Origin: Leptospirales bacterium
GTDB taxonomy: Bacteria > Spirochaetota > Leptospiria > Turneriellales > JAOUFE01
Assembly: GCA_040326155.1 (NCBI GenBank)
Contig: JBEQLE010000034.1
Location: 1 to 43,134 of the forward strand
Direction of reading: 5' to 3'
Length of the DNA stretch: 43,134 nucleotides
A model generated the notes under the pieces. That model saw nothing but the letters and a program-made list of their open reading frames with translations, searched no databases and was not told the origin of the DNA. Below are positions 1-43,134 of the stretch, piece after piece; within the stretch, counting starts at the first letter, position 1; the number at the start of each line of letters is the position of its first letter. The translations under genes and the position numbers were made by a program.

Positions 1-77
1 TCTCCGCCAACCCAACGGTTGTCTCCGCCAACCCAATGGTTGTCTCCGCCAACCCAACGGTTGTCTCCGCCAACCCA
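1..77. repeat. 21-bp tandem repeat (TCTCCGCCAACCCAAYGGTTG), about 3.7 copies, running off the window start
   Basis: Units start at 1, 22, 43 and 64; one C/T difference in unit 2; the last copy is partial. Confidence 0.95.
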
Positions 78-182
78 GCGGGTTAGTCGAATTCAGCTGC
101 GCTGAAAGGGAAGAACCTGCATCGATTATGGGTGTGAATAGATTTATGAAGTCCGCTCAATCTTGTACACAATACATGTACC

Positions 183-461
183 TTAATATGCTTTATCTCT
201 GATTTCAAAGGAAGTTATTGATATTACTTTGTCGGCTTTATCAATTTCATAGAAAAGACGATAATTTCCAATTCTGTATCGCCAGGTAGGGGGTTCATAG
301 TTTTTGAGTTTCTTTATATTGGGCCCATAAAATGGATTTTGTTTCATTTGTGGATATACATAGTTTAGTAGCTTTTCATACATTTTATTTCTTAGATCTG
401 CTTGAATATTGTCAATATTAGAAATGAAAGTGTCAGTCTCAAATATTTTATACTCAAACAA
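183..461 (-). CDS. relE: RelE/ParE-family type II toxin
   Basis: IKKLKNYEPPTWRYRIGNYRLFYEID RelE-type motif; likely TTG start at 461 overlapping the antitoxin stop, with GGAAGAGG upstream. Confidence 0.85.
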   Translation of the reverse strand: MFEYKIFETDTFISNIDNIQADLRNKMYEKLLNYVYPQMKQNPFYGPNIKKLKNYEPPTWRYRIGNYRLFYEIDKADKVISITSFEIRDKAY

Positions 462-693
462 ACCGACCTCTTCCATTCTTGGCATCTTGGCTACCCTTCT
501 TGAGTTGTTTCACTAGAGAAGAATTATTCAGTATTTCACTCATTTCAAATTCATCTACAACTTCTATATCCTCAACATATCTTAAAGTTGCCGTCTCAAT
601 AAAATTTGAAATGGAACGATTTTCTATTTTCGCATGTTGCTTCAACCTTTTCAACAAACTTTCATCGATTCTTAATGTAACAGTTTTTGACAT
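454..693 (-). CDS. Ribbon-helix-helix (CopG/DUF6290-like) antitoxin
   Basis: MSKTVTLRIDESLLKRLKQHAKIENRSISNFI RHH pattern, acidic C-terminal half, directly upstream of and overlapping the toxin. Confidence 0.85.
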   Translation of the reverse strand: MSKTVTLRIDESLLKRLKQHAKIENRSISNFIETATLRYVEDIEVVDEFEMSEILNNSSLVKQLKKGSQDAKNGRGRFV

Positions 694-719
694 AATTTTC
701 CCCTTTATCTGATAATACC

Positions 720-748
720 AAAATAATGCTATTATACTGCGATGTCAA
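720..748 (-). promoter_or_regulatory. sigma70-type promoter of the relBE-like operon
   Basis: TTGACA (748-743), 17 nt, TATTTT (725-720) on the minus strand. Confidence 0.6.
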
Positions 749-807
749 CAAATTATTACAATGTAAACGTTTGCAATACAAAGTAATATCCAAAGAGGCA
801 CTTTTTT

Positions 808-882
808 TCCGCATAACGTTTTGGGGTTTCCGTAGTCAGTAGGGAATGGCTACGCCATTCCTAACGAGCACCAATTAACCTC
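808..882 (+). repeat. Deleted copy of an attC-like hairpin element (homologous to 42763-42860)
   Basis: TCCGCATAAC then ACGTTTTGGGGTTTCCGTAGTCAGTAGGGAATGGC-TAC-GCCATTCCTAACGAGCACCAATTAACCTC; aligns nearly base for base with 42763-42860 apart from the hairpin loop. Confidence 0.8.
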
Positions 883-1108
883 AAGTTTGTGAATGGAAAG
901 TAGTTTTACACATCCTATGGAAAATAGAAATGCACATAAACATCAGAAAATAGCAGTGCATTAGGCGCAAAAAATAGAATCTTTTTGAACACGAATTATA
1001 CTAAAAATGAGGACTATAAACGACAATAAATATGTCGCTAAAATTCAAAAGTTAACTTTTTATTCAGTATTCAAAAACAGAGAATGATTTGCTTTACAAA
1101 GTTCATAC

Positions 1109-1414
1109 CTAACCCTTCATTATTAAAACTTCTTCTTTTTTAGATTTCGATCCCCTTGGCCGTACTTTAATTTCGAGTTCCATTCCGATGCTGTCCAAAT
1201 ATTTTCTTAGTGTAGATATTTTGATATCTTTGCGATTTTCTATTTTGGAAATACTGGACTGGGCGAATGCATCAATGTCGACTTGTTTGATACCCATGTA
1301 TTCTCTCAATTCTGCGAGTGGAATATTCAAGATCATTGATTTGGTATTCTCTTCTGCAACACCGGTTCTACTTGCAGATAATTTCGTTTTAATATTTTCT
1401 TTTGCTTTTTTCAT
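1109..1414 (-). CDS. XRE/HTH antitoxin-like regulator (HigA-type), orphan
   Basis: LAELREYMGIKQ...QSSISKIENRKDIKISTLRKYLDSIGMELEIKV, typical Cro/C1 HTH antitoxin. Confidence 0.8.
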   Translation of the reverse strand: MKKAKENIKTKLSASRTGVAEENTKSMILNIPLAELREYMGIKQVDIDAFAQSSISKIENRKDIKISTLRKYLDSIGMELEIKVRPRGSKSKKEEVLIMKG

Positions 1415-1418
1415 ATCA

Positions 1419-1485
1419 TTACCTCAAACTATCCAAATATTTCTTATAAAACTTTTCAGCAGTAGGAATCAATTTTCATAGAATT
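1419..1485 (-). pseudogene. C-terminal remnant of a HigB/Gp49-like (RelE-superfamily) toxin
   Basis: Reads KFYE/(frameshift)/KLIPTAEKFYKKYLDSLR* and ends 4 nt before the antitoxin ATG; resembles the FYxKLIPxAxxLY C-terminus of such toxins. Confidence 0.55.
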
Positions 1486-1525
1486 TAAAATATGGATATT
1501 CCGTTAAGGGAATATCCATATTTTA
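1486..1525. promoter_or_regulatory. Perfect 17-bp inverted repeat, probable TA operator
   Basis: TAAAATATGGATATTCC-gttaag-GGAATATCCATATTTTA. Confidence 0.6.
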
Positions 1526-1549
1526 TGAATAAGTTTCCTGATTCTCAGT

Positions 1550-1918
1550 TCAATTTAGAAGTCTGGCAATAGATATATCAAATACTTTCGCCAGCTTTCT
1601 AGCCATATCTAAAGAAATATTTCGTCTATCATTTTCCAAATCAGAAATATATTGAATACTTTTCTTTACTTTTTCTCCAAGTTGTGATTGCGATAATCCT
1701 GAATTTTCTCTATAGATATGAATAACTTTTCCAGGGCTTGTTCCCTCAATAATTTCATTAAACCACTTTGATTGTGTAGCCAAAACAATCTCTTCTCCAT
1801 CATCATTTAATATCTTTACTGACTTCTTGAAAGCCTTACTCACGGCAGTTAAAATATCGTTTGGGATATCACCCTTCATTTCAATTTTCGCATTTTTAGT
1901 TTTAACAAGTACTTGCAT
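1550..1918 (-). CDS. HigA-like antitoxin with C-terminal XRE HTH
   Basis: PGKVIHIYRENSGLSQSQLGEKV...YISDLENDRRNISLDMARKLAKVF; AGGAGA RBS; downstream of a toxin gene. Confidence 0.85.
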   Translation of the reverse strand: MQVLVKTKNAKIEMKGDIPNDILTAVSKAFKKSVKILNDDGEEIVLATQSKWFNEIIEGTSPGKVIHIYRENSGLSQSQLGEKVKKSIQYISDLENDRRNISLDMARKLAKVFDISIARLLN

Positions 1919-1941
1919 TATATCTCCTTACAAAATTATAA

Positions 1942-2208
1942 TTAATAGGGCGCACCCTCACGACTCCCAACGTAATGCACTTCGATAATAATACTTTCAT
2001 TTTCGGTTTTCCAACACGCCACCCAACTGTACGATAGATGGCAATGATGTTCATTATGTCCAAGCTTACTATAATTCGGCCATTTGTTTTGTACTGGACC
2101 ATTTTCATTAATATCAAGCACTAACTGAGCAAATTTTTCTTGCTCCCTTTGTGGCATCTTTCTAATACTTTTCTCCAGTTTTTTCTTCCACCCAACTGTA
2201 TATGCCAC
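1942..2208 (-). CDS. HigB/RelE-family toxin (toxin-first TA)
   Basis: GPVQNKWPNYSKLG..EHHCHLSYSWVACW...IEVHYVGSREGAPY; start moved to GTG 2208 because the TTG at 2244 is the -35 box. Confidence 0.8.
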   Translation of the reverse strand: MAYTVGWKKKLEKSIRKMPQREQEKFAQLVLDINENGPVQNKWPNYSKLGHNEHHCHLSYSWVACWKTENESIIIEVHYVGSREGAPY

Positions 2209-2214
2209 ATAAAG

Positions 2215-2244
2215 AGTATACCATACCATGTGGTATACCGTCAA
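2215..2244 (-). promoter_or_regulatory. Promoter/operator of the higBA-like operon (near-leaderless)
   Basis: TTGACG, 18 nt, TATACT, 6 nt before GTG; TATACCA/TGGTATA inverted repeat overlaps the spacer. Confidence 0.65.
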
Positions 2245-2361
2245 CTATATTGTATGGTTCAATATATATAAATTGCCGGATTGTTCCTCGACCTGTTTAT
2301 TTGCAGATCGTAGATACCGGAGTGGGGATTTCCCCGACAAAAGTATAAAAGGGGGAGCGTA

Positions 2362-2409
2362 GACTGTTTTTATAAGGGTACAAGATCTTGTGCCCTTATA
2401 AAAACAGTC
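2362..2409. repeat. 48-bp near-perfect palindrome (REP-like)
   Basis: GACTGTTTTTATAAGGGTACAAGA|TCTTGTGCCCTTATAAAAACAGTC, one mismatch. Confidence 0.85.
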
Positions 2410-2578
2410 GGTGCGGGGGGAAAATCGATAAAACATGGTGGGGAAAAAACCATCTTTTCCCCGCATGGTAGTCTTGCATTGGTGTGGAATTTCATACCTA
2501 ATAGAGACTACCAACGAGCTTTTTCTATTTTTATGGAATTTTAGTTGACGAATATTCTATAATAGAGGATTTTAGAGT

Positions 2579-3115
2579 ATGAATCCATTATATATAAAAG
2601 CGTTTCACATTGTTTTTCTGGTTACATGGTTTGCAGGTCTGTTTTACATCGTCCGGCTGTTTATTTACCATGTGGAGGCGGGTAAAAAGAGCCCTTCCGA
2701 AAAAGAGATTTTACAAAATCAGCTTATTATTATGGCTGAACGTTTATGGTATATTATTACATGGCCCGGAATGATTTTAACTGTTTTGTCGGGCAGTTTT
2801 TTACTCTATTTACAATCCTGGATGTTGAGTTCGCCGTGGTTGCATATTAAGCTTACTTTGGTGTTGTTATTGATTGTTTATCATTTCAGCATCGGCAGAA
2901 TATTAAAAAACCTACGGAAGGGGATCGTTGAGTATAAATCGCAAAAGCTTCGCTTGTTTAATGAACTTCCAACTGTTTTTCTATTTGCGATTGTTTTTTT
3001 AGCAGTATTAAAAAGTACAATGAGTCTTTTAGTTGCTTTAGGCGGCTTGCTGGCATTGATGGTGATCTTGATGGTGGGGGTGAAGTTTTATAAAAAAGCC
3101 AGAGAAAGTAAATAA
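2579..3115 (+). CDS. hemJ: Protoporphyrinogen IX oxidase HemJ (UPF0093/CopD-like membrane protein)
   Basis: IKAFHIVFLVTWFAGLFYIVRLFIYH, MAERLWYII, WLHIKL and LRLFNELPT motifs. Confidence 0.9.
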   Translation: MNPLYIKAFHIVFLVTWFAGLFYIVRLFIYHVEAGKKSPSEKEILQNQLIIMAERLWYIITWPGMILTVLSGSFLLYLQSWMLSSPWLHIKLTLVLLLIVYHFSIGRILKNLRKGIVEYKSQKLRLFNELPTVFLFAIVFLAVLKSTMSLLVALGGLLALMVILMVGVKFYKKARESK

Positions 3116-3119
3116 GAAA

Positions 3120-4025
3120 TTGAATAAGAAGACTGTGGAGAAAAAAGTTTTCTTAACAGGGGCGACCGGGTTTATAGGGTCGCAGGTATTAGAAGTTCTT
3201 GTGCGGAGCGGATACCATATTTGTGCTCTCTACAGAAATGAAAAAAAAATTCCAGAGCAGTTGCGTTTTCATAAGAAGATCGACTGGGTTCAAGGTGAGT
3301 TCACCGATTTTACTTCCTGGAAAGAAAAAATTTCAGGTAACCATATAATTATAAACTGCGTTGGAATTATTCGAGAAAAGAAGGGTTCCACCTTTCAGGT
3401 GGTTCATACCGATATTCCGGGGCACATGATGAATGAAGCGCAGCATGCTAAAGTTTCTCATTTTATTCAAATTTCAGCTCTCGGCGCCGGTTCGGACGAG
3501 TCCATTCGTTATTTTCATACAAAAAAAGTAGCCGAAGACTTTCTTGTTCAATCTGGAATTCGTTATACAATTTTTCGTCCTTCTTTTGTGTTTTCTTACA
3601 ACTCAGAGGCTATGAGGCTTTTTCGTAAACTTGCTATGTTGCCTTTGACTCCGGTAATTGCAGGTGGTGAATATAAGTTTGAACCTCTTTTTGTGGGTGA
3701 TCTTGCTCAGGCTGTCTGTGAGTCGATTTTCAAAAAAAAATCGTGGAATAAAATTATAGAAGTGGGCGGCGCCGAAGTTTTAACTTATAAAGAAATTCTT
3801 AGAATGTTGGCCAGACTCGAAAGCAAAAATATTACGACGGTATCGATTCCATTTTGGATGGCAATGCCCGGGGTAGCCATAGGGCAGTATTTTTGGTTTT
3901 TTCCTATTACGGTTGACCAGTTGAAAATGTTGATACGTGGCAGCGTTTGCAAGAATAACGAAATGCAAAAAATCTTTTCAATACAAGCAACGTCTTTTGA
4001 AGAAGGGCTAAGTCTGTCGAAATGA
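3120..4025 (+). CDS. Atypical SDR / NAD-dependent epimerase (NDUFA9-like)
   Basis: TGATGFIG Rossmann motif, ISALGA, YFHTK (YxxxK), IFRPS. Confidence 0.85.
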   Translation: MNKKTVEKKVFLTGATGFIGSQVLEVLVRSGYHICALYRNEKKIPEQLRFHKKIDWVQGEFTDFTSWKEKISGNHIIINCVGIIREKKGSTFQVVHTDIPGHMMNEAQHAKVSHFIQISALGAGSDESIRYFHTKKVAEDFLVQSGIRYTIFRPSFVFSYNSEAMRLFRKLAMLPLTPVIAGGEYKFEPLFVGDLAQAVCESIFKKKSWNKIIEVGGAEVLTYKEILRMLARLESKNITTVSIPFWMAMPGVAIGQYFWFFPITVDQLKMLIRGSVCKNNEMQKIFSIQATSFEEGLSLSK

Positions 4026-4067
4026 TTTTCGATAGACTTAGAAGGGCTGAGTCTGTCGAAATGATTT
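4001..4067. repeat. 28-bp direct repeat (period 39) with an embedded hairpin
   Basis: AGAAGGGCTRAGTCTGTCGAAATGATTT at 4001 and 4040; TAAGTCTGTCGAAA/TTTCGATAGACTTA stem at 4009-4040. Confidence 0.85.
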
Positions 4068-4112
4068 CCCACAAATTCGATTTTGAATGACGGTTGGTAA
4101 AGCTCTTATCCT

Positions 4113-5849
4113 GTGTCCTTTATGGTTATTCGAAAACTTTCCGATCTTGTTGTTTCTCAAATTGCCGCAGGGGAAGTTATTGAGAGTCCCGCCGGCGCTG
4201 TTAAAGAAATTCTCGAAAATGCCCTTGACGCAAAAGCCGATAAAATTGAAATATTTTTACGCGGTGGAGGCCTTGAAAGTATTCAGGTTCGCGACAACGG
4301 AACGGGCATGGGTAAAGAAGATTTACCGCTGGCCGTTGAAAGTTTTGCGACAAGTAAGATTGAAAAACTCGACGATTTGTATACGGTGCGGTCGATGGGC
4401 TTTCGCGGCGAGGCTTTAAGTTCCATTTGTTCGGTCTCGAGGGTAAGTATTGAGTCAAAAACAAAAACAGCCAAAAATGGTTGGAAAATTGTTGCTGAAG
4501 CTGGGAATATTTCACCGGTTGAAGCGTGTCCATTCGGGGATTCTGGAACCAGAGTCATTGTCGATAATCTATTTTTTAATGTTCCTATACGAAAAAAGTT
4601 TCTAAACAGCGAGAAAAAAATTCGCAGAGAAGTTCAGGAAATAATTACTTCTTATGCGCTGGCCTGGCCGAGTATTTCGTTTACATACAACCAGGAAGGA
4701 AAAGAGATATTTCGGTTTCCCGCTAAAGAGAACCTTCTTGATCGTGTTGCCCAGGTGTTTGGTATGGAATTTAACACTCGGTTGTTGCCGGTATATGTGG
4801 AAGAAGAGGGTCATACGCTAGAAGGCTATATTTCGGGTCTCGATTTTTTCCATTCTCATAATTCATTTTTACGGTTTTTTATTAATAAGAGAAAAGTTTT
4901 TTATAAACCACTTACGTCCATTTTAAGAAGGGCTTATGGCGAGCTATTACCTCCGGGAAAATATCCCGCCGCTGTTTTGTTTTTAAACACAGATACCGAA
5001 GAACTCGATGTAAATGTTCACCCTCAGAAAAAAGAGGTGAAGTTTAAAAACCCCGAACAAGTGGAGAGAAAAGTTTATCTGGCGATAAAAGCGGCAATAG
5101 AAGGCGATGGAAATATTCCTTCCTCTCATTTTATAAAGACAACAGAGAGGGTTGCCAAAAAACACCAGACTGTTTACGAGCAGGGTGATCTGAATTTACG
5201 GCCCCCGCTTGTGGTAAAAGATGGAACGCCAGATCTGGAGTATGGCGCTCCAGTGGAGAACGAAGTTTTGGGGCGTCCTTCCACTATTCATGGGACATTG
5301 TACGACACGCTGGTTATGGCCAGCTCCCCCGAAGGTATATATTTAATCGATCAACACACCGCTCACGAAAGAATACGATACGAAGAGATTTTGGCCAAAC
5401 TGGAAACGTCTGAACCGCCCCGGCAGGCGCTTATGGATCCGGTGAGTTTTTACCCCTCACCCGAAAAAATAGAAGCGCTTTTGGAAGGGACACCGATTCT
5501 TGAAAAGCTTGGTTTTGAATTCGAAGATCTCGGTCCGGCCGGGTATCGGCTGGCGGCGGTCCCTTCCTATGTTCGTTCCGGCGAAGAAGAAAATTCTTTA
5601 GAATTGGCATTAAGTCTGCTCGACAAAGATATAAATTTAACGCCCGCGCAACTTTTTGATCGTCTGGCAAAATCGATGGCTTGCCGCTCGGCCATTAAAA
5701 AAGGGGACTCTGCCACAACGTATGAGCTTTCTCGTCTGATTGAAAAACTGTATAAGTGCAAGAATCCGGCAAGGTGTCCGCATGGAAGACCCACTGTTAT
5801 ATTTATGGGCAAGAAAGATCTTTTTGGTTTTTTTAAACGGGAGGTTTAA
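4113..5849 (+). CDS. mutL: DNA mismatch repair endonuclease MutL
   Basis: IAAGEVIE, GFRGEAL, DVNVHPQKKEV, DQHTAHERIRYE and CPHGRP motifs; start may be ATG 4122. Confidence 0.97.
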   Translation: MSFMVIRKLSDLVVSQIAAGEVIESPAGAVKEILENALDAKADKIEIFLRGGGLESIQVRDNGTGMGKEDLPLAVESFATSKIEKLDDLYTVRSMGFRGEALSSICSVSRVSIESKTKTAKNGWKIVAEAGNISPVEACPFGDSGTRVIVDNLFFNVPIRKKFLNSEKKIRREVQEIITSYALAWPSISFTYNQEGKEIFRFPAKENLLDRVAQVFGMEFNTRLLPVYVEEEGHTLEGYISGLDFFHSHNSFLRFFINKRKVFYKPLTSILRRAYGELLPPGKYPAAVLFLNTDTEELDVNVHPQKKEVKFKNPEQVERKVYLAIKAAIEGDGNIPSSHFIKTTERVAKKHQTVYEQGDLNLRPPLVVKDGTPDLEYGAPVENEVLGRPSTIHGTLYDTLVMASSPEGIYLIDQHTAHERIRYEEILAKLETSEPPRQALMDPVSFYPSPEKIEALLEGTPILEKLGFEFEDLGPAGYRLAAVPSYVRSGEEENSLELALSLLDKDINLTPAQLFDRLAKSMACRSAIKKGDSATTYELSRLIEKLYKCKNPARCPHGRPTVIFMGKKDLFGFFKREV

Positions 5850-6004
5850 TTGTGGTTAACGCGGTTTTTGTGTGGTAAGTGTTTTTGGCAATGAATGCAG
5901 AAATTCGAGAGACTTGGCCATCCTGGGCTCGTAAGATAAAAATATTGACAAACTCTATAGATATGTCATATCAGTTTTATATTATTTTAACAAGGAATGT
6001 TTTT

Positions 6005-6547
6005 ATGCCTATGAACCAAATTAAATTTTCTATAAATATGATTATCTTTTACTTTTTTACGACACTTTTTATGTTTAATTGCAAAGAAAAAGTTAGTTCG
6101 CCCCTTGATATTAATGCAATGGCGGCAAGACAAAGTTCAACAATAGGTGAGTATTCCAGGTTATTTAGAGTAGATAAATCTGCAAAGCTTTCAAATGGTC
6201 AATATATCATCTTGAATGTTGTCAACATTCAAAAATTTCAGGAATTCAAAACAAATGACAATAAAATTCTTCGTAATGCAGTTGTAATAGAAAATGTAAC
6301 TCCCGTTAACGATGCTCGTGAATACATAAATACAGTTGGTTTCTTCAATTTGTTAGATGACTATGCCAATTCAAATTCTGATCTTGATTGGTATGTTCAA
6401 AGCGGCAAGGAAAATACAGAAATTATATTGTCATTTAAAGAGGATATTAGCAAATATAAATACTTGGTAATCGGTGGAATGGATAAAGAGACTAACAATG
6501 GCAATTTTACAAAAATATTCCCAATTAAAATGTTAGTCGATAGGTAA
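6005..6547 (+). CDS. Hypothetical lipoprotein
   Basis: Hydrophobic N-terminus ending LFMFNC (spirochaetal-type lipobox); ATG 6005 or 6011 preferred over GTG 5879. Confidence 0.6.
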   Translation: MPMNQIKFSINMIIFYFFTTLFMFNCKEKVSSPLDINAMAARQSSTIGEYSRLFRVDKSAKLSNGQYIILNVVNIQKFQEFKTNDNKILRNAVVIENVTPVNDAREYINTVGFFNLLDDYANSNSDLDWYVQSGKENTEIILSFKEDISKYKYLVIGGMDKETNNGNFTKIFPIKMLVDR

Positions 6548-6774
6548 TGATATTTTCTTTAGGGAATTACAAAGACTTATTGAAAAAATGTGAATATGAG
6601 TTCGTAGCTTTGGATAATTGTCAAAGCCATCCTGAATATGATTTTACCCTATTTAATATTGTTGTTTCTATAAACCATTTATTCGATTGGTATTTAAATG
6701 ATACAAATTTATCCTCTAAGTCAAGGTTAAAATGTATAGAGTTATTCAATCAATGGCAAAATTTCTCAGTTTGA
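6547..6774 (+). pseudogene. Short hypothetical ORF, possibly 3'-truncated
   Basis: Coupled to the upstream stop; LFNIVVSINHLFDW helical motif; ends after 75 aa into non-coding DNA. Confidence 0.4.
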
Positions 6775-6931
6775 AAGTACAAACCAACTCGGCCTCCCCT
6801 ATTGTTGGTACTTATCAGGAAAGTTGTTTGTAAGAAATGCCGGGATAAAACGAAATGCAAAGATTGTGTATTTTTTGGCAGAGTAAGTACAAAAAATGCC
6901 AAGCTGTTAAAAACAATAATTAAATAGTATA

Positions 6932-6969
6932 TTAGCTCGAAGGTTCAATCAATCGCGCCTTCGAGCTAA
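6932..6969. terminator. Hairpin between convergent genes
   Basis: TTAGCTCGAAGG-N14-CCTTCGAGCTAA perfect 12-bp stem; no clear U-tract. Confidence 0.45.
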
Positions 6970-7001
6970 CCAGAATGTATTAAGCAATTAAATGTTTTAA
7001 A

Positions 7002-7607
7002 TTATTGAAGGAACTCTATACGATTTATATTACTTAATTTAATATAAACACCTTTGCCAGGTATGCGATATTTTGTTTTGAGTTTCTCATCGACACATTC
7101 AGCTTCGGCAATTAATAAATCAACTTCATCTGGAAAATTTGGATTATAAGTATAATCTTTTATGTATCCTAGATATCTAGTTTCATCAGACAGAATAAAA
7201 ATTCCCCATTGATTATCTTTTTGTAATTTCACCCATAGAACATCAGGTTTTGTACCTAGAAAATCTAAATCATATTTCTTAGCTATATATAATCTTAACT
7301 TTAAGAAGCCAACCCTCACGTATCCAAAAAGTATAGCAGAACCATATAAGTAAAACGACAAAATATAATTTATCGAATTCGATCCAAAAAAGTCAATAGA
7401 ATAATCGGAATTACCAATAATATTTAATTTGAAATAATGATTTAGTACGTAGGCTGTTGATACGATGAACAAACTAGCGACAAAACTATATAAAATCCTA
7501 GCAAAGTCTCGGTCTTTTCTCGCAGGAAAGAATCTTCTATAAATTTCTAGAAATAGAAAGCCTGGTAGCAAATAGAAAAAAGCTACAATGATATCAGGAA
7601 ATTTCAC
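7002..7607 (-). CDS. DUF6338-like membrane protein
   Basis: N-terminal LLPGF motif, three TM segments, C-terminal soluble region (YLGYIKDY...DLLIAEA...GVYIKLSNINRIEF). Confidence 0.7.
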   Translation of the reverse strand: MKFPDIIVAFFYLLPGFLFLEIYRRFFPARKDRDFARILYSFVASLFIVSTAYVLNHYFKLNIIGNSDYSIDFFGSNSINYILSFYLYGSAILFGYVRVGFLKLRLYIAKKYDLDFLGTKPDVLWVKLQKDNQWGIFILSDETRYLGYIKDYTYNPNFPDEVDLLIAEAECVDEKLKTKYRIPGKGVYIKLSNINRIEFLQ

Positions 7608-7783
7608 TAATTATTCTTGCGCCTAGTTGGTGTGTTAGTCTTGGGTTTTGCGGGTTTTGGTTGAGTCGGCTTTATTGTCTCATATGATGGTCTTTCTGTA
7701 TTAGGTCTCGGGTTTGTATGCACATTTGATTTCTCTACATCTTCCCTATATATCTGAGTTATTTTATTTGCTTTTTCTGCCAT
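7607..7783 (-). CDS. 58-aa Pro/Lys-rich small protein (not in the ORF track)
   Basis: AGGAGA RBS, ATG 7783, MAEKANKITQIYREDVEKSNVHTNPRPNTERPSYETIKPTQPKPAKPKTNTPTRRKNN*; its TAG overlaps the GTG of the next gene. Confidence 0.75.
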   Translation of the reverse strand: MAEKANKITQIYREDVEKSNVHTNPRPNTERPSYETIKPTQPKPAKPKTNTPTRRKNN

Positions 7784-7974
7784 TTAAATCTCCTATATGT
7801 AACAATAGTATGGACAATATACTGGAATTCGACTAAAAAAGACAAGCATTTTTTCACTTAACATTGTATATTCCAATACGCTTCCGTCATCCCGGTCTTC
7901 ATTGGTGTAAATGGTGCTATTTCAATAAAAGACAAAGAGGTGCTCCTGCCAGCGCCTGACAAATTTTCATCTGC

Positions 7975-9081
7975 TCAGTCGCGAGCGCGCGCCTTCGGGC
8001 CACCCGGATTCTGTTTGATTTCTTTGTGCAATGCCTTTAGTAATGTATGAGCAGGAGCCCCTTTTAATTCACTAAGGTACGCAGTTGCCATGGCTAAATT
8101 TTTTAAGATATTTTCCATATAGGGAATATTGGCCAGGGCCCACGCGCGTTCAGCAAGTTGAAATTTTTCCGCAGCTTTTTTGGCTGCCGGCCTGACTTCT
8201 TTGGGTTCCATAAAGTCACAGGGAACCAGAGAGAATACTTCGTCCACTTCACATTCTGTTATTTTTGAAAATGCCTGTACTGCATGCACCGTTGCTTCCG
8301 TAGCCATGTGGTAACTGTTTTGTTTCTCTTTATCTCGCCATTGGTCCCGGTTTAGAATTATTTCATAACAAACTTCTTCTGTAGAGCGCGCGCTTTTATG
8401 TATTAAGCCATGCCCGTCTGGCAGGCGATAGCAAAGCTGTTCGCCATTTGGTACTTCTTTATCAAAATAACTCGGGGGCAAAAGCCATTTGATAAAAGCA
8501 TCTGTAACTTTTTTCAACTCCAGCGCTATATTCATGTACCATATATCTTCTGTTAATACAGGTCTTGTCTTTTTGTTTGTTTTATGCTTCGCTGTTTTAA
8601 TTGCGGGTGGCTCAGAACTTCGCGAGATTTTTGTAACAGGTTTCGGTTGGACCGGAACAATAGGTTTCGGTTGGACCGGAACAATAGGTTTCGGTTGGAC
8701 CGGAACATCTTTCTTGCCTGTTTTTTTCTCGAACTCTTTTAAAAATTCATCCAGACCGCACCACCTGCCAGATTTAACAGTTGCCAGTTTTTTATGGGCT
8801 AAACAGTCGCATTTATATGTAGAAGGATTGGGGCACAGGGCGATTAAGCGTTTTAGTTCATCCCAGGCTTCCCGGCTACATGGTTCCTCGTAATAGTTCC
8901 AACTTTCATCTCCGGGTGGTCCCCAACGTTGTTCGGTATAGATACCAACTCCATGAAATTGACAATGGGGACATCCGGTTAGATTCATTGATCTCTCATC
9001 GCAATATCCATCATATGGCAATTCCAGAGAGGTGTTTGCCATGGATACTGTGGCGTTACATTTTGAACATTTAGAAGCCAT
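7975..9081 (-). CDS. Hypothetical protein: Cys-rich N-terminal domain, Pro-rich linker, helical C-terminal domain
   Basis: CSKC...CPHC...CPNPSTYKCDCLAH; (VPVQPKPI)x3 linker; ATG 9081 is the likely start. Confidence 0.75.
   Translation of the reverse strand: MASKCSKCNATVSMANTSLELPYDGYCDERSMNLTGCPHCQFHGVGIYTEQRWGPPGDESWNYYEEPCSREAWDELKRLIALCPNPSTYKCDCLAHKKLATVKSGRWCGLDEFLKEFEKKTGKKDVPVQPKPIVPVQPKPIVPVQPKPVTKISRSSEPPAIKTAKHKTNKKTRPVLTEDIWYMNIALELKKVTDAFIKWLLPPSYFDKEVPNGEQLCYRLPDGHGLIHKSARSTEEVCYEIILNRDQWRDKEKQNSYHMATEATVHAVQAFSKITECEVDEVFSLVPCDFMEPKEVRPAAKKAAEKFQLAERAWALANIPYMENILKNLAMATAYLSELKGAPAHTLLKALHKEIKQNPGGPKARARD
8638..8707. repeat. 24-bp in-frame tandem repeat x3
   Basis: AGGTTTCGGTTGGACCGGAACAAT repeated; encodes VPVQPKPI on the minus strand. 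Confidence 0.95.
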
Positions 9082-9107
9082 ATTTATTTCAGAAAGAATA
9101 TTTTTCT

Positions 9108-9671
9108 TTAACAAAACCGGTTGTAGAATTCTATTTTAGTGTTAAGTCGATTCGCCAATATTGTATTTGCTTTTCCTAAAGATTGAAGTATAACCGACGC
9201 TTCGGCTTTATATTTCACAATTTTATCTTTTTTCCAATGGGAGGGCGGGGGCTGGAGGTTTGTAATTCGATCTGCCAGTTTCACCATCCAGACTTCCTCG
9301 GGTTGTTCTTTAATTCTAGTAAGACTATCCTGCATTTTTTCTTCTTTCGTTTTGAATTGACTATTCTTGGTTAATGCCAAAACACCTGAAGCAACGGCTT
9401 TTCCAAATTCAGTTTCAATAGTTTCATACGTAATTTCAGTATCCTCAATTGTATCGTGCAATAAAGCGCATTGAACTGCTAAATCTGGTTTTTGAATGGA
9501 CTTACTTTGTGCAATGGCGCTTATTACTTCCATGGCTACATTTGATATATGATTAATATAGGGTATATCGGAACCGGGAATAGATTGCCCGTTGTGTGCT
9601 TTACATGCAAAATTCCATGCTTGAATATATTTATCTTGATTCCACATAGCCGTCATCTTTCCATAATACAT
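9108..9671 (-). CDS. HD-domain protein, RelA/SpoT-type small alarmone hydrolase (Mesh1-like)
   Basis: AHNGQ..PYINH, ALLHDTIEDT, VKLADRITNL; start may be 9656 or 9647. Confidence 0.85.
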   Translation of the reverse strand: MYYGKMTAMWNQDKYIQAWNFACKAHNGQSIPGSDIPYINHISNVAMEVISAIAQSKSIQKPDLAVQCALLHDTIEDTEITYETIETEFGKAVASGVLALTKNSQFKTKEEKMQDSLTRIKEQPEEVWMVKLADRITNLQPPPSHWKKDKIVKYKAEASVILQSLGKANTILANRLNTKIEFYNRFC

Positions 9672-9959
9672 ACATATATTTTACATTGGAGCGAACTGGG
9701 GCCGTTGGTCAAGTTAAAAATGGTTTTGTTTTCATTCGAAAATAGTTATATTACAGAAAATTTAGAAAATTATATTTATAGATAAGAAATAATACCCTAT
9801 CTGCATGCCGATAATAATTATAGGAGTAATATACCAGAATAATGTGACGTTATTGAATTCCAATACGCCTGAAAGATAGATTATTCATGGTATTTTCGTT
9901 GTTAAAAAAGATTTTATGGTGAATCGATCAATTAATACGTCTAATAAAAGAAAAAAAAT

Positions 9960-11294
9960 ATGCCCGAATCGTTTGATATAATATTAAGTCATACCCCTCG
10001 AATACTGCAAGAAAAGATGCAGAATCAAGTAAGCTCTCCAATAGCACCCATGTTGGATGAAACCGAAGCGGCTATTTTATTTTGTGATATAGCAGGTTTC
10101 AGTAAACTAACAGATAAAATTACCTCGAAAAATGCGGGTGGTATCGATGAACTTGTTGAGATACTCGATGCTTATATAGGCCTTATGGTTGATATGATTA
10201 TGGATTTTGACGGTGATATTGTAAAGTTTGCCGGGGACGCTTTGTTTGCCATTTGGCCGGTGTCTAAAAGTAATAACCTGGAAAAGGTGCTTGCTCAGGC
10301 CATGAAGTGTGGTCTGGAACTTAAAGATAAAGCCAACAGGTTTTCGATTAAAGGTCAAACACTTGATGTTCGCATAGCGCTGGGAGGCGGACCTTTTACA
10401 GTATATTATGTAGGCGGCATATTCGGTCGATGGGAATTATTGCTGACTGGTGAAGCCATGAACCAGGTCGCCCGGGCCGGTGGGTTGGCACAAGCTGGCG
10501 AAATGGTTATTGCAAAAGAGCTACAGACCATACTGGCCCTTTTTTATAGTACATCGAAAATGGAAAGTGCCGAAACACTAAGCCTTGAAATGGACGATAA
10601 TCAGTTAAAGTCTATCTCTCCTGTTCCAGTTACTGAAACTTTAATAGAGCCATATACCGCCAGAGTTTCTGCTGAAATTAAACCCACATGTGAACCGGCT
10701 CTTCGCGCCTATTTACCCAGAGCGATTTTAACGGAAATTGATGAGAACACAACTCCACACCTGGCTGACTATCGTCCGGTTTCTGTTATTTTTCTGAAAG
10801 TATTAGGCCTGAATTTTGTAAAATCTTACAACCTTGAGTATGTAAATGACATTATGCAGATTATGCAGCGTTGCTTATATCAGTTTAAAGGCAGTATAAA
10901 CAGGTTTGGCTTTGATGACAAAGGGGCTGTTCTTTTAGCCGCTTTCGGACTTCCACCTTTGGTACATGAAAACGACCCTTACAGGGCGGTCAAAGCGGCT
11001 ATAAAATTTCGAGATCGATTCAAGAAAAATGATCTGGAGTGTGTAATCGGAATTGGGACAGGACCGGTTTTCTGCGGAACGGTCGGTTCAAGTCGACGAA
11101 GCGAATATACCATGCATGGAACTATTGTAAATATGGCAGCAGCCTTAATGCAAGCTTCGCAATCCATTTTATGCGATCAAACCACGTATGACGACACGCG
11201 CAATGATTTTGAATATAAAATCGCCACGCCCGTAAACATCAAATCGCAAAAAGAACCGGTTGCAGTGTATACTCCGCTTTATTCCAGCTCTTAA
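9960..11294 (+). CDS. Class III nucleotide cyclase with two tandem catalytic domains (soluble AC-like)
   Basis: C1: LFCDIAGFS..VKFAGDA; C2: FDDKG..AFGLPP..HEND..GPVFCGTVG..RSEYTMHG..VNMAAALM. Confidence 0.85.
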   Translation: MPESFDIILSHTPRILQEKMQNQVSSPIAPMLDETEAAILFCDIAGFSKLTDKITSKNAGGIDELVEILDAYIGLMVDMIMDFDGDIVKFAGDALFAIWPVSKSNNLEKVLAQAMKCGLELKDKANRFSIKGQTLDVRIALGGGPFTVYYVGGIFGRWELLLTGEAMNQVARAGGLAQAGEMVIAKELQTILALFYSTSKMESAETLSLEMDDNQLKSISPVPVTETLIEPYTARVSAEIKPTCEPALRAYLPRAILTEIDENTTPHLADYRPVSVIFLKVLGLNFVKSYNLEYVNDIMQIMQRCLYQFKGSINRFGFDDKGAVLLAAFGLPPLVHENDPYRAVKAAIKFRDRFKKNDLECVIGIGTGPVFCGTVGSSRRSEYTMHGTIVNMAAALMQASQSILCDQTTYDDTRNDFEYKIATPVNIKSQKEPVAVYTPLYSSS

Positions 11295-11481
11295 TACAGG
11301 TCGATTATTCCCTGTCCGGTTGAGCTGGATTTCGCAAAGACATTTTGATTTATTTGGTAAAAAAATATCTTTTTCCTTGATGAAATGACTTGCAGCTCAG
11401 CTCTTCACTTATATTGTAAAATTTCATAAAAGTTTTATAGTTTGTTTTAAAAACGTCAAAATATGTATATATTGGAGATGT

Positions 11482-14400
11482 ATGAAAACTTATAAAGTGG
11501 GTATTTTACATTCTCAGACCGGGACGATGTCTAATAGCGAGCGCCCACTTATAAGTGCGACCCAGCTTGCTCTAAAAGAGATTAATGCTTCTGGCGGTGT
11601 TCTGGAACACAATATAGAACACGTTATTGCCGATGGTGGCTCAAAAGCTGAAGTTTTTGCAAATAAAGCGAACCAATTATATAAGGACGGCATTGAAAAT
11701 ATTTTCGGATGCTGGACCTCTTCAAGTCGTAAGGTAGTAAAAGATGTTGTAGAAAAAAATAATCAGCTTCTATGGTATCCCGTTCAATATGAGGGTCTGG
11801 AAACATCTAATAATATTGTGTATACGGGCAGTTGTTTAAACCAGCAAATTGAACCAGCCTTGAACTGGCTTGTAAGCAAAGGTTATAAAAATTTATACTT
11901 AATCGGGTCAGACTACGTTTACCCTAAAATTGCGAATCAATTGATACATGGTTTATCGAAACGGCTGAAAATAAATATTTTAGGGGAAGATTATAAACTT
12001 CTGGGTGAGAGTGATTTCAATAGTTGTTTTAAGGCAATAAAAAAGGCAATTAAAAAATCGGGACCATGTATTATTTTTAATACACTAAATGGCGACAGCA
12101 ATATCGGTTTTTTTGACCAGTATCGATTGATGGGTCTCGACCCTGAAAAGTACCCGGTCATGTCCGTCAGTGTGGCAGAAAATGAGCTGGAGTATATTGG
12201 CAGCGCTGCAAATAATCACTATTTATGTTGGAGCTATTTTCACTCTCTGGATACACAAGCAAATAAGAATTTTGTTCAAATGTTTACAAAGCAATACCCT
12301 GAGCATAACACGACATCTGACCCGGTGGAGGCTGCTTATTCTCAGGTTTATCTCTGGAAAGATAGCGTTGAAAAAGCCGGCAGTTTTCAAATCGACAGTG
12401 TCAAAAATGCGCTACCAGGCGCCAGTTTTTCGGCTCCCGGTGGAGAATATGAAATTTTACCCAATCATCATATGAAAAAAAAGGCGATGATCGCAAAAAT
12501 ATCTCCCAGGGGTAAAATTGATATTGTCTGGCAAAGCGCCCCCATTGAACCATTACCCTGGCTCGGCGTAGAAAATGCCAATGTTGAAAACCTGGATGCT
12601 ATTATTCATGTTCTGGGGGAGTTTTCAACAGAAGTGCAAAAAACGGGGACTCAGGGTGTGTTAACCAGAGCTCTTAAAAATTCTGAAAACAGGTTTAAGG
12701 CATTGTCTGACGCCAGTTTTGAAGGGGTGGCAATTTCTGAAAACGGAGCTATCGTCGATTGCAACCGGGCGATGCATGAAATGTTTGGGTATACGAAAAA
12801 AGAGATTATCGGGTTGGGCCCTCATAAGCTGGTTCATCCTGATAGTCTTGACGATGTCATGAAAAGAGTGGGTTCTAACCAGATTGATTATTACCGCGCT
12901 AAAGGGGTGAACAAAAAGGGAGAGGCATTTACCATTGAAATTCAGGCAAGACCGATTGAATACATGGGTAAACAAGCGAGGGTTACAACCATTATAGATC
13001 TTACGGAAAAAGAAACAAGGGAACTTGAACTAATTCATGAAAAAGAGAGGGCCCAGAAATACCTGGATACCGCTGGAGTAATGCTTATAGCAATTGACTT
13101 AAATGGTATTGTTAATATGATTAATAAGAAAGGGTGCGATGTTCTGGGCTATAAAGAAAACGAAATTGTAGGTAAAAACTGGTTCGATAATTTTCTACCA
13201 GAGAAAGTCAAGAAAGCGGTACTAAAAGAGTCTAGTGATCTTTTAGCGGGAAAAAAACCTCCGGTTTCTAGTTTTGAAAATCCTGTGCTGACAAAAAGCG
13301 GCGAAGAGCGTTTAATTTCATGGCACTCCCAGGAGTTATTGGATGACAATGGTAAAAAGACTGGCCATCTAAGCTCAGGTGAAGATATTACAGAAAAGAA
13401 GGTGCTGGAACAAAAACTTCTATTGTCCCAGAGAATTATTGAGAGTACCAGCGATGCTATCGTTATTACAGATACAGCAGCCCATATAATTGATATAAAC
13501 CCGGCTTATACCGAAATTACCGGTTTCAAAAAAGAGGATGTAATGGGGAAAAACCCCAGGTTCTCAAAGTCGGGCAGGCACAATAAAGCTTTTTATAAAA
13601 CTATGTGGGACTCCATTCTTAAAACAGGCAGTTGGTCGGGAGAAATCTGGGACCGCCATTCGAATGGGGAGGTTTACCCAAAGTTGCTAAGCATTAATAC
13701 TCTGCATGACGAGAACCGGAAACCTCAAGCTTACATTGGAATTTTTTCAGATATATCCATGTTGAAACATACCGAAGAGCAACTACACCAGGTGGCTTAT
13801 TACGATCCGCTTACAGGGCTTCCCAACCGAAGCCTTTTTCGTGACCGTTTGAAACATGAAGTCGCTACTTCAAAGCGTCTGAATACAGAATTTGCGCTTC
13901 TATTTATTGACCTGGATAAATTTAAGAATGTGAACGATACACTCGGACACAATATTGGAGATGCACTTTTGGAGGTTGCCGCCAAACGAATTAGTTCAAG
14001 GTTGCGTGATAATGATACTGTTTCGAGATTGGGTGGAGATGAGTTTACTGTTATTTTAGCAGACATAGATTCGGAGCAACATGTTGCAAATGTAGCTACC
14101 GATTTAATCGAGATTTTGCAAGATCCCTTTCAACTATCCGGATCGGAAGTTTTTATTGGGGCCAGTATTGGTATTTCCATATACCCAAAAGATGGTGAAG
14201 AGTTAGATACGTTGACAAAATTTGCAGACTTGGCGATGTACCAGGCAAAGAATGCCGGGCGAAAAACATTTCGGTTTTTTACAGAGAAAATGAATAGAGA
14301 AGTACAAAAGCATATTGAAATTGAAAGAAACCTCCGCAATGCAATAGAGAGAAATGAACTGGAGCTTTTTTATCAGCCGCGAACGCAACTTAAAAATGAT

Positions 14401-15123
14401 AAAATTGTCGGGTGTGAAGCGCTTTTAAGGTGGAAAAACAAAGATGGTGTATTTATTACGCCAGATCAATTTATACCGATAGCGGAAGAGACCGGCCTGA
14501 TTATCCCGATTGGAGACTGGGTGATAAAAATGGCCATTCAACAAAGTGAAAAGTGGTTAAGAGAGGGTCATGAAGATCTATTGATAAGCGTCAATGTGTC
14601 GGCCAAGCAGTTGAACGATAAGAATTTTGTTCAGAAAGTGATGGACATGATCAAGTGGAGTTCAACGCAACCCAAAAATATAGGTTTTGAAATTACAGAA
14701 AGTACATTGATGGCAGATCCGGATCGGGCTATTGAAATACTCGAAGAGTTGAAAACAATAGGTTTTGAAATTTCAATTGATGATTTTGGCACCGGGTATT
14801 CCTCATTGAGTTATCTAAGAAAATTTCCTATTGATACGTTGAAAATTGACCAGTCTTTTGTGCGAGATATTTTGGAAGATAAAAACGATGCCACAATTGT
14901 AGTCACCATTATTTCAATGGCTTTTAGTCTGGGCTTGAATGTTGTCGCAGAAGGTATAGAACTTGAAGAGCAAAAGCAATTTTTAAAGAAACACAACTGT
15001 CACTATGGTCAGGGTTTTCTGTTTGCAAAGCCCTTGAATGCCCCGGATTTCGAAAAATTGTTAATCGTATCTAAAAAAAACGTGACACAACCCGATTCAA
15101 AGGTCGAATATACAAAAGATTAA
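11482..15123 (+). CDS. AmiC/UrtA-like binding domain + 3 PAS + GGDEF + EAL c-di-GMP enzyme
   Basis: KVGILHSQTGTM..FGCWTSSSRK..LWYPVQYEG (UrtA/AmiC), PAS repeats, SRLGGDEF, CEALLRW, DDFGTGYSS. Confidence 0.92.
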   Translation: MKTYKVGILHSQTGTMSNSERPLISATQLALKEINASGGVLEHNIEHVIADGGSKAEVFANKANQLYKDGIENIFGCWTSSSRKVVKDVVEKNNQLLWYPVQYEGLETSNNIVYTGSCLNQQIEPALNWLVSKGYKNLYLIGSDYVYPKIANQLIHGLSKRLKINILGEDYKLLGESDFNSCFKAIKKAIKKSGPCIIFNTLNGDSNIGFFDQYRLMGLDPEKYPVMSVSVAENELEYIGSAANNHYLCWSYFHSLDTQANKNFVQMFTKQYPEHNTTSDPVEAAYSQVYLWKDSVEKAGSFQIDSVKNALPGASFSAPGGEYEILPNHHMKKKAMIAKISPRGKIDIVWQSAPIEPLPWLGVENANVENLDAIIHVLGEFSTEVQKTGTQGVLTRALKNSENRFKALSDASFEGVAISENGAIVDCNRAMHEMFGYTKKEIIGLGPHKLVHPDSLDDVMKRVGSNQIDYYRAKGVNKKGEAFTIEIQARPIEYMGKQARVTTIIDLTEKETRELELIHEKERAQKYLDTAGVMLIAIDLNGIVNMINKKGCDVLGYKENEIVGKNWFDNFLPEKVKKAVLKESSDLLAGKKPPVSSFENPVLTKSGEERLISWHSQELLDDNGKKTGHLSSGEDITEKKVLEQKLLLSQRIIESTSDAIVITDTAAHIIDINPAYTEITGFKKEDVMGKNPRFSKSGRHNKAFYKTMWDSILKTGSWSGEIWDRHSNGEVYPKLLSINTLHDENRKPQAYIGIFSDISMLKHTEEQLHQVAYYDPLTGLPNRSLFRDRLKHEVATSKRLNTEFALLFIDLDKFKNVNDTLGHNIGDALLEVAAKRISSRLRDNDTVSRLGGDEFTVILADIDSEQHVANVATDLIEILQDPFQLSGSEVFIGASIGISIYPKDGEELDTLTKFADLAMYQAKNAGRKTFRFFTEKMNREVQKHIEIERNLRNAIERNELELFYQPRTQLKNDKIVGCEALLRWKNKDGVFITPDQFIPIAEETGLIIPIGDWVIKMAIQQSEKWLREGHEDLLISVNVSAKQLNDKNFVQKVMDMIKWSSTQPKNIGFEITESTLMADPDRAIEILEELKTIGFEISIDDFGTGYSSLSYLRKFPIDTLKIDQSFVRDILEDKNDATIVVTIISMAFSLGLNVVAEGIELEEQKQFLKKHNCHYGQGFLFAKPLNAPDFEKLLIVSKKNVTQPDSKVEYTKD

Positions 15124-15143
15124 TGTCAGGCTAATTCATCTCA

Positions 15144-16580
15144 TTATATAATAGTATAGATCTGAATAATATCTGTGGTATAGGCCCGGCTACCGCGAGA
15201 AGCCGCCAGGATAATTGTTTTATCGTTCTTTTTGAACCCATACTTCTTCTTCAATATCTCGTTGGCATGAGAAACCATCTCGGGAAAGGTAATCGACTGC
15301 GGTACAATATGGGGAATTACACCACGTAGCATACTCATTTTGCGTGCTGTAATTTTGTAAGGCGTAAAGGACACTATCTGGGTATTCGGTCGAAACTGTG
15401 CTGCCAGACGAGCCGAGGCGCCACTGCGAGTAAAATTAATGATAACTCTTGCTCCGATAGAATCGGCAATATTTACTGCGGCTGTTCCCAGAGCGAGCTC
15501 ATCTTGTACCTGCTCAATGTCACCCGGTTTAATATGAGGGGGAGCAAAAAGATTTTCGGCCTCCGCTATAATTTTACTCATGATGGAAACGGCGCGTACA
15601 GGGTAAGACCCGGCTGCGGTTTCACCCGAAAGCATAACGGCGTCGGTGCTGTCCAGAACAGCGTTTGCAATATCGGTGGCCTCAGCTCGAGTGGGGGAGG
15701 GGTTTTCAATCATCGATTCCATCATGTGCGTTGCCGTAATTACAACCTTGCCACGCAGGTTTGTCAGCTTAATCAGTTTTTTCTGGATAATCGGAACCTT
15801 CTCGGTTGCAATCTCAACGCCAAGGTCGCCTCTGGCTATCATAATTCCATCGGAGATTTCTATAATATTATCGATATCATCCAGAGCCTCGGGTCGCTCT
15901 ATTTTAGCGATAACTCCAATGTAGGTGGGACTCTTTCGAGAATAGAGTAGTTTTTTAATGGTTTTAATATCTTCAGCAGACCGAACAAAACTAAGCGCTA
16001 CATAATCTACTCCAAGCTCCATGGCAAATTTCAGATCTTTACGGTCTTTGACAGAGAGAGCGGGCAGGTTAATTTTTGTTCCGGGTAAATTAATTCCTTT
16101 ATTTTCTTTTATTGCGCCACCGGACAACGTTTGCAATAAGACCTTTTCTATTTTACCTTGAGTGGTTTTTTCAAGTACGCGAAACCTCACCTTTCCATCA
16201 TCCAGTAAAAGCATATCTTTTATTTGCAGGTCTCGAACAATTCCAGGGTAGGTACAACCCAGTTCGTCTCGGTCTCCTACATGTTTTGGGTTATTATTCA
16301 GCCAGATTTTATCTTTTGGTTTCAAGATAAATGGGCCATCTTTTAATTTCGTAGTACGAATTTTCGGTCCCTGTAGATCAGCCAGAATACCTATGGGCTT
16401 TTGCGCCCTTTTTTCCACCTCTCGTATATTTTCAAAAACCTGTTTATGAAACTCATGATCGCCATGAGAAAAATTCATCCGAGCCACGTCCATGCCGGCC
16501 TTAACTAACTTTTCAATTGTTTCTATGGTTTTTGAGGCTGGTCCCAGGGTACAAATAATTTTTGTTTTTTTACGGCGCAT
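15144..16580 (-). CDS. pyk: Pyruvate kinase
   Basis: TKIICTLGPAS, RMNFSHG, DLQGPKIR, IAKIE, MIARGDLGVE, MLSGETA. Confidence 0.97.
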   Translation of the reverse strand: MRRKKTKIICTLGPASKTIETIEKLVKAGMDVARMNFSHGDHEFHKQVFENIREVEKRAQKPIGILADLQGPKIRTTKLKDGPFILKPKDKIWLNNNPKHVGDRDELGCTYPGIVRDLQIKDMLLLDDGKVRFRVLEKTTQGKIEKVLLQTLSGGAIKENKGINLPGTKINLPALSVKDRKDLKFAMELGVDYVALSFVRSAEDIKTIKKLLYSRKSPTYIGVIAKIERPEALDDIDNIIEISDGIMIARGDLGVEIATEKVPIIQKKLIKLTNLRGKVVITATHMMESMIENPSPTRAEATDIANAVLDSTDAVMLSGETAAGSYPVRAVSIMSKIIAEAENLFAPPHIKPGDIEQVQDELALGTAAVNIADSIGARVIINFTRSGASARLAAQFRPNTQIVSFTPYKITARKMSMLRGVIPHIVPQSITFPEMVSHANEILKKKYGFKKNDKTIILAASRGSRAYTTDIIQIYTII

Positions 16581-16663
16581 ATCTGAATCAATATAGTAAA
16601 ATACGTTCAGTTTTACAATCCTTTTAGAACAGAAATAAACGGATATGGAATTTTTGGTAGATG

Positions 16664-17293
16664 TTAAAACGACCAGCCAATATCAATTCCAGTAATAATA
16701 CTAGTTCTCAAATTGAATAGTGATATATACCCTTGGTCAAAGCCTACTCGGTAACCAAGTTTAAGACCGATCGTAAAACCACTTTTCAACACCCAATGGT
16801 GGCCTGTTTCGAAACCCAAATACCACATTCTATCTGTATAATTAGGATTACCATTATTATGTTCATAATAATAATCTTCACTGATATAAGCGTCTTTAAT
16901 CTGAACCATTGAAATGGTTGGGGCAATCCAAAATCCATTTAATGCGGTTACTCCGGTCTTTTTGTTGAATGCCCCCAGCATAAATCGATAGCCCAGTCCC
17001 ACATCTAGCTGGCTTGCATACGAACTCCATGCCATAAAGGGTTTAGAGCGGCGAAAGTTTAAGTTTAAATGTGATCGTTTGCCAGTTGCTATATTAACCT
17101 GCAAGTTATAATCCAGATCTCTCCAAAAGCCTTCATAAATGCCGGGTATTGCATTCCATACTGTGTATATAGGGTGCATAGTGTAAGCAATCGTAATTTT
17201 TTTTTCAGCTACCTCTGTAGTGGCCTTTGCGTAATATCCACTGGTCAGCGTTATTGTTACAAGTAAAATGAATAATAGTTTTATGTGTCTCAT
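16664..17293 (-). CDS. Exported, probable outer-membrane beta-barrel protein
   Basis: Signal peptide, alternating beta strands, C-terminal GIDIGWSF aromatic end. Confidence 0.6.
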   Translation of the reverse strand: MRHIKLLFILLVTITLTSGYYAKATTEVAEKKITIAYTMHPIYTVWNAIPGIYEGFWRDLDYNLQVNIATGKRSHLNLNFRRSKPFMAWSSYASQLDVGLGYRFMLGAFNKKTGVTALNGFWIAPTISMVQIKDAYISEDYYYEHNNGNPNYTDRMWYLGFETGHHWVLKSGFTIGLKLGYRVGFDQGYISLFNLRTSIITGIDIGWSF

Positions 17294-17562
17294 GTTATTT
17301 CCTCTTTTATATTCTTTAAAATGTAGTCCGTTTTATTTATTTTCTGAAAATAGAATAGCATAGATTATATGCAAAGTCTTCCGTACTTATAAGTAATGAA
17401 TAGTTTTTTTCTGTAAACGCAGTTTAGTATTCGCCTTACTAAATTCGATTATCTTTTTTAGCTTCGTTTGGGTTTGACTTTTTGACAATAGACCGTACAA
17501 TGACATTGTGACTAACGGCGTTATAATTTTTGCTAAGGCAATAGACTATTAAAGGGAATACC

Positions 17563-18765
17563 ATGAAAAAAAAACTAGCTCTAACCATTTTAATTGTTTT
17601 ATCGATAACCGAGATTTTCGCGCAGGAAAAATTGTTCACAGAAGAGCGGCTACAAATAACGAAAGTTTACACAAACCTGAACGAAGCTTTGCAAAATCCT
17701 GAAAAAGTTTACAGACTTGATTTAAGTGATCAAAGACTGCAAGAGTTACCCATAGAAATTGGGAATTTAACAAACCTGGTAGAGCTTGACTTAAATTTTA
17801 ATCGCCTTCATACTTTACCCATTGAGATTGGAAATTTAACAAACCTGGAACAGCTTGATTTATCTTTTAACCAACTTACCACTTTGCCCATAGAAATCGG
17901 TAACTTAACGAACTTAGAAAAACTTTTAATATCGGTAAACCAGCTTACCTCTTTACCTAAAGAAATTGGGAACTTAATGAACCTGAAGGTTTTCAGCTTA
18001 TTTGGAAACCAGCTTACCACTTTGCCTGAACAAATCGGTAATCTGAAGAAATTAGAGGGACTTAGCATAGAAGATAACAAAATTTCGACGCTACCAGAAG
18101 AGATCGGAAACTTAAAAAACTTAAAATTGCTTGGCTGTTCCGATAATGAACTAACTGTCATACCCATAGAGATCGGGAACTTAACAAACCTGGAACAGCT
18201 TGATTTGTCTTTTAACCAGCTTACCACTTTACCGGAACAGATTGGTAATCTAAAGAACTTAGAGGAACTGAGCTTAGAAAAAAATAGGCTCTCGGCGCTA
18301 CCTAAAGAAATGGGAAATTTAACGAACCTGAAGAGTCTTGGCCTTTCAAGAAATCAGCTTTCTGCATTAGTCGGAGAGATTGGAAACTTAACGAACTTAA
18401 AATTTCTTGGTTTTACGGGTAATGATCTCATCGCCATACCCAGAGAGATTGGGAATTTAACGAACTTAGAGTCTCTTCTTATGGGAGATAATCAGCTCAC
18501 CTATTTACCCATAGAGATTGGGAATTTAATAAACCTAAAGAAGCTTTTTTTATCAAGTAACGAGCTCACCGTTTTACCCAAAGAGATCGGGAATTTGACG
18601 AACTTGAAGGAACTTAACTTGTCGCATAACGAGCTTACCGCCTTACCCGAAGAGATCGGTAGATTGACGGGCTTGAAGCAGCTTGATTCTTCAGATAATC
18701 TAATAAGCCAAATTGAGCAGGAAAAGATTCAAGGTCTTTTACCGGATTGTGGCATCTCGTTTTAA
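17563..18765 (+). CDS. Secreted leucine-rich repeat protein (Leptospira-type 23-aa LRR, about 14 repeats)
   Basis: Signal peptide; repeats NLxxLxLxxNQLTxLPxEIGNLx; N-cap YTNLNEALQNPEKV; C-cap EQEKIQGLLPDCGISF. Confidence 0.95.
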   Translation: MKKKLALTILIVLSITEIFAQEKLFTEERLQITKVYTNLNEALQNPEKVYRLDLSDQRLQELPIEIGNLTNLVELDLNFNRLHTLPIEIGNLTNLEQLDLSFNQLTTLPIEIGNLTNLEKLLISVNQLTSLPKEIGNLMNLKVFSLFGNQLTTLPEQIGNLKKLEGLSIEDNKISTLPEEIGNLKNLKLLGCSDNELTVIPIEIGNLTNLEQLDLSFNQLTTLPEQIGNLKNLEELSLEKNRLSALPKEMGNLTNLKSLGLSRNQLSALVGEIGNLTNLKFLGFTGNDLIAIPREIGNLTNLESLLMGDNQLTYLPIEIGNLINLKKLFLSSNELTVLPKEIGNLTNLKELNLSHNELTALPEEIGRLTGLKQLDSSDNLISQIEQEKIQGLLPDCGISF

Positions 18766-19502
18766 TCCCAACTGTCACCTGGAATTTCAACTTTAAGTAT
18801 TGTATCAAGGTAGTTTTTAATAATAAGTATGGAACGGCCAGCGTACCTGATGTCGTCGATGATAATTTCATGATTGCCGTCTTCATCTACATCAGAAATG
18901 CCGCGTAACTTGTAATAAACACTGCTATCGGACCTTCTGTCTTTAGAAGATAGGAAGTAGATGGCTTGAAGTTCATTGTGTTTATTTCCATACGTGGCGC
19001 TGCCGGGAAAATTGACCCTGTCTTTATACTCTTCTTTTTCCAGTGAAATAATTAAAATCAATTCATCGATTTCTTTTGGCCTCTGCGCATCTTTTGGAAT
19101 TAACCGTTCGCTGATGACAAAAAGAAAAAAATGTTCGTATTCAATTTCGACACAATGGGTTATTTTTACATTTTCATACTTGTCCGGATAGATAACCTCG
19201 TAGAGAACTTTATCGATGGCAGACTCAATTTCTCGTGGTACTTTTTTGTAGCTCGCTTTGGAATACTTGAGATTCGATTGATTCACTGGTTTTGTAATAT
19301 TTTTAAATGTTCTTGAGATCATTTCCTCATCGAATTTTACGCGGTAGATTTTATTAACCTCAATTTCTGATTGATCGAATAGAACAGATTCTAGTTTGTT
19401 TTTCGGTTTAACTTTGGTGTTCGTTTTTGAATACGCATTGCCTGCTATAAAAAAACAAGTAACCGCACATAATGAAATTATAGTTGTGAATGGTTTATTC
19501 AT
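18762..19502 (-). CDS. Hypothetical exported protein
   Basis: AAGGAG RBS, signal peptide (AYS), DVDEDGNHE Ca-binding-like loop. Confidence 0.7.
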   Translation of the reverse strand: MNKPFTTIISLCAVTCFFIAGNAYSKTNTKVKPKNKLESVLFDQSEIEVNKIYRVKFDEEMISRTFKNITKPVNQSNLKYSKASYKKVPREIESAIDKVLYEVIYPDKYENVKITHCVEIEYEHFFLFVISERLIPKDAQRPKEIDELILIISLEKEEYKDRVNFPGSATYGNKHNELQAIYFLSSKDRRSDSSVYYKLRGISDVDEDGNHEIIIDDIRYAGRSILIIKNYLDTILKVEIPGDSWD

Positions 19503-19583
19503 GGAACACTCCTTGCTTTACCAATATTGGGAAGATCAACAAGGCGCGATACTTTTTTTCTATCCCGATTTTTCATAAAAAAA

Positions 19584-20213
19584 TCATTTGCTCATACCAG
19601 AAAGGTAGGTAAAAAATTGTTTCAGGGCTTTGCCCCTGTGGCTTATTGCGTGTTTTTCTTCGCGGGTAATTTCAGCAAAAGTTTTTTGCGCATCAGGTGA
19701 ATAAAAAACCGGGTCGTATCCAAAACCGTTCTCGCCACAGGCTTCGAGCGTAATTTCTCCTCCGGCAACCCCGTTAAAATACATATCGTTTCCATGTTCG
19801 TCCAAAAAACAAAGAGAGGTAACAAATCGGGCTTGTCGTTGCTGGCTCGAAAAGGATTCAAGTTCGCCCAGCAATCGGCTTATGCGTTCGGCGTCATCTT
19901 TTCCATAACGGCTGGAATGAATACCGGGGCGTCCATGCAATGCGTCGACTTCGAGTCCCGAGTCTTCGGCCATTACCGGAGCCTTAACCAATTGGTAGAG
20001 GGCTTTAGCCTTGATCGCGGCATTTTTTAAAAAGCTATCTCCGTCTTCTACCGGATTGTATTGACTTGTTATTGTTGTACCAAGATCATTCAAAGTTAAA
20101 AATTTTACGTGCAAGCCGGAAAAAGTTTCAGCGTATCGTTTTATTTCTTTTAATTTATTCTCATTCTCAGTTGCAATGTATATTGTCTTTTCAGCCATAC
20201 TCCTCATATCCAT
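19584..20213 (-). CDS. rdgB: Non-canonical purine NTP pyrophosphatase (Ham1/RdgB)
   Basis: ATENENKLKE, EDSGLEVDAL.GRPGIHSSRY, GFGYDPVF, KHAISHRGKA; start may be ATG 20198. Confidence 0.95.
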   Translation of the reverse strand: MDMRSMAEKTIYIATENENKLKEIKRYAETFSGLHVKFLTLNDLGTTITSQYNPVEDGDSFLKNAAIKAKALYQLVKAPVMAEDSGLEVDALHGRPGIHSSRYGKDDAERISRLLGELESFSSQQRQARFVTSLCFLDEHGNDMYFNGVAGGEITLEACGENGFGYDPVFYSPDAQKTFAEITREEKHAISHRGKALKQFFTYLSGMSK

Positions 20214-20431
20214 TTACAGATGTATCGAGTCAATCATGAAAAAGAAGTTTAGAAAAATCATCTTGTCAGCGCTGTCGGTCTGACTATAATGAATGCCCGT
20301 TATTATGCATATGGAATTGATACAATTTGATGATAAACCTTTGTTTGGGAAATGAAACGGGCGCTAAAAAGTGATAAAAAATGTTGTACAAACTGATCGT
20401 TTGAATTAACAATTGTATACAGGTAATATGG

Positions 20432-20974
20432 ATGAGATTCTATCGAATAATATTGGTAACTGTTTTTATTTTTATTGGCGCAGCGACAGGTGGTAATTCG
20501 AAAAAAGAATTCTGTACTGATGGTTATTACAAACTATCTATAGGTGTTATTCCGGTGCGGCAATATTTTTTATTGTCTTGTAAGCGCGACATTCAAATTA
20601 ATGTGTACAATAATTATTATTTTTTTGCGTATACGCATTTGTATAGCGAAAAACTGAATGTCCAGAACGGTCACACCGTAAACGGTCCTAAATTTACTCT
20701 TAAGAAAGAAAAGAATAATCTATATCTTTCATCGGACCAATTTTACTTAAATGAAAATAAACTTGAAAACGTTAATACGGAAAAAGCAAATACTATAATG
20801 AACATGGCATATATTGACTACGTGACGAAAGACAACAAAGATAAGAGTTGCCCGTTAAATAGAAAAGATATAATGAATAAAATTACATACCAGCAACTCG
20901 AACGAGAACCCAAAAAATTCATAGTTATTATGGACAAGATTATTGCCGAACATAATTGCGAGATGCGGCCATAA
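20432..20974 (+). CDS. Hypothetical exported protein
   Basis: N-terminal signal-like segment, four Cys. Confidence 0.6.
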   Translation: MRFYRIILVTVFIFIGAATGGNSKKEFCTDGYYKLSIGVIPVRQYFLLSCKRDIQINVYNNYYFFAYTHLYSEKLNVQNGHTVNGPKFTLKKEKNNLYLSSDQFYLNENKLENVNTEKANTIMNMAYIDYVTKDNKDKSCPLNRKDIMNKITYQQLEREPKKFIVIMDKIIAEHNCEMRP

Positions 20975-20983
20975 GTAATAACA

Positions 20984-21907
20984 TTATAAATTGCCGTACT
21001 CTTCTACAGCATCTTCATAGGCAGGATCATCTTTCTGAATTACTGAACCGTAATTGTAATAATTATTTTTATCTTTTGCATAATAACTTCCTTTTTTAGC
21101 GATAAATGTTTTTACGTCCGCTTCAGGAATTATTTTTGTACCCAGATAGACGTGGTATTTATCTTTTGCGTAGTTTGACTCGGGAAAAAATGTATAGCTT
21201 TCGGCGTCAATTCCATCTACCTTTTCGTAGCCTGAATAAACATTGTTTTTGTCTTTTGAAATGTTGTAAAAAAGAATTTCAAAACTTGATATATCCGAAT
21301 CGTAAAGTGCGTGCCCATCATAGTATGCTGAATCTTTATCGACAGCAAATGAGGAGTTTAATAAATGAAAAGTCGGAGCATGCGCCAACATAATATTAAA
21401 ATTATGATAAACATTTTCTCGATCTTTTCCGTAACTGTTTCCCAGCGTTTCAAATGAGGGGCCATGGCTGTTCATTAATTTTGTGTAATTGAAGTAAGCG
21501 TGAAGATTTCCTTTGGCAAAGTATTGGTCAAGAATAACGAATTGCTCCGGGTCTTCACCTTCGAGTATATAAACTTCAGATACTCTTTTTGTATAATATC
21601 TGCTTCCGTCCAAATGATTAAAACAAAAGTAAACCTGGTTTTTATCTTTTGAATACCCTCGTTTTAAAAGAACAAACGTTTTGCCGTCACTGTTTTCTAT
21701 TTCATAGCCCCGATAATAAACCCTGGCCTTGTCGATGGCATAATCGCGGTTTATTATTTTGAAAGACTTTTTATCACGAACACTTGTTTCTTCATTATTG
21801 AATGTGACTTTGCCAGTAAGGAAAGATTTTTCATACCCTTCTTGACAAGAGCCGACAATAAAAATTGTAATAAATAAAACTGAATATTTGTAGAACTGAG
21901 CTTTCAT
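20984..21907 (-). CDS. DKNYY-repeat lipoprotein
   Basis: IVGSC lipobox; repeated YAKDKNxVY motifs. Confidence 0.85.
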   Translation of the reverse strand: MKAQFYKYSVLFITIFIVGSCQEGYEKSFLTGKVTFNNEETSVRDKKSFKIINRDYAIDKARVYYRGYEIENSDGKTFVLLKRGYSKDKNQVYFCFNHLDGSRYYTKRVSEVYILEGEDPEQFVILDQYFAKGNLHAYFNYTKLMNSHGPSFETLGNSYGKDRENVYHNFNIMLAHAPTFHLLNSSFAVDKDSAYYDGHALYDSDISSFEILFYNISKDKNNVYSGYEKVDGIDAESYTFFPESNYAKDKYHVYLGTKIIPEADVKTFIAKKGSYYAKDKNNYYNYGSVIQKDDPAYEDAVEEYGNL

Positions 21908-21997
21908 ATAAACTTCCTTTAAGTAGATAAGTTTCTATAGCATATTCTTCCTGTATTGCAAGCAGAAAAATAACAAATCAATTGACATTCTATGGCA

Positions 21998-22247
21998 ATG
22001 AAAAATATTTAAAAGAAAGGGAATAAAACTTTATGGCAAGGTAAAAGTCGTCGATAATTTTCCGGATATTAAAGTAAAAGTGGTTAGTAATTGGCCTGAT
22101 ATTAAAGTGAAGTTGGTTGATAACTTTGCGGACGATTGTGGTGAATGGCAGATAGTAGAAAATTTTCCAGACTTTAAAATCAAGTTTGTAGATAACTTTG
22201 AAGATATAAAAATAGAATATGTAGAAAACTGGCCAGGAGTAAAATAA
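21998..22247 (+). pseudogene. Small repeat protein (VKVVDNFPD repeats) with start codon out of frame
   Basis: Open frame 22002-22247: KIFKRKGIKLYGKVKVVDNFPDIKVKVVSNWPDIKVKLVDNFADDCGEWQIVENFPDFKIKFVDNFEDIKIEYVENWPGVK*; ATG 21998 is one base out of frame across an A5 run. Confidence 0.7.
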
Positions 22248-22325
22248 AAACTGTATATTAAGAATTGCGATATGTATGAATTTTAGAAAAAGCTTTCGCG
22301 CACCGGGCACAGGCCCGAAAAATAA

Positions 22326-22354
22326 TTGACAGATGGTATTACAATTGTTATACT
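22326..22354 (+). promoter_or_regulatory. Promoter/operator of the chpIK/mazEF-like operon
   Basis: TTGACA, 17 nt, TATACT, 6 nt before ATG; imperfect palindrome GTATTACAATTGTTATAC. Confidence 0.75.
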
Positions 22355-22360
22355 AACCCT

Positions 22361-22609
22361 ATGAAGACAGCCATTTCTATTTCCGATGAACTGTTTAATA
22401 CTGCAGATAAAACGGCAAAAAAGTTAAGTATCAGCCGAAGCGAACTTTACCAGAGAGCGATTGCAAAATATGTCGATGAGTTTAACGACGATAAAGTAAT
22501 GGAGAGTTTAAACCGGGCTTATGGTCCGCGCACTTCGGGTCTTGACCCTGTTCTAGAGACAATGCAGGCTGAGACCATCATTGCAGAGACCGCGAATGAC
22601 TCGTGGTGA
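22361..22609 (+). CDS. chpI: ChpI-like RHH antitoxin
   Basis: MKTAISISDELF..ADKTAKKLSISRSELYQRAI..; overlaps the toxin gene. Confidence 0.8.
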   Translation: MKTAISISDELFNTADKTAKKLSISRSELYQRAIAKYVDEFNDDKVMESLNRAYGPRTSGLDPVLETMQAETIIAETANDSW

Positions 22610-22931
22610 AATCTGGTGGGCCTACTTAAGAAAACCTGTCGGGTCTGAGCCGGGTTTTAAAAGACCCGTGTTAATTATACAATCTGACCTTTTTAACAAG
22701 AGCAACATCAACACGATAATTTGTGCGGCAATCACTTCTAATATGGGACTTGCCAATGTCGGAAAAAATATAGTATTAAAGAATAACGAGTCGGGTCTGC
22801 CTAAAGATTCGGTTATTAATATTTCACAAATTGTAACTTTAGATCGACAGTACCTCGATGAATGTATTGGCTCCGTCGCTCGAAAGACCTTGAATAAAGT
22901 AGACGACGGCTTACGAGTTGTTCTTTTTTAA
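22596..22931 (+). CDS. mazF: PemK/MazF (ChpK-like) endoribonuclease toxin
   Basis: MTRGEIWWA...GSEPGFKRPVLIIQSD.FN...SGLPKDSVINISQIVTLDR. Confidence 0.92.
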   Translation: MTRGEIWWAYLRKPVGSEPGFKRPVLIIQSDLFNKSNINTIICAAITSNMGLANVGKNIVLKNNESGLPKDSVINISQIVTLDRQYLDECIGSVARKTLNKVDDGLRVVLF

Positions 22932-23024
22932 TTTGAATTGACTTTTAAAAATATTTCCTGGAAAAGGTGTCTTAATTTGCATATAATGTAAGTGTAATGA
23001 AAATTTCATAATTCGGGGGTTATT

Positions 23025-24467
23025 ATGGTAAGCGTAGACGAAGTTTTGCTGGATGAAAAATTAGAGGTAATGGAGACCTCTCATAAGTGGGCGCCACGAG
23101 CGATTTCAAAACTTGAAACATTTATTCGCACTGCGGACGATTACGATCTGTATAAAATTAATCCTGTTTCTTATGCAAAAAATCGAGGGACCGTCGAAAA
23201 AGAGGCTACCGAACTTTTTTTGTGGGCAGCCAAAGAGGGGATATTTGCAATGAACTGGGGTCTGGTTTGCCCCACCTGCGGCGATGATGTGGGTAGCTTT
23301 CGGTCGTTAAAAAAAGTTTCTAACCATTTTTTTTGCAACGTATGCAGGGTAGAATCGACAGCTTGTTTAGACGAGCATATAATGGTAACATTTACCGTTA
23401 ACCCTTCTATCCGAAAAATTGCATACCATGACCCGGACTCGTTGTCGATTGAAGATTATGTTAATAAATATCATTATTCGCGAGAGGGGAAAATACCCGA
23501 TACCGGTGAAACCTTTCCTGAATTTATCCATAAATATATTCGGGAGTATGTCGATTTAAAACAAAATGAAAAGACTGAGATCTCAATGGAAGTTGAAGAG
23601 GGTTATCTGCTCGGTTTTGATTTGAAAACCAATGCTGGTTTTTGTATTACTATTGAAAAAGATTATAAAACCAAAAAAGAAATATCGATAGTATTATTGG
23701 ATGGGGAATATATTTATAATGAAGAGATGAAGGCCCCTCCCGGTAAAATCAATTTCGAGATTATGAATGGGTGTTCTGAAAATGCTCGAATGGTGGTTCT
23801 ATTTGAACCCCCGGTGGACCCCACCCGCCAACAACCCAACCTTGTATTTGACGAATTTCTTACCGGGAAAATGTTATTAAGCAACCATACTTTTAACACC
23901 CTGTTTCGAAATGAGATGCAGGTCGGTAGTGAAGGGATAAAGGTAAAAGATATAACCATACTATTTACCGACCTCAAAGGTTCTACTGAAATTTACGAAA
24001 GAATCGGCGACATGCAGGCTTTTTCATTGGTAAGCCAGCACTTTCAATTGCTGGAAAAAATTGTCGCAACCCATGAAGGCTCCATTGTTAAAACGATTGG
24101 CGACGCGATAATGGCGACTTTTTTAAACCCGGTGCAGGCCATGCAGGCAGCCATCAAAATGAATAACGAAATCGCCGACTTTAACCGGAAGACAAACAAC
24201 CAGGATTTAATACTGAAAATAGGTGTTCACAAAGGACCCTCCATCGCCGTAACTTTAAACCAACAGCTTGACTATTTTGGCCGCACCGTCAACATCGCCT
24301 CTCGCATTCAACACCTGGCCAACCCCGAAGAGATCAACGTTACCAACGATATTTACCAATATTCCGGACTCCTAGATGCAATATCCGGTTACAACGCCGA
24401 CCCGATTCAAGTGCAACTGAAAGGGATGCAAGACGAGATGCAGATTTATAGAATCTATAAAGAATAA
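23025..24467 (+). CDS. Adenylate cyclase with N-terminal DUF5939-like Cys-containing domain
   Basis: CPTC..CNVC N-terminal domain; LFTDLKGST, VKTIGDA, LDYFGRTVNIASRIQ with intact catalytic residues. Confidence 0.88.
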   Translation: MVSVDEVLLDEKLEVMETSHKWAPRAISKLETFIRTADDYDLYKINPVSYAKNRGTVEKEATELFLWAAKEGIFAMNWGLVCPTCGDDVGSFRSLKKVSNHFFCNVCRVESTACLDEHIMVTFTVNPSIRKIAYHDPDSLSIEDYVNKYHYSREGKIPDTGETFPEFIHKYIREYVDLKQNEKTEISMEVEEGYLLGFDLKTNAGFCITIEKDYKTKKEISIVLLDGEYIYNEEMKAPPGKINFEIMNGCSENARMVVLFEPPVDPTRQQPNLVFDEFLTGKMLLSNHTFNTLFRNEMQVGSEGIKVKDITILFTDLKGSTEIYERIGDMQAFSLVSQHFQLLEKIVATHEGSIVKTIGDAIMATFLNPVQAMQAAIKMNNEIADFNRKTNNQDLILKIGVHKGPSIAVTLNQQLDYFGRTVNIASRIQHLANPEEINVTNDIYQYSGLLDAISGYNADPIQVQLKGMQDEMQIYRIYKE

Positions 24468-24531
24468 TTATTTGAGTAACTAATTTATTATCAGCGGGGG
24501 TTACGCCTTTTGAAAACGGCTAATATAGGAA

Positions 24532-25185
24532 ATGGATTCACAACAGTATGACATTACGACATCAAAATTAAAAGGGGTTTGGCATCTACTTCTTGGACTG
24601 TTTTTTGTCTGCCTTACGTTCTGGACAAAATTGACACTGAATGTCTTCAGTATTGTTTTTAATAAGCAAAGTATGAACGAAAAAATGGAAACTATTTCGC
24701 AAGAGATAGATAAGAATGGCGCCCTTTTTCAAGGGGTGAGTGAAAGTGTGGCTGCCATTATAATTGCCATTCTAATTTTTGCATTGGGGGCTTTTTATCT
24801 TTATAAGGCGTTTAAAAAATTATTTGACTTTCGGGCTCAAATTTCTTTAAGTAAAGACGGCCTCTATATTCGAACAAAAGATTTAATCCCATGGAGTGAA
24901 ATTCACTCGATGGATATCACCAAAGTCGAAACGGAGTGGGACGCCGGTGAAAGCGGTTCGGGTACATCAGTAAAATATTTTTTGAAAGTATTGTTGACGA
25001 ATACGGAAAAGGTTTCCGTTGACCTGAAAAACCTGAGCTGGAATTATAATAAATTCGGCAGAAGTTTTGATACATTCAATACCAACGAAAATATCAAGTT
25101 CAAAACATGGGAAGCAAAACGCCAGGCTGAAGCAAAGAGAAGCCAACCCGACCCTCCGGACAGAACAGACCATGTAGATTTATAA
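24532..25185 (+). CDS. Hypothetical membrane protein (2 TM + PH-like domain)
   Basis: Two hydrophobic segments followed by ISLSKDGLYI..IPWSEI. Confidence 0.7.
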   Translation: MDSQQYDITTSKLKGVWHLLLGLFFVCLTFWTKLTLNVFSIVFNKQSMNEKMETISQEIDKNGALFQGVSESVAAIIIAILIFALGAFYLYKAFKKLFDFRAQISLSKDGLYIRTKDLIPWSEIHSMDITKVETEWDAGESGSGTSVKYFLKVLLTNTEKVSVDLKNLSWNYNKFGRSFDTFNTNENIKFKTWEAKRQAEAKRSQPDPPDRTDHVDL

Positions 25186-25260
25186 GGAGTGGTTTTAAGA
25201 AAACCCGAAACATTTCCTGTAAAAATGGGCAAACAACTATATTTCCCATATATTGTTCTA

Positions 25261-26013
25261 ATGCGTACCCAACGATCAAAACATTTTCGATTACCCGGTC
25301 TGTTATTTTTTATTTTTCTGGCGGGCCATCTGCTCGTCTCGTGCAAACCAAATACTAGCAATACTATACAAAATATTACTGCCGCCGAGTTTAAAGAACG
25401 AATTCAAAACAGCAATGGAATTATTTTGGATGTTCGAACGCCGACGGAGGTTACCAGCGGTTATATTGAAGGGGCCAGTTTCATAAATATTAACGACGCA
25501 GATTTTGAACGAAAAATCTCGCTAATGCAAAAAGATAAACCTGTTTTTGTCTATTGCCGCTCTGGCGGTAGAAGTACAAAAGCCGCTGAGTTTATGCTTA
25601 AAAACGGATTTCGCGAAGTCTACAACCTGACCGGAGGTACGGGCTCGTGGTCAGATGCGCAGCTACCTTTAGTTAAACCAAAAAATCGGGTCGATGAGAA
25701 TATTAAACAAATGAGTGTAAGTGAATTTGACCAGGTTCTGCAATCTCAGAAAATCGTATTTGTGGAATTCCACACTCTCTGGTGTTCTCCCTGCATTAAA
25801 ATGGCCCCCATAGTCGACTCTTTGCAAGAAAGCTATAAAGGCAAAATCGAAATTATGCGCGTTGACCTCGATGTCAGCCAGCTTGTTGCCGAAAAGCACT
25901 CTGTATCCGGCGTACCGACATTTATTCTGTTTAAAAACGGAGTAGAAGAGTGGAGAAAACTGGGCGAAGTAGAAGAGTCCGTGCTGAAAACGCAACTGGA
26001 CGATGCCCTTTGA
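25261..26013 (+). CDS. Rhodanese-thioredoxin fusion lipoprotein
   Basis: LLVSC lipobox; LDVRTPTE..YCRSGGRS rhodanese; WCSPC thioredoxin; ATG 25261 preferred. Confidence 0.88.
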   Translation: MRTQRSKHFRLPGLLFFIFLAGHLLVSCKPNTSNTIQNITAAEFKERIQNSNGIILDVRTPTEVTSGYIEGASFININDADFERKISLMQKDKPVFVYCRSGGRSTKAAEFMLKNGFREVYNLTGGTGSWSDAQLPLVKPKNRVDENIKQMSVSEFDQVLQSQKIVFVEFHTLWCSPCIKMAPIVDSLQESYKGKIEIMRVDLDVSQLVAEKHSVSGVPTFILFKNGVEEWRKLGEVEESVLKTQLDDAL

Positions 26014-26168
26014 TGTTATTGATTTGAGGTTGCTACTGTTGTGGAATTTACAAAATACTGTTCGTCTTTACGTCTGGACTGGAAAGCTCTATATTCTGCC
26101 AAACATCTACCCGCACTGTAAAATATGTCGGGGGTAGCGTAATAATTTTGGCTTGCCAAAGTTATGAA

Positions 26169-26196
26169 GTGAGGGGGCAAACCTGCCCCCTTTAAA
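26169..26196. terminator. GC-rich hairpin downstream of convergent genes
   Basis: AGGGGGCA-AACC-TGCCCCCT; related to 29296-29321 and 37028-37053. Confidence 0.55.
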
Positions 26197-26212
26197 TATA
26201 TTGTGTAATTTT

Positions 26213-26560
26213 TTAAGGTTTGTATTTTCCGGCTAACATGAGCGCGCCGCCTAAAAGTCCCACGTCTTTTAACATGGACATTATAGCCATTTGACCTGGC
26301 AGTTTGGGCACGTATAATGCTACTATAAAAATCAGCATTAGCAAGGCCAGTCCCATGCAAGCCCAGTAGGTGTACTTTTGTATGATGATACTTACTGCTG
26401 CTGCGATCATGGCTACGCCTGTTAGGTATACCCAGAAAACACCACCGGGTATTGGCACCATTCCGGCCATTTTGCCGGCGTCCATTAGGTGGAAAGCCCC
26501 AAATACTAGAAATGGTATCGAAAATGTGATTTGTGCAAATCGTCCTGTTAAAAAGTTCAT
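26213..26560 (-). CDS. DoxX-family membrane protein
   Basis: Four TM segments; FGAFHLM..MAGMVP..FWVYLTG..LKDVGLLGGALML; AAGGAG RBS. Confidence 0.85.
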   Translation of the reverse strand: MNFLTGRFAQITFSIPFLVFGAFHLMDAGKMAGMVPIPGGVFWVYLTGVAMIAAAVSIIIQKYTYWACMGLALLMLIFIVALYVPKLPGQMAIMSMLKDVGLLGGALMLAGKYKP

Positions 26561-26591
26561 AAAGTCTCCTTGTGATACATAGTGGTTGAGT

Positions 26592-26645
26592 TAATCAATA
26601 CTTGTTGACTAAACAACACATGTTGATTAAACAACCTACGTTGTA
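26592..26645. promoter_or_regulatory. Three tandem 18-bp imperfect palindromes, probable TetR operators
   Basis: TAATCAATACTTGTTGAC / TAAACAACACATGTTGAT / TAAACAACCTACGTTGTA between divergent doxX and tetR. Confidence 0.65.
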
Positions 26646-26756
26646 TTGGTGTGCGTGGTCCCTCTTGTCAATCGTGTTTATAGGTATTGGGGCAGCGTAT
26701 TAAAAATTATCCCGACACTAGTAAGAAAATGTCGGAAAAACAACAAAGGTGAATTT

Positions 26757-27359
26757 ATGTCTAATCATTCTGACCCGAGAATCGTAAGAACAAGAAGGTT
26801 ATTGCTCGATGCGCTTTTTGATCTGCTGAAAACCAAAGATATTAAAAAAATAAATGTACAGGAAATAGCCAAAAAAGCCACTTTAAACCGCGCGACTTTG
26901 TACGACCATTACAAAGATAAATACGACTTGTTCGAACATTTGCTGGTCGATTTGTTCCATCAAAAAATTACACAGAGGTTGTCTCCTTTTGACAAAGTAT
27001 GTTCGGAGAAATTCAGGCATATTGTGGTGGCCAGTTTTGAGTTTTTACAGGAGATGAATTTAGGGTGTACAGAACGAGAACCTAAGTTTAAATCTTTAAT
27101 TGAGTCGAAAACCCAGGAACAGCTTTTCAAATTAATTTACCAAATGATGAAAAACAATTGCAGTAAAAAACCCGATAGCGAAATTGAAATAGAAGCCGCC
27201 GTTGTAAGCTGGTCCATATTTGGCGTTGGACTTCACTGGGTAAGAAACCATAACAGTAAATCTCCAGATGAGTATGTTCAAAAGGTGTTAGCGCTTGTTG
27301 CACATATTAACGAGGACTACTTTGTTCCAGAAGAGAATAAAATCGCGGAATTTGCTTGA
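26757..27359 (+). CDS. TetR/AcrR-family regulator
   Basis: DPRIVRTRRLLLDAL...INVQEIAKKATLNRATLYDHYKDK; ATG 26757 after AAGGTGA. Confidence 0.92.
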   Translation: MSNHSDPRIVRTRRLLLDALFDLLKTKDIKKINVQEIAKKATLNRATLYDHYKDKYDLFEHLLVDLFHQKITQRLSPFDKVCSEKFRHIVVASFEFLQEMNLGCTEREPKFKSLIESKTQEQLFKLIYQMMKNNCSKKPDSEIEIEAAVVSWSIFGVGLHWVRNHNSKSPDEYVQKVLALVAHINEDYFVPEENKIAEFA

Positions 27360-27466
27360 GAGGGTGGGCAGTAAAAAATATACAGATACCGAAAGAGATC
27401 GATACCTGTATGGAAAGGAAGAGAAGTTGGATGTTAACGGCTCGTCATAAACTTTTTATAGGCTTT

Positions 27467-28444
27467 TTATAAGTTTACACGGCGAGGGTAGATATAACCG
27501 GGATTGACAATTTCATGTATAATTGCCTCGTCATTTAGAGTAACGCCATTTAGAACTTCATCTTTAAAAGTGCTGAACCCCGCTCGGTCGATAATATACC
27601 CGACATGTTCCTTGGGCAGGGAGCGATCAATATGTTTATCGATAAACGGATATATATTTTTACAGATGCTTAAAACGACTTCTTCGCTTGCATTCTCAAT
27701 AAAAGTATTTGCCAGGCGCGGATTCCTTTTTCCGGTTCGCCCGCCAACAATAATTCTGTAAAGAGTTTTACCGCGAGAAAAAGCTCCTGTCGGACATTTT
27801 AAAATGCATTCGCCGCACTGTATGCAGTAATCTTCATCGCGATCTATTTCGTAGTTTTTTATACTTAATGCATTTGTAATTTTTTTACTGCAATTTTTAA
27901 CGCACGCCTCGCAAGCGATGCAATTGGTTGCGTCATACTCGGGTGCCACATTTCCGACAATACCGATATCCTGCATATGCGCTTTAATGCAATCATTCGG
28001 GCAGCCTGTAATGGCAATTTTCACATGGTAGTTGTTCGGGTAAATTACCCCTTCTATTTTTCGAGCCAATTCGGCAGTATCTATATTCGAAAAGGAACAG
28101 ACTCGATCTCCAATGCACGCCGAAACATTACGAGTACCTGCCGAGGGGTAACCTCCAGCCGGGTCGTCGAGCTCAACATTGCAATCGGCCTCAATTTCGG
28201 AAATCATAGTCGACATATAACGGTTGATTTCTTCCATTTGGGCCAATTTTACTCCCGGAATTTCATACCCCTGGCGAATGGTTAAGTGGACTGTTCCGTT
28301 CCCGAATTTTTCTGCTAGTTCTTGAATTACAGTTAAATATTTTGCCTTCAAGTGACCGCCGGGAACTCTTAACCGAATGGCCGACTCATTGCGTACTTTT
28401 GATATGCGGAATGCATTTTTCATTACCTTCGCTGTATGATACAT
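27467..28444 (-). CDS. asrC: Anaerobic sulfite/nitrite reductase subunit C (siroheme, Fe-S)
   Basis: NAFRISKVR, RVPGG, GTRNVSACIG..C, KIAITGCPNDCIK, two 4Fe-4S motifs. Confidence 0.9.
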   Translation of the reverse strand: MYHTAKVMKNAFRISKVRNESAIRLRVPGGHLKAKYLTVIQELAEKFGNGTVHLTIRQGYEIPGVKLAQMEEINRYMSTMISEIEADCNVELDDPAGGYPSAGTRNVSACIGDRVCSFSNIDTAELARKIEGVIYPNNYHVKIAITGCPNDCIKAHMQDIGIVGNVAPEYDATNCIACEACVKNCSKKITNALSIKNYEIDRDEDYCIQCGECILKCPTGAFSRGKTLYRIIVGGRTGKRNPRLANTFIENASEEVVLSICKNIYPFIDKHIDRSLPKEHVGYIIDRAGFSTFKDEVLNGVTLNDEAIIHEIVNPGYIYPRRVNL

Positions 28445-28474
28445 TTTATTCTCCTGAAATAATTTTATGGAATT

Positions 28475-29257
28475 CTAGTTTAATTCCGGTTCCTCTTCTT
28501 TAAACGTAGCCACCCAGTACATGGCCCCCACGAAAAGTCCGCCGCCCACAATGTTTCCCAGGGTGACGAATAACATATTGTTACCAAACCCGGTCCAGGA
28601 GATTGCTTCTGAATGAGGAAGCAGCATCGAGAGACCAAGCAGGGTCATGTTCGCAACGCTGTGTTCATAACCGCTTGAAATAAAAGCGAACAGACACCAG
28701 AATATCAATATACATTTTGTCGCATCACTTTTTGTTCTGCTGGCTGTCCATAAGGCAAGGCAAACTAGCCAGTTGCATAAAATACCTCTTATAAAAAGTT
28801 CCAGTGCAGGCATGTTCATTTTTGCCGAAGCGACTTTTTCAATAAACCCCTCGGCGTGGACGATGGCGCCCGAGTAGACAACCAAATAGGCAAGCGCTAA
28901 AGAACCAAGCAAGTTACCCAACCAGGAAAATCCCCAGATTTTTACCAAACTTGACCAGGTCGCTTCCTTCTTTAAAACGCCTAAAACAAGAAACATATTG
29001 TTACCGGTGAAAAGCTCAGATCCTGCGAACACGACCAGAGTTAAAGCGATTCCAAACGAAACCCCCATAATCACCTTCAAGAAAACCGATCCGGCCGCCG
29101 CAATTGGAGCTCCGATTGAAAAAATCAAAACGATACCTAAACCCACATAGGCTCCCGCCAACATTGCCGATACGATATACGATATTTTCGACCTGTTCAT
29201 AAAGGCTACTTTCTTCTGCGCCACCTGGGCTAAAATTTTTACGCTGTCTAAATACAT
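28475..29257 (-). CDS. nirC: Formate/nitrite transporter, NirC-like
   Basis: AGAYVGLGIVLIF, FGIALTLVVFAGSELFTG, GILCNWLVCLA, SGYEHSVANMTL. Confidence 0.85.
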   Translation of the reverse strand: MYLDSVKILAQVAQKKVAFMNRSKISYIVSAMLAGAYVGLGIVLIFSIGAPIAAAGSVFLKVIMGVSFGIALTLVVFAGSELFTGNNMFLVLGVLKKEATWSSLVKIWGFSWLGNLLGSLALAYLVVYSGAIVHAEGFIEKVASAKMNMPALELFIRGILCNWLVCLALWTASRTKSDATKCILIFWCLFAFISSGYEHSVANMTLLGLSMLLPHSEAISWTGFGNNMLFVTLGNIVGGGLFVGAMYWVATFKEEEPELN

Positions 29258-29399
29258 TTGTTCTCCTTAAAATAATTAATGTTATCTAATTCATTTTTAA
29301 GGGGCAAGTCTGCCCCTTCACTGCAAACCTTCGGTTTTTCGTTAACCCCGACGTTTTTTCTTGACAAGTTTTTCATTTTTAAAGTTTCACTTTTCCAAA

Positions 29400-30212
29400 T
29401 TAGTCAATAAGTGACTTTGCCTCAATGTAATTAAACACGGGTCCGTCGAGACAGACGTATTTATCTCGAATTCTACAGTGGCCGCATTTGCCGATTCCGC
29501 ACTTCATATGGCGTTCAAACGAGAGCCAGATATTTTTTTCTTGAATATTATAAGAAAGCAATTCTCGAACCGTGTTTGTCATCATCACCGGGGGGCCGAC
29601 TACGACGACCCTGGAGTTTCTGCCTAAGTCTTGAATGTCTTTTATGAAATCTACAACGAAACCGACGCCACCCAGCCAGGACTCATCTTCATCTTCGTGC
29701 TTGTCTACCGTAACAATGACGTCACTGTTTTTACCCCACTTTTTTAACTCTTTTGCATAGAGTACATGCTTCGGAGTTCGAAACCCGACAACCAGATCGA
29801 GTTTTTTTAGTTTTGGTTTATTATTCTTTAAAGAGTATTCCAGATAATATTCCACGAGAGATTTTACAGCCGCCATTCCCGAACCGCCAGCGATCAATAA
29901 AAGGTGTTCATTGTCGTATTGGTCTAACGGGAAAAGTTCTCCATACGGACCCCGATAATAGATCGCATCGCCGACTTTCAGTTTAAACAGTTCAGAGGTA
30001 ACGGTGCCAACATTTCTTACGGTAATTTCAATTGCATTTTTGCGAAACCCGCTGATGGTAATCGGAATCTCGCTGACATGCGGAAGGCTGACAAATACAA
30101 ATTGCCCGGGAGTATATTCTATTGTAGTTTCCAGCAAAAAAGACCATTCCACTTGTGTGTGCTTTGTAATGTTCAAAATTTTTGCAGGTTTGCTATTGTA
30201 ACTGTTTTCCAT
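29400..30212 (-). CDS. asrB: Anaerobic sulfite reductase subunit B (FAD/NAD-binding, 2Fe-2S)
   Basis: PGQFVFVS, AGGSG, GPPVMM, ERHMKCGIGKCGHCRI..YVCLDGPVF. Confidence 0.9.
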   Translation of the reverse strand: MENSYNSKPAKILNITKHTQVEWSFLLETTIEYTPGQFVFVSLPHVSEIPITISGFRKNAIEITVRNVGTVTSELFKLKVGDAIYYRGPYGELFPLDQYDNEHLLLIAGGSGMAAVKSLVEYYLEYSLKNNKPKLKKLDLVVGFRTPKHVLYAKELKKWGKNSDVIVTVDKHEDEDESWLGGVGFVVDFIKDIQDLGRNSRVVVVGPPVMMTNTVRELLSYNIQEKNIWLSFERHMKCGIGKCGHCRIRDKYVCLDGPVFNYIEAKSLID

Positions 30213-31270
30213 TATTTCATCTCCTGTGCAGTAACTTCGTTTATTTTATGAATAGACTTTTGCATGCTTATATATTCAGGGCAAACATCGTCGCAACGCC
30301 CGCAGCCGACGCACATCGAAAATCCGTTTCTTTTTTCAAAGTCATGCACTTTATGAAGAACTTTATAGCGCATTCTGTCCCCAACCGATTTGCGAAATTT
30401 GTGGTCTCCCGCAAGACGTGAAAAATCTTCAATTTGACAAGACGACCAGATTCGTTTTCGATTCATTACGCCAGGTTCGTCTTTATCCGGAACACTTTGC
30501 ACCGAAAAACAGGTGCAGGTCGGACAAGAGGTATTACATCTACCGCACGCAATGCACCTCGCCGAGTATTCATCCCATAGAGGGTGTTTGAAAATTTCTG
30601 TGTCGATATTTTTCGGTATGGTAACTTTTGTTTTTTCACTCGGTGAATCTTTTTGGCAAAAACGGGGTTCTACTTCTTCGGTAACATTGTCAGGAAAGTA
30701 TTTTGCAAATTCCTGATCTTGAACTTTTACTGAATATCCATTTTTTTCTTTTTTTAGAAACACCGAATAATCCTGCGTTTGGTTTGTATTCATGGACACG
30801 CAAAAACAGGTTTCAAAGGCTTCGGGACATTCCAGTAAAAATATTCGAATATTTTCCCTGCGTTTTTTATAGTAAGGGTCTTCAAAATTACCATTTTTTA
30901 AAAACATCGTATCGAGAACCTTTAGAGCATGAATATCGCATGATCTTAAAAAAAGAATCGTTATGGGTATCTCTTGTTCGGTTTTCTCTAATGAGTCAGT
31001 TAACGAGCCATTTTTTGATACATACATTGTTTCCCTGGAAACATACATTGTTTCCCTGGTAGGAAAAAGTACGGCTTTTGGTGAAAAATATGTTTTCTCA
31101 TCAAAAACAATCTCAGCTAATGAAGAAACATAGTCATATGTAATAAGGTCAGTACTCGATAAGCGACCGGCACCTGGCTGTTTTACAGGCGCATAAATTT
31201 TATAATCCTTTAAAAGGTTATTAAAAGTAATTTTGGTGTTTTTTTCAGTATAATCTGGCATTGTTCTCAC
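30212..31270 (-). CDS. asrA: Anaerobic sulfite reductase subunit A (Fe-S)
   Basis: FLRSCDIHA, CFCVSM, CIACGRCNTSCPTCTCF, CVGCGRCDDVCP; start GTG 31270 or ATG 31261. Confidence 0.9.
   Translation of the reverse strand: MRTMPDYTEKNTKITFNNLLKDYKIYAPVKQPGAGRLSSTDLITYDYVSSLAEIVFDEKTYFSPKAVLFPTRETMYVSRETMYVSKNGSLTDSLEKTEQEIPITILFLRSCDIHALKVLDTMFLKNGNFEDPYYKKRRENIRIFLLECPEAFETCFCVSMNTNQTQDYSVFLKKEKNGYSVKVQDQEFAKYFPDNVTEEVEPRFCQKDSPSEKTKVTIPKNIDTEIFKHPLWDEYSARCIACGRCNTSCPTCTCFSVQSVPDKDEPGVMNRKRIWSSCQIEDFSRLAGDHKFRKSVGDRMRYKVLHKVHDFEKRNGFSMCVGCGRCDDVCPEYISMQKSIHKINEVTAQEMK
31017..31059. repeat. 21-bp in-frame duplication inside asrA
   Basis: ACATACATTGTTTCCCTGG at 31020 and 31041; protein reads RETMYVSRETMYVS. 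Confidence 0.9.
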
Positions 31271-31324
31271 TTCTTTTCATTTTTATTTACATCGTTCGTA
31301 CTCATGTTTCAATACTAACTGTAG

Positions 31325-31340
31325 TGCAAATACTGTGCCA
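31325..31340 (-). promoter_or_regulatory. sigma54 (-24/-12) promoter of the asr/nirC operon
   Basis: Minus strand TGGCAC-AGTAT-TTGCA, exact consensus and spacing, about 55 nt upstream of asrA. Confidence 0.8.
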
Positions 31341-31526
31341 TAAAAGTAGCGAAATAATCGTTTGAAAGGTGCTGCAATTGAAATAAATAGTAAGAACATT
31401 GCTTATAATATAACCAATATGAGTGTAAAATACTGTCATTTTATAGATGCCGTTTTATATAATAATAATTATAGGCATACCATAAAAGTGTTTACACTGC
31501 TTGAAAAATAACACTTTTGGCCCATT

Positions 31527-32807
31527 ATGCCATTCGAGAAAGTGACAGTTCCAGAACAGGGAGGTAAAATTACCTTTCATAATGGACAATTGAACGTACC
31601 GAATAACCCTATTATACCATTTATTGAAGGGGACGGGTCAGGAGTTGAAATTTGGGCTGCTACCATACGTGTTTTAGACGCTGCGGTTGATCTTGCCTAT
31701 GAAGGCAAACGAAAAATCAGCTGGATGGAAGTTTTTGCCGGTGATAAAGCGAATATTGTCTATGCTCCGAAAACCTGGCTACCTGAAGAGACTATAAAAA
31801 TTATAAAAGAATATAAAGTGGCTATTAAAGGGCCAATGACAACACCTAAAGACAGTCCCATACGTTCTATAAACCTCGAACTGCGCCTGGCTATGGACTT
31901 ATATGCCTGCCTGCGCACAATTCGATATTTTCCAGGGGTTCCTTCCCCCATAAAACGTCCTCAAAATGTAAATATGACTGTTTTTCGCGAAAACACCGAA
32001 GATATCTATGTTGGAATTGAATTTGAGAAGGGAACCGACATTGCAAACGCTTTTAAAGATTTTTTACAAGAACAGGGCCAGTTGTCAAAAGTTCGTTTTC
32101 CTGAATCTACTTCGTTTGGCATAAAGCCTGTTTCTGAAGAAGGAAGTTCACGTATTATTCGAGCAGCAATTCAATATGCCATTGATAAAAAAAAGCCATC
32201 GGTAACTCTTGTCCATAAAGGCAATATTATGAAATTTACCGAAGGAGCTTTTGCCGGGTGCGGATATGAAATTGCCAGAAAAGAATTTCCTGATGAAACC
32301 ATTTCATATGATGAATGCGGTGGCAACCCCCCGCCAGGAAAAGTTTTAATAAAAGATTGTTTTACCGATGACTTTTTGCAACAGATGATTACTCGCCCGG
32401 CTGAATATAGTGTAATAGCAACCATGAATTTGAGCGGTGACTATATTTCAGACACTCTTGCCGCTTTGGTTGGTGGCATTGGTATTGTTCCTGGAGCCAA
32501 TATAAATTACGAGACCGGAGTAGCGCTTTTTGAAGCTACCCATGGAACTGCTCCAAAATATGCAGGACTCGATAAAGTGAATCCTTCGTCTGCAATATTA
32601 TCCGGGGCATTCATGTTTCAGTATATGGGTTGGCATGAGGCCGCACAAAAAATTGAAAGCGCAATGGAAAAGGCAATTGAAAGTAAAGCGGTTACGTACG
32701 ATTTTGCCCGACTTATAGATGGAGCCCACGAGGTGAAGTGTTCGGAGTTTGGCGATATATTAATAGAGGCTATGCAAAACGAGAAAAACGGCAATACTAA
32801 AGGTTAA
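31527..32807 (+). CDS. icd: Isocitrate dehydrogenase (E. coli-type homodimeric)
   Basis: [53 protein letters not shown]. Confidence 0.95.
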
Positions 32808-32849
32808 TGGATTTATTAAATAAAAGGAATTGAATTTTTTGGGGGTGAA

Positions 32850-33254
32850 TTGGCAATGGAGACTATGAGATTGGATGTAAGACAAACTGAACAAGACTTA
32901 GGCAAAGGCATACACATTTTAGGTGACTTTTATGATGTAAGCGGCGGGGGGCTCGAAATGGTTGATTCCTCTAAACTCGAGAGCTTTTGCGAGTCAAAAG
33001 TAGCTGCAGTCGGTCTAATGCAGGTTGGAAAGCTGTTTTACCAGTTTCCCGGTTCGGGCGTAACCGGAGTCATTCTTCTTGCAGAGTCTCATGTAGCCAT
33101 TCATACCTGGCCCGAAAAAAATTACCTAACGCTGGATATTTACGTATGCAATGTCAGCCAGACCAACACCGAAAAAGCAAAACAACTATATGACTATTTT
33201 TACGAGTTGTTTCAACCGGGCCGGGTCGATCGCCGGGACGTAGATCGCGAATAG
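32850..33254 (+). CDS. speD: S-adenosylmethionine decarboxylase proenzyme (class 1B)
   Basis: GVTGVILLAESHVAIHTWPE..LDIYVC pyruvoyl ESH motif. Confidence 0.88.
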   Translation: MAMETMRLDVRQTEQDLGKGIHILGDFYDVSGGGLEMVDSSKLESFCESKVAAVGLMQVGKLFYQFPGSGVTGVILLAESHVAIHTWPEKNYLTLDIYVCNVSQTNTEKAKQLYDYFYELFQPGRVDRRDVDRE

Positions 33255-33269
33255 TTGATAGCTGGTGTT

Positions 33270-33668
33270 TCACCCATTTATAATCTTCACAAAATAATTC
33301 CGGTTACGTGGTCCGTCAAATTCGCAAAAGTAAATACCTTGCCATGTACCGAGAATGGGTTTCGAATTTTCGATAATCAACTGAACCGATTGGCCGCTCA
33401 TAAGCGTTTTAATGTGGGCATCTGAATTTCCTTCTGCATGGTGAAAGTCATCGTTTTGCGGTATATGTTTTTTAAGCCAGTAAAGAATATCTCGTTTCAC
33501 GTCGGAATCGGCGTTTTCGTTTATCGTGACAGCGCAGGTCGTATGCGGTATATACACAAGGCAAATACCGTTTTGAATACTGCTTTCCCGAATAACATTT
33601 TGAATCTCGCCGGTTATATCCAGAATTTCTTCGCGGCTGGACGTTTTAATTTTCTTTGTTATCAGCAC
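33270..33668 (-). CDS. YjbQ/UPF0047 family protein
   Basis: PHTTCAVTINENAD.DV, HAEGNSDAHIK, LGTWQGIYFCEFDGPR; GTG 33668 is the likely start. Confidence 0.92.
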   Translation of the reverse strand: MLITKKIKTSSREEILDITGEIQNVIRESSIQNGICLVYIPHTTCAVTINENADSDVKRDILYWLKKHIPQNDDFHHAEGNSDAHIKTLMSGQSVQLIIENSKPILGTWQGIYFCEFDGPRNRNYFVKIING

Positions 33669-33687
33669 ATTCCACAGTAAAATCGGC

Positions 33688-36411
33688 CTACGCCGCCGCA
33701 AGAATCTTTCTATGGATAATCGCGGCCTGGGCTGCGGCCAACCGGGCAATGGGCAATCGGTACGGGGAGCAACTGACATAGTTTAACCCGATTTCATTAC
33801 AAAATTTAATAGAGTCGGGGTCACCGCCATGTTCACCGCAAATACCAATATGAATGTTTTTTCTTACTGCTCGTCCTTCTTTAGTAGCCATAATTATCAG
33901 GCGGCCAACCCCTTTCTGGTCGATGGTTTTAAATGGACTGGCTTTAAAAATATGTTGATTAAGGTATTCCGGAAGAAAATCGCCGGCGTCGTCTCTGGAA
34001 ATTCCAAGGGTCGTCTGGGTAAGGTCATTTGTACCAAAACTAAAAAACTCAGCTTCAGTTGCCATTTCCCCCGCAATTAGCGCCGCCCTTGGCAGTTCGA
34101 TCATTGTACCTGTTTTATAAGCGAGTTCTATTTTTTCTTTGGTAAAAACCTTTTTCGCAGTCCTGGCAATAACCTCTTTTTGCAGACGAATTTCATCGGA
34201 AGACAGAGCCAGGGGAATCATAATTTCGGGGTAAACTTTTATTCCCTCTTTACTGACGATACAGGCTGCTTCAAAAATCGCACGAGCCTGGGTCTGGGTT
34301 ATATCGGGATGAACAATTCCCAGGCGGCAGCCGCGAAAACCGAGCATCGGGTTTGCTTCACCGAGTGATTCAATTTTGTGAAGTATTTCTGGTGTGGTAA
34401 TACCGATCTCTCTGGCAAGGGCTTCTATCTCTTCTTTTTTTTCAGGCAAGAATTCATGCAAAGGGGGGTCCAGCAAACGGATAATAATCGGACGTCCTTT
34501 CATGACTCGAAATAACCCGATAAAGTCTTCTCGTTGAAGCGGTAGAAGTTTTTCCAGAGCCTCTTTTCTGATTTTCGAATCGGTGGCTAAAATCATTTCG
34601 CGGACTGTTTTTATTTTATCTTTGCCAAAAAACATGTGTTCGGTTCGGCACAGACCAATACCTTCGGCTCCCAAAGCAAGGGCAATTTTCGCTTGTTCGG
34701 GCAAGTCAGCGTTAGCGCGAACTCCAAGAGTTCTTGTCTCGTCGGACCACTGCATTAAATCTCGAAAATAAGGGTACAAGTCGGACTCTTTCTCATCGAG
34801 TTCCCCATCGATCAATATTCGGTGAATATCCGAAGGCAGGGTTTTAATTTTTCCGGCAAAAACTTCACCTGTGGTCCCGTCTAAAGAAATAAAATCCCCT
34901 TCTTTCAGGGTTATACCACCTTCAACGGTAATTGTACCATCTTCGTAATTCATGTGAAGGCTTTCACAACCGGCCACGCTAATTTTCCCCATTTGCCTGG
35001 CTACGAGCGCAGCGTGAGAGGTCATTCCACCCCTGGCGGTCAAGACGCCTTCAGAAACTTTTAACCCGCCAATGTCATCCGGCGAAGTTTCCATGCGCGC
35101 TAAAATAACATCGGAGCCCTCTTTTTTAAATTGCTCTGCTTTTTCGGCGCTCAAAGCGATAACGCCGGTTGCGGCCCCCGGTCCGGCGTTCAACCCTTTC
35201 GCAATGTTGCGTTTTTCGGCCATAGCTTTTTTCTTTTCAACGGGGTCAAAAACCGGTCGCAATATCTGGTTTAACTGTTCGGCGTCAATTCTCATAAGGG
35301 CGGTTTCTCGATCAATGAACCCTTCGCCAACCATGTCGATGGCAATTTTAATTGCAGCCGCCGCCGTTCGTTTCCCGACTCTTGCCTGAAGCATCCAGAG
35401 CTTTCCATTTTCGATGGTAAACTCAATATCCATCATATCCTTAAAACGTTTTTCGAGCTGGGCTCGGTATTCAATCAACTCTGAATAAATATGCGGCGCA
35501 GCTTTCCCCAATCGAGAAATACGGTGCGGGGTTCGCACTCCGGCAACGACATCCTCACCCTGGGCATTAAAAAGATACTCTCCATAGAAATCATTTTCTC
35601 CGGTGGCGGGGTCGCGCGTAAAGGCGACCCCTGTACCCGAAGTTTCACCGGAGTTTCCAAACACCATTGACTGAACATTCACAGCGGTCCCCCAGTTTTC
35701 AGGAATCGAGTTAATTTGACGGTAAATAATAGCTCTTTCATTCATCCACGATTTGAATACGGCGCGTATGGAACCCCAAAGCTGTTCTTCGGGAGTTTGA
35801 GGAAACTCTTTTCCTGATTTTTTTACAACGTCTATAAACAAAGCGACCAGCTGCTGTAAATCTTCTGCGGTAAACTCCGTATCAAATTGCAGGTTTTTTT
35901 CCTTTTTCTGTTGATCAATAATCTTTTCAAAGGGGCTTACTCCTTTTATGTCACCTTTAATATCGAGTGCAACTTCGGCGTACATCTGTATAAAACGGCG
36001 GTAAGCGTCCCAGGCAAAACGAGCGTTACCAGATGATTCAATTAAGCCGTGAATTGTAATATCGTTTAACCCCAGGTTCAAAACAGTATCCATCATGCCG
36101 GGCATTGACGTTCTAGCCCCGCTTCGAACTGACAAAAGAAGGGGATTTTTTTTGTCGCCAAATTTTTTCCCCATAATCTTTTCAACATAGGCGAGAGACT
36201 CGGACAGTTGCTTTTTCAATCCATCGGGATATTTCCCGTTAAACCGGTTCGTAAAAGTACACACTTCCGTGGTAATTGTAAACCCGGCAGGCACGGGAAA
36301 CCCCATACGAGCCATCTCGGCAAGGTTCGCCCCTTTTCCTCCGAGCAGATTTTTCAATGTAGCGTTGCCTGTAGCTGACTTCGCGCCAAAATTATAAATA
36401 TACTTTTGCAT
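33688..36411 (-). CDS. ppdK: Pyruvate, phosphate dikinase
   Basis: LLGGKGANLAEM, SVRSGARTSMPGMMDT, GGMTSHAA, GIGLCRTEHMF, FSFGTNDLTQ, GICGEHGG; ATG 36411. Confidence 0.97.
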   Translation of the reverse strand: MQKYIYNFGAKSATGNATLKNLLGGKGANLAEMARMGFPVPAGFTITTEVCTFTNRFNGKYPDGLKKQLSESLAYVEKIMGKKFGDKKNPLLLSVRSGARTSMPGMMDTVLNLGLNDITIHGLIESSGNARFAWDAYRRFIQMYAEVALDIKGDIKGVSPFEKIIDQQKKEKNLQFDTEFTAEDLQQLVALFIDVVKKSGKEFPQTPEEQLWGSIRAVFKSWMNERAIIYRQINSIPENWGTAVNVQSMVFGNSGETSGTGVAFTRDPATGENDFYGEYLFNAQGEDVVAGVRTPHRISRLGKAAPHIYSELIEYRAQLEKRFKDMMDIEFTIENGKLWMLQARVGKRTAAAAIKIAIDMVGEGFIDRETALMRIDAEQLNQILRPVFDPVEKKKAMAEKRNIAKGLNAGPGAATGVIALSAEKAEQFKKEGSDVILARMETSPDDIGGLKVSEGVLTARGGMTSHAALVARQMGKISVAGCESLHMNYEDGTITVEGGITLKEGDFISLDGTTGEVFAGKIKTLPSDIHRILIDGELDEKESDLYPYFRDLMQWSDETRTLGVRANADLPEQAKIALALGAEGIGLCRTEHMFFGKDKIKTVREMILATDSKIRKEALEKLLPLQREDFIGLFRVMKGRPIIIRLLDPPLHEFLPEKKEEIEALAREIGITTPEILHKIESLGEANPMLGFRGCRLGIVHPDITQTQARAIFEAACIVSKEGIKVYPEIMIPLALSSDEIRLQKEVIARTAKKVFTKEKIELAYKTGTMIELPRAALIAGEMATEAEFFSFGTNDLTQTTLGISRDDAGDFLPEYLNQHIFKASPFKTIDQKGVGRLIIMATKEGRAVRKNIHIGICGEHGGDPDSIKFCNEIGLNYVSCSPYRLPIARLAAAQAAIIHRKILAAA

Positions 36412-36579
36412 AACTTGCCCCTTATTAATATAATATAACATATACATGATAATGGAAATAAAAAAATGATTAAAAAGTAAGGGGGTGGTTTCGGCCCCTC
36501 CGCGATGTAAACCAGATAAATTATAAAAGCCGCGCAGGCCGCCAAATACAAAAAGAGTGAAAAATCTAGTGCCGTGTCT

Positions 36580-36980
36580 TTTTAATTTGTTCCGCTACCG
36601 CTTCACAAATTCAAGTGGAAACGCCACTTAAGCTGTGACTAGATAGATTATATTAAAATAAGCTAATGTAACATCTATCCAGTCACAGCACCAGTACGAA
36701 AATAGTCTGCTCCGTTGTGGAATTCCCTGATTGTGGAAAACCCCCACGGAAAACCGGAAGGTCCTCGCTCCACTCGGCCGCGTCGGCAAATTTAATATGA
36801 AAAAGTCGGTGGTCCTTCACCCCGTGAGCGGTGTAAAACCGAATAAAGAATATACAACATCAGTTTAGTAGAAACATAGCTTGGGCTTTGCCCGGAACGT
36901 TCTTCCAGAACGTCGAAGCGACGAAAAACTTTAAAAGTAAAGCACGAAAGTCGAAAATACGTGTGGGGTAGTGCAAGCTC
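36580..36980. other. Hairpin-dense non-coding element of unknown type
   Basis: Stems at 36584/36611, 36613/36629, 36632-48/36673-89 (17 bp) and several more; no credible ORF. Confidence 0.5.
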
Positions 36981-36986
36981 TTTATG

Positions 36987-37012
36987 TACGGACACAGCAT
37001 GCTGTGTCCGTA
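36987..37012. repeat. Perfect 26-bp palindrome (REP-like)
   Basis: TACGGACACAGCA|TGCTGTGTCCGTA. Confidence 0.85.
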
Positions 37013-37048
37013 TTAAAAAGCTGAAACGAGGGGAGAGGCTTCTCCCCC

Positions 37049-38086
37049 TTAAAGAAGTCCCGTTGTTTCTGGGCAATTAAACATGAGGTTCATATTTTGA
37101 ACTGCTACGCCGGCGGCGCCTTTGACAAGGTTGTCGATGGCTGAAACAATTACAAGTATTCCCGAATCGGGATCGTAGTCTAAAGAGATGTCGATAAAAT
37201 TTGTCAGTTGGACTTTTTTTAAAGTAATCTCTTCGGGGTTTTCGCGGTAGCGAATAAACGGTTCTTTTCTGGCGGCTTCTTTCAGGGATTTTCGAATTTC
37301 ATCGACATTGATATTGGAATTTTTTTTGGCCGTTAAATAAATGCAGGTTAAAATTCCTCGAAACATGGGCAGAAGGTGAGGAGTCATTTTTAATTTTATA
37401 TCGAGGTAGGGGCGAACTTCCTGTACAATTTCAGGTATGTGTTGGTGGGCTTCGACTTTGTATGCTTTAAAATTTTCGTATACATCGGAGTAGGGTAGTG
37501 CGTCGTTTTCTTTGCGTCCGCCTGCTCCGCTTGTTCCAGATTTTGCGTCTACTATTACCTTTTCTGAAAATAGCTTCAAATGATCTTTTATACAATAAAG
37601 CGGCAATATCGCTGATGTCGCATAACAGCCAGGGTTGGCAACGCGTCTGGCATGACTAATCTCTTCTCTTCGCATTTCTGGCATGCCATAGACGAAATTT
37701 TCTACTAACTCATGAGCGTTGTGTTTCATCCTGTAATATTTTTTAAAATCGTCTTCATTGTTCAGGCGAAACGCTCCTGAAATATCGATAATTTTTACTT
37801 TCTCTAGAGCTAGTTCAAGCCCCCAGTACATAGCCACGCCATCGGGAACCGCTAAAAATAAAACATCAAGATGTGGCAAGTCGCCTTTCACATTCGGATG
37901 CGGTGAAAATTCGAGTTCATCATATTTCTGGCATTGCAGTTCGGGGAAGACTTCGACCATTCTTTTTCTCGAGTGGGCAGAAGATGTTATGTATTCAACT
38001 TTTGCTTTGCTGTGGTTTTTAAAAGTTTTTAGAAGTTCACGTCCTGTAAAACCTGCTGCGCCTAGTATTCCAATTTTTATACTCAT
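37049..38086 (-). CDS. argC: N-acetyl-gamma-glutamyl-phosphate reductase
   Basis: GAAGFTG, VANPGCYAT, SGTSGAG, HQHIPEI, IDNLVKGAAGVAVQNMN. Confidence 0.96.
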   Translation of the reverse strand: MSIKIGILGAAGFTGRELLKTFKNHSKAKVEYITSSAHSRKRMVEVFPELQCQKYDELEFSPHPNVKGDLPHLDVLFLAVPDGVAMYWGLELALEKVKIIDISGAFRLNNEDDFKKYYRMKHNAHELVENFVYGMPEMRREEISHARRVANPGCYATSAILPLYCIKDHLKLFSEKVIVDAKSGTSGAGGRKENDALPYSDVYENFKAYKVEAHQHIPEIVQEVRPYLDIKLKMTPHLLPMFRGILTCIYLTAKKNSNINVDEIRKSLKEAARKEPFIRYRENPEEITLKKVQLTNFIDISLDYDPDSGILVIVSAIDNLVKGAAGVAVQNMNLMFNCPETTGLL

Positions 38087-38098
38087 TCATTACTACTT

Positions 38099-38944
38099 TT
38101 ATTTTTTCTCATGGTGTATCGGGTGAGACACTTCGGGGTGGGCGAGGTGTGGGTCGTCGTCCGATTTTCCGTGGTAGGGGGAGCTGGGATGTTCTTCAAG
38201 GTGGGCCACCATAGAAGCTGCAAAGTACTCCCGGTTCATGGTTGCAATATGCTTTAGCGATATACCTTTAGGACACTCCGTTTCACAAACCGCTGTATTG
38301 CTGCAATTGCCAAAACCCTCGGAGTCCATTGTCGCGATCATATTTAAAACTCGTTGGTGTTTTTCAGGGCGCCCTTGTGGTAACATTGCAAGGTGAGAGA
38401 CTTTCGCAGCAACGAACAACATTGCCGAAGCGTTCGGGCAAGAAGCCGCACAGGCTCCGCAACCAATGCAGTTGGCCGCAATAAAAGCGTCGTCGGCGGT
38501 ATGTCTGCCGATTAAAGTTGTGTTGGCGTCTGGTACGCCCCCGGTATTAATCGATACATAACCGCCAGATTGTAATATTCTATCGAGAGCGCTTCTGTCG
38601 ACAACAAGGTCTTTTATTATAGGAAACGGTTTTGCTCTCCAGGGTTCTATAACAATCTTTTTACTTTTTTTCAAATGACGCATGTGTAATTGGCAAGCGG
38701 TAATTCCTTTTAAAGGGCTATGTGCATGACCGTTAATGAACACCCCGCACGAGCCGCAAATACCCTCACGGCAATCGTGAGAAAATGAAACGGGGTCGGC
38801 GTCCTCATGTAGAAGTTTTTCGTTCAGTACATCGAGAGCTTCAAGCAACGACATATCTTCGTTTAACTCATCTACCCGGTACGTTTCAAATTTACCTTTG
38901 GTATCTTTGTTTTTCTGTCGCCATATTTTAAATGCAATATCCAT
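38099..38944 (-). CDS. sdhB: Succinate dehydrogenase/fumarate reductase Fe-S subunit
   Basis: HDCREGICGSC, CIGCGACAASCP, GFGNCSNTAVCETECPK. Confidence 0.95.
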   Translation of the reverse strand: MDIAFKIWRQKNKDTKGKFETYRVDELNEDMSLLEALDVLNEKLLHEDADPVSFSHDCREGICGSCGVFINGHAHSPLKGITACQLHMRHLKKSKKIVIEPWRAKPFPIIKDLVVDRSALDRILQSGGYVSINTGGVPDANTTLIGRHTADDAFIAANCIGCGACAASCPNASAMLFVAAKVSHLAMLPQGRPEKHQRVLNMIATMDSEGFGNCSNTAVCETECPKGISLKHIATMNREYFAASMVAHLEEHPSSPYHGKSDDDPHLAHPEVSHPIHHEKK

Positions 38945-38960
38945 AATGATTCCCTGAATC

Positions 38961-40874
38961 TTATTTATAAGATCTCTGACTTAGTTTAACATTTTTGAAA
39001 ATTAATTTTTCTTTGTTAAGCTTTGGCGGTTTTGTATCTCCGGTGTATTCCCACGCCGATACGTAGTTGAATTTTTTATCGTTTCGCAGAGCTTCGCCCT
39101 CTTTTGTCTGGTGCTCCAGCCGGAAGTGTCCACCACAGGACTCGTCTCGTTGCAACGCATCTACAGCCATTAACTCGCCGAGTTCCAGAAAGTCAGCCAC
39201 TCTCTGGGCTTTTTCCAGAGATTCATTTAAGTGATTCGCTTCACCGGGAATTTTTAAATCTTTATAGAACTCTTTTTTCAGTTTTTTAATTTCACTGATC
39301 GCTTTTTTAAGCCCTTTTGCCGTTCTTGCCATGCCTACATATTCCCACATAATATGTCCAAGTTCTCTATGAAACTCGTCTGGCGATTTTGTTCCCTGAA
39401 TAGAGAGGAGTTTTTCAATATTCTTTTTAATTTTCTCTTCAGATTTTATAAATTCTTTATGGTCGGGCTGGACTTTTCCGAATCCTTGTTTTGCCAGAAA
39501 ATTTCCGACGGTATAGGGTAGAACAAAATATCCGTCGGCCAGTCCCTGCATTAACGCGGAAGCTCCAAGTCTGTTTGCTCCGTGGTCTGAAAAATTTGCT
39601 TCGCCAAGTACAAAAAGACCAGGTATGGAACTCATCAGGTTATAATCGACCCATAAACCGCCCATTGTATAATGAGCTGCCGGGTAAATTTTCATCGGGG
39701 TTTCGTATGGGTTATCTCCTGTAATAGTTTCATACATTTCGAATAAATTTCCGTATTTAGATTCAATTTCATCATCTCCCAGACGAGAGATGGCTTCGGC
39801 AAAATCAAGATAGACTGCTTTACCGGTCGGGCCTACGCCGTGTCCTTCATCGCATACCTCTTTAATGTTTCTTGCGGCCACGTCGCGCGGCACGAGGTTT
39901 CCGAAAGATGGATATTTTCGTTCCAGAAAATAGTCTCGTTCTTTTTCGGGTATGTCGTTTGGACGGCGATTCTCTCCTGTTTTTTTGGGAACCCAGATGC
40001 GTCCGTCATTTCTTAGACTTTCGCTCATGAGTGTTAATTTAGACTGGTAATGCCCCGAAGCGGGTATGCAGGTCGGGTGAATCTGAGTAAAACAAGGGTT
40101 GGCAAAACCGGCCCCTTTTTTATAGGCTCTCCAGGCGGCTGTGGCATTGCAGCCTTTGGCGTTTGTTGACAAATAATAGACATTGCTGTAGCCTCCGCCT
40201 GCCATAATTACGGCGTGACCGGAATATGATTTAATTTCACCGTTAATTAAATTACGTACAACGACGCCTGCGGCTTTTTTATTGATAACGACAACATCGA
40301 GCATTTCATGGTAAGGGTAGCACTTGACCTTGCCTTTGTAAATTTGACGGTTCAACGCTCCGTACGCGCCAAGTAGAAGTTGCTGCCCGGTTTGCCCTTT
40401 GGCATAAAACGTTCTGGAAACCTGAGCGCCTCCAAAAGAACGGTTATCTAAAAGACCTCCGTATTCACGGGCAAAAGGGACTCCCTGAGCGACACACTGG
40501 TCGATAATATTTTCGCTGACTTCGGCCAGTCGGTACACATTCGCCTCTCGCGAACGAAAGTCACCACCTTTGACTGTATCGTAAAACAGGCGAAATACGT
40601 TGTCACCGTCATTCTGGTAATTTTTAGCAGCGTTGATTCCGCCTTGCGCGGCAATGGAGTGGGCTCGTCTGGGGCTGTCGTTGTATGTAAATACAGTGAC
40701 GTTATAACCAAGTTCGGCCAGAGAGGCGGAGGCCGAAGCTCCGGCAAGTCCGCTACCAATTACAATTATATCAAACTTTCTTTTATTCGCAGGATTCACC
40801 AGCTTCATATCGAATCTGTGTTTATTCCATTTCTCATCGAGCGGACCATCGGGTATATTTGAATCTAATTTCAT
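38961..40874 (-). CDS. sdhA: Succinate dehydrogenase/fumarate reductase flavoprotein
   Basis: [39 protein letters not shown]. Confidence 0.96.
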
Positions 40875-40887
40875 TTAATAATCCTTT

Positions 40888-41562
40888 TTACCCATTATAA
40901 ATTATAATAGGAATAATGGCAAACGTGAAGGGTACTGCAAGCGCATACACATAGCCTGCAATTTTTATAAAAATTGTATATTTTTCATGCCTTAAACCCA
41001 GTGATTGAAAAGTGCTTTGTACGCCGTGAACCAGGTGAAACGAGAGAAGCCCCATACTGGCTACATAAAATAGAACCCAGTAGATATTGGAAAACTCATA
41101 CACTACCGCGTCGTACATGGTGCCCGAACCTTCCATTATTCGGTGATCCCAGAAATAAGACTTTAGATGCAAAACTAAAAATATTAGAATGATACTGCCT
41201 GTGTGACGCATATTCCGGGAAAACCAGGTACTTCCACGGGCCGCTTTTTGCATGGCGTAACCTTCTGGTCTGGCTTTTTTATTTTCAATCGACACTTTTA
41301 TGGTCAGGCCGATATGCACGAATAAACCCATAAATAAAAGAACTTCGATAGCCCGCATCAAAACGCTGGACAACAAAGCTTCACCATATGCATTAAACGA
41401 AGCCCCGCCATCGTTATTTAACAATAACAGGTTTCCATACAAGTGTACCAGTAAAAAAGCAATAAGAAACAACCCGGTAAAGGCAACGATAAATTTTTTA
41501 CCGACGGAAGTTCGAAAAATATCGATAATCCATTTCATGTGTGTTGATAACATCTGATTCAA
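40888..41562 (-). CDS. sdhC: Succinate dehydrogenase cytochrome b subunit (5-TM b558 type)
   Basis: SVGKKFIVAFTG..FLLVHLYGN, FVHI, LVLHL, FHLVHG heme-ligand histidines; start uncertain. Confidence 0.92.
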   Translation of the reverse strand: MNQMLSTHMKWIIDIFRTSVGKKFIVAFTGLFLIAFLLVHLYGNLLLLNNDGGASFNAYGEALLSSVLMRAIEVLLFMGLFVHIGLTIKVSIENKKARPEGYAMQKAARGSTWFSRNMRHTGSIILIFLVLHLKSYFWDHRIMEGSGTMYDAVVYEFSNIYWVLFYVASMGLLSFHLVHGVQSTFQSLGLRHEKYTIFIKIAGYVYALAVPFTFAIIPIIIYNG

Positions 41563-41730
41563 CTTTACATGAGCAACTGTTTTTCTTTAGTTAACAAAAA
41601 AATCCTGCGGTTTTCGTTTATTGCGTCAAAAACTCCTGCGGGTTTTTGACGTCGTTTCTTTCGACTATCTTTTGAAGTGTTTTGCTCGCCCAAAAGCGTG
41701 GTTTTGGGTCAACCGGCATTTCTAATTGTC

Positions 41731-41838
41731 GCTGGACACCATGAGGTATATGACGCCGATCTGAGCCAGTACTTTGACACAATCCCACACGATAAGTTGA
41801 TGAAACTTATCGCCTTACGGATAAGTGACAAAGCGGTT
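41731..41838 (+). pseudogene. Fragment of group II intron reverse transcriptase (RT domain 3)
   Basis: Translates AGHHEVYDADLSQYFDTIPHDKLMKLIALRISDKAV; no start codon and no RT context either side. Confidence 0.85.
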
Positions 41839-41929
41839 AAGCGAAAGTAGCCCCAAAATGTGGTTGAGCTATTTGCGAGACCTGAGCGACCGCGTAGTCG
41901 GGCGCGAACAGATAAAATTTGTTATCGGA
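41839..41929 (+). repeat. 3' half of an attC-like hairpin element
   Basis: AGCCCCAAAATGT (41849-61), CAGATAAAAT (41909-18) and GTTATCGGA (41921-29) are reverse complements of three blocks at 42738-42775. Confidence 0.7.
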
Positions 41930-41945
41930 TGTTGGCTTTTTGTTA

Positions 41946-42368
41946 TTATACCGCTACAATATTTTCTTTTAAGACATCTTCAATTTGTTCTATTCTTTTT
42001 AATGTAGGATTGGATGAGGAAGTATTTTCATAACGCTGGTAACTTTGATATTTTATATTGAGTAATTCTGCCATTTCACTTTGCGTGTAGCCTTTTTCAT
42101 TTCTTTTTAATCTCAACCAAATAGCAAAGGCGACATTTTTATGGGGTGCAATGGAATGGACATTTTTTCCATTCAGTTTTGAAAACTTTGGTAAATGTAT
42201 ATTTCTTGCATCAATTGAAGCTAGATAACCGGTTAAGGCTTCTTTTGCAGCAGTTAATGCAACTTCCAATGTATCCCCAAATGTATGACATCCTTCTAGA
42301 TCAGGGAATTCTACATTGTAGCATAAGTCCTCTTTATCATATTCAATTATTGCTGGATAAGAAATCAT
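41946..42368 (-). CDS. hicB: HicB antitoxin with C-terminal XRE HTH
   Basis: YPAII...YNVEFPDLEGCHTFGDTLEVAL..AKEAL, followed by an HTH. Confidence 0.92.
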   Translation of the reverse strand: MISYPAIIEYDKEDLCYNVEFPDLEGCHTFGDTLEVALTAAKEALTGYLASIDARNIHLPKFSKLNGKNVHSIAPHKNVAFAIWLRLKRNEKGYTQSEMAELLNIKYQSYQRYENTSSSNPTLKRIEQIEDVLKENIVAV

Positions 42369-42544
42369 TTTAAACCACCTAGCTTTAGTATCTTATTTAA
42401 TGTTCCTTTTGGTAGATCTTTTTTGCCATGAACTGGAACTACTAAGGTTTTGTTACCTTTTATCATAATGTGATGCGAACCATTAATTCTATCTAAGCTC
42501 CAATCATTGGCTTCAAGTAGTTTTAATAGTTGTTTTCCACTCAC
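42365..42544 (-). CDS. hicA: HicA mRNA interferase toxin (59 aa, not in the ORF track)
   Basis: GTG start: MSGKQLLKLLEANDWSLDRINGSHHIMIKGNKTLVVPVHGKKDLPKGTLNKILKLGGLK*; GSH motif; ATGA overlap with hicB. Confidence 0.93.
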   Translation of the reverse strand: MSGKQLLKLLEANDWSLDRINGSHHIMIKGNKTLVVPVHGKKDLPKGTLNKILKLGGLK

Positions 42545-42549
42545 GAATT

Positions 42550-42578
42550 AAAATACAACATTTATGCTGTGTTGTCAA
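42550..42578 (-). promoter_or_regulatory. Leaderless promoter and operator of hicAB
   Basis: TTGACA, 17 nt, TATTTT, 5 nt before GTG; ACAACA-N9-TGTTGT inverted repeat in the spacer. Confidence 0.7.
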
Positions 42579-42737
42579 CTATTTATATACGGTGGTATGA
42601 AACTTGTTGATTTAAAAATAGCTTGAAAAAGAAAATAATAATCAATGCAATTAAACTCCAATAGAATATAAAGACATAGAGTATCCAGATATAATTATCA
42701 GACAGTAAATTCGCGCAGTGAAATAAAAAAGTAAATT

Positions 42738-42890
42738 TCCGATAACGTTTCGATTTTATCTGACGTTTTGGGGCTTCCGTAGTCAGCAGGGAGTGGCCCC
42801 AGAATTTGTCTTACAAATTCCGGCCGAAGGGCCATTTCTAACGAGCACCAAACTAACCTCCCGTAGGCTTTGGCTATTTGCCAAAGAGTT
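42738..42890 (+). repeat. 5' half of an attC-like branched hairpin element
   Basis: TCCGATAAC-GTTTCG-ATTTTATCTG-ACGTTTTGGGGCT followed by nested hairpins (GAATTTGT/ACAAATTC, CTTTGGC/GCCAAAG); homologous to 816-882. Confidence 0.72.
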
Positions 42891-43134
42891 TAGAAAATAT
42901 GGGTGTAACAAATTTGTTTTGACAGGTATCGTGTACCCGAAAGAATAATTCGAGAACATGCGAATTAACGCAGAAACTACCGCACCGTAATAGCCCCTTC
43001 TTCTTTGCCAAAAAACAATAAGAAAGTTAAAACCGATAAAATCGACGCACAGCATTTTATCAGGGCCATCATAGATCGCTCCGATCGGCGTTGCAGAAAA
43101 GTTCTCTATAAATTAATCCACAAGGGCAAACATA

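Follow-up and report, generated by a model that had tools for sequence, protein, structure and literature searches.

The toxin-antitoxin pair hicAB of a Leptospirales bacterium is probably one cassette of an integron-like gene-capture system, in which large, branched recombination sites are combined with a dedicated tyrosine recombinase that lacks the I2 insertion. An integron-like system whose recombinase is devoid of the integron-defining domain would probably represent a second kind of integron. Our analysis started from a window of 43,134 nucleotides – the whole stretch of DNA under study, which is one contig of the assembly – and was extended to the genome assembly (G000) and to 40 relatives.

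According to the model we propose, the mobile unit would comprise a single gene or a few genes and, behind them, one recombination site, which measures ~175 nt here and ~206 nt in the related genome G018. As a single strand, the site would fold into a branched hairpin: an R stem made of the AAC/GTT triplet and 9–12 cassette-specific pairs would be followed by an asymmetric spacer – 6 nt facing 2 – and, inward of it, by an L stem of 10–11 bp, two side hairpins and a long central stem that ends in a variable tip. Exchange would take place at the AAC/GTT triplet; hence, in an array, the neighbouring cassette would contribute the outer part of each R stem, and the two ends of the same cassette would be complementary to each other. 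The enzyme is most likely the dedicated tyrosine recombinase whose gene stands at the array head and points away from it; in this genome, the gene lies at C12:8247-9305. With its own promoter-like site, hicAB probably stabilises the array, by analogy with the toxin-antitoxin cassettes of Vibrio chromosomal integrons.

The hicAB unit in the window

The original prediction described hicA and hicB as bracketed by three nested pairs of inverted blocks, and all three are present, in that order. The outer pair (AGCCCCAAAATGT at 41849-61 and ACGTTTTGGGGCT at 42763-75) comprises 13 nt, 12 of which are complementary; the middle pair (CAGATAAAAT at 41909-18 and ATTTTATCTG at 42753-62) is complementary at 10/10 positions, and the inner pair (GTTATCGGA at 41921-29 and TCCGATAAC at 42738-46), read directly from the sequence, at 9/9. 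Because these arms are copies of a repeat family, described below, the inverted pattern is far beyond chance.

Both genes are encoded on the minus strand. The hicA toxin gene (42365..42544; 59 aa; PF07927, 2.5e-19) overlaps by 4 nt with hicB (41946..42368), whose 140-aa antitoxin consists of a HicB-like N-terminal part (PF15919, 3.5e-11) and an HTH_3 domain (PF01381, 7.8e-11). A HicA toxin domain thus adjoins a HicB antitoxin with a DNA-binding domain, which is the composition of a type II HicAB toxin-antitoxin system. The promoter ascribed to the pair has a counterpart within the cassette, directly upstream of hicA: a promoter-like site at 42550..42578 on the minus strand (TTGACA-17-TATTTT, 10/12), recognized by consensus match only. 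The pair had also been supposed to lie inverted, and this would have to be revised if the polarity of the G018 array carries over, as the array direction then corresponds to the minus strand of the window and hicAB is forward.

On the side of hicB, an attC-like site on the minus strand (41829..41931; nhmmer match, model positions 93-195) retains only the half nearer hicB, i.e. a stem A arm (41849-61), two side hairpins (41862-41908), an L arm (41909-18), a 2-nt spacer, and the R arm GTTATCGGA(TG) (41921-31). By the unit polarity derived from G018, 'ORF then site', this truncated left site would be the hicAB cassette's own. Alignment with full copies indicates that it meets unrelated sequence at ~41828, where a short relic of a reverse-transcriptase gene abuts it on the plus strand (41730..41828; ORF 41677-41850; weak RVT_1 match, E 0.13). 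A group II intron was rejected as the identity of this flank: the reverse-transcriptase piece is only a relic of ~35 residues, and a tblastn search of the genome found no other copy. In the same region, 31 nt on the plus strand (41708..41738) are identical to C12 9523-9493, just upstream of the recombinase gene, and to C1:61-91; they may be a fragment of the attI region.

On the recombinase side, the attC-like site of the neighbouring cassette spans 42733..42892 on the minus strand, as delimited by alignment with uninterrupted copies on contigs C98 and C161. Its R arm, TTTCCGATAAC at 42736-46, is the start of the hicAB cassette; it is followed by a 6-nt spacer (42747-52), the L arm (42753-62), the stem A arm (42763-75), and an apical region that contains an additional insertion (42776-42892). 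At 42892/42893 this site is cut, within its apical hairpin, by an internally deleted IS110-family remnant on the plus strand, which reaches the contig end (42893..43134, by alignment). The remnant consists of four pieces with 97–100% identity to C100:34524-35636; the full copy there encodes a 369-aa protein with the IS110-family domains PF01548 (DEDD transposase, 2e-14) and PF02371 (Transposase_20, 8e-18). A closing GTT arm had been expected beyond the contig; the arm is indeed missing, and the right site is interrupted by the insertion sequence, not merely continued off the contig. The same insertion point is reused in a different site on contig C16, and the repeats are targeted by other mobile elements as well.

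With its own site lacking the outer half and the neighbouring site split by the IS110 remnant, the hicAB cassette is probably frozen in the window. The cassette system would explain the nested inverted repeats that bracket hicAB, and the window would show a cassette in decay.

Spread, fold and end complementarity of the sites

A structured repeat of ~175 nt, running from AAC to GTT, occurs as 107 fragments on 48 of the 171 contigs of this genome when searched with a seven-copy HMM. The covariance model R1 yields 42 matches in the genome at E<=0.001 and matches in 14 of the 40 related genomes, distributed by family as 3/3 (f1), 2/2 (f7) and 9/20 (f6). As predicted, the elements form a dispersed family that bounds unrelated genes. 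The sites are scattered in small clusters in this genome, and their cassette ORFs run in both directions. From AAC to GTT, copies without insertions span 146–190 nt here, and the median in G018 is 206 nt; published attC sites range roughly from 57 to 141 nt, and the elements are, as anticipated, longer than that.

The predicted fold is well reflected in the variation among copies. One full copy folded as DNA gives a z-score of -8.0, and in a set of seven copies 15 of the 52 predicted pairs have changed on both sides. For 44 distinct copies from this genome, its relatives and two named MAG records, the alignment (A3) was fitted to the model and hence leans towards the structure; here 54 of 60 stem pairs have changed on both sides, 92.8% of cells pair versus 34–42% when the partners are slid, and 0 of 500 shuffles match the observed covariation. 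The L stem is wholly rewritten between genera, with AAC/GTT unchanged. These sites share with attC the imperfect palindrome R''-L''...L'-R' with AAC/GTT and the conservation of fold over sequence; the fold itself is a three-way junction with two side hairpins and not an unbranched attC-type stem. Most copies in this genome have a 1-nt bulge in the L stem, which could act as an extrahelical base. The side hairpins, for which GNA-type loops had been proposed, are kept by compensatory changes across copies (pairs 128-148 and 152-172 in the seven-copy set, helices 9-11 in the 44-copy set). Taken alone, those of the left arm (41862-41908) fold no better than shuffles (z -1.0; 34/200 shuffles equal); their minimum-energy loops measure 5 and 6 nt, and the reading as a C-GTA-G loop is only a possible one.

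Strong covariation in elements located downstream of ORFs is also what one would expect of structured RNA, i.e. of transcribed RNA genes or of terminator or insulator modules that fold as RNA. An Rfam scan of 40800-43134 at E<=10 gave only two chance-level matches, a miRNA family and IsrM, and RNA folding explains neither the complementarity of cassette ends nor the attI junction nor the repeated cassettes. As the sole explanation, structured RNA is already contradicted and has hardly any probability left; the elements may have an RNA role in addition.

The two ends of a cassette are complementary, whereas the two ends of a single site are not. For the 10 adjacent pairs in this genome, scores are 2, 3, 3, 3, 5, 7, 7, 8, 9 and 9 of 10; five of the 10 pairs thus reach at least 7/10, a score attained by 0 of 18 same-site pairs. 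In a background of 2,090 pairs, 2.0% reach at least 8 and 0.24% at least 9. The remaining five adjacent pairs are mismatched. A small insertion at GTT precedes two of them, and in one such pair, on C81, the mismatch persists, by reading, after the insertion is allowed for. The pattern is far more regular in G018: 144 of the 173 adjacent pairs match at 11/12 and 24 at 10/12 (168/173 at 10/12 or more), the means being 5.95 for the 174 same-site pairs and 5.70 for all 30,276 pairs. Positions 1–4, 6, 7 and 9–12 after GTT are variable, yet they match in 90–100% of pairs; at R-stem position 8, G stands opposite T in 171/173 pairs. Cassettes with hicAB between sites are also found in the relatives G012 (ends complementary at 17/18) and G019. 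The complementarity of the arms – in the window (9/9), in the remainder of the genome, in G012 and in G018 – is what an exchange at G|TT predicts; because the triplet is common to all copies, the crossover point may lie anywhere within AAC/GTT.

A selfish repeat of the MITE or REP type, whose palindromic units of ~175 nt transpose alone and flank hicAB by accident, would fit the dispersal over 48 contigs, often as single copies with inverted terminal similarity, and the targeting of the units by other mobile elements. The complementarity of the flanks extends across the intervening genes, however, and not across the unit; the repeated units include adjoining genes, and in one array 174 co-oriented copies lie beside a recombinase. 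Terminal repeats of an IS or MITE with target duplications had been named as the finding that would speak against a cassette; we looked for such duplications and found no direct one at the unit ends. This reading is already contradicted, and we regard it as highly improbable.

Array polarity and the associated recombinase

The genome of G018 contains at least 174 full sites on one strand over a 178-kb stretch, with the array still running at the stretch end. The first site is located ~440 nt from the start codon of the recombinase gene, and the median unit measures 806 nt. The first cassette meets non-repeat sequence exactly at GTT, which forms an attI-type junction ~170 nt upstream of the recombinase start. 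In a cassette subfamily of 458 nt (54 sites), the repeated unit comprises a site and the sequence on its far side. Given these repeated cassettes and the attI junction, the unit read away from the recombinase is 'ORF then site'.

An integrase-type gene next to a co-oriented array and pointing away from it, together with an attI site, is present in G018, G012, G009, G013 and G001. The recombinase also adjoins sites at two named MAG loci, and such genes lie beside sites in genomes of three families. Its distance from the sites is 24 kb, on the same contig, in G019, and ~0.8 Mb from the arrays listed in G021. Overall, the recombinase is found in 13 of the 14 element-bearing relatives, and among the 26 relatives that lack R1 matches, 10 also carry a homologue; at the MAG locus L044, no sites lie within 10 kb of the homologue. 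For more distant relatives of the recombinase (Flavobacteriaceae, Pacearchaeota and one Leptospiraceae MAG), an R1 scan of six loci from other phyla gave no match, and no array-like repeat family was found at the four loci examined.

On the contig of the window no tyrosine recombinase was found, just as no integrase had been seen in the window, and the postulated enzyme acting in trans has a candidate on C12, a homologue of the G018 array-head gene whose relatives also head arrays. C12 ends 256 nt upstream of this gene; its linkage to an array is therefore known from the relatives and not from this genome. The nearest relatives of the protein belong to Leptospiraceae, Spirochaetota and Turneriella, in agreement with the spirochaete-like genome assumed initially. 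The XerD gene on C106, 1.2 kb from a small array, was rejected as a partner: it encodes an ordinary XerD (356 bits, over the cut-off) and is not the array-head gene in the relatives.

The I2 region sets this recombinase apart. In the place of 54 residues of VchIntIA, it has 13. IntI1 and a Shewanella IntI contain the insertion, whereas none of the 11 array-linked proteins in the alignment does; what is missing is the additional domain near patch III (I2 helix) that is specific to IntI. Against TIGR02249 the protein scores 181.8 bits (cut-off 265), and its structural model has 2a3v as best fold match and no helix at residues 256-278. The best sequence matches are archaeal XerA proteins: 4a8e and 5hxy in the PDB (141.5 and 112.5 bits) and the XerA model NF040815 (206 bits, cut-off 220). 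XerA resolves chromosome dimers at dif, without a cassette array and without the conserved helical N-terminal extension of ~80 residues that distinguishes our recombinase. In the phylogenetic tree, IntI, XerA-like and array proteins split from XerC/D with support of 100/100, and the main array-linked clade (10 rows) stands apart from XerA with 99/98.

One could regard the arrays as those of an ordinary integron or CALIN, in which long attC sites depend on a canonical IntI that escaped assembly or disappeared recently, and the Xer-like gene is a bystander. The assembly is 94.66% complete and broken at repeats, and the layout with AAC...GTT, R and L stems and a variable tip is that of attC; furthermore, CALINs without IntI are common, and one with 114 sites is recorded (PMC4889954). 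TIGR02249 scores above its cut-off in 0 of 41 genomes (this one and its 40 relatives), among them assemblies of two and three contigs with 99% completeness, and this argues against a lost or unassembled IntI, as do the XerA-like gene at the array head with the attI-type junction ~170 nt upstream of its start and the location of such a gene beside sites in three families. We therefore consider an ordinary integron quite improbable.

What is slightly less remote, though still unlikely, is a duplex recombination of the Xer/dif type, in which the XerA-like enzyme recognizes the R and L arms and the 6-nt spacer between them (11-6-11) in double-stranded form, like a dif site, and modules move like the pdif modules of Acinetobacter without folding. 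These sizes are similar to those of the 28-bp dif site, and a recombinase without I2 resembles XerA, which acts on duplex dif. Against this stands the covariation through the long central stem and the side hairpins, parts for which a duplex site has no use, as well as the single orientation of array sites; pdif modules alternate in orientation. With the invariant G facing T at position 8 of the R stem, there is also a strand asymmetry that would matter only in the folded state. We favour recombination of the folded single strand, with this recombinase as the probable catalyst. The attP(+) site of CTX phage is a folded single-strand hairpin, the stem of which imitates two arms around an unpaired centre, and it is recombined by XerCD, i.e. 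by Xer-type enzymes without an I2 helix; Xer-type recombination of a folded strand without I2 is therefore chemically feasible. The phage site is used once, for integration at dif, and is not part of a cassette array with its own recombinase. For attC itself, published work holds the I2 helix to be necessary (PMC7790495 and PMC9668308), and an enzyme without I2 acting on folded DNA has hence no precedent.

Relation to known systems and significance

The closest counterpart in organization is the superintegron of Vibrio cholerae (IntIA, attIA, VCR-type attC). Its recombinase gene likewise points away from an array that runs in one direction, with an attI-type junction at GTT; its cassettes consist of one or a few ORFs and one imperfect-palindrome AAC...GTT site with cassette-specific R-stem ends; and it comprises more than 170 cassettes with near-identical sites within the genome and a cargo of toxin-antitoxin and mostly unknown genes (in the present system, 15 of 26 ORFs have no Pfam match). 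Unlike in such sedentary chromosomal integrons, the recombinase here has an N-terminal extension instead of the I2 insertion, the sites are branched, 173–206 nt long and equipped with two side hairpins, the spacer is 6 nt facing 2, and the R stem contains an invariant G-T pair. The pdif sites of Acinetobacter are 28-bp duplex sites in alternating orientation, in contrast to the folds of ~175–206 nt, the single orientation and the dedicated recombinase described here. They do share the principle of small gene modules, including toxin-antitoxin pairs, that are bounded by Xer-type sites (PMC7399989). The sites of this genome resemble CALINs, i.e. attC clusters without an integron integrase (Cury et al. 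2016, PMC4889954), in forming small clusters without IntI nearby; CALINs are defined by the standard attC model, whereas a non-IntI recombinase heads large arrays in the relatives. The single Turneriella genome screened in that study is listed with NA for CALIN, In0, complete integron and N_attC, which lends indirect support to the original suggestion that such sites may escape standard attC models.

Treponema has been stated to be the only spirochaete clade with integrons (PMC3607928). Among CC-licensed papers in PMC and bioRxiv, we found no description of the present system and none that pairs Turneriella with an integron; the attC and integron literature touching Leptospira contains no such arrays in titles or abstracts, and the attC literature touching XerA describes no such system.

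A further-reaching hypothesis, for and against which we see equal weight, is that Leptospira-related spirochaetes harbour a second integron lineage, which would either be ancestral to the IntI integrons or run parallel to them. In this lineage, a XerA-like recombinase without I2 would act on branched, folded single-strand sites of 175–235 nt in arrays of more than 170 cassettes. Strand choice would depend on the asymmetric 6/2 spacer and on the invariant G-T pair at position 8 of the R stem, which becomes A-C in the opposite strand, and not on extrahelical bases; the family-specific helical domain at the N-terminus would take over the function of I2.

Integrons are defined and searched by an integrase insertion that is held to be necessary for recombination of folded attC sites; this additional domain is part of the definition in IntegronFinder and in Messier & Roy, as cited in PMC9668308. 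If our interpretation is true, current tools would be undercounting cassette arrays together with the gene pools they contain, among them defence-like genes and toxin-antitoxin pairs. The sites would be new, longer and highly specific structured recombination sites, and the arrays of these spirochaetes would be an extant point of comparison for how recombination passed from duplex sites (Xer) to a folded strand (IntI).

Sites flanking hicAB and their dispersed relatives

hicAB lies within three nested pairs of complementary blocks, as the original prediction had described them: 41849-61 with 42763-75 (complementary at 12/13), 41909-18 with 42753-62 (10/10) and 41921-29 with 42738-46 (9/9, read directly from the sequence). 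Enclosed by these pairs are the minus-strand genes hicB (41946-42368) and hicA (42365-42544), which have clear Pfam matches; a promoter-like site upstream of hicA matches the consensus at 10 of 12 positions. BLAST of the flanks against the 171 contigs of the organism's own assembly (G000) returned many matches for both arms, and none elsewhere in that assembly for hicAB itself. Contigs other than this one have right-arm and left-arm sequences side by side, as one unit. Read along the window's plus strand, this site has ...T-AAC and then a 6-nt spacer, after which an L arm of 10 nt and a stem arm of 13 nt lead into a variable apical hairpin. Beyond the hairpin the stem arm returns; two side hairpins come next, then the returning L arm, which is one base longer in most copies, and 2 nt of spacer before GTT-A.... 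A single full copy folded as DNA reaches -46 kcal/mol (z -8.0).

The site family proved to be dispersed, as predicted, both across G000 and among its relatives, according to covariance-model and HMM scans. In G000, a 7-copy HMM (E<=0.01) detects 107 fragments on 48 of the 171 contigs, end-specific HMMs detect 38 AAC-side ends (score >=13) and 55 GTT-side ends (score >=12.5), and the covariance model R1, built from 7 copies, has 42 matches. R1 matches occur in 14 of 40 related genomes, namely in all three of family f1, both of f7 and 9 of 20 of f6; the other sampled families have none.

In the window, only half a unit is present on the left (41829-41931): similarity to full copies ends at about 41828, beyond which lie a short remnant of a reverse-transcriptase gene and other fragments. 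An extra insertion lies in the apical part of the right element (42733-42892), which is broken at 42892/42893 by what internal deletions have left of an IS110-family element. This IS remnant reaches the contig end; a full-length copy is located on contig C100. The same apical-hairpin position was hit in a second site (C16:~8915), which suggests sequence-directed targeting of attC-like sites by this element. Near the window's other end are two more fragments of the family, 808-892 (+) and 7950-7999 (-), opposed and about 7 kb apart; in the former, the AAC is fused directly to the stem arm, so the L arm is missing. Positions 41581-41705 belong to a different dispersed repeat, about 125 nt long and unrelated to the sites, in which a 31-nt unit occurs twice in tandem and a 10-bp hairpin lies at 41624-41651. 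It has dozens of copies on other contigs (C66, C108, C114, C146, C103, C87, C160 and more) and is possibly of a REP-like or terminator-like kind.

Complementary cassette ends and array polarity

Recombination at G/TT, as opposed to the spread of a selfish repeat, predicts that the bases outside the GTT of one site pair with those outside the next site's AAC, because they are the two ends of one cassette, and that the outer bases of one and the same site do not pair. The 10 testable neighbouring pairs in G000 score 2, 3, 3, 3, 5, 7, 7, 8, 9 and 9 of 10; among the 2,090 possible pairs, 2.0% reach at least 8 and 0.24% at least 9, and none of 18 same-site pairs reaches 7. Five neighbouring pairs fail to match, two of them after a small element inserted exactly at GTT; of these two, the pair on C81 is still mismatched, by direct reading, when the insertion is allowed for. 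No direct target duplication is present at the unit ends.

Directly after the GTT of sites in G000 we also observed, at four loci, a MITE of about 95 nt whose inverted ends are of the GAGKCTGTAGAAT type and, at two loci, a longer relative that bears an ORF; the six loci are C58:1188, C81:13176, C21:355, C83:4628, C91:428 and C159:14007. GTT is repeated on the far side of the MITE at three of its four loci. Judged from these positions, they represent a putative second mobile element aimed at the crossover point.

The clearest case is the related genome G018, a 2-contig assembly rated 99% complete. At least 174 full-length sites (median 206 nt) lie on one strand only of the 178-kb stretch analysed, at whose end the array is still running; units range from 457 to 9045 nt, with a median of 806 nt. 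Complementarity is 11/12 in 144 and 10/12 in 24 of the 173 neighbouring pairs, against means of 5.95 among same-site pairs (n = 174) and 5.70 among all pairs (n = 30,276). Positions 1-4, 6, 7 and 9-12 after GTT vary among cassettes, yet the partner is matched in 90-100% of pairs. Position 5 is invariably G; at position 8, G faces T in 171/173 pairs, so that one strand has a G-T pair and the other an A-C mismatch, and the same G-versus-A difference is present in matching pairs of G000 and of the relative G012. The fold itself covaries: in a set of 44 distinct copies drawn from G000, its relatives and two named MAG records, both sides have changed in 54 of the 60 model pairs and 92.8% of cells are paired (34-42% with partners slid; 0/500 shuffles as high), in an alignment that was fitted to the model and leans towards structure. 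The L stem is entirely rewritten between genera, while AAC/GTT is kept.

A 458-nt cassette subfamily with 54 sites scattered through the G018 array gives the polarity. Homology among its copies begins at a site's AAC, passes through the site and stops just before the next AAC; on the opposite strand, the cassette unit is a gene or spacer followed by its site, running away from a tyrosine-recombinase gene. The start codon of this gene is about 440 nt from the first site, and the first cassette meets non-repeat sequence exactly at GTT, in a junction (...AATAAAC/GTTGCCC...) equivalent to the internal ones (...AATCAAAC/GTTGCCC...). This is the layout of an integron: integrase, attI, then cassettes. 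In another relative, G021 (3 contigs), the site clusters (C3 133864-169929 and 3734370-3803406) are instead distant from the recombinase copy (C3:2926096-2926911), by about 0.8 Mb; in G018 and G012 they are adjacent.

Carrying this polarity over to G000, on the strength of G018 and a few shared sequences after GTT, we infer that the window array reads along the minus strand, with its recombinase side to the right, past the IS. The truncated left site would then be hicAB's own, and hicAB, which had been taken to lie inverted in its array, would be forward. Relatives of hicAB lie between sites in the same position and orientation in G012 and G019, and the ends of the G012 cassette are complementary at 17/18; cassette ORFs of G000 run in both directions. 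A 31-nt stretch of the window (41708-41738) is identical to C12:9493-9523, just upstream of the array-type recombinase gene, and to C1:61-91; C12 and C1 have 69 nt in common there, with repeated ATTCTAATTGTCG motifs. Possibly the window stretch is a piece of an attI region, located at the array's far end.

A candidate recombinase

The window contig lacks a tyrosine recombinase gene, as had been noted, and mobilisation in trans by such an enzyme was proposed. G000 encodes four, one of which is an ordinary XerD. The candidate is a 352-aa protein (C12:8247-9305), whose homologues adjoin sites in five relatives (G001, G009, G012, G013, G018) and in two named MAG loci, one titled Turneriella sp.; that of G019 is 24 kb from sites on the same contig. 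Homologues head arrays in relatives, which favours the proposal; no canonical IntI reaches its cut-off in any of the 41 genomes. Thirteen of the 14 element-bearing relatives have a homologue, the lone exception being a 77% complete genome, as do 10 of 26 relatives without R1 matches. In f8, a neighbouring family of the same class, four of seven genomes (G034, G035, G036, G039) possess one at 37-38% identity with no R1 match; these may contain diverged sites, or none.

The C12 protein falls under every NCBIfam cut-off (XerA 206 of 220, XerC 184, IntI 182 of 265), and its best match among solved structures is archaeal XerA, followed by VchIntIA of Vibrio cholerae, matched in two pieces; a stretch of 54 residues in IntIA corresponds to 13 residues here. 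In an alignment, the IntI insertion is present in IntI1 and a Shewanella IntI and in none of 11 array-linked proteins. The ...SPL C-terminal tail, which is IntI/XerA-like, is common to IntIs and array-linked proteins; XerC and XerD are without it. The predicted structure (pLDDT 82.4) has a helical N-terminal extension, no helix at the I2 position and 2a3v as best fold match. A tree of 28 proteins unites 10 of the 11 array-linked proteins in one clade (support 99/98) and places IntI, XerA-like and array proteins together, apart from XerC/D (100/100); it gives no order among these three groups. In a record of Candidatus Pacearchaeota (L053), a XerA-like gene related to the array recombinase is closely preceded by two 60-nt direct repeats (8778-8837 and 9652-9711), which share 95% identity and are spaced 874 nt apart.

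Cargo and relation to integrons

The cargo of G000 is the mix typical of chromosomal integrons. Of 26 ORFs in seven small arrays, 15 have no Pfam match (E<=1e-4); others include AAA_15/AAA_21 ATPases, a TetR-plus-hydrolase pair, a CAAX-type protease, HupE/UreJ, an eCIS-core protein, a ParA-like ATPase and IS110 transposases. The AAA_15/AAA_21 ORFs at C106:7202-8965 and C104:26190-27491, of the AbiEii/OLD-like kind, are possibly anti-phage cargo.

Functionally, the system resembles a sedentary chromosomal integron; it departs from the definition in two respects, the IntI insertion and the size and shape of attC. According to three papers (PMC9668308, PMC7790495, PMC4792948), attC recombination requires that insertion, and its acquisition marked the change from duplex substrates to single-strand ones. 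In the supplementary table of Cury et al. 2016 (PMC4889954), the one Turneriella genome screened has NA for CALIN, In0, complete integron and N_attC. We found no description of such arrays in CC-licensed PMC papers and bioRxiv.

Cassette-end complementarity, the repeat family and the attI-type junction of G018 uphold the integron-like reading. They support hicAB as a cassette of such a system, with the C12 protein as candidate catalyst; by analogy with Vibrio work (PMC13108822), hicAB would have a stabilising role.
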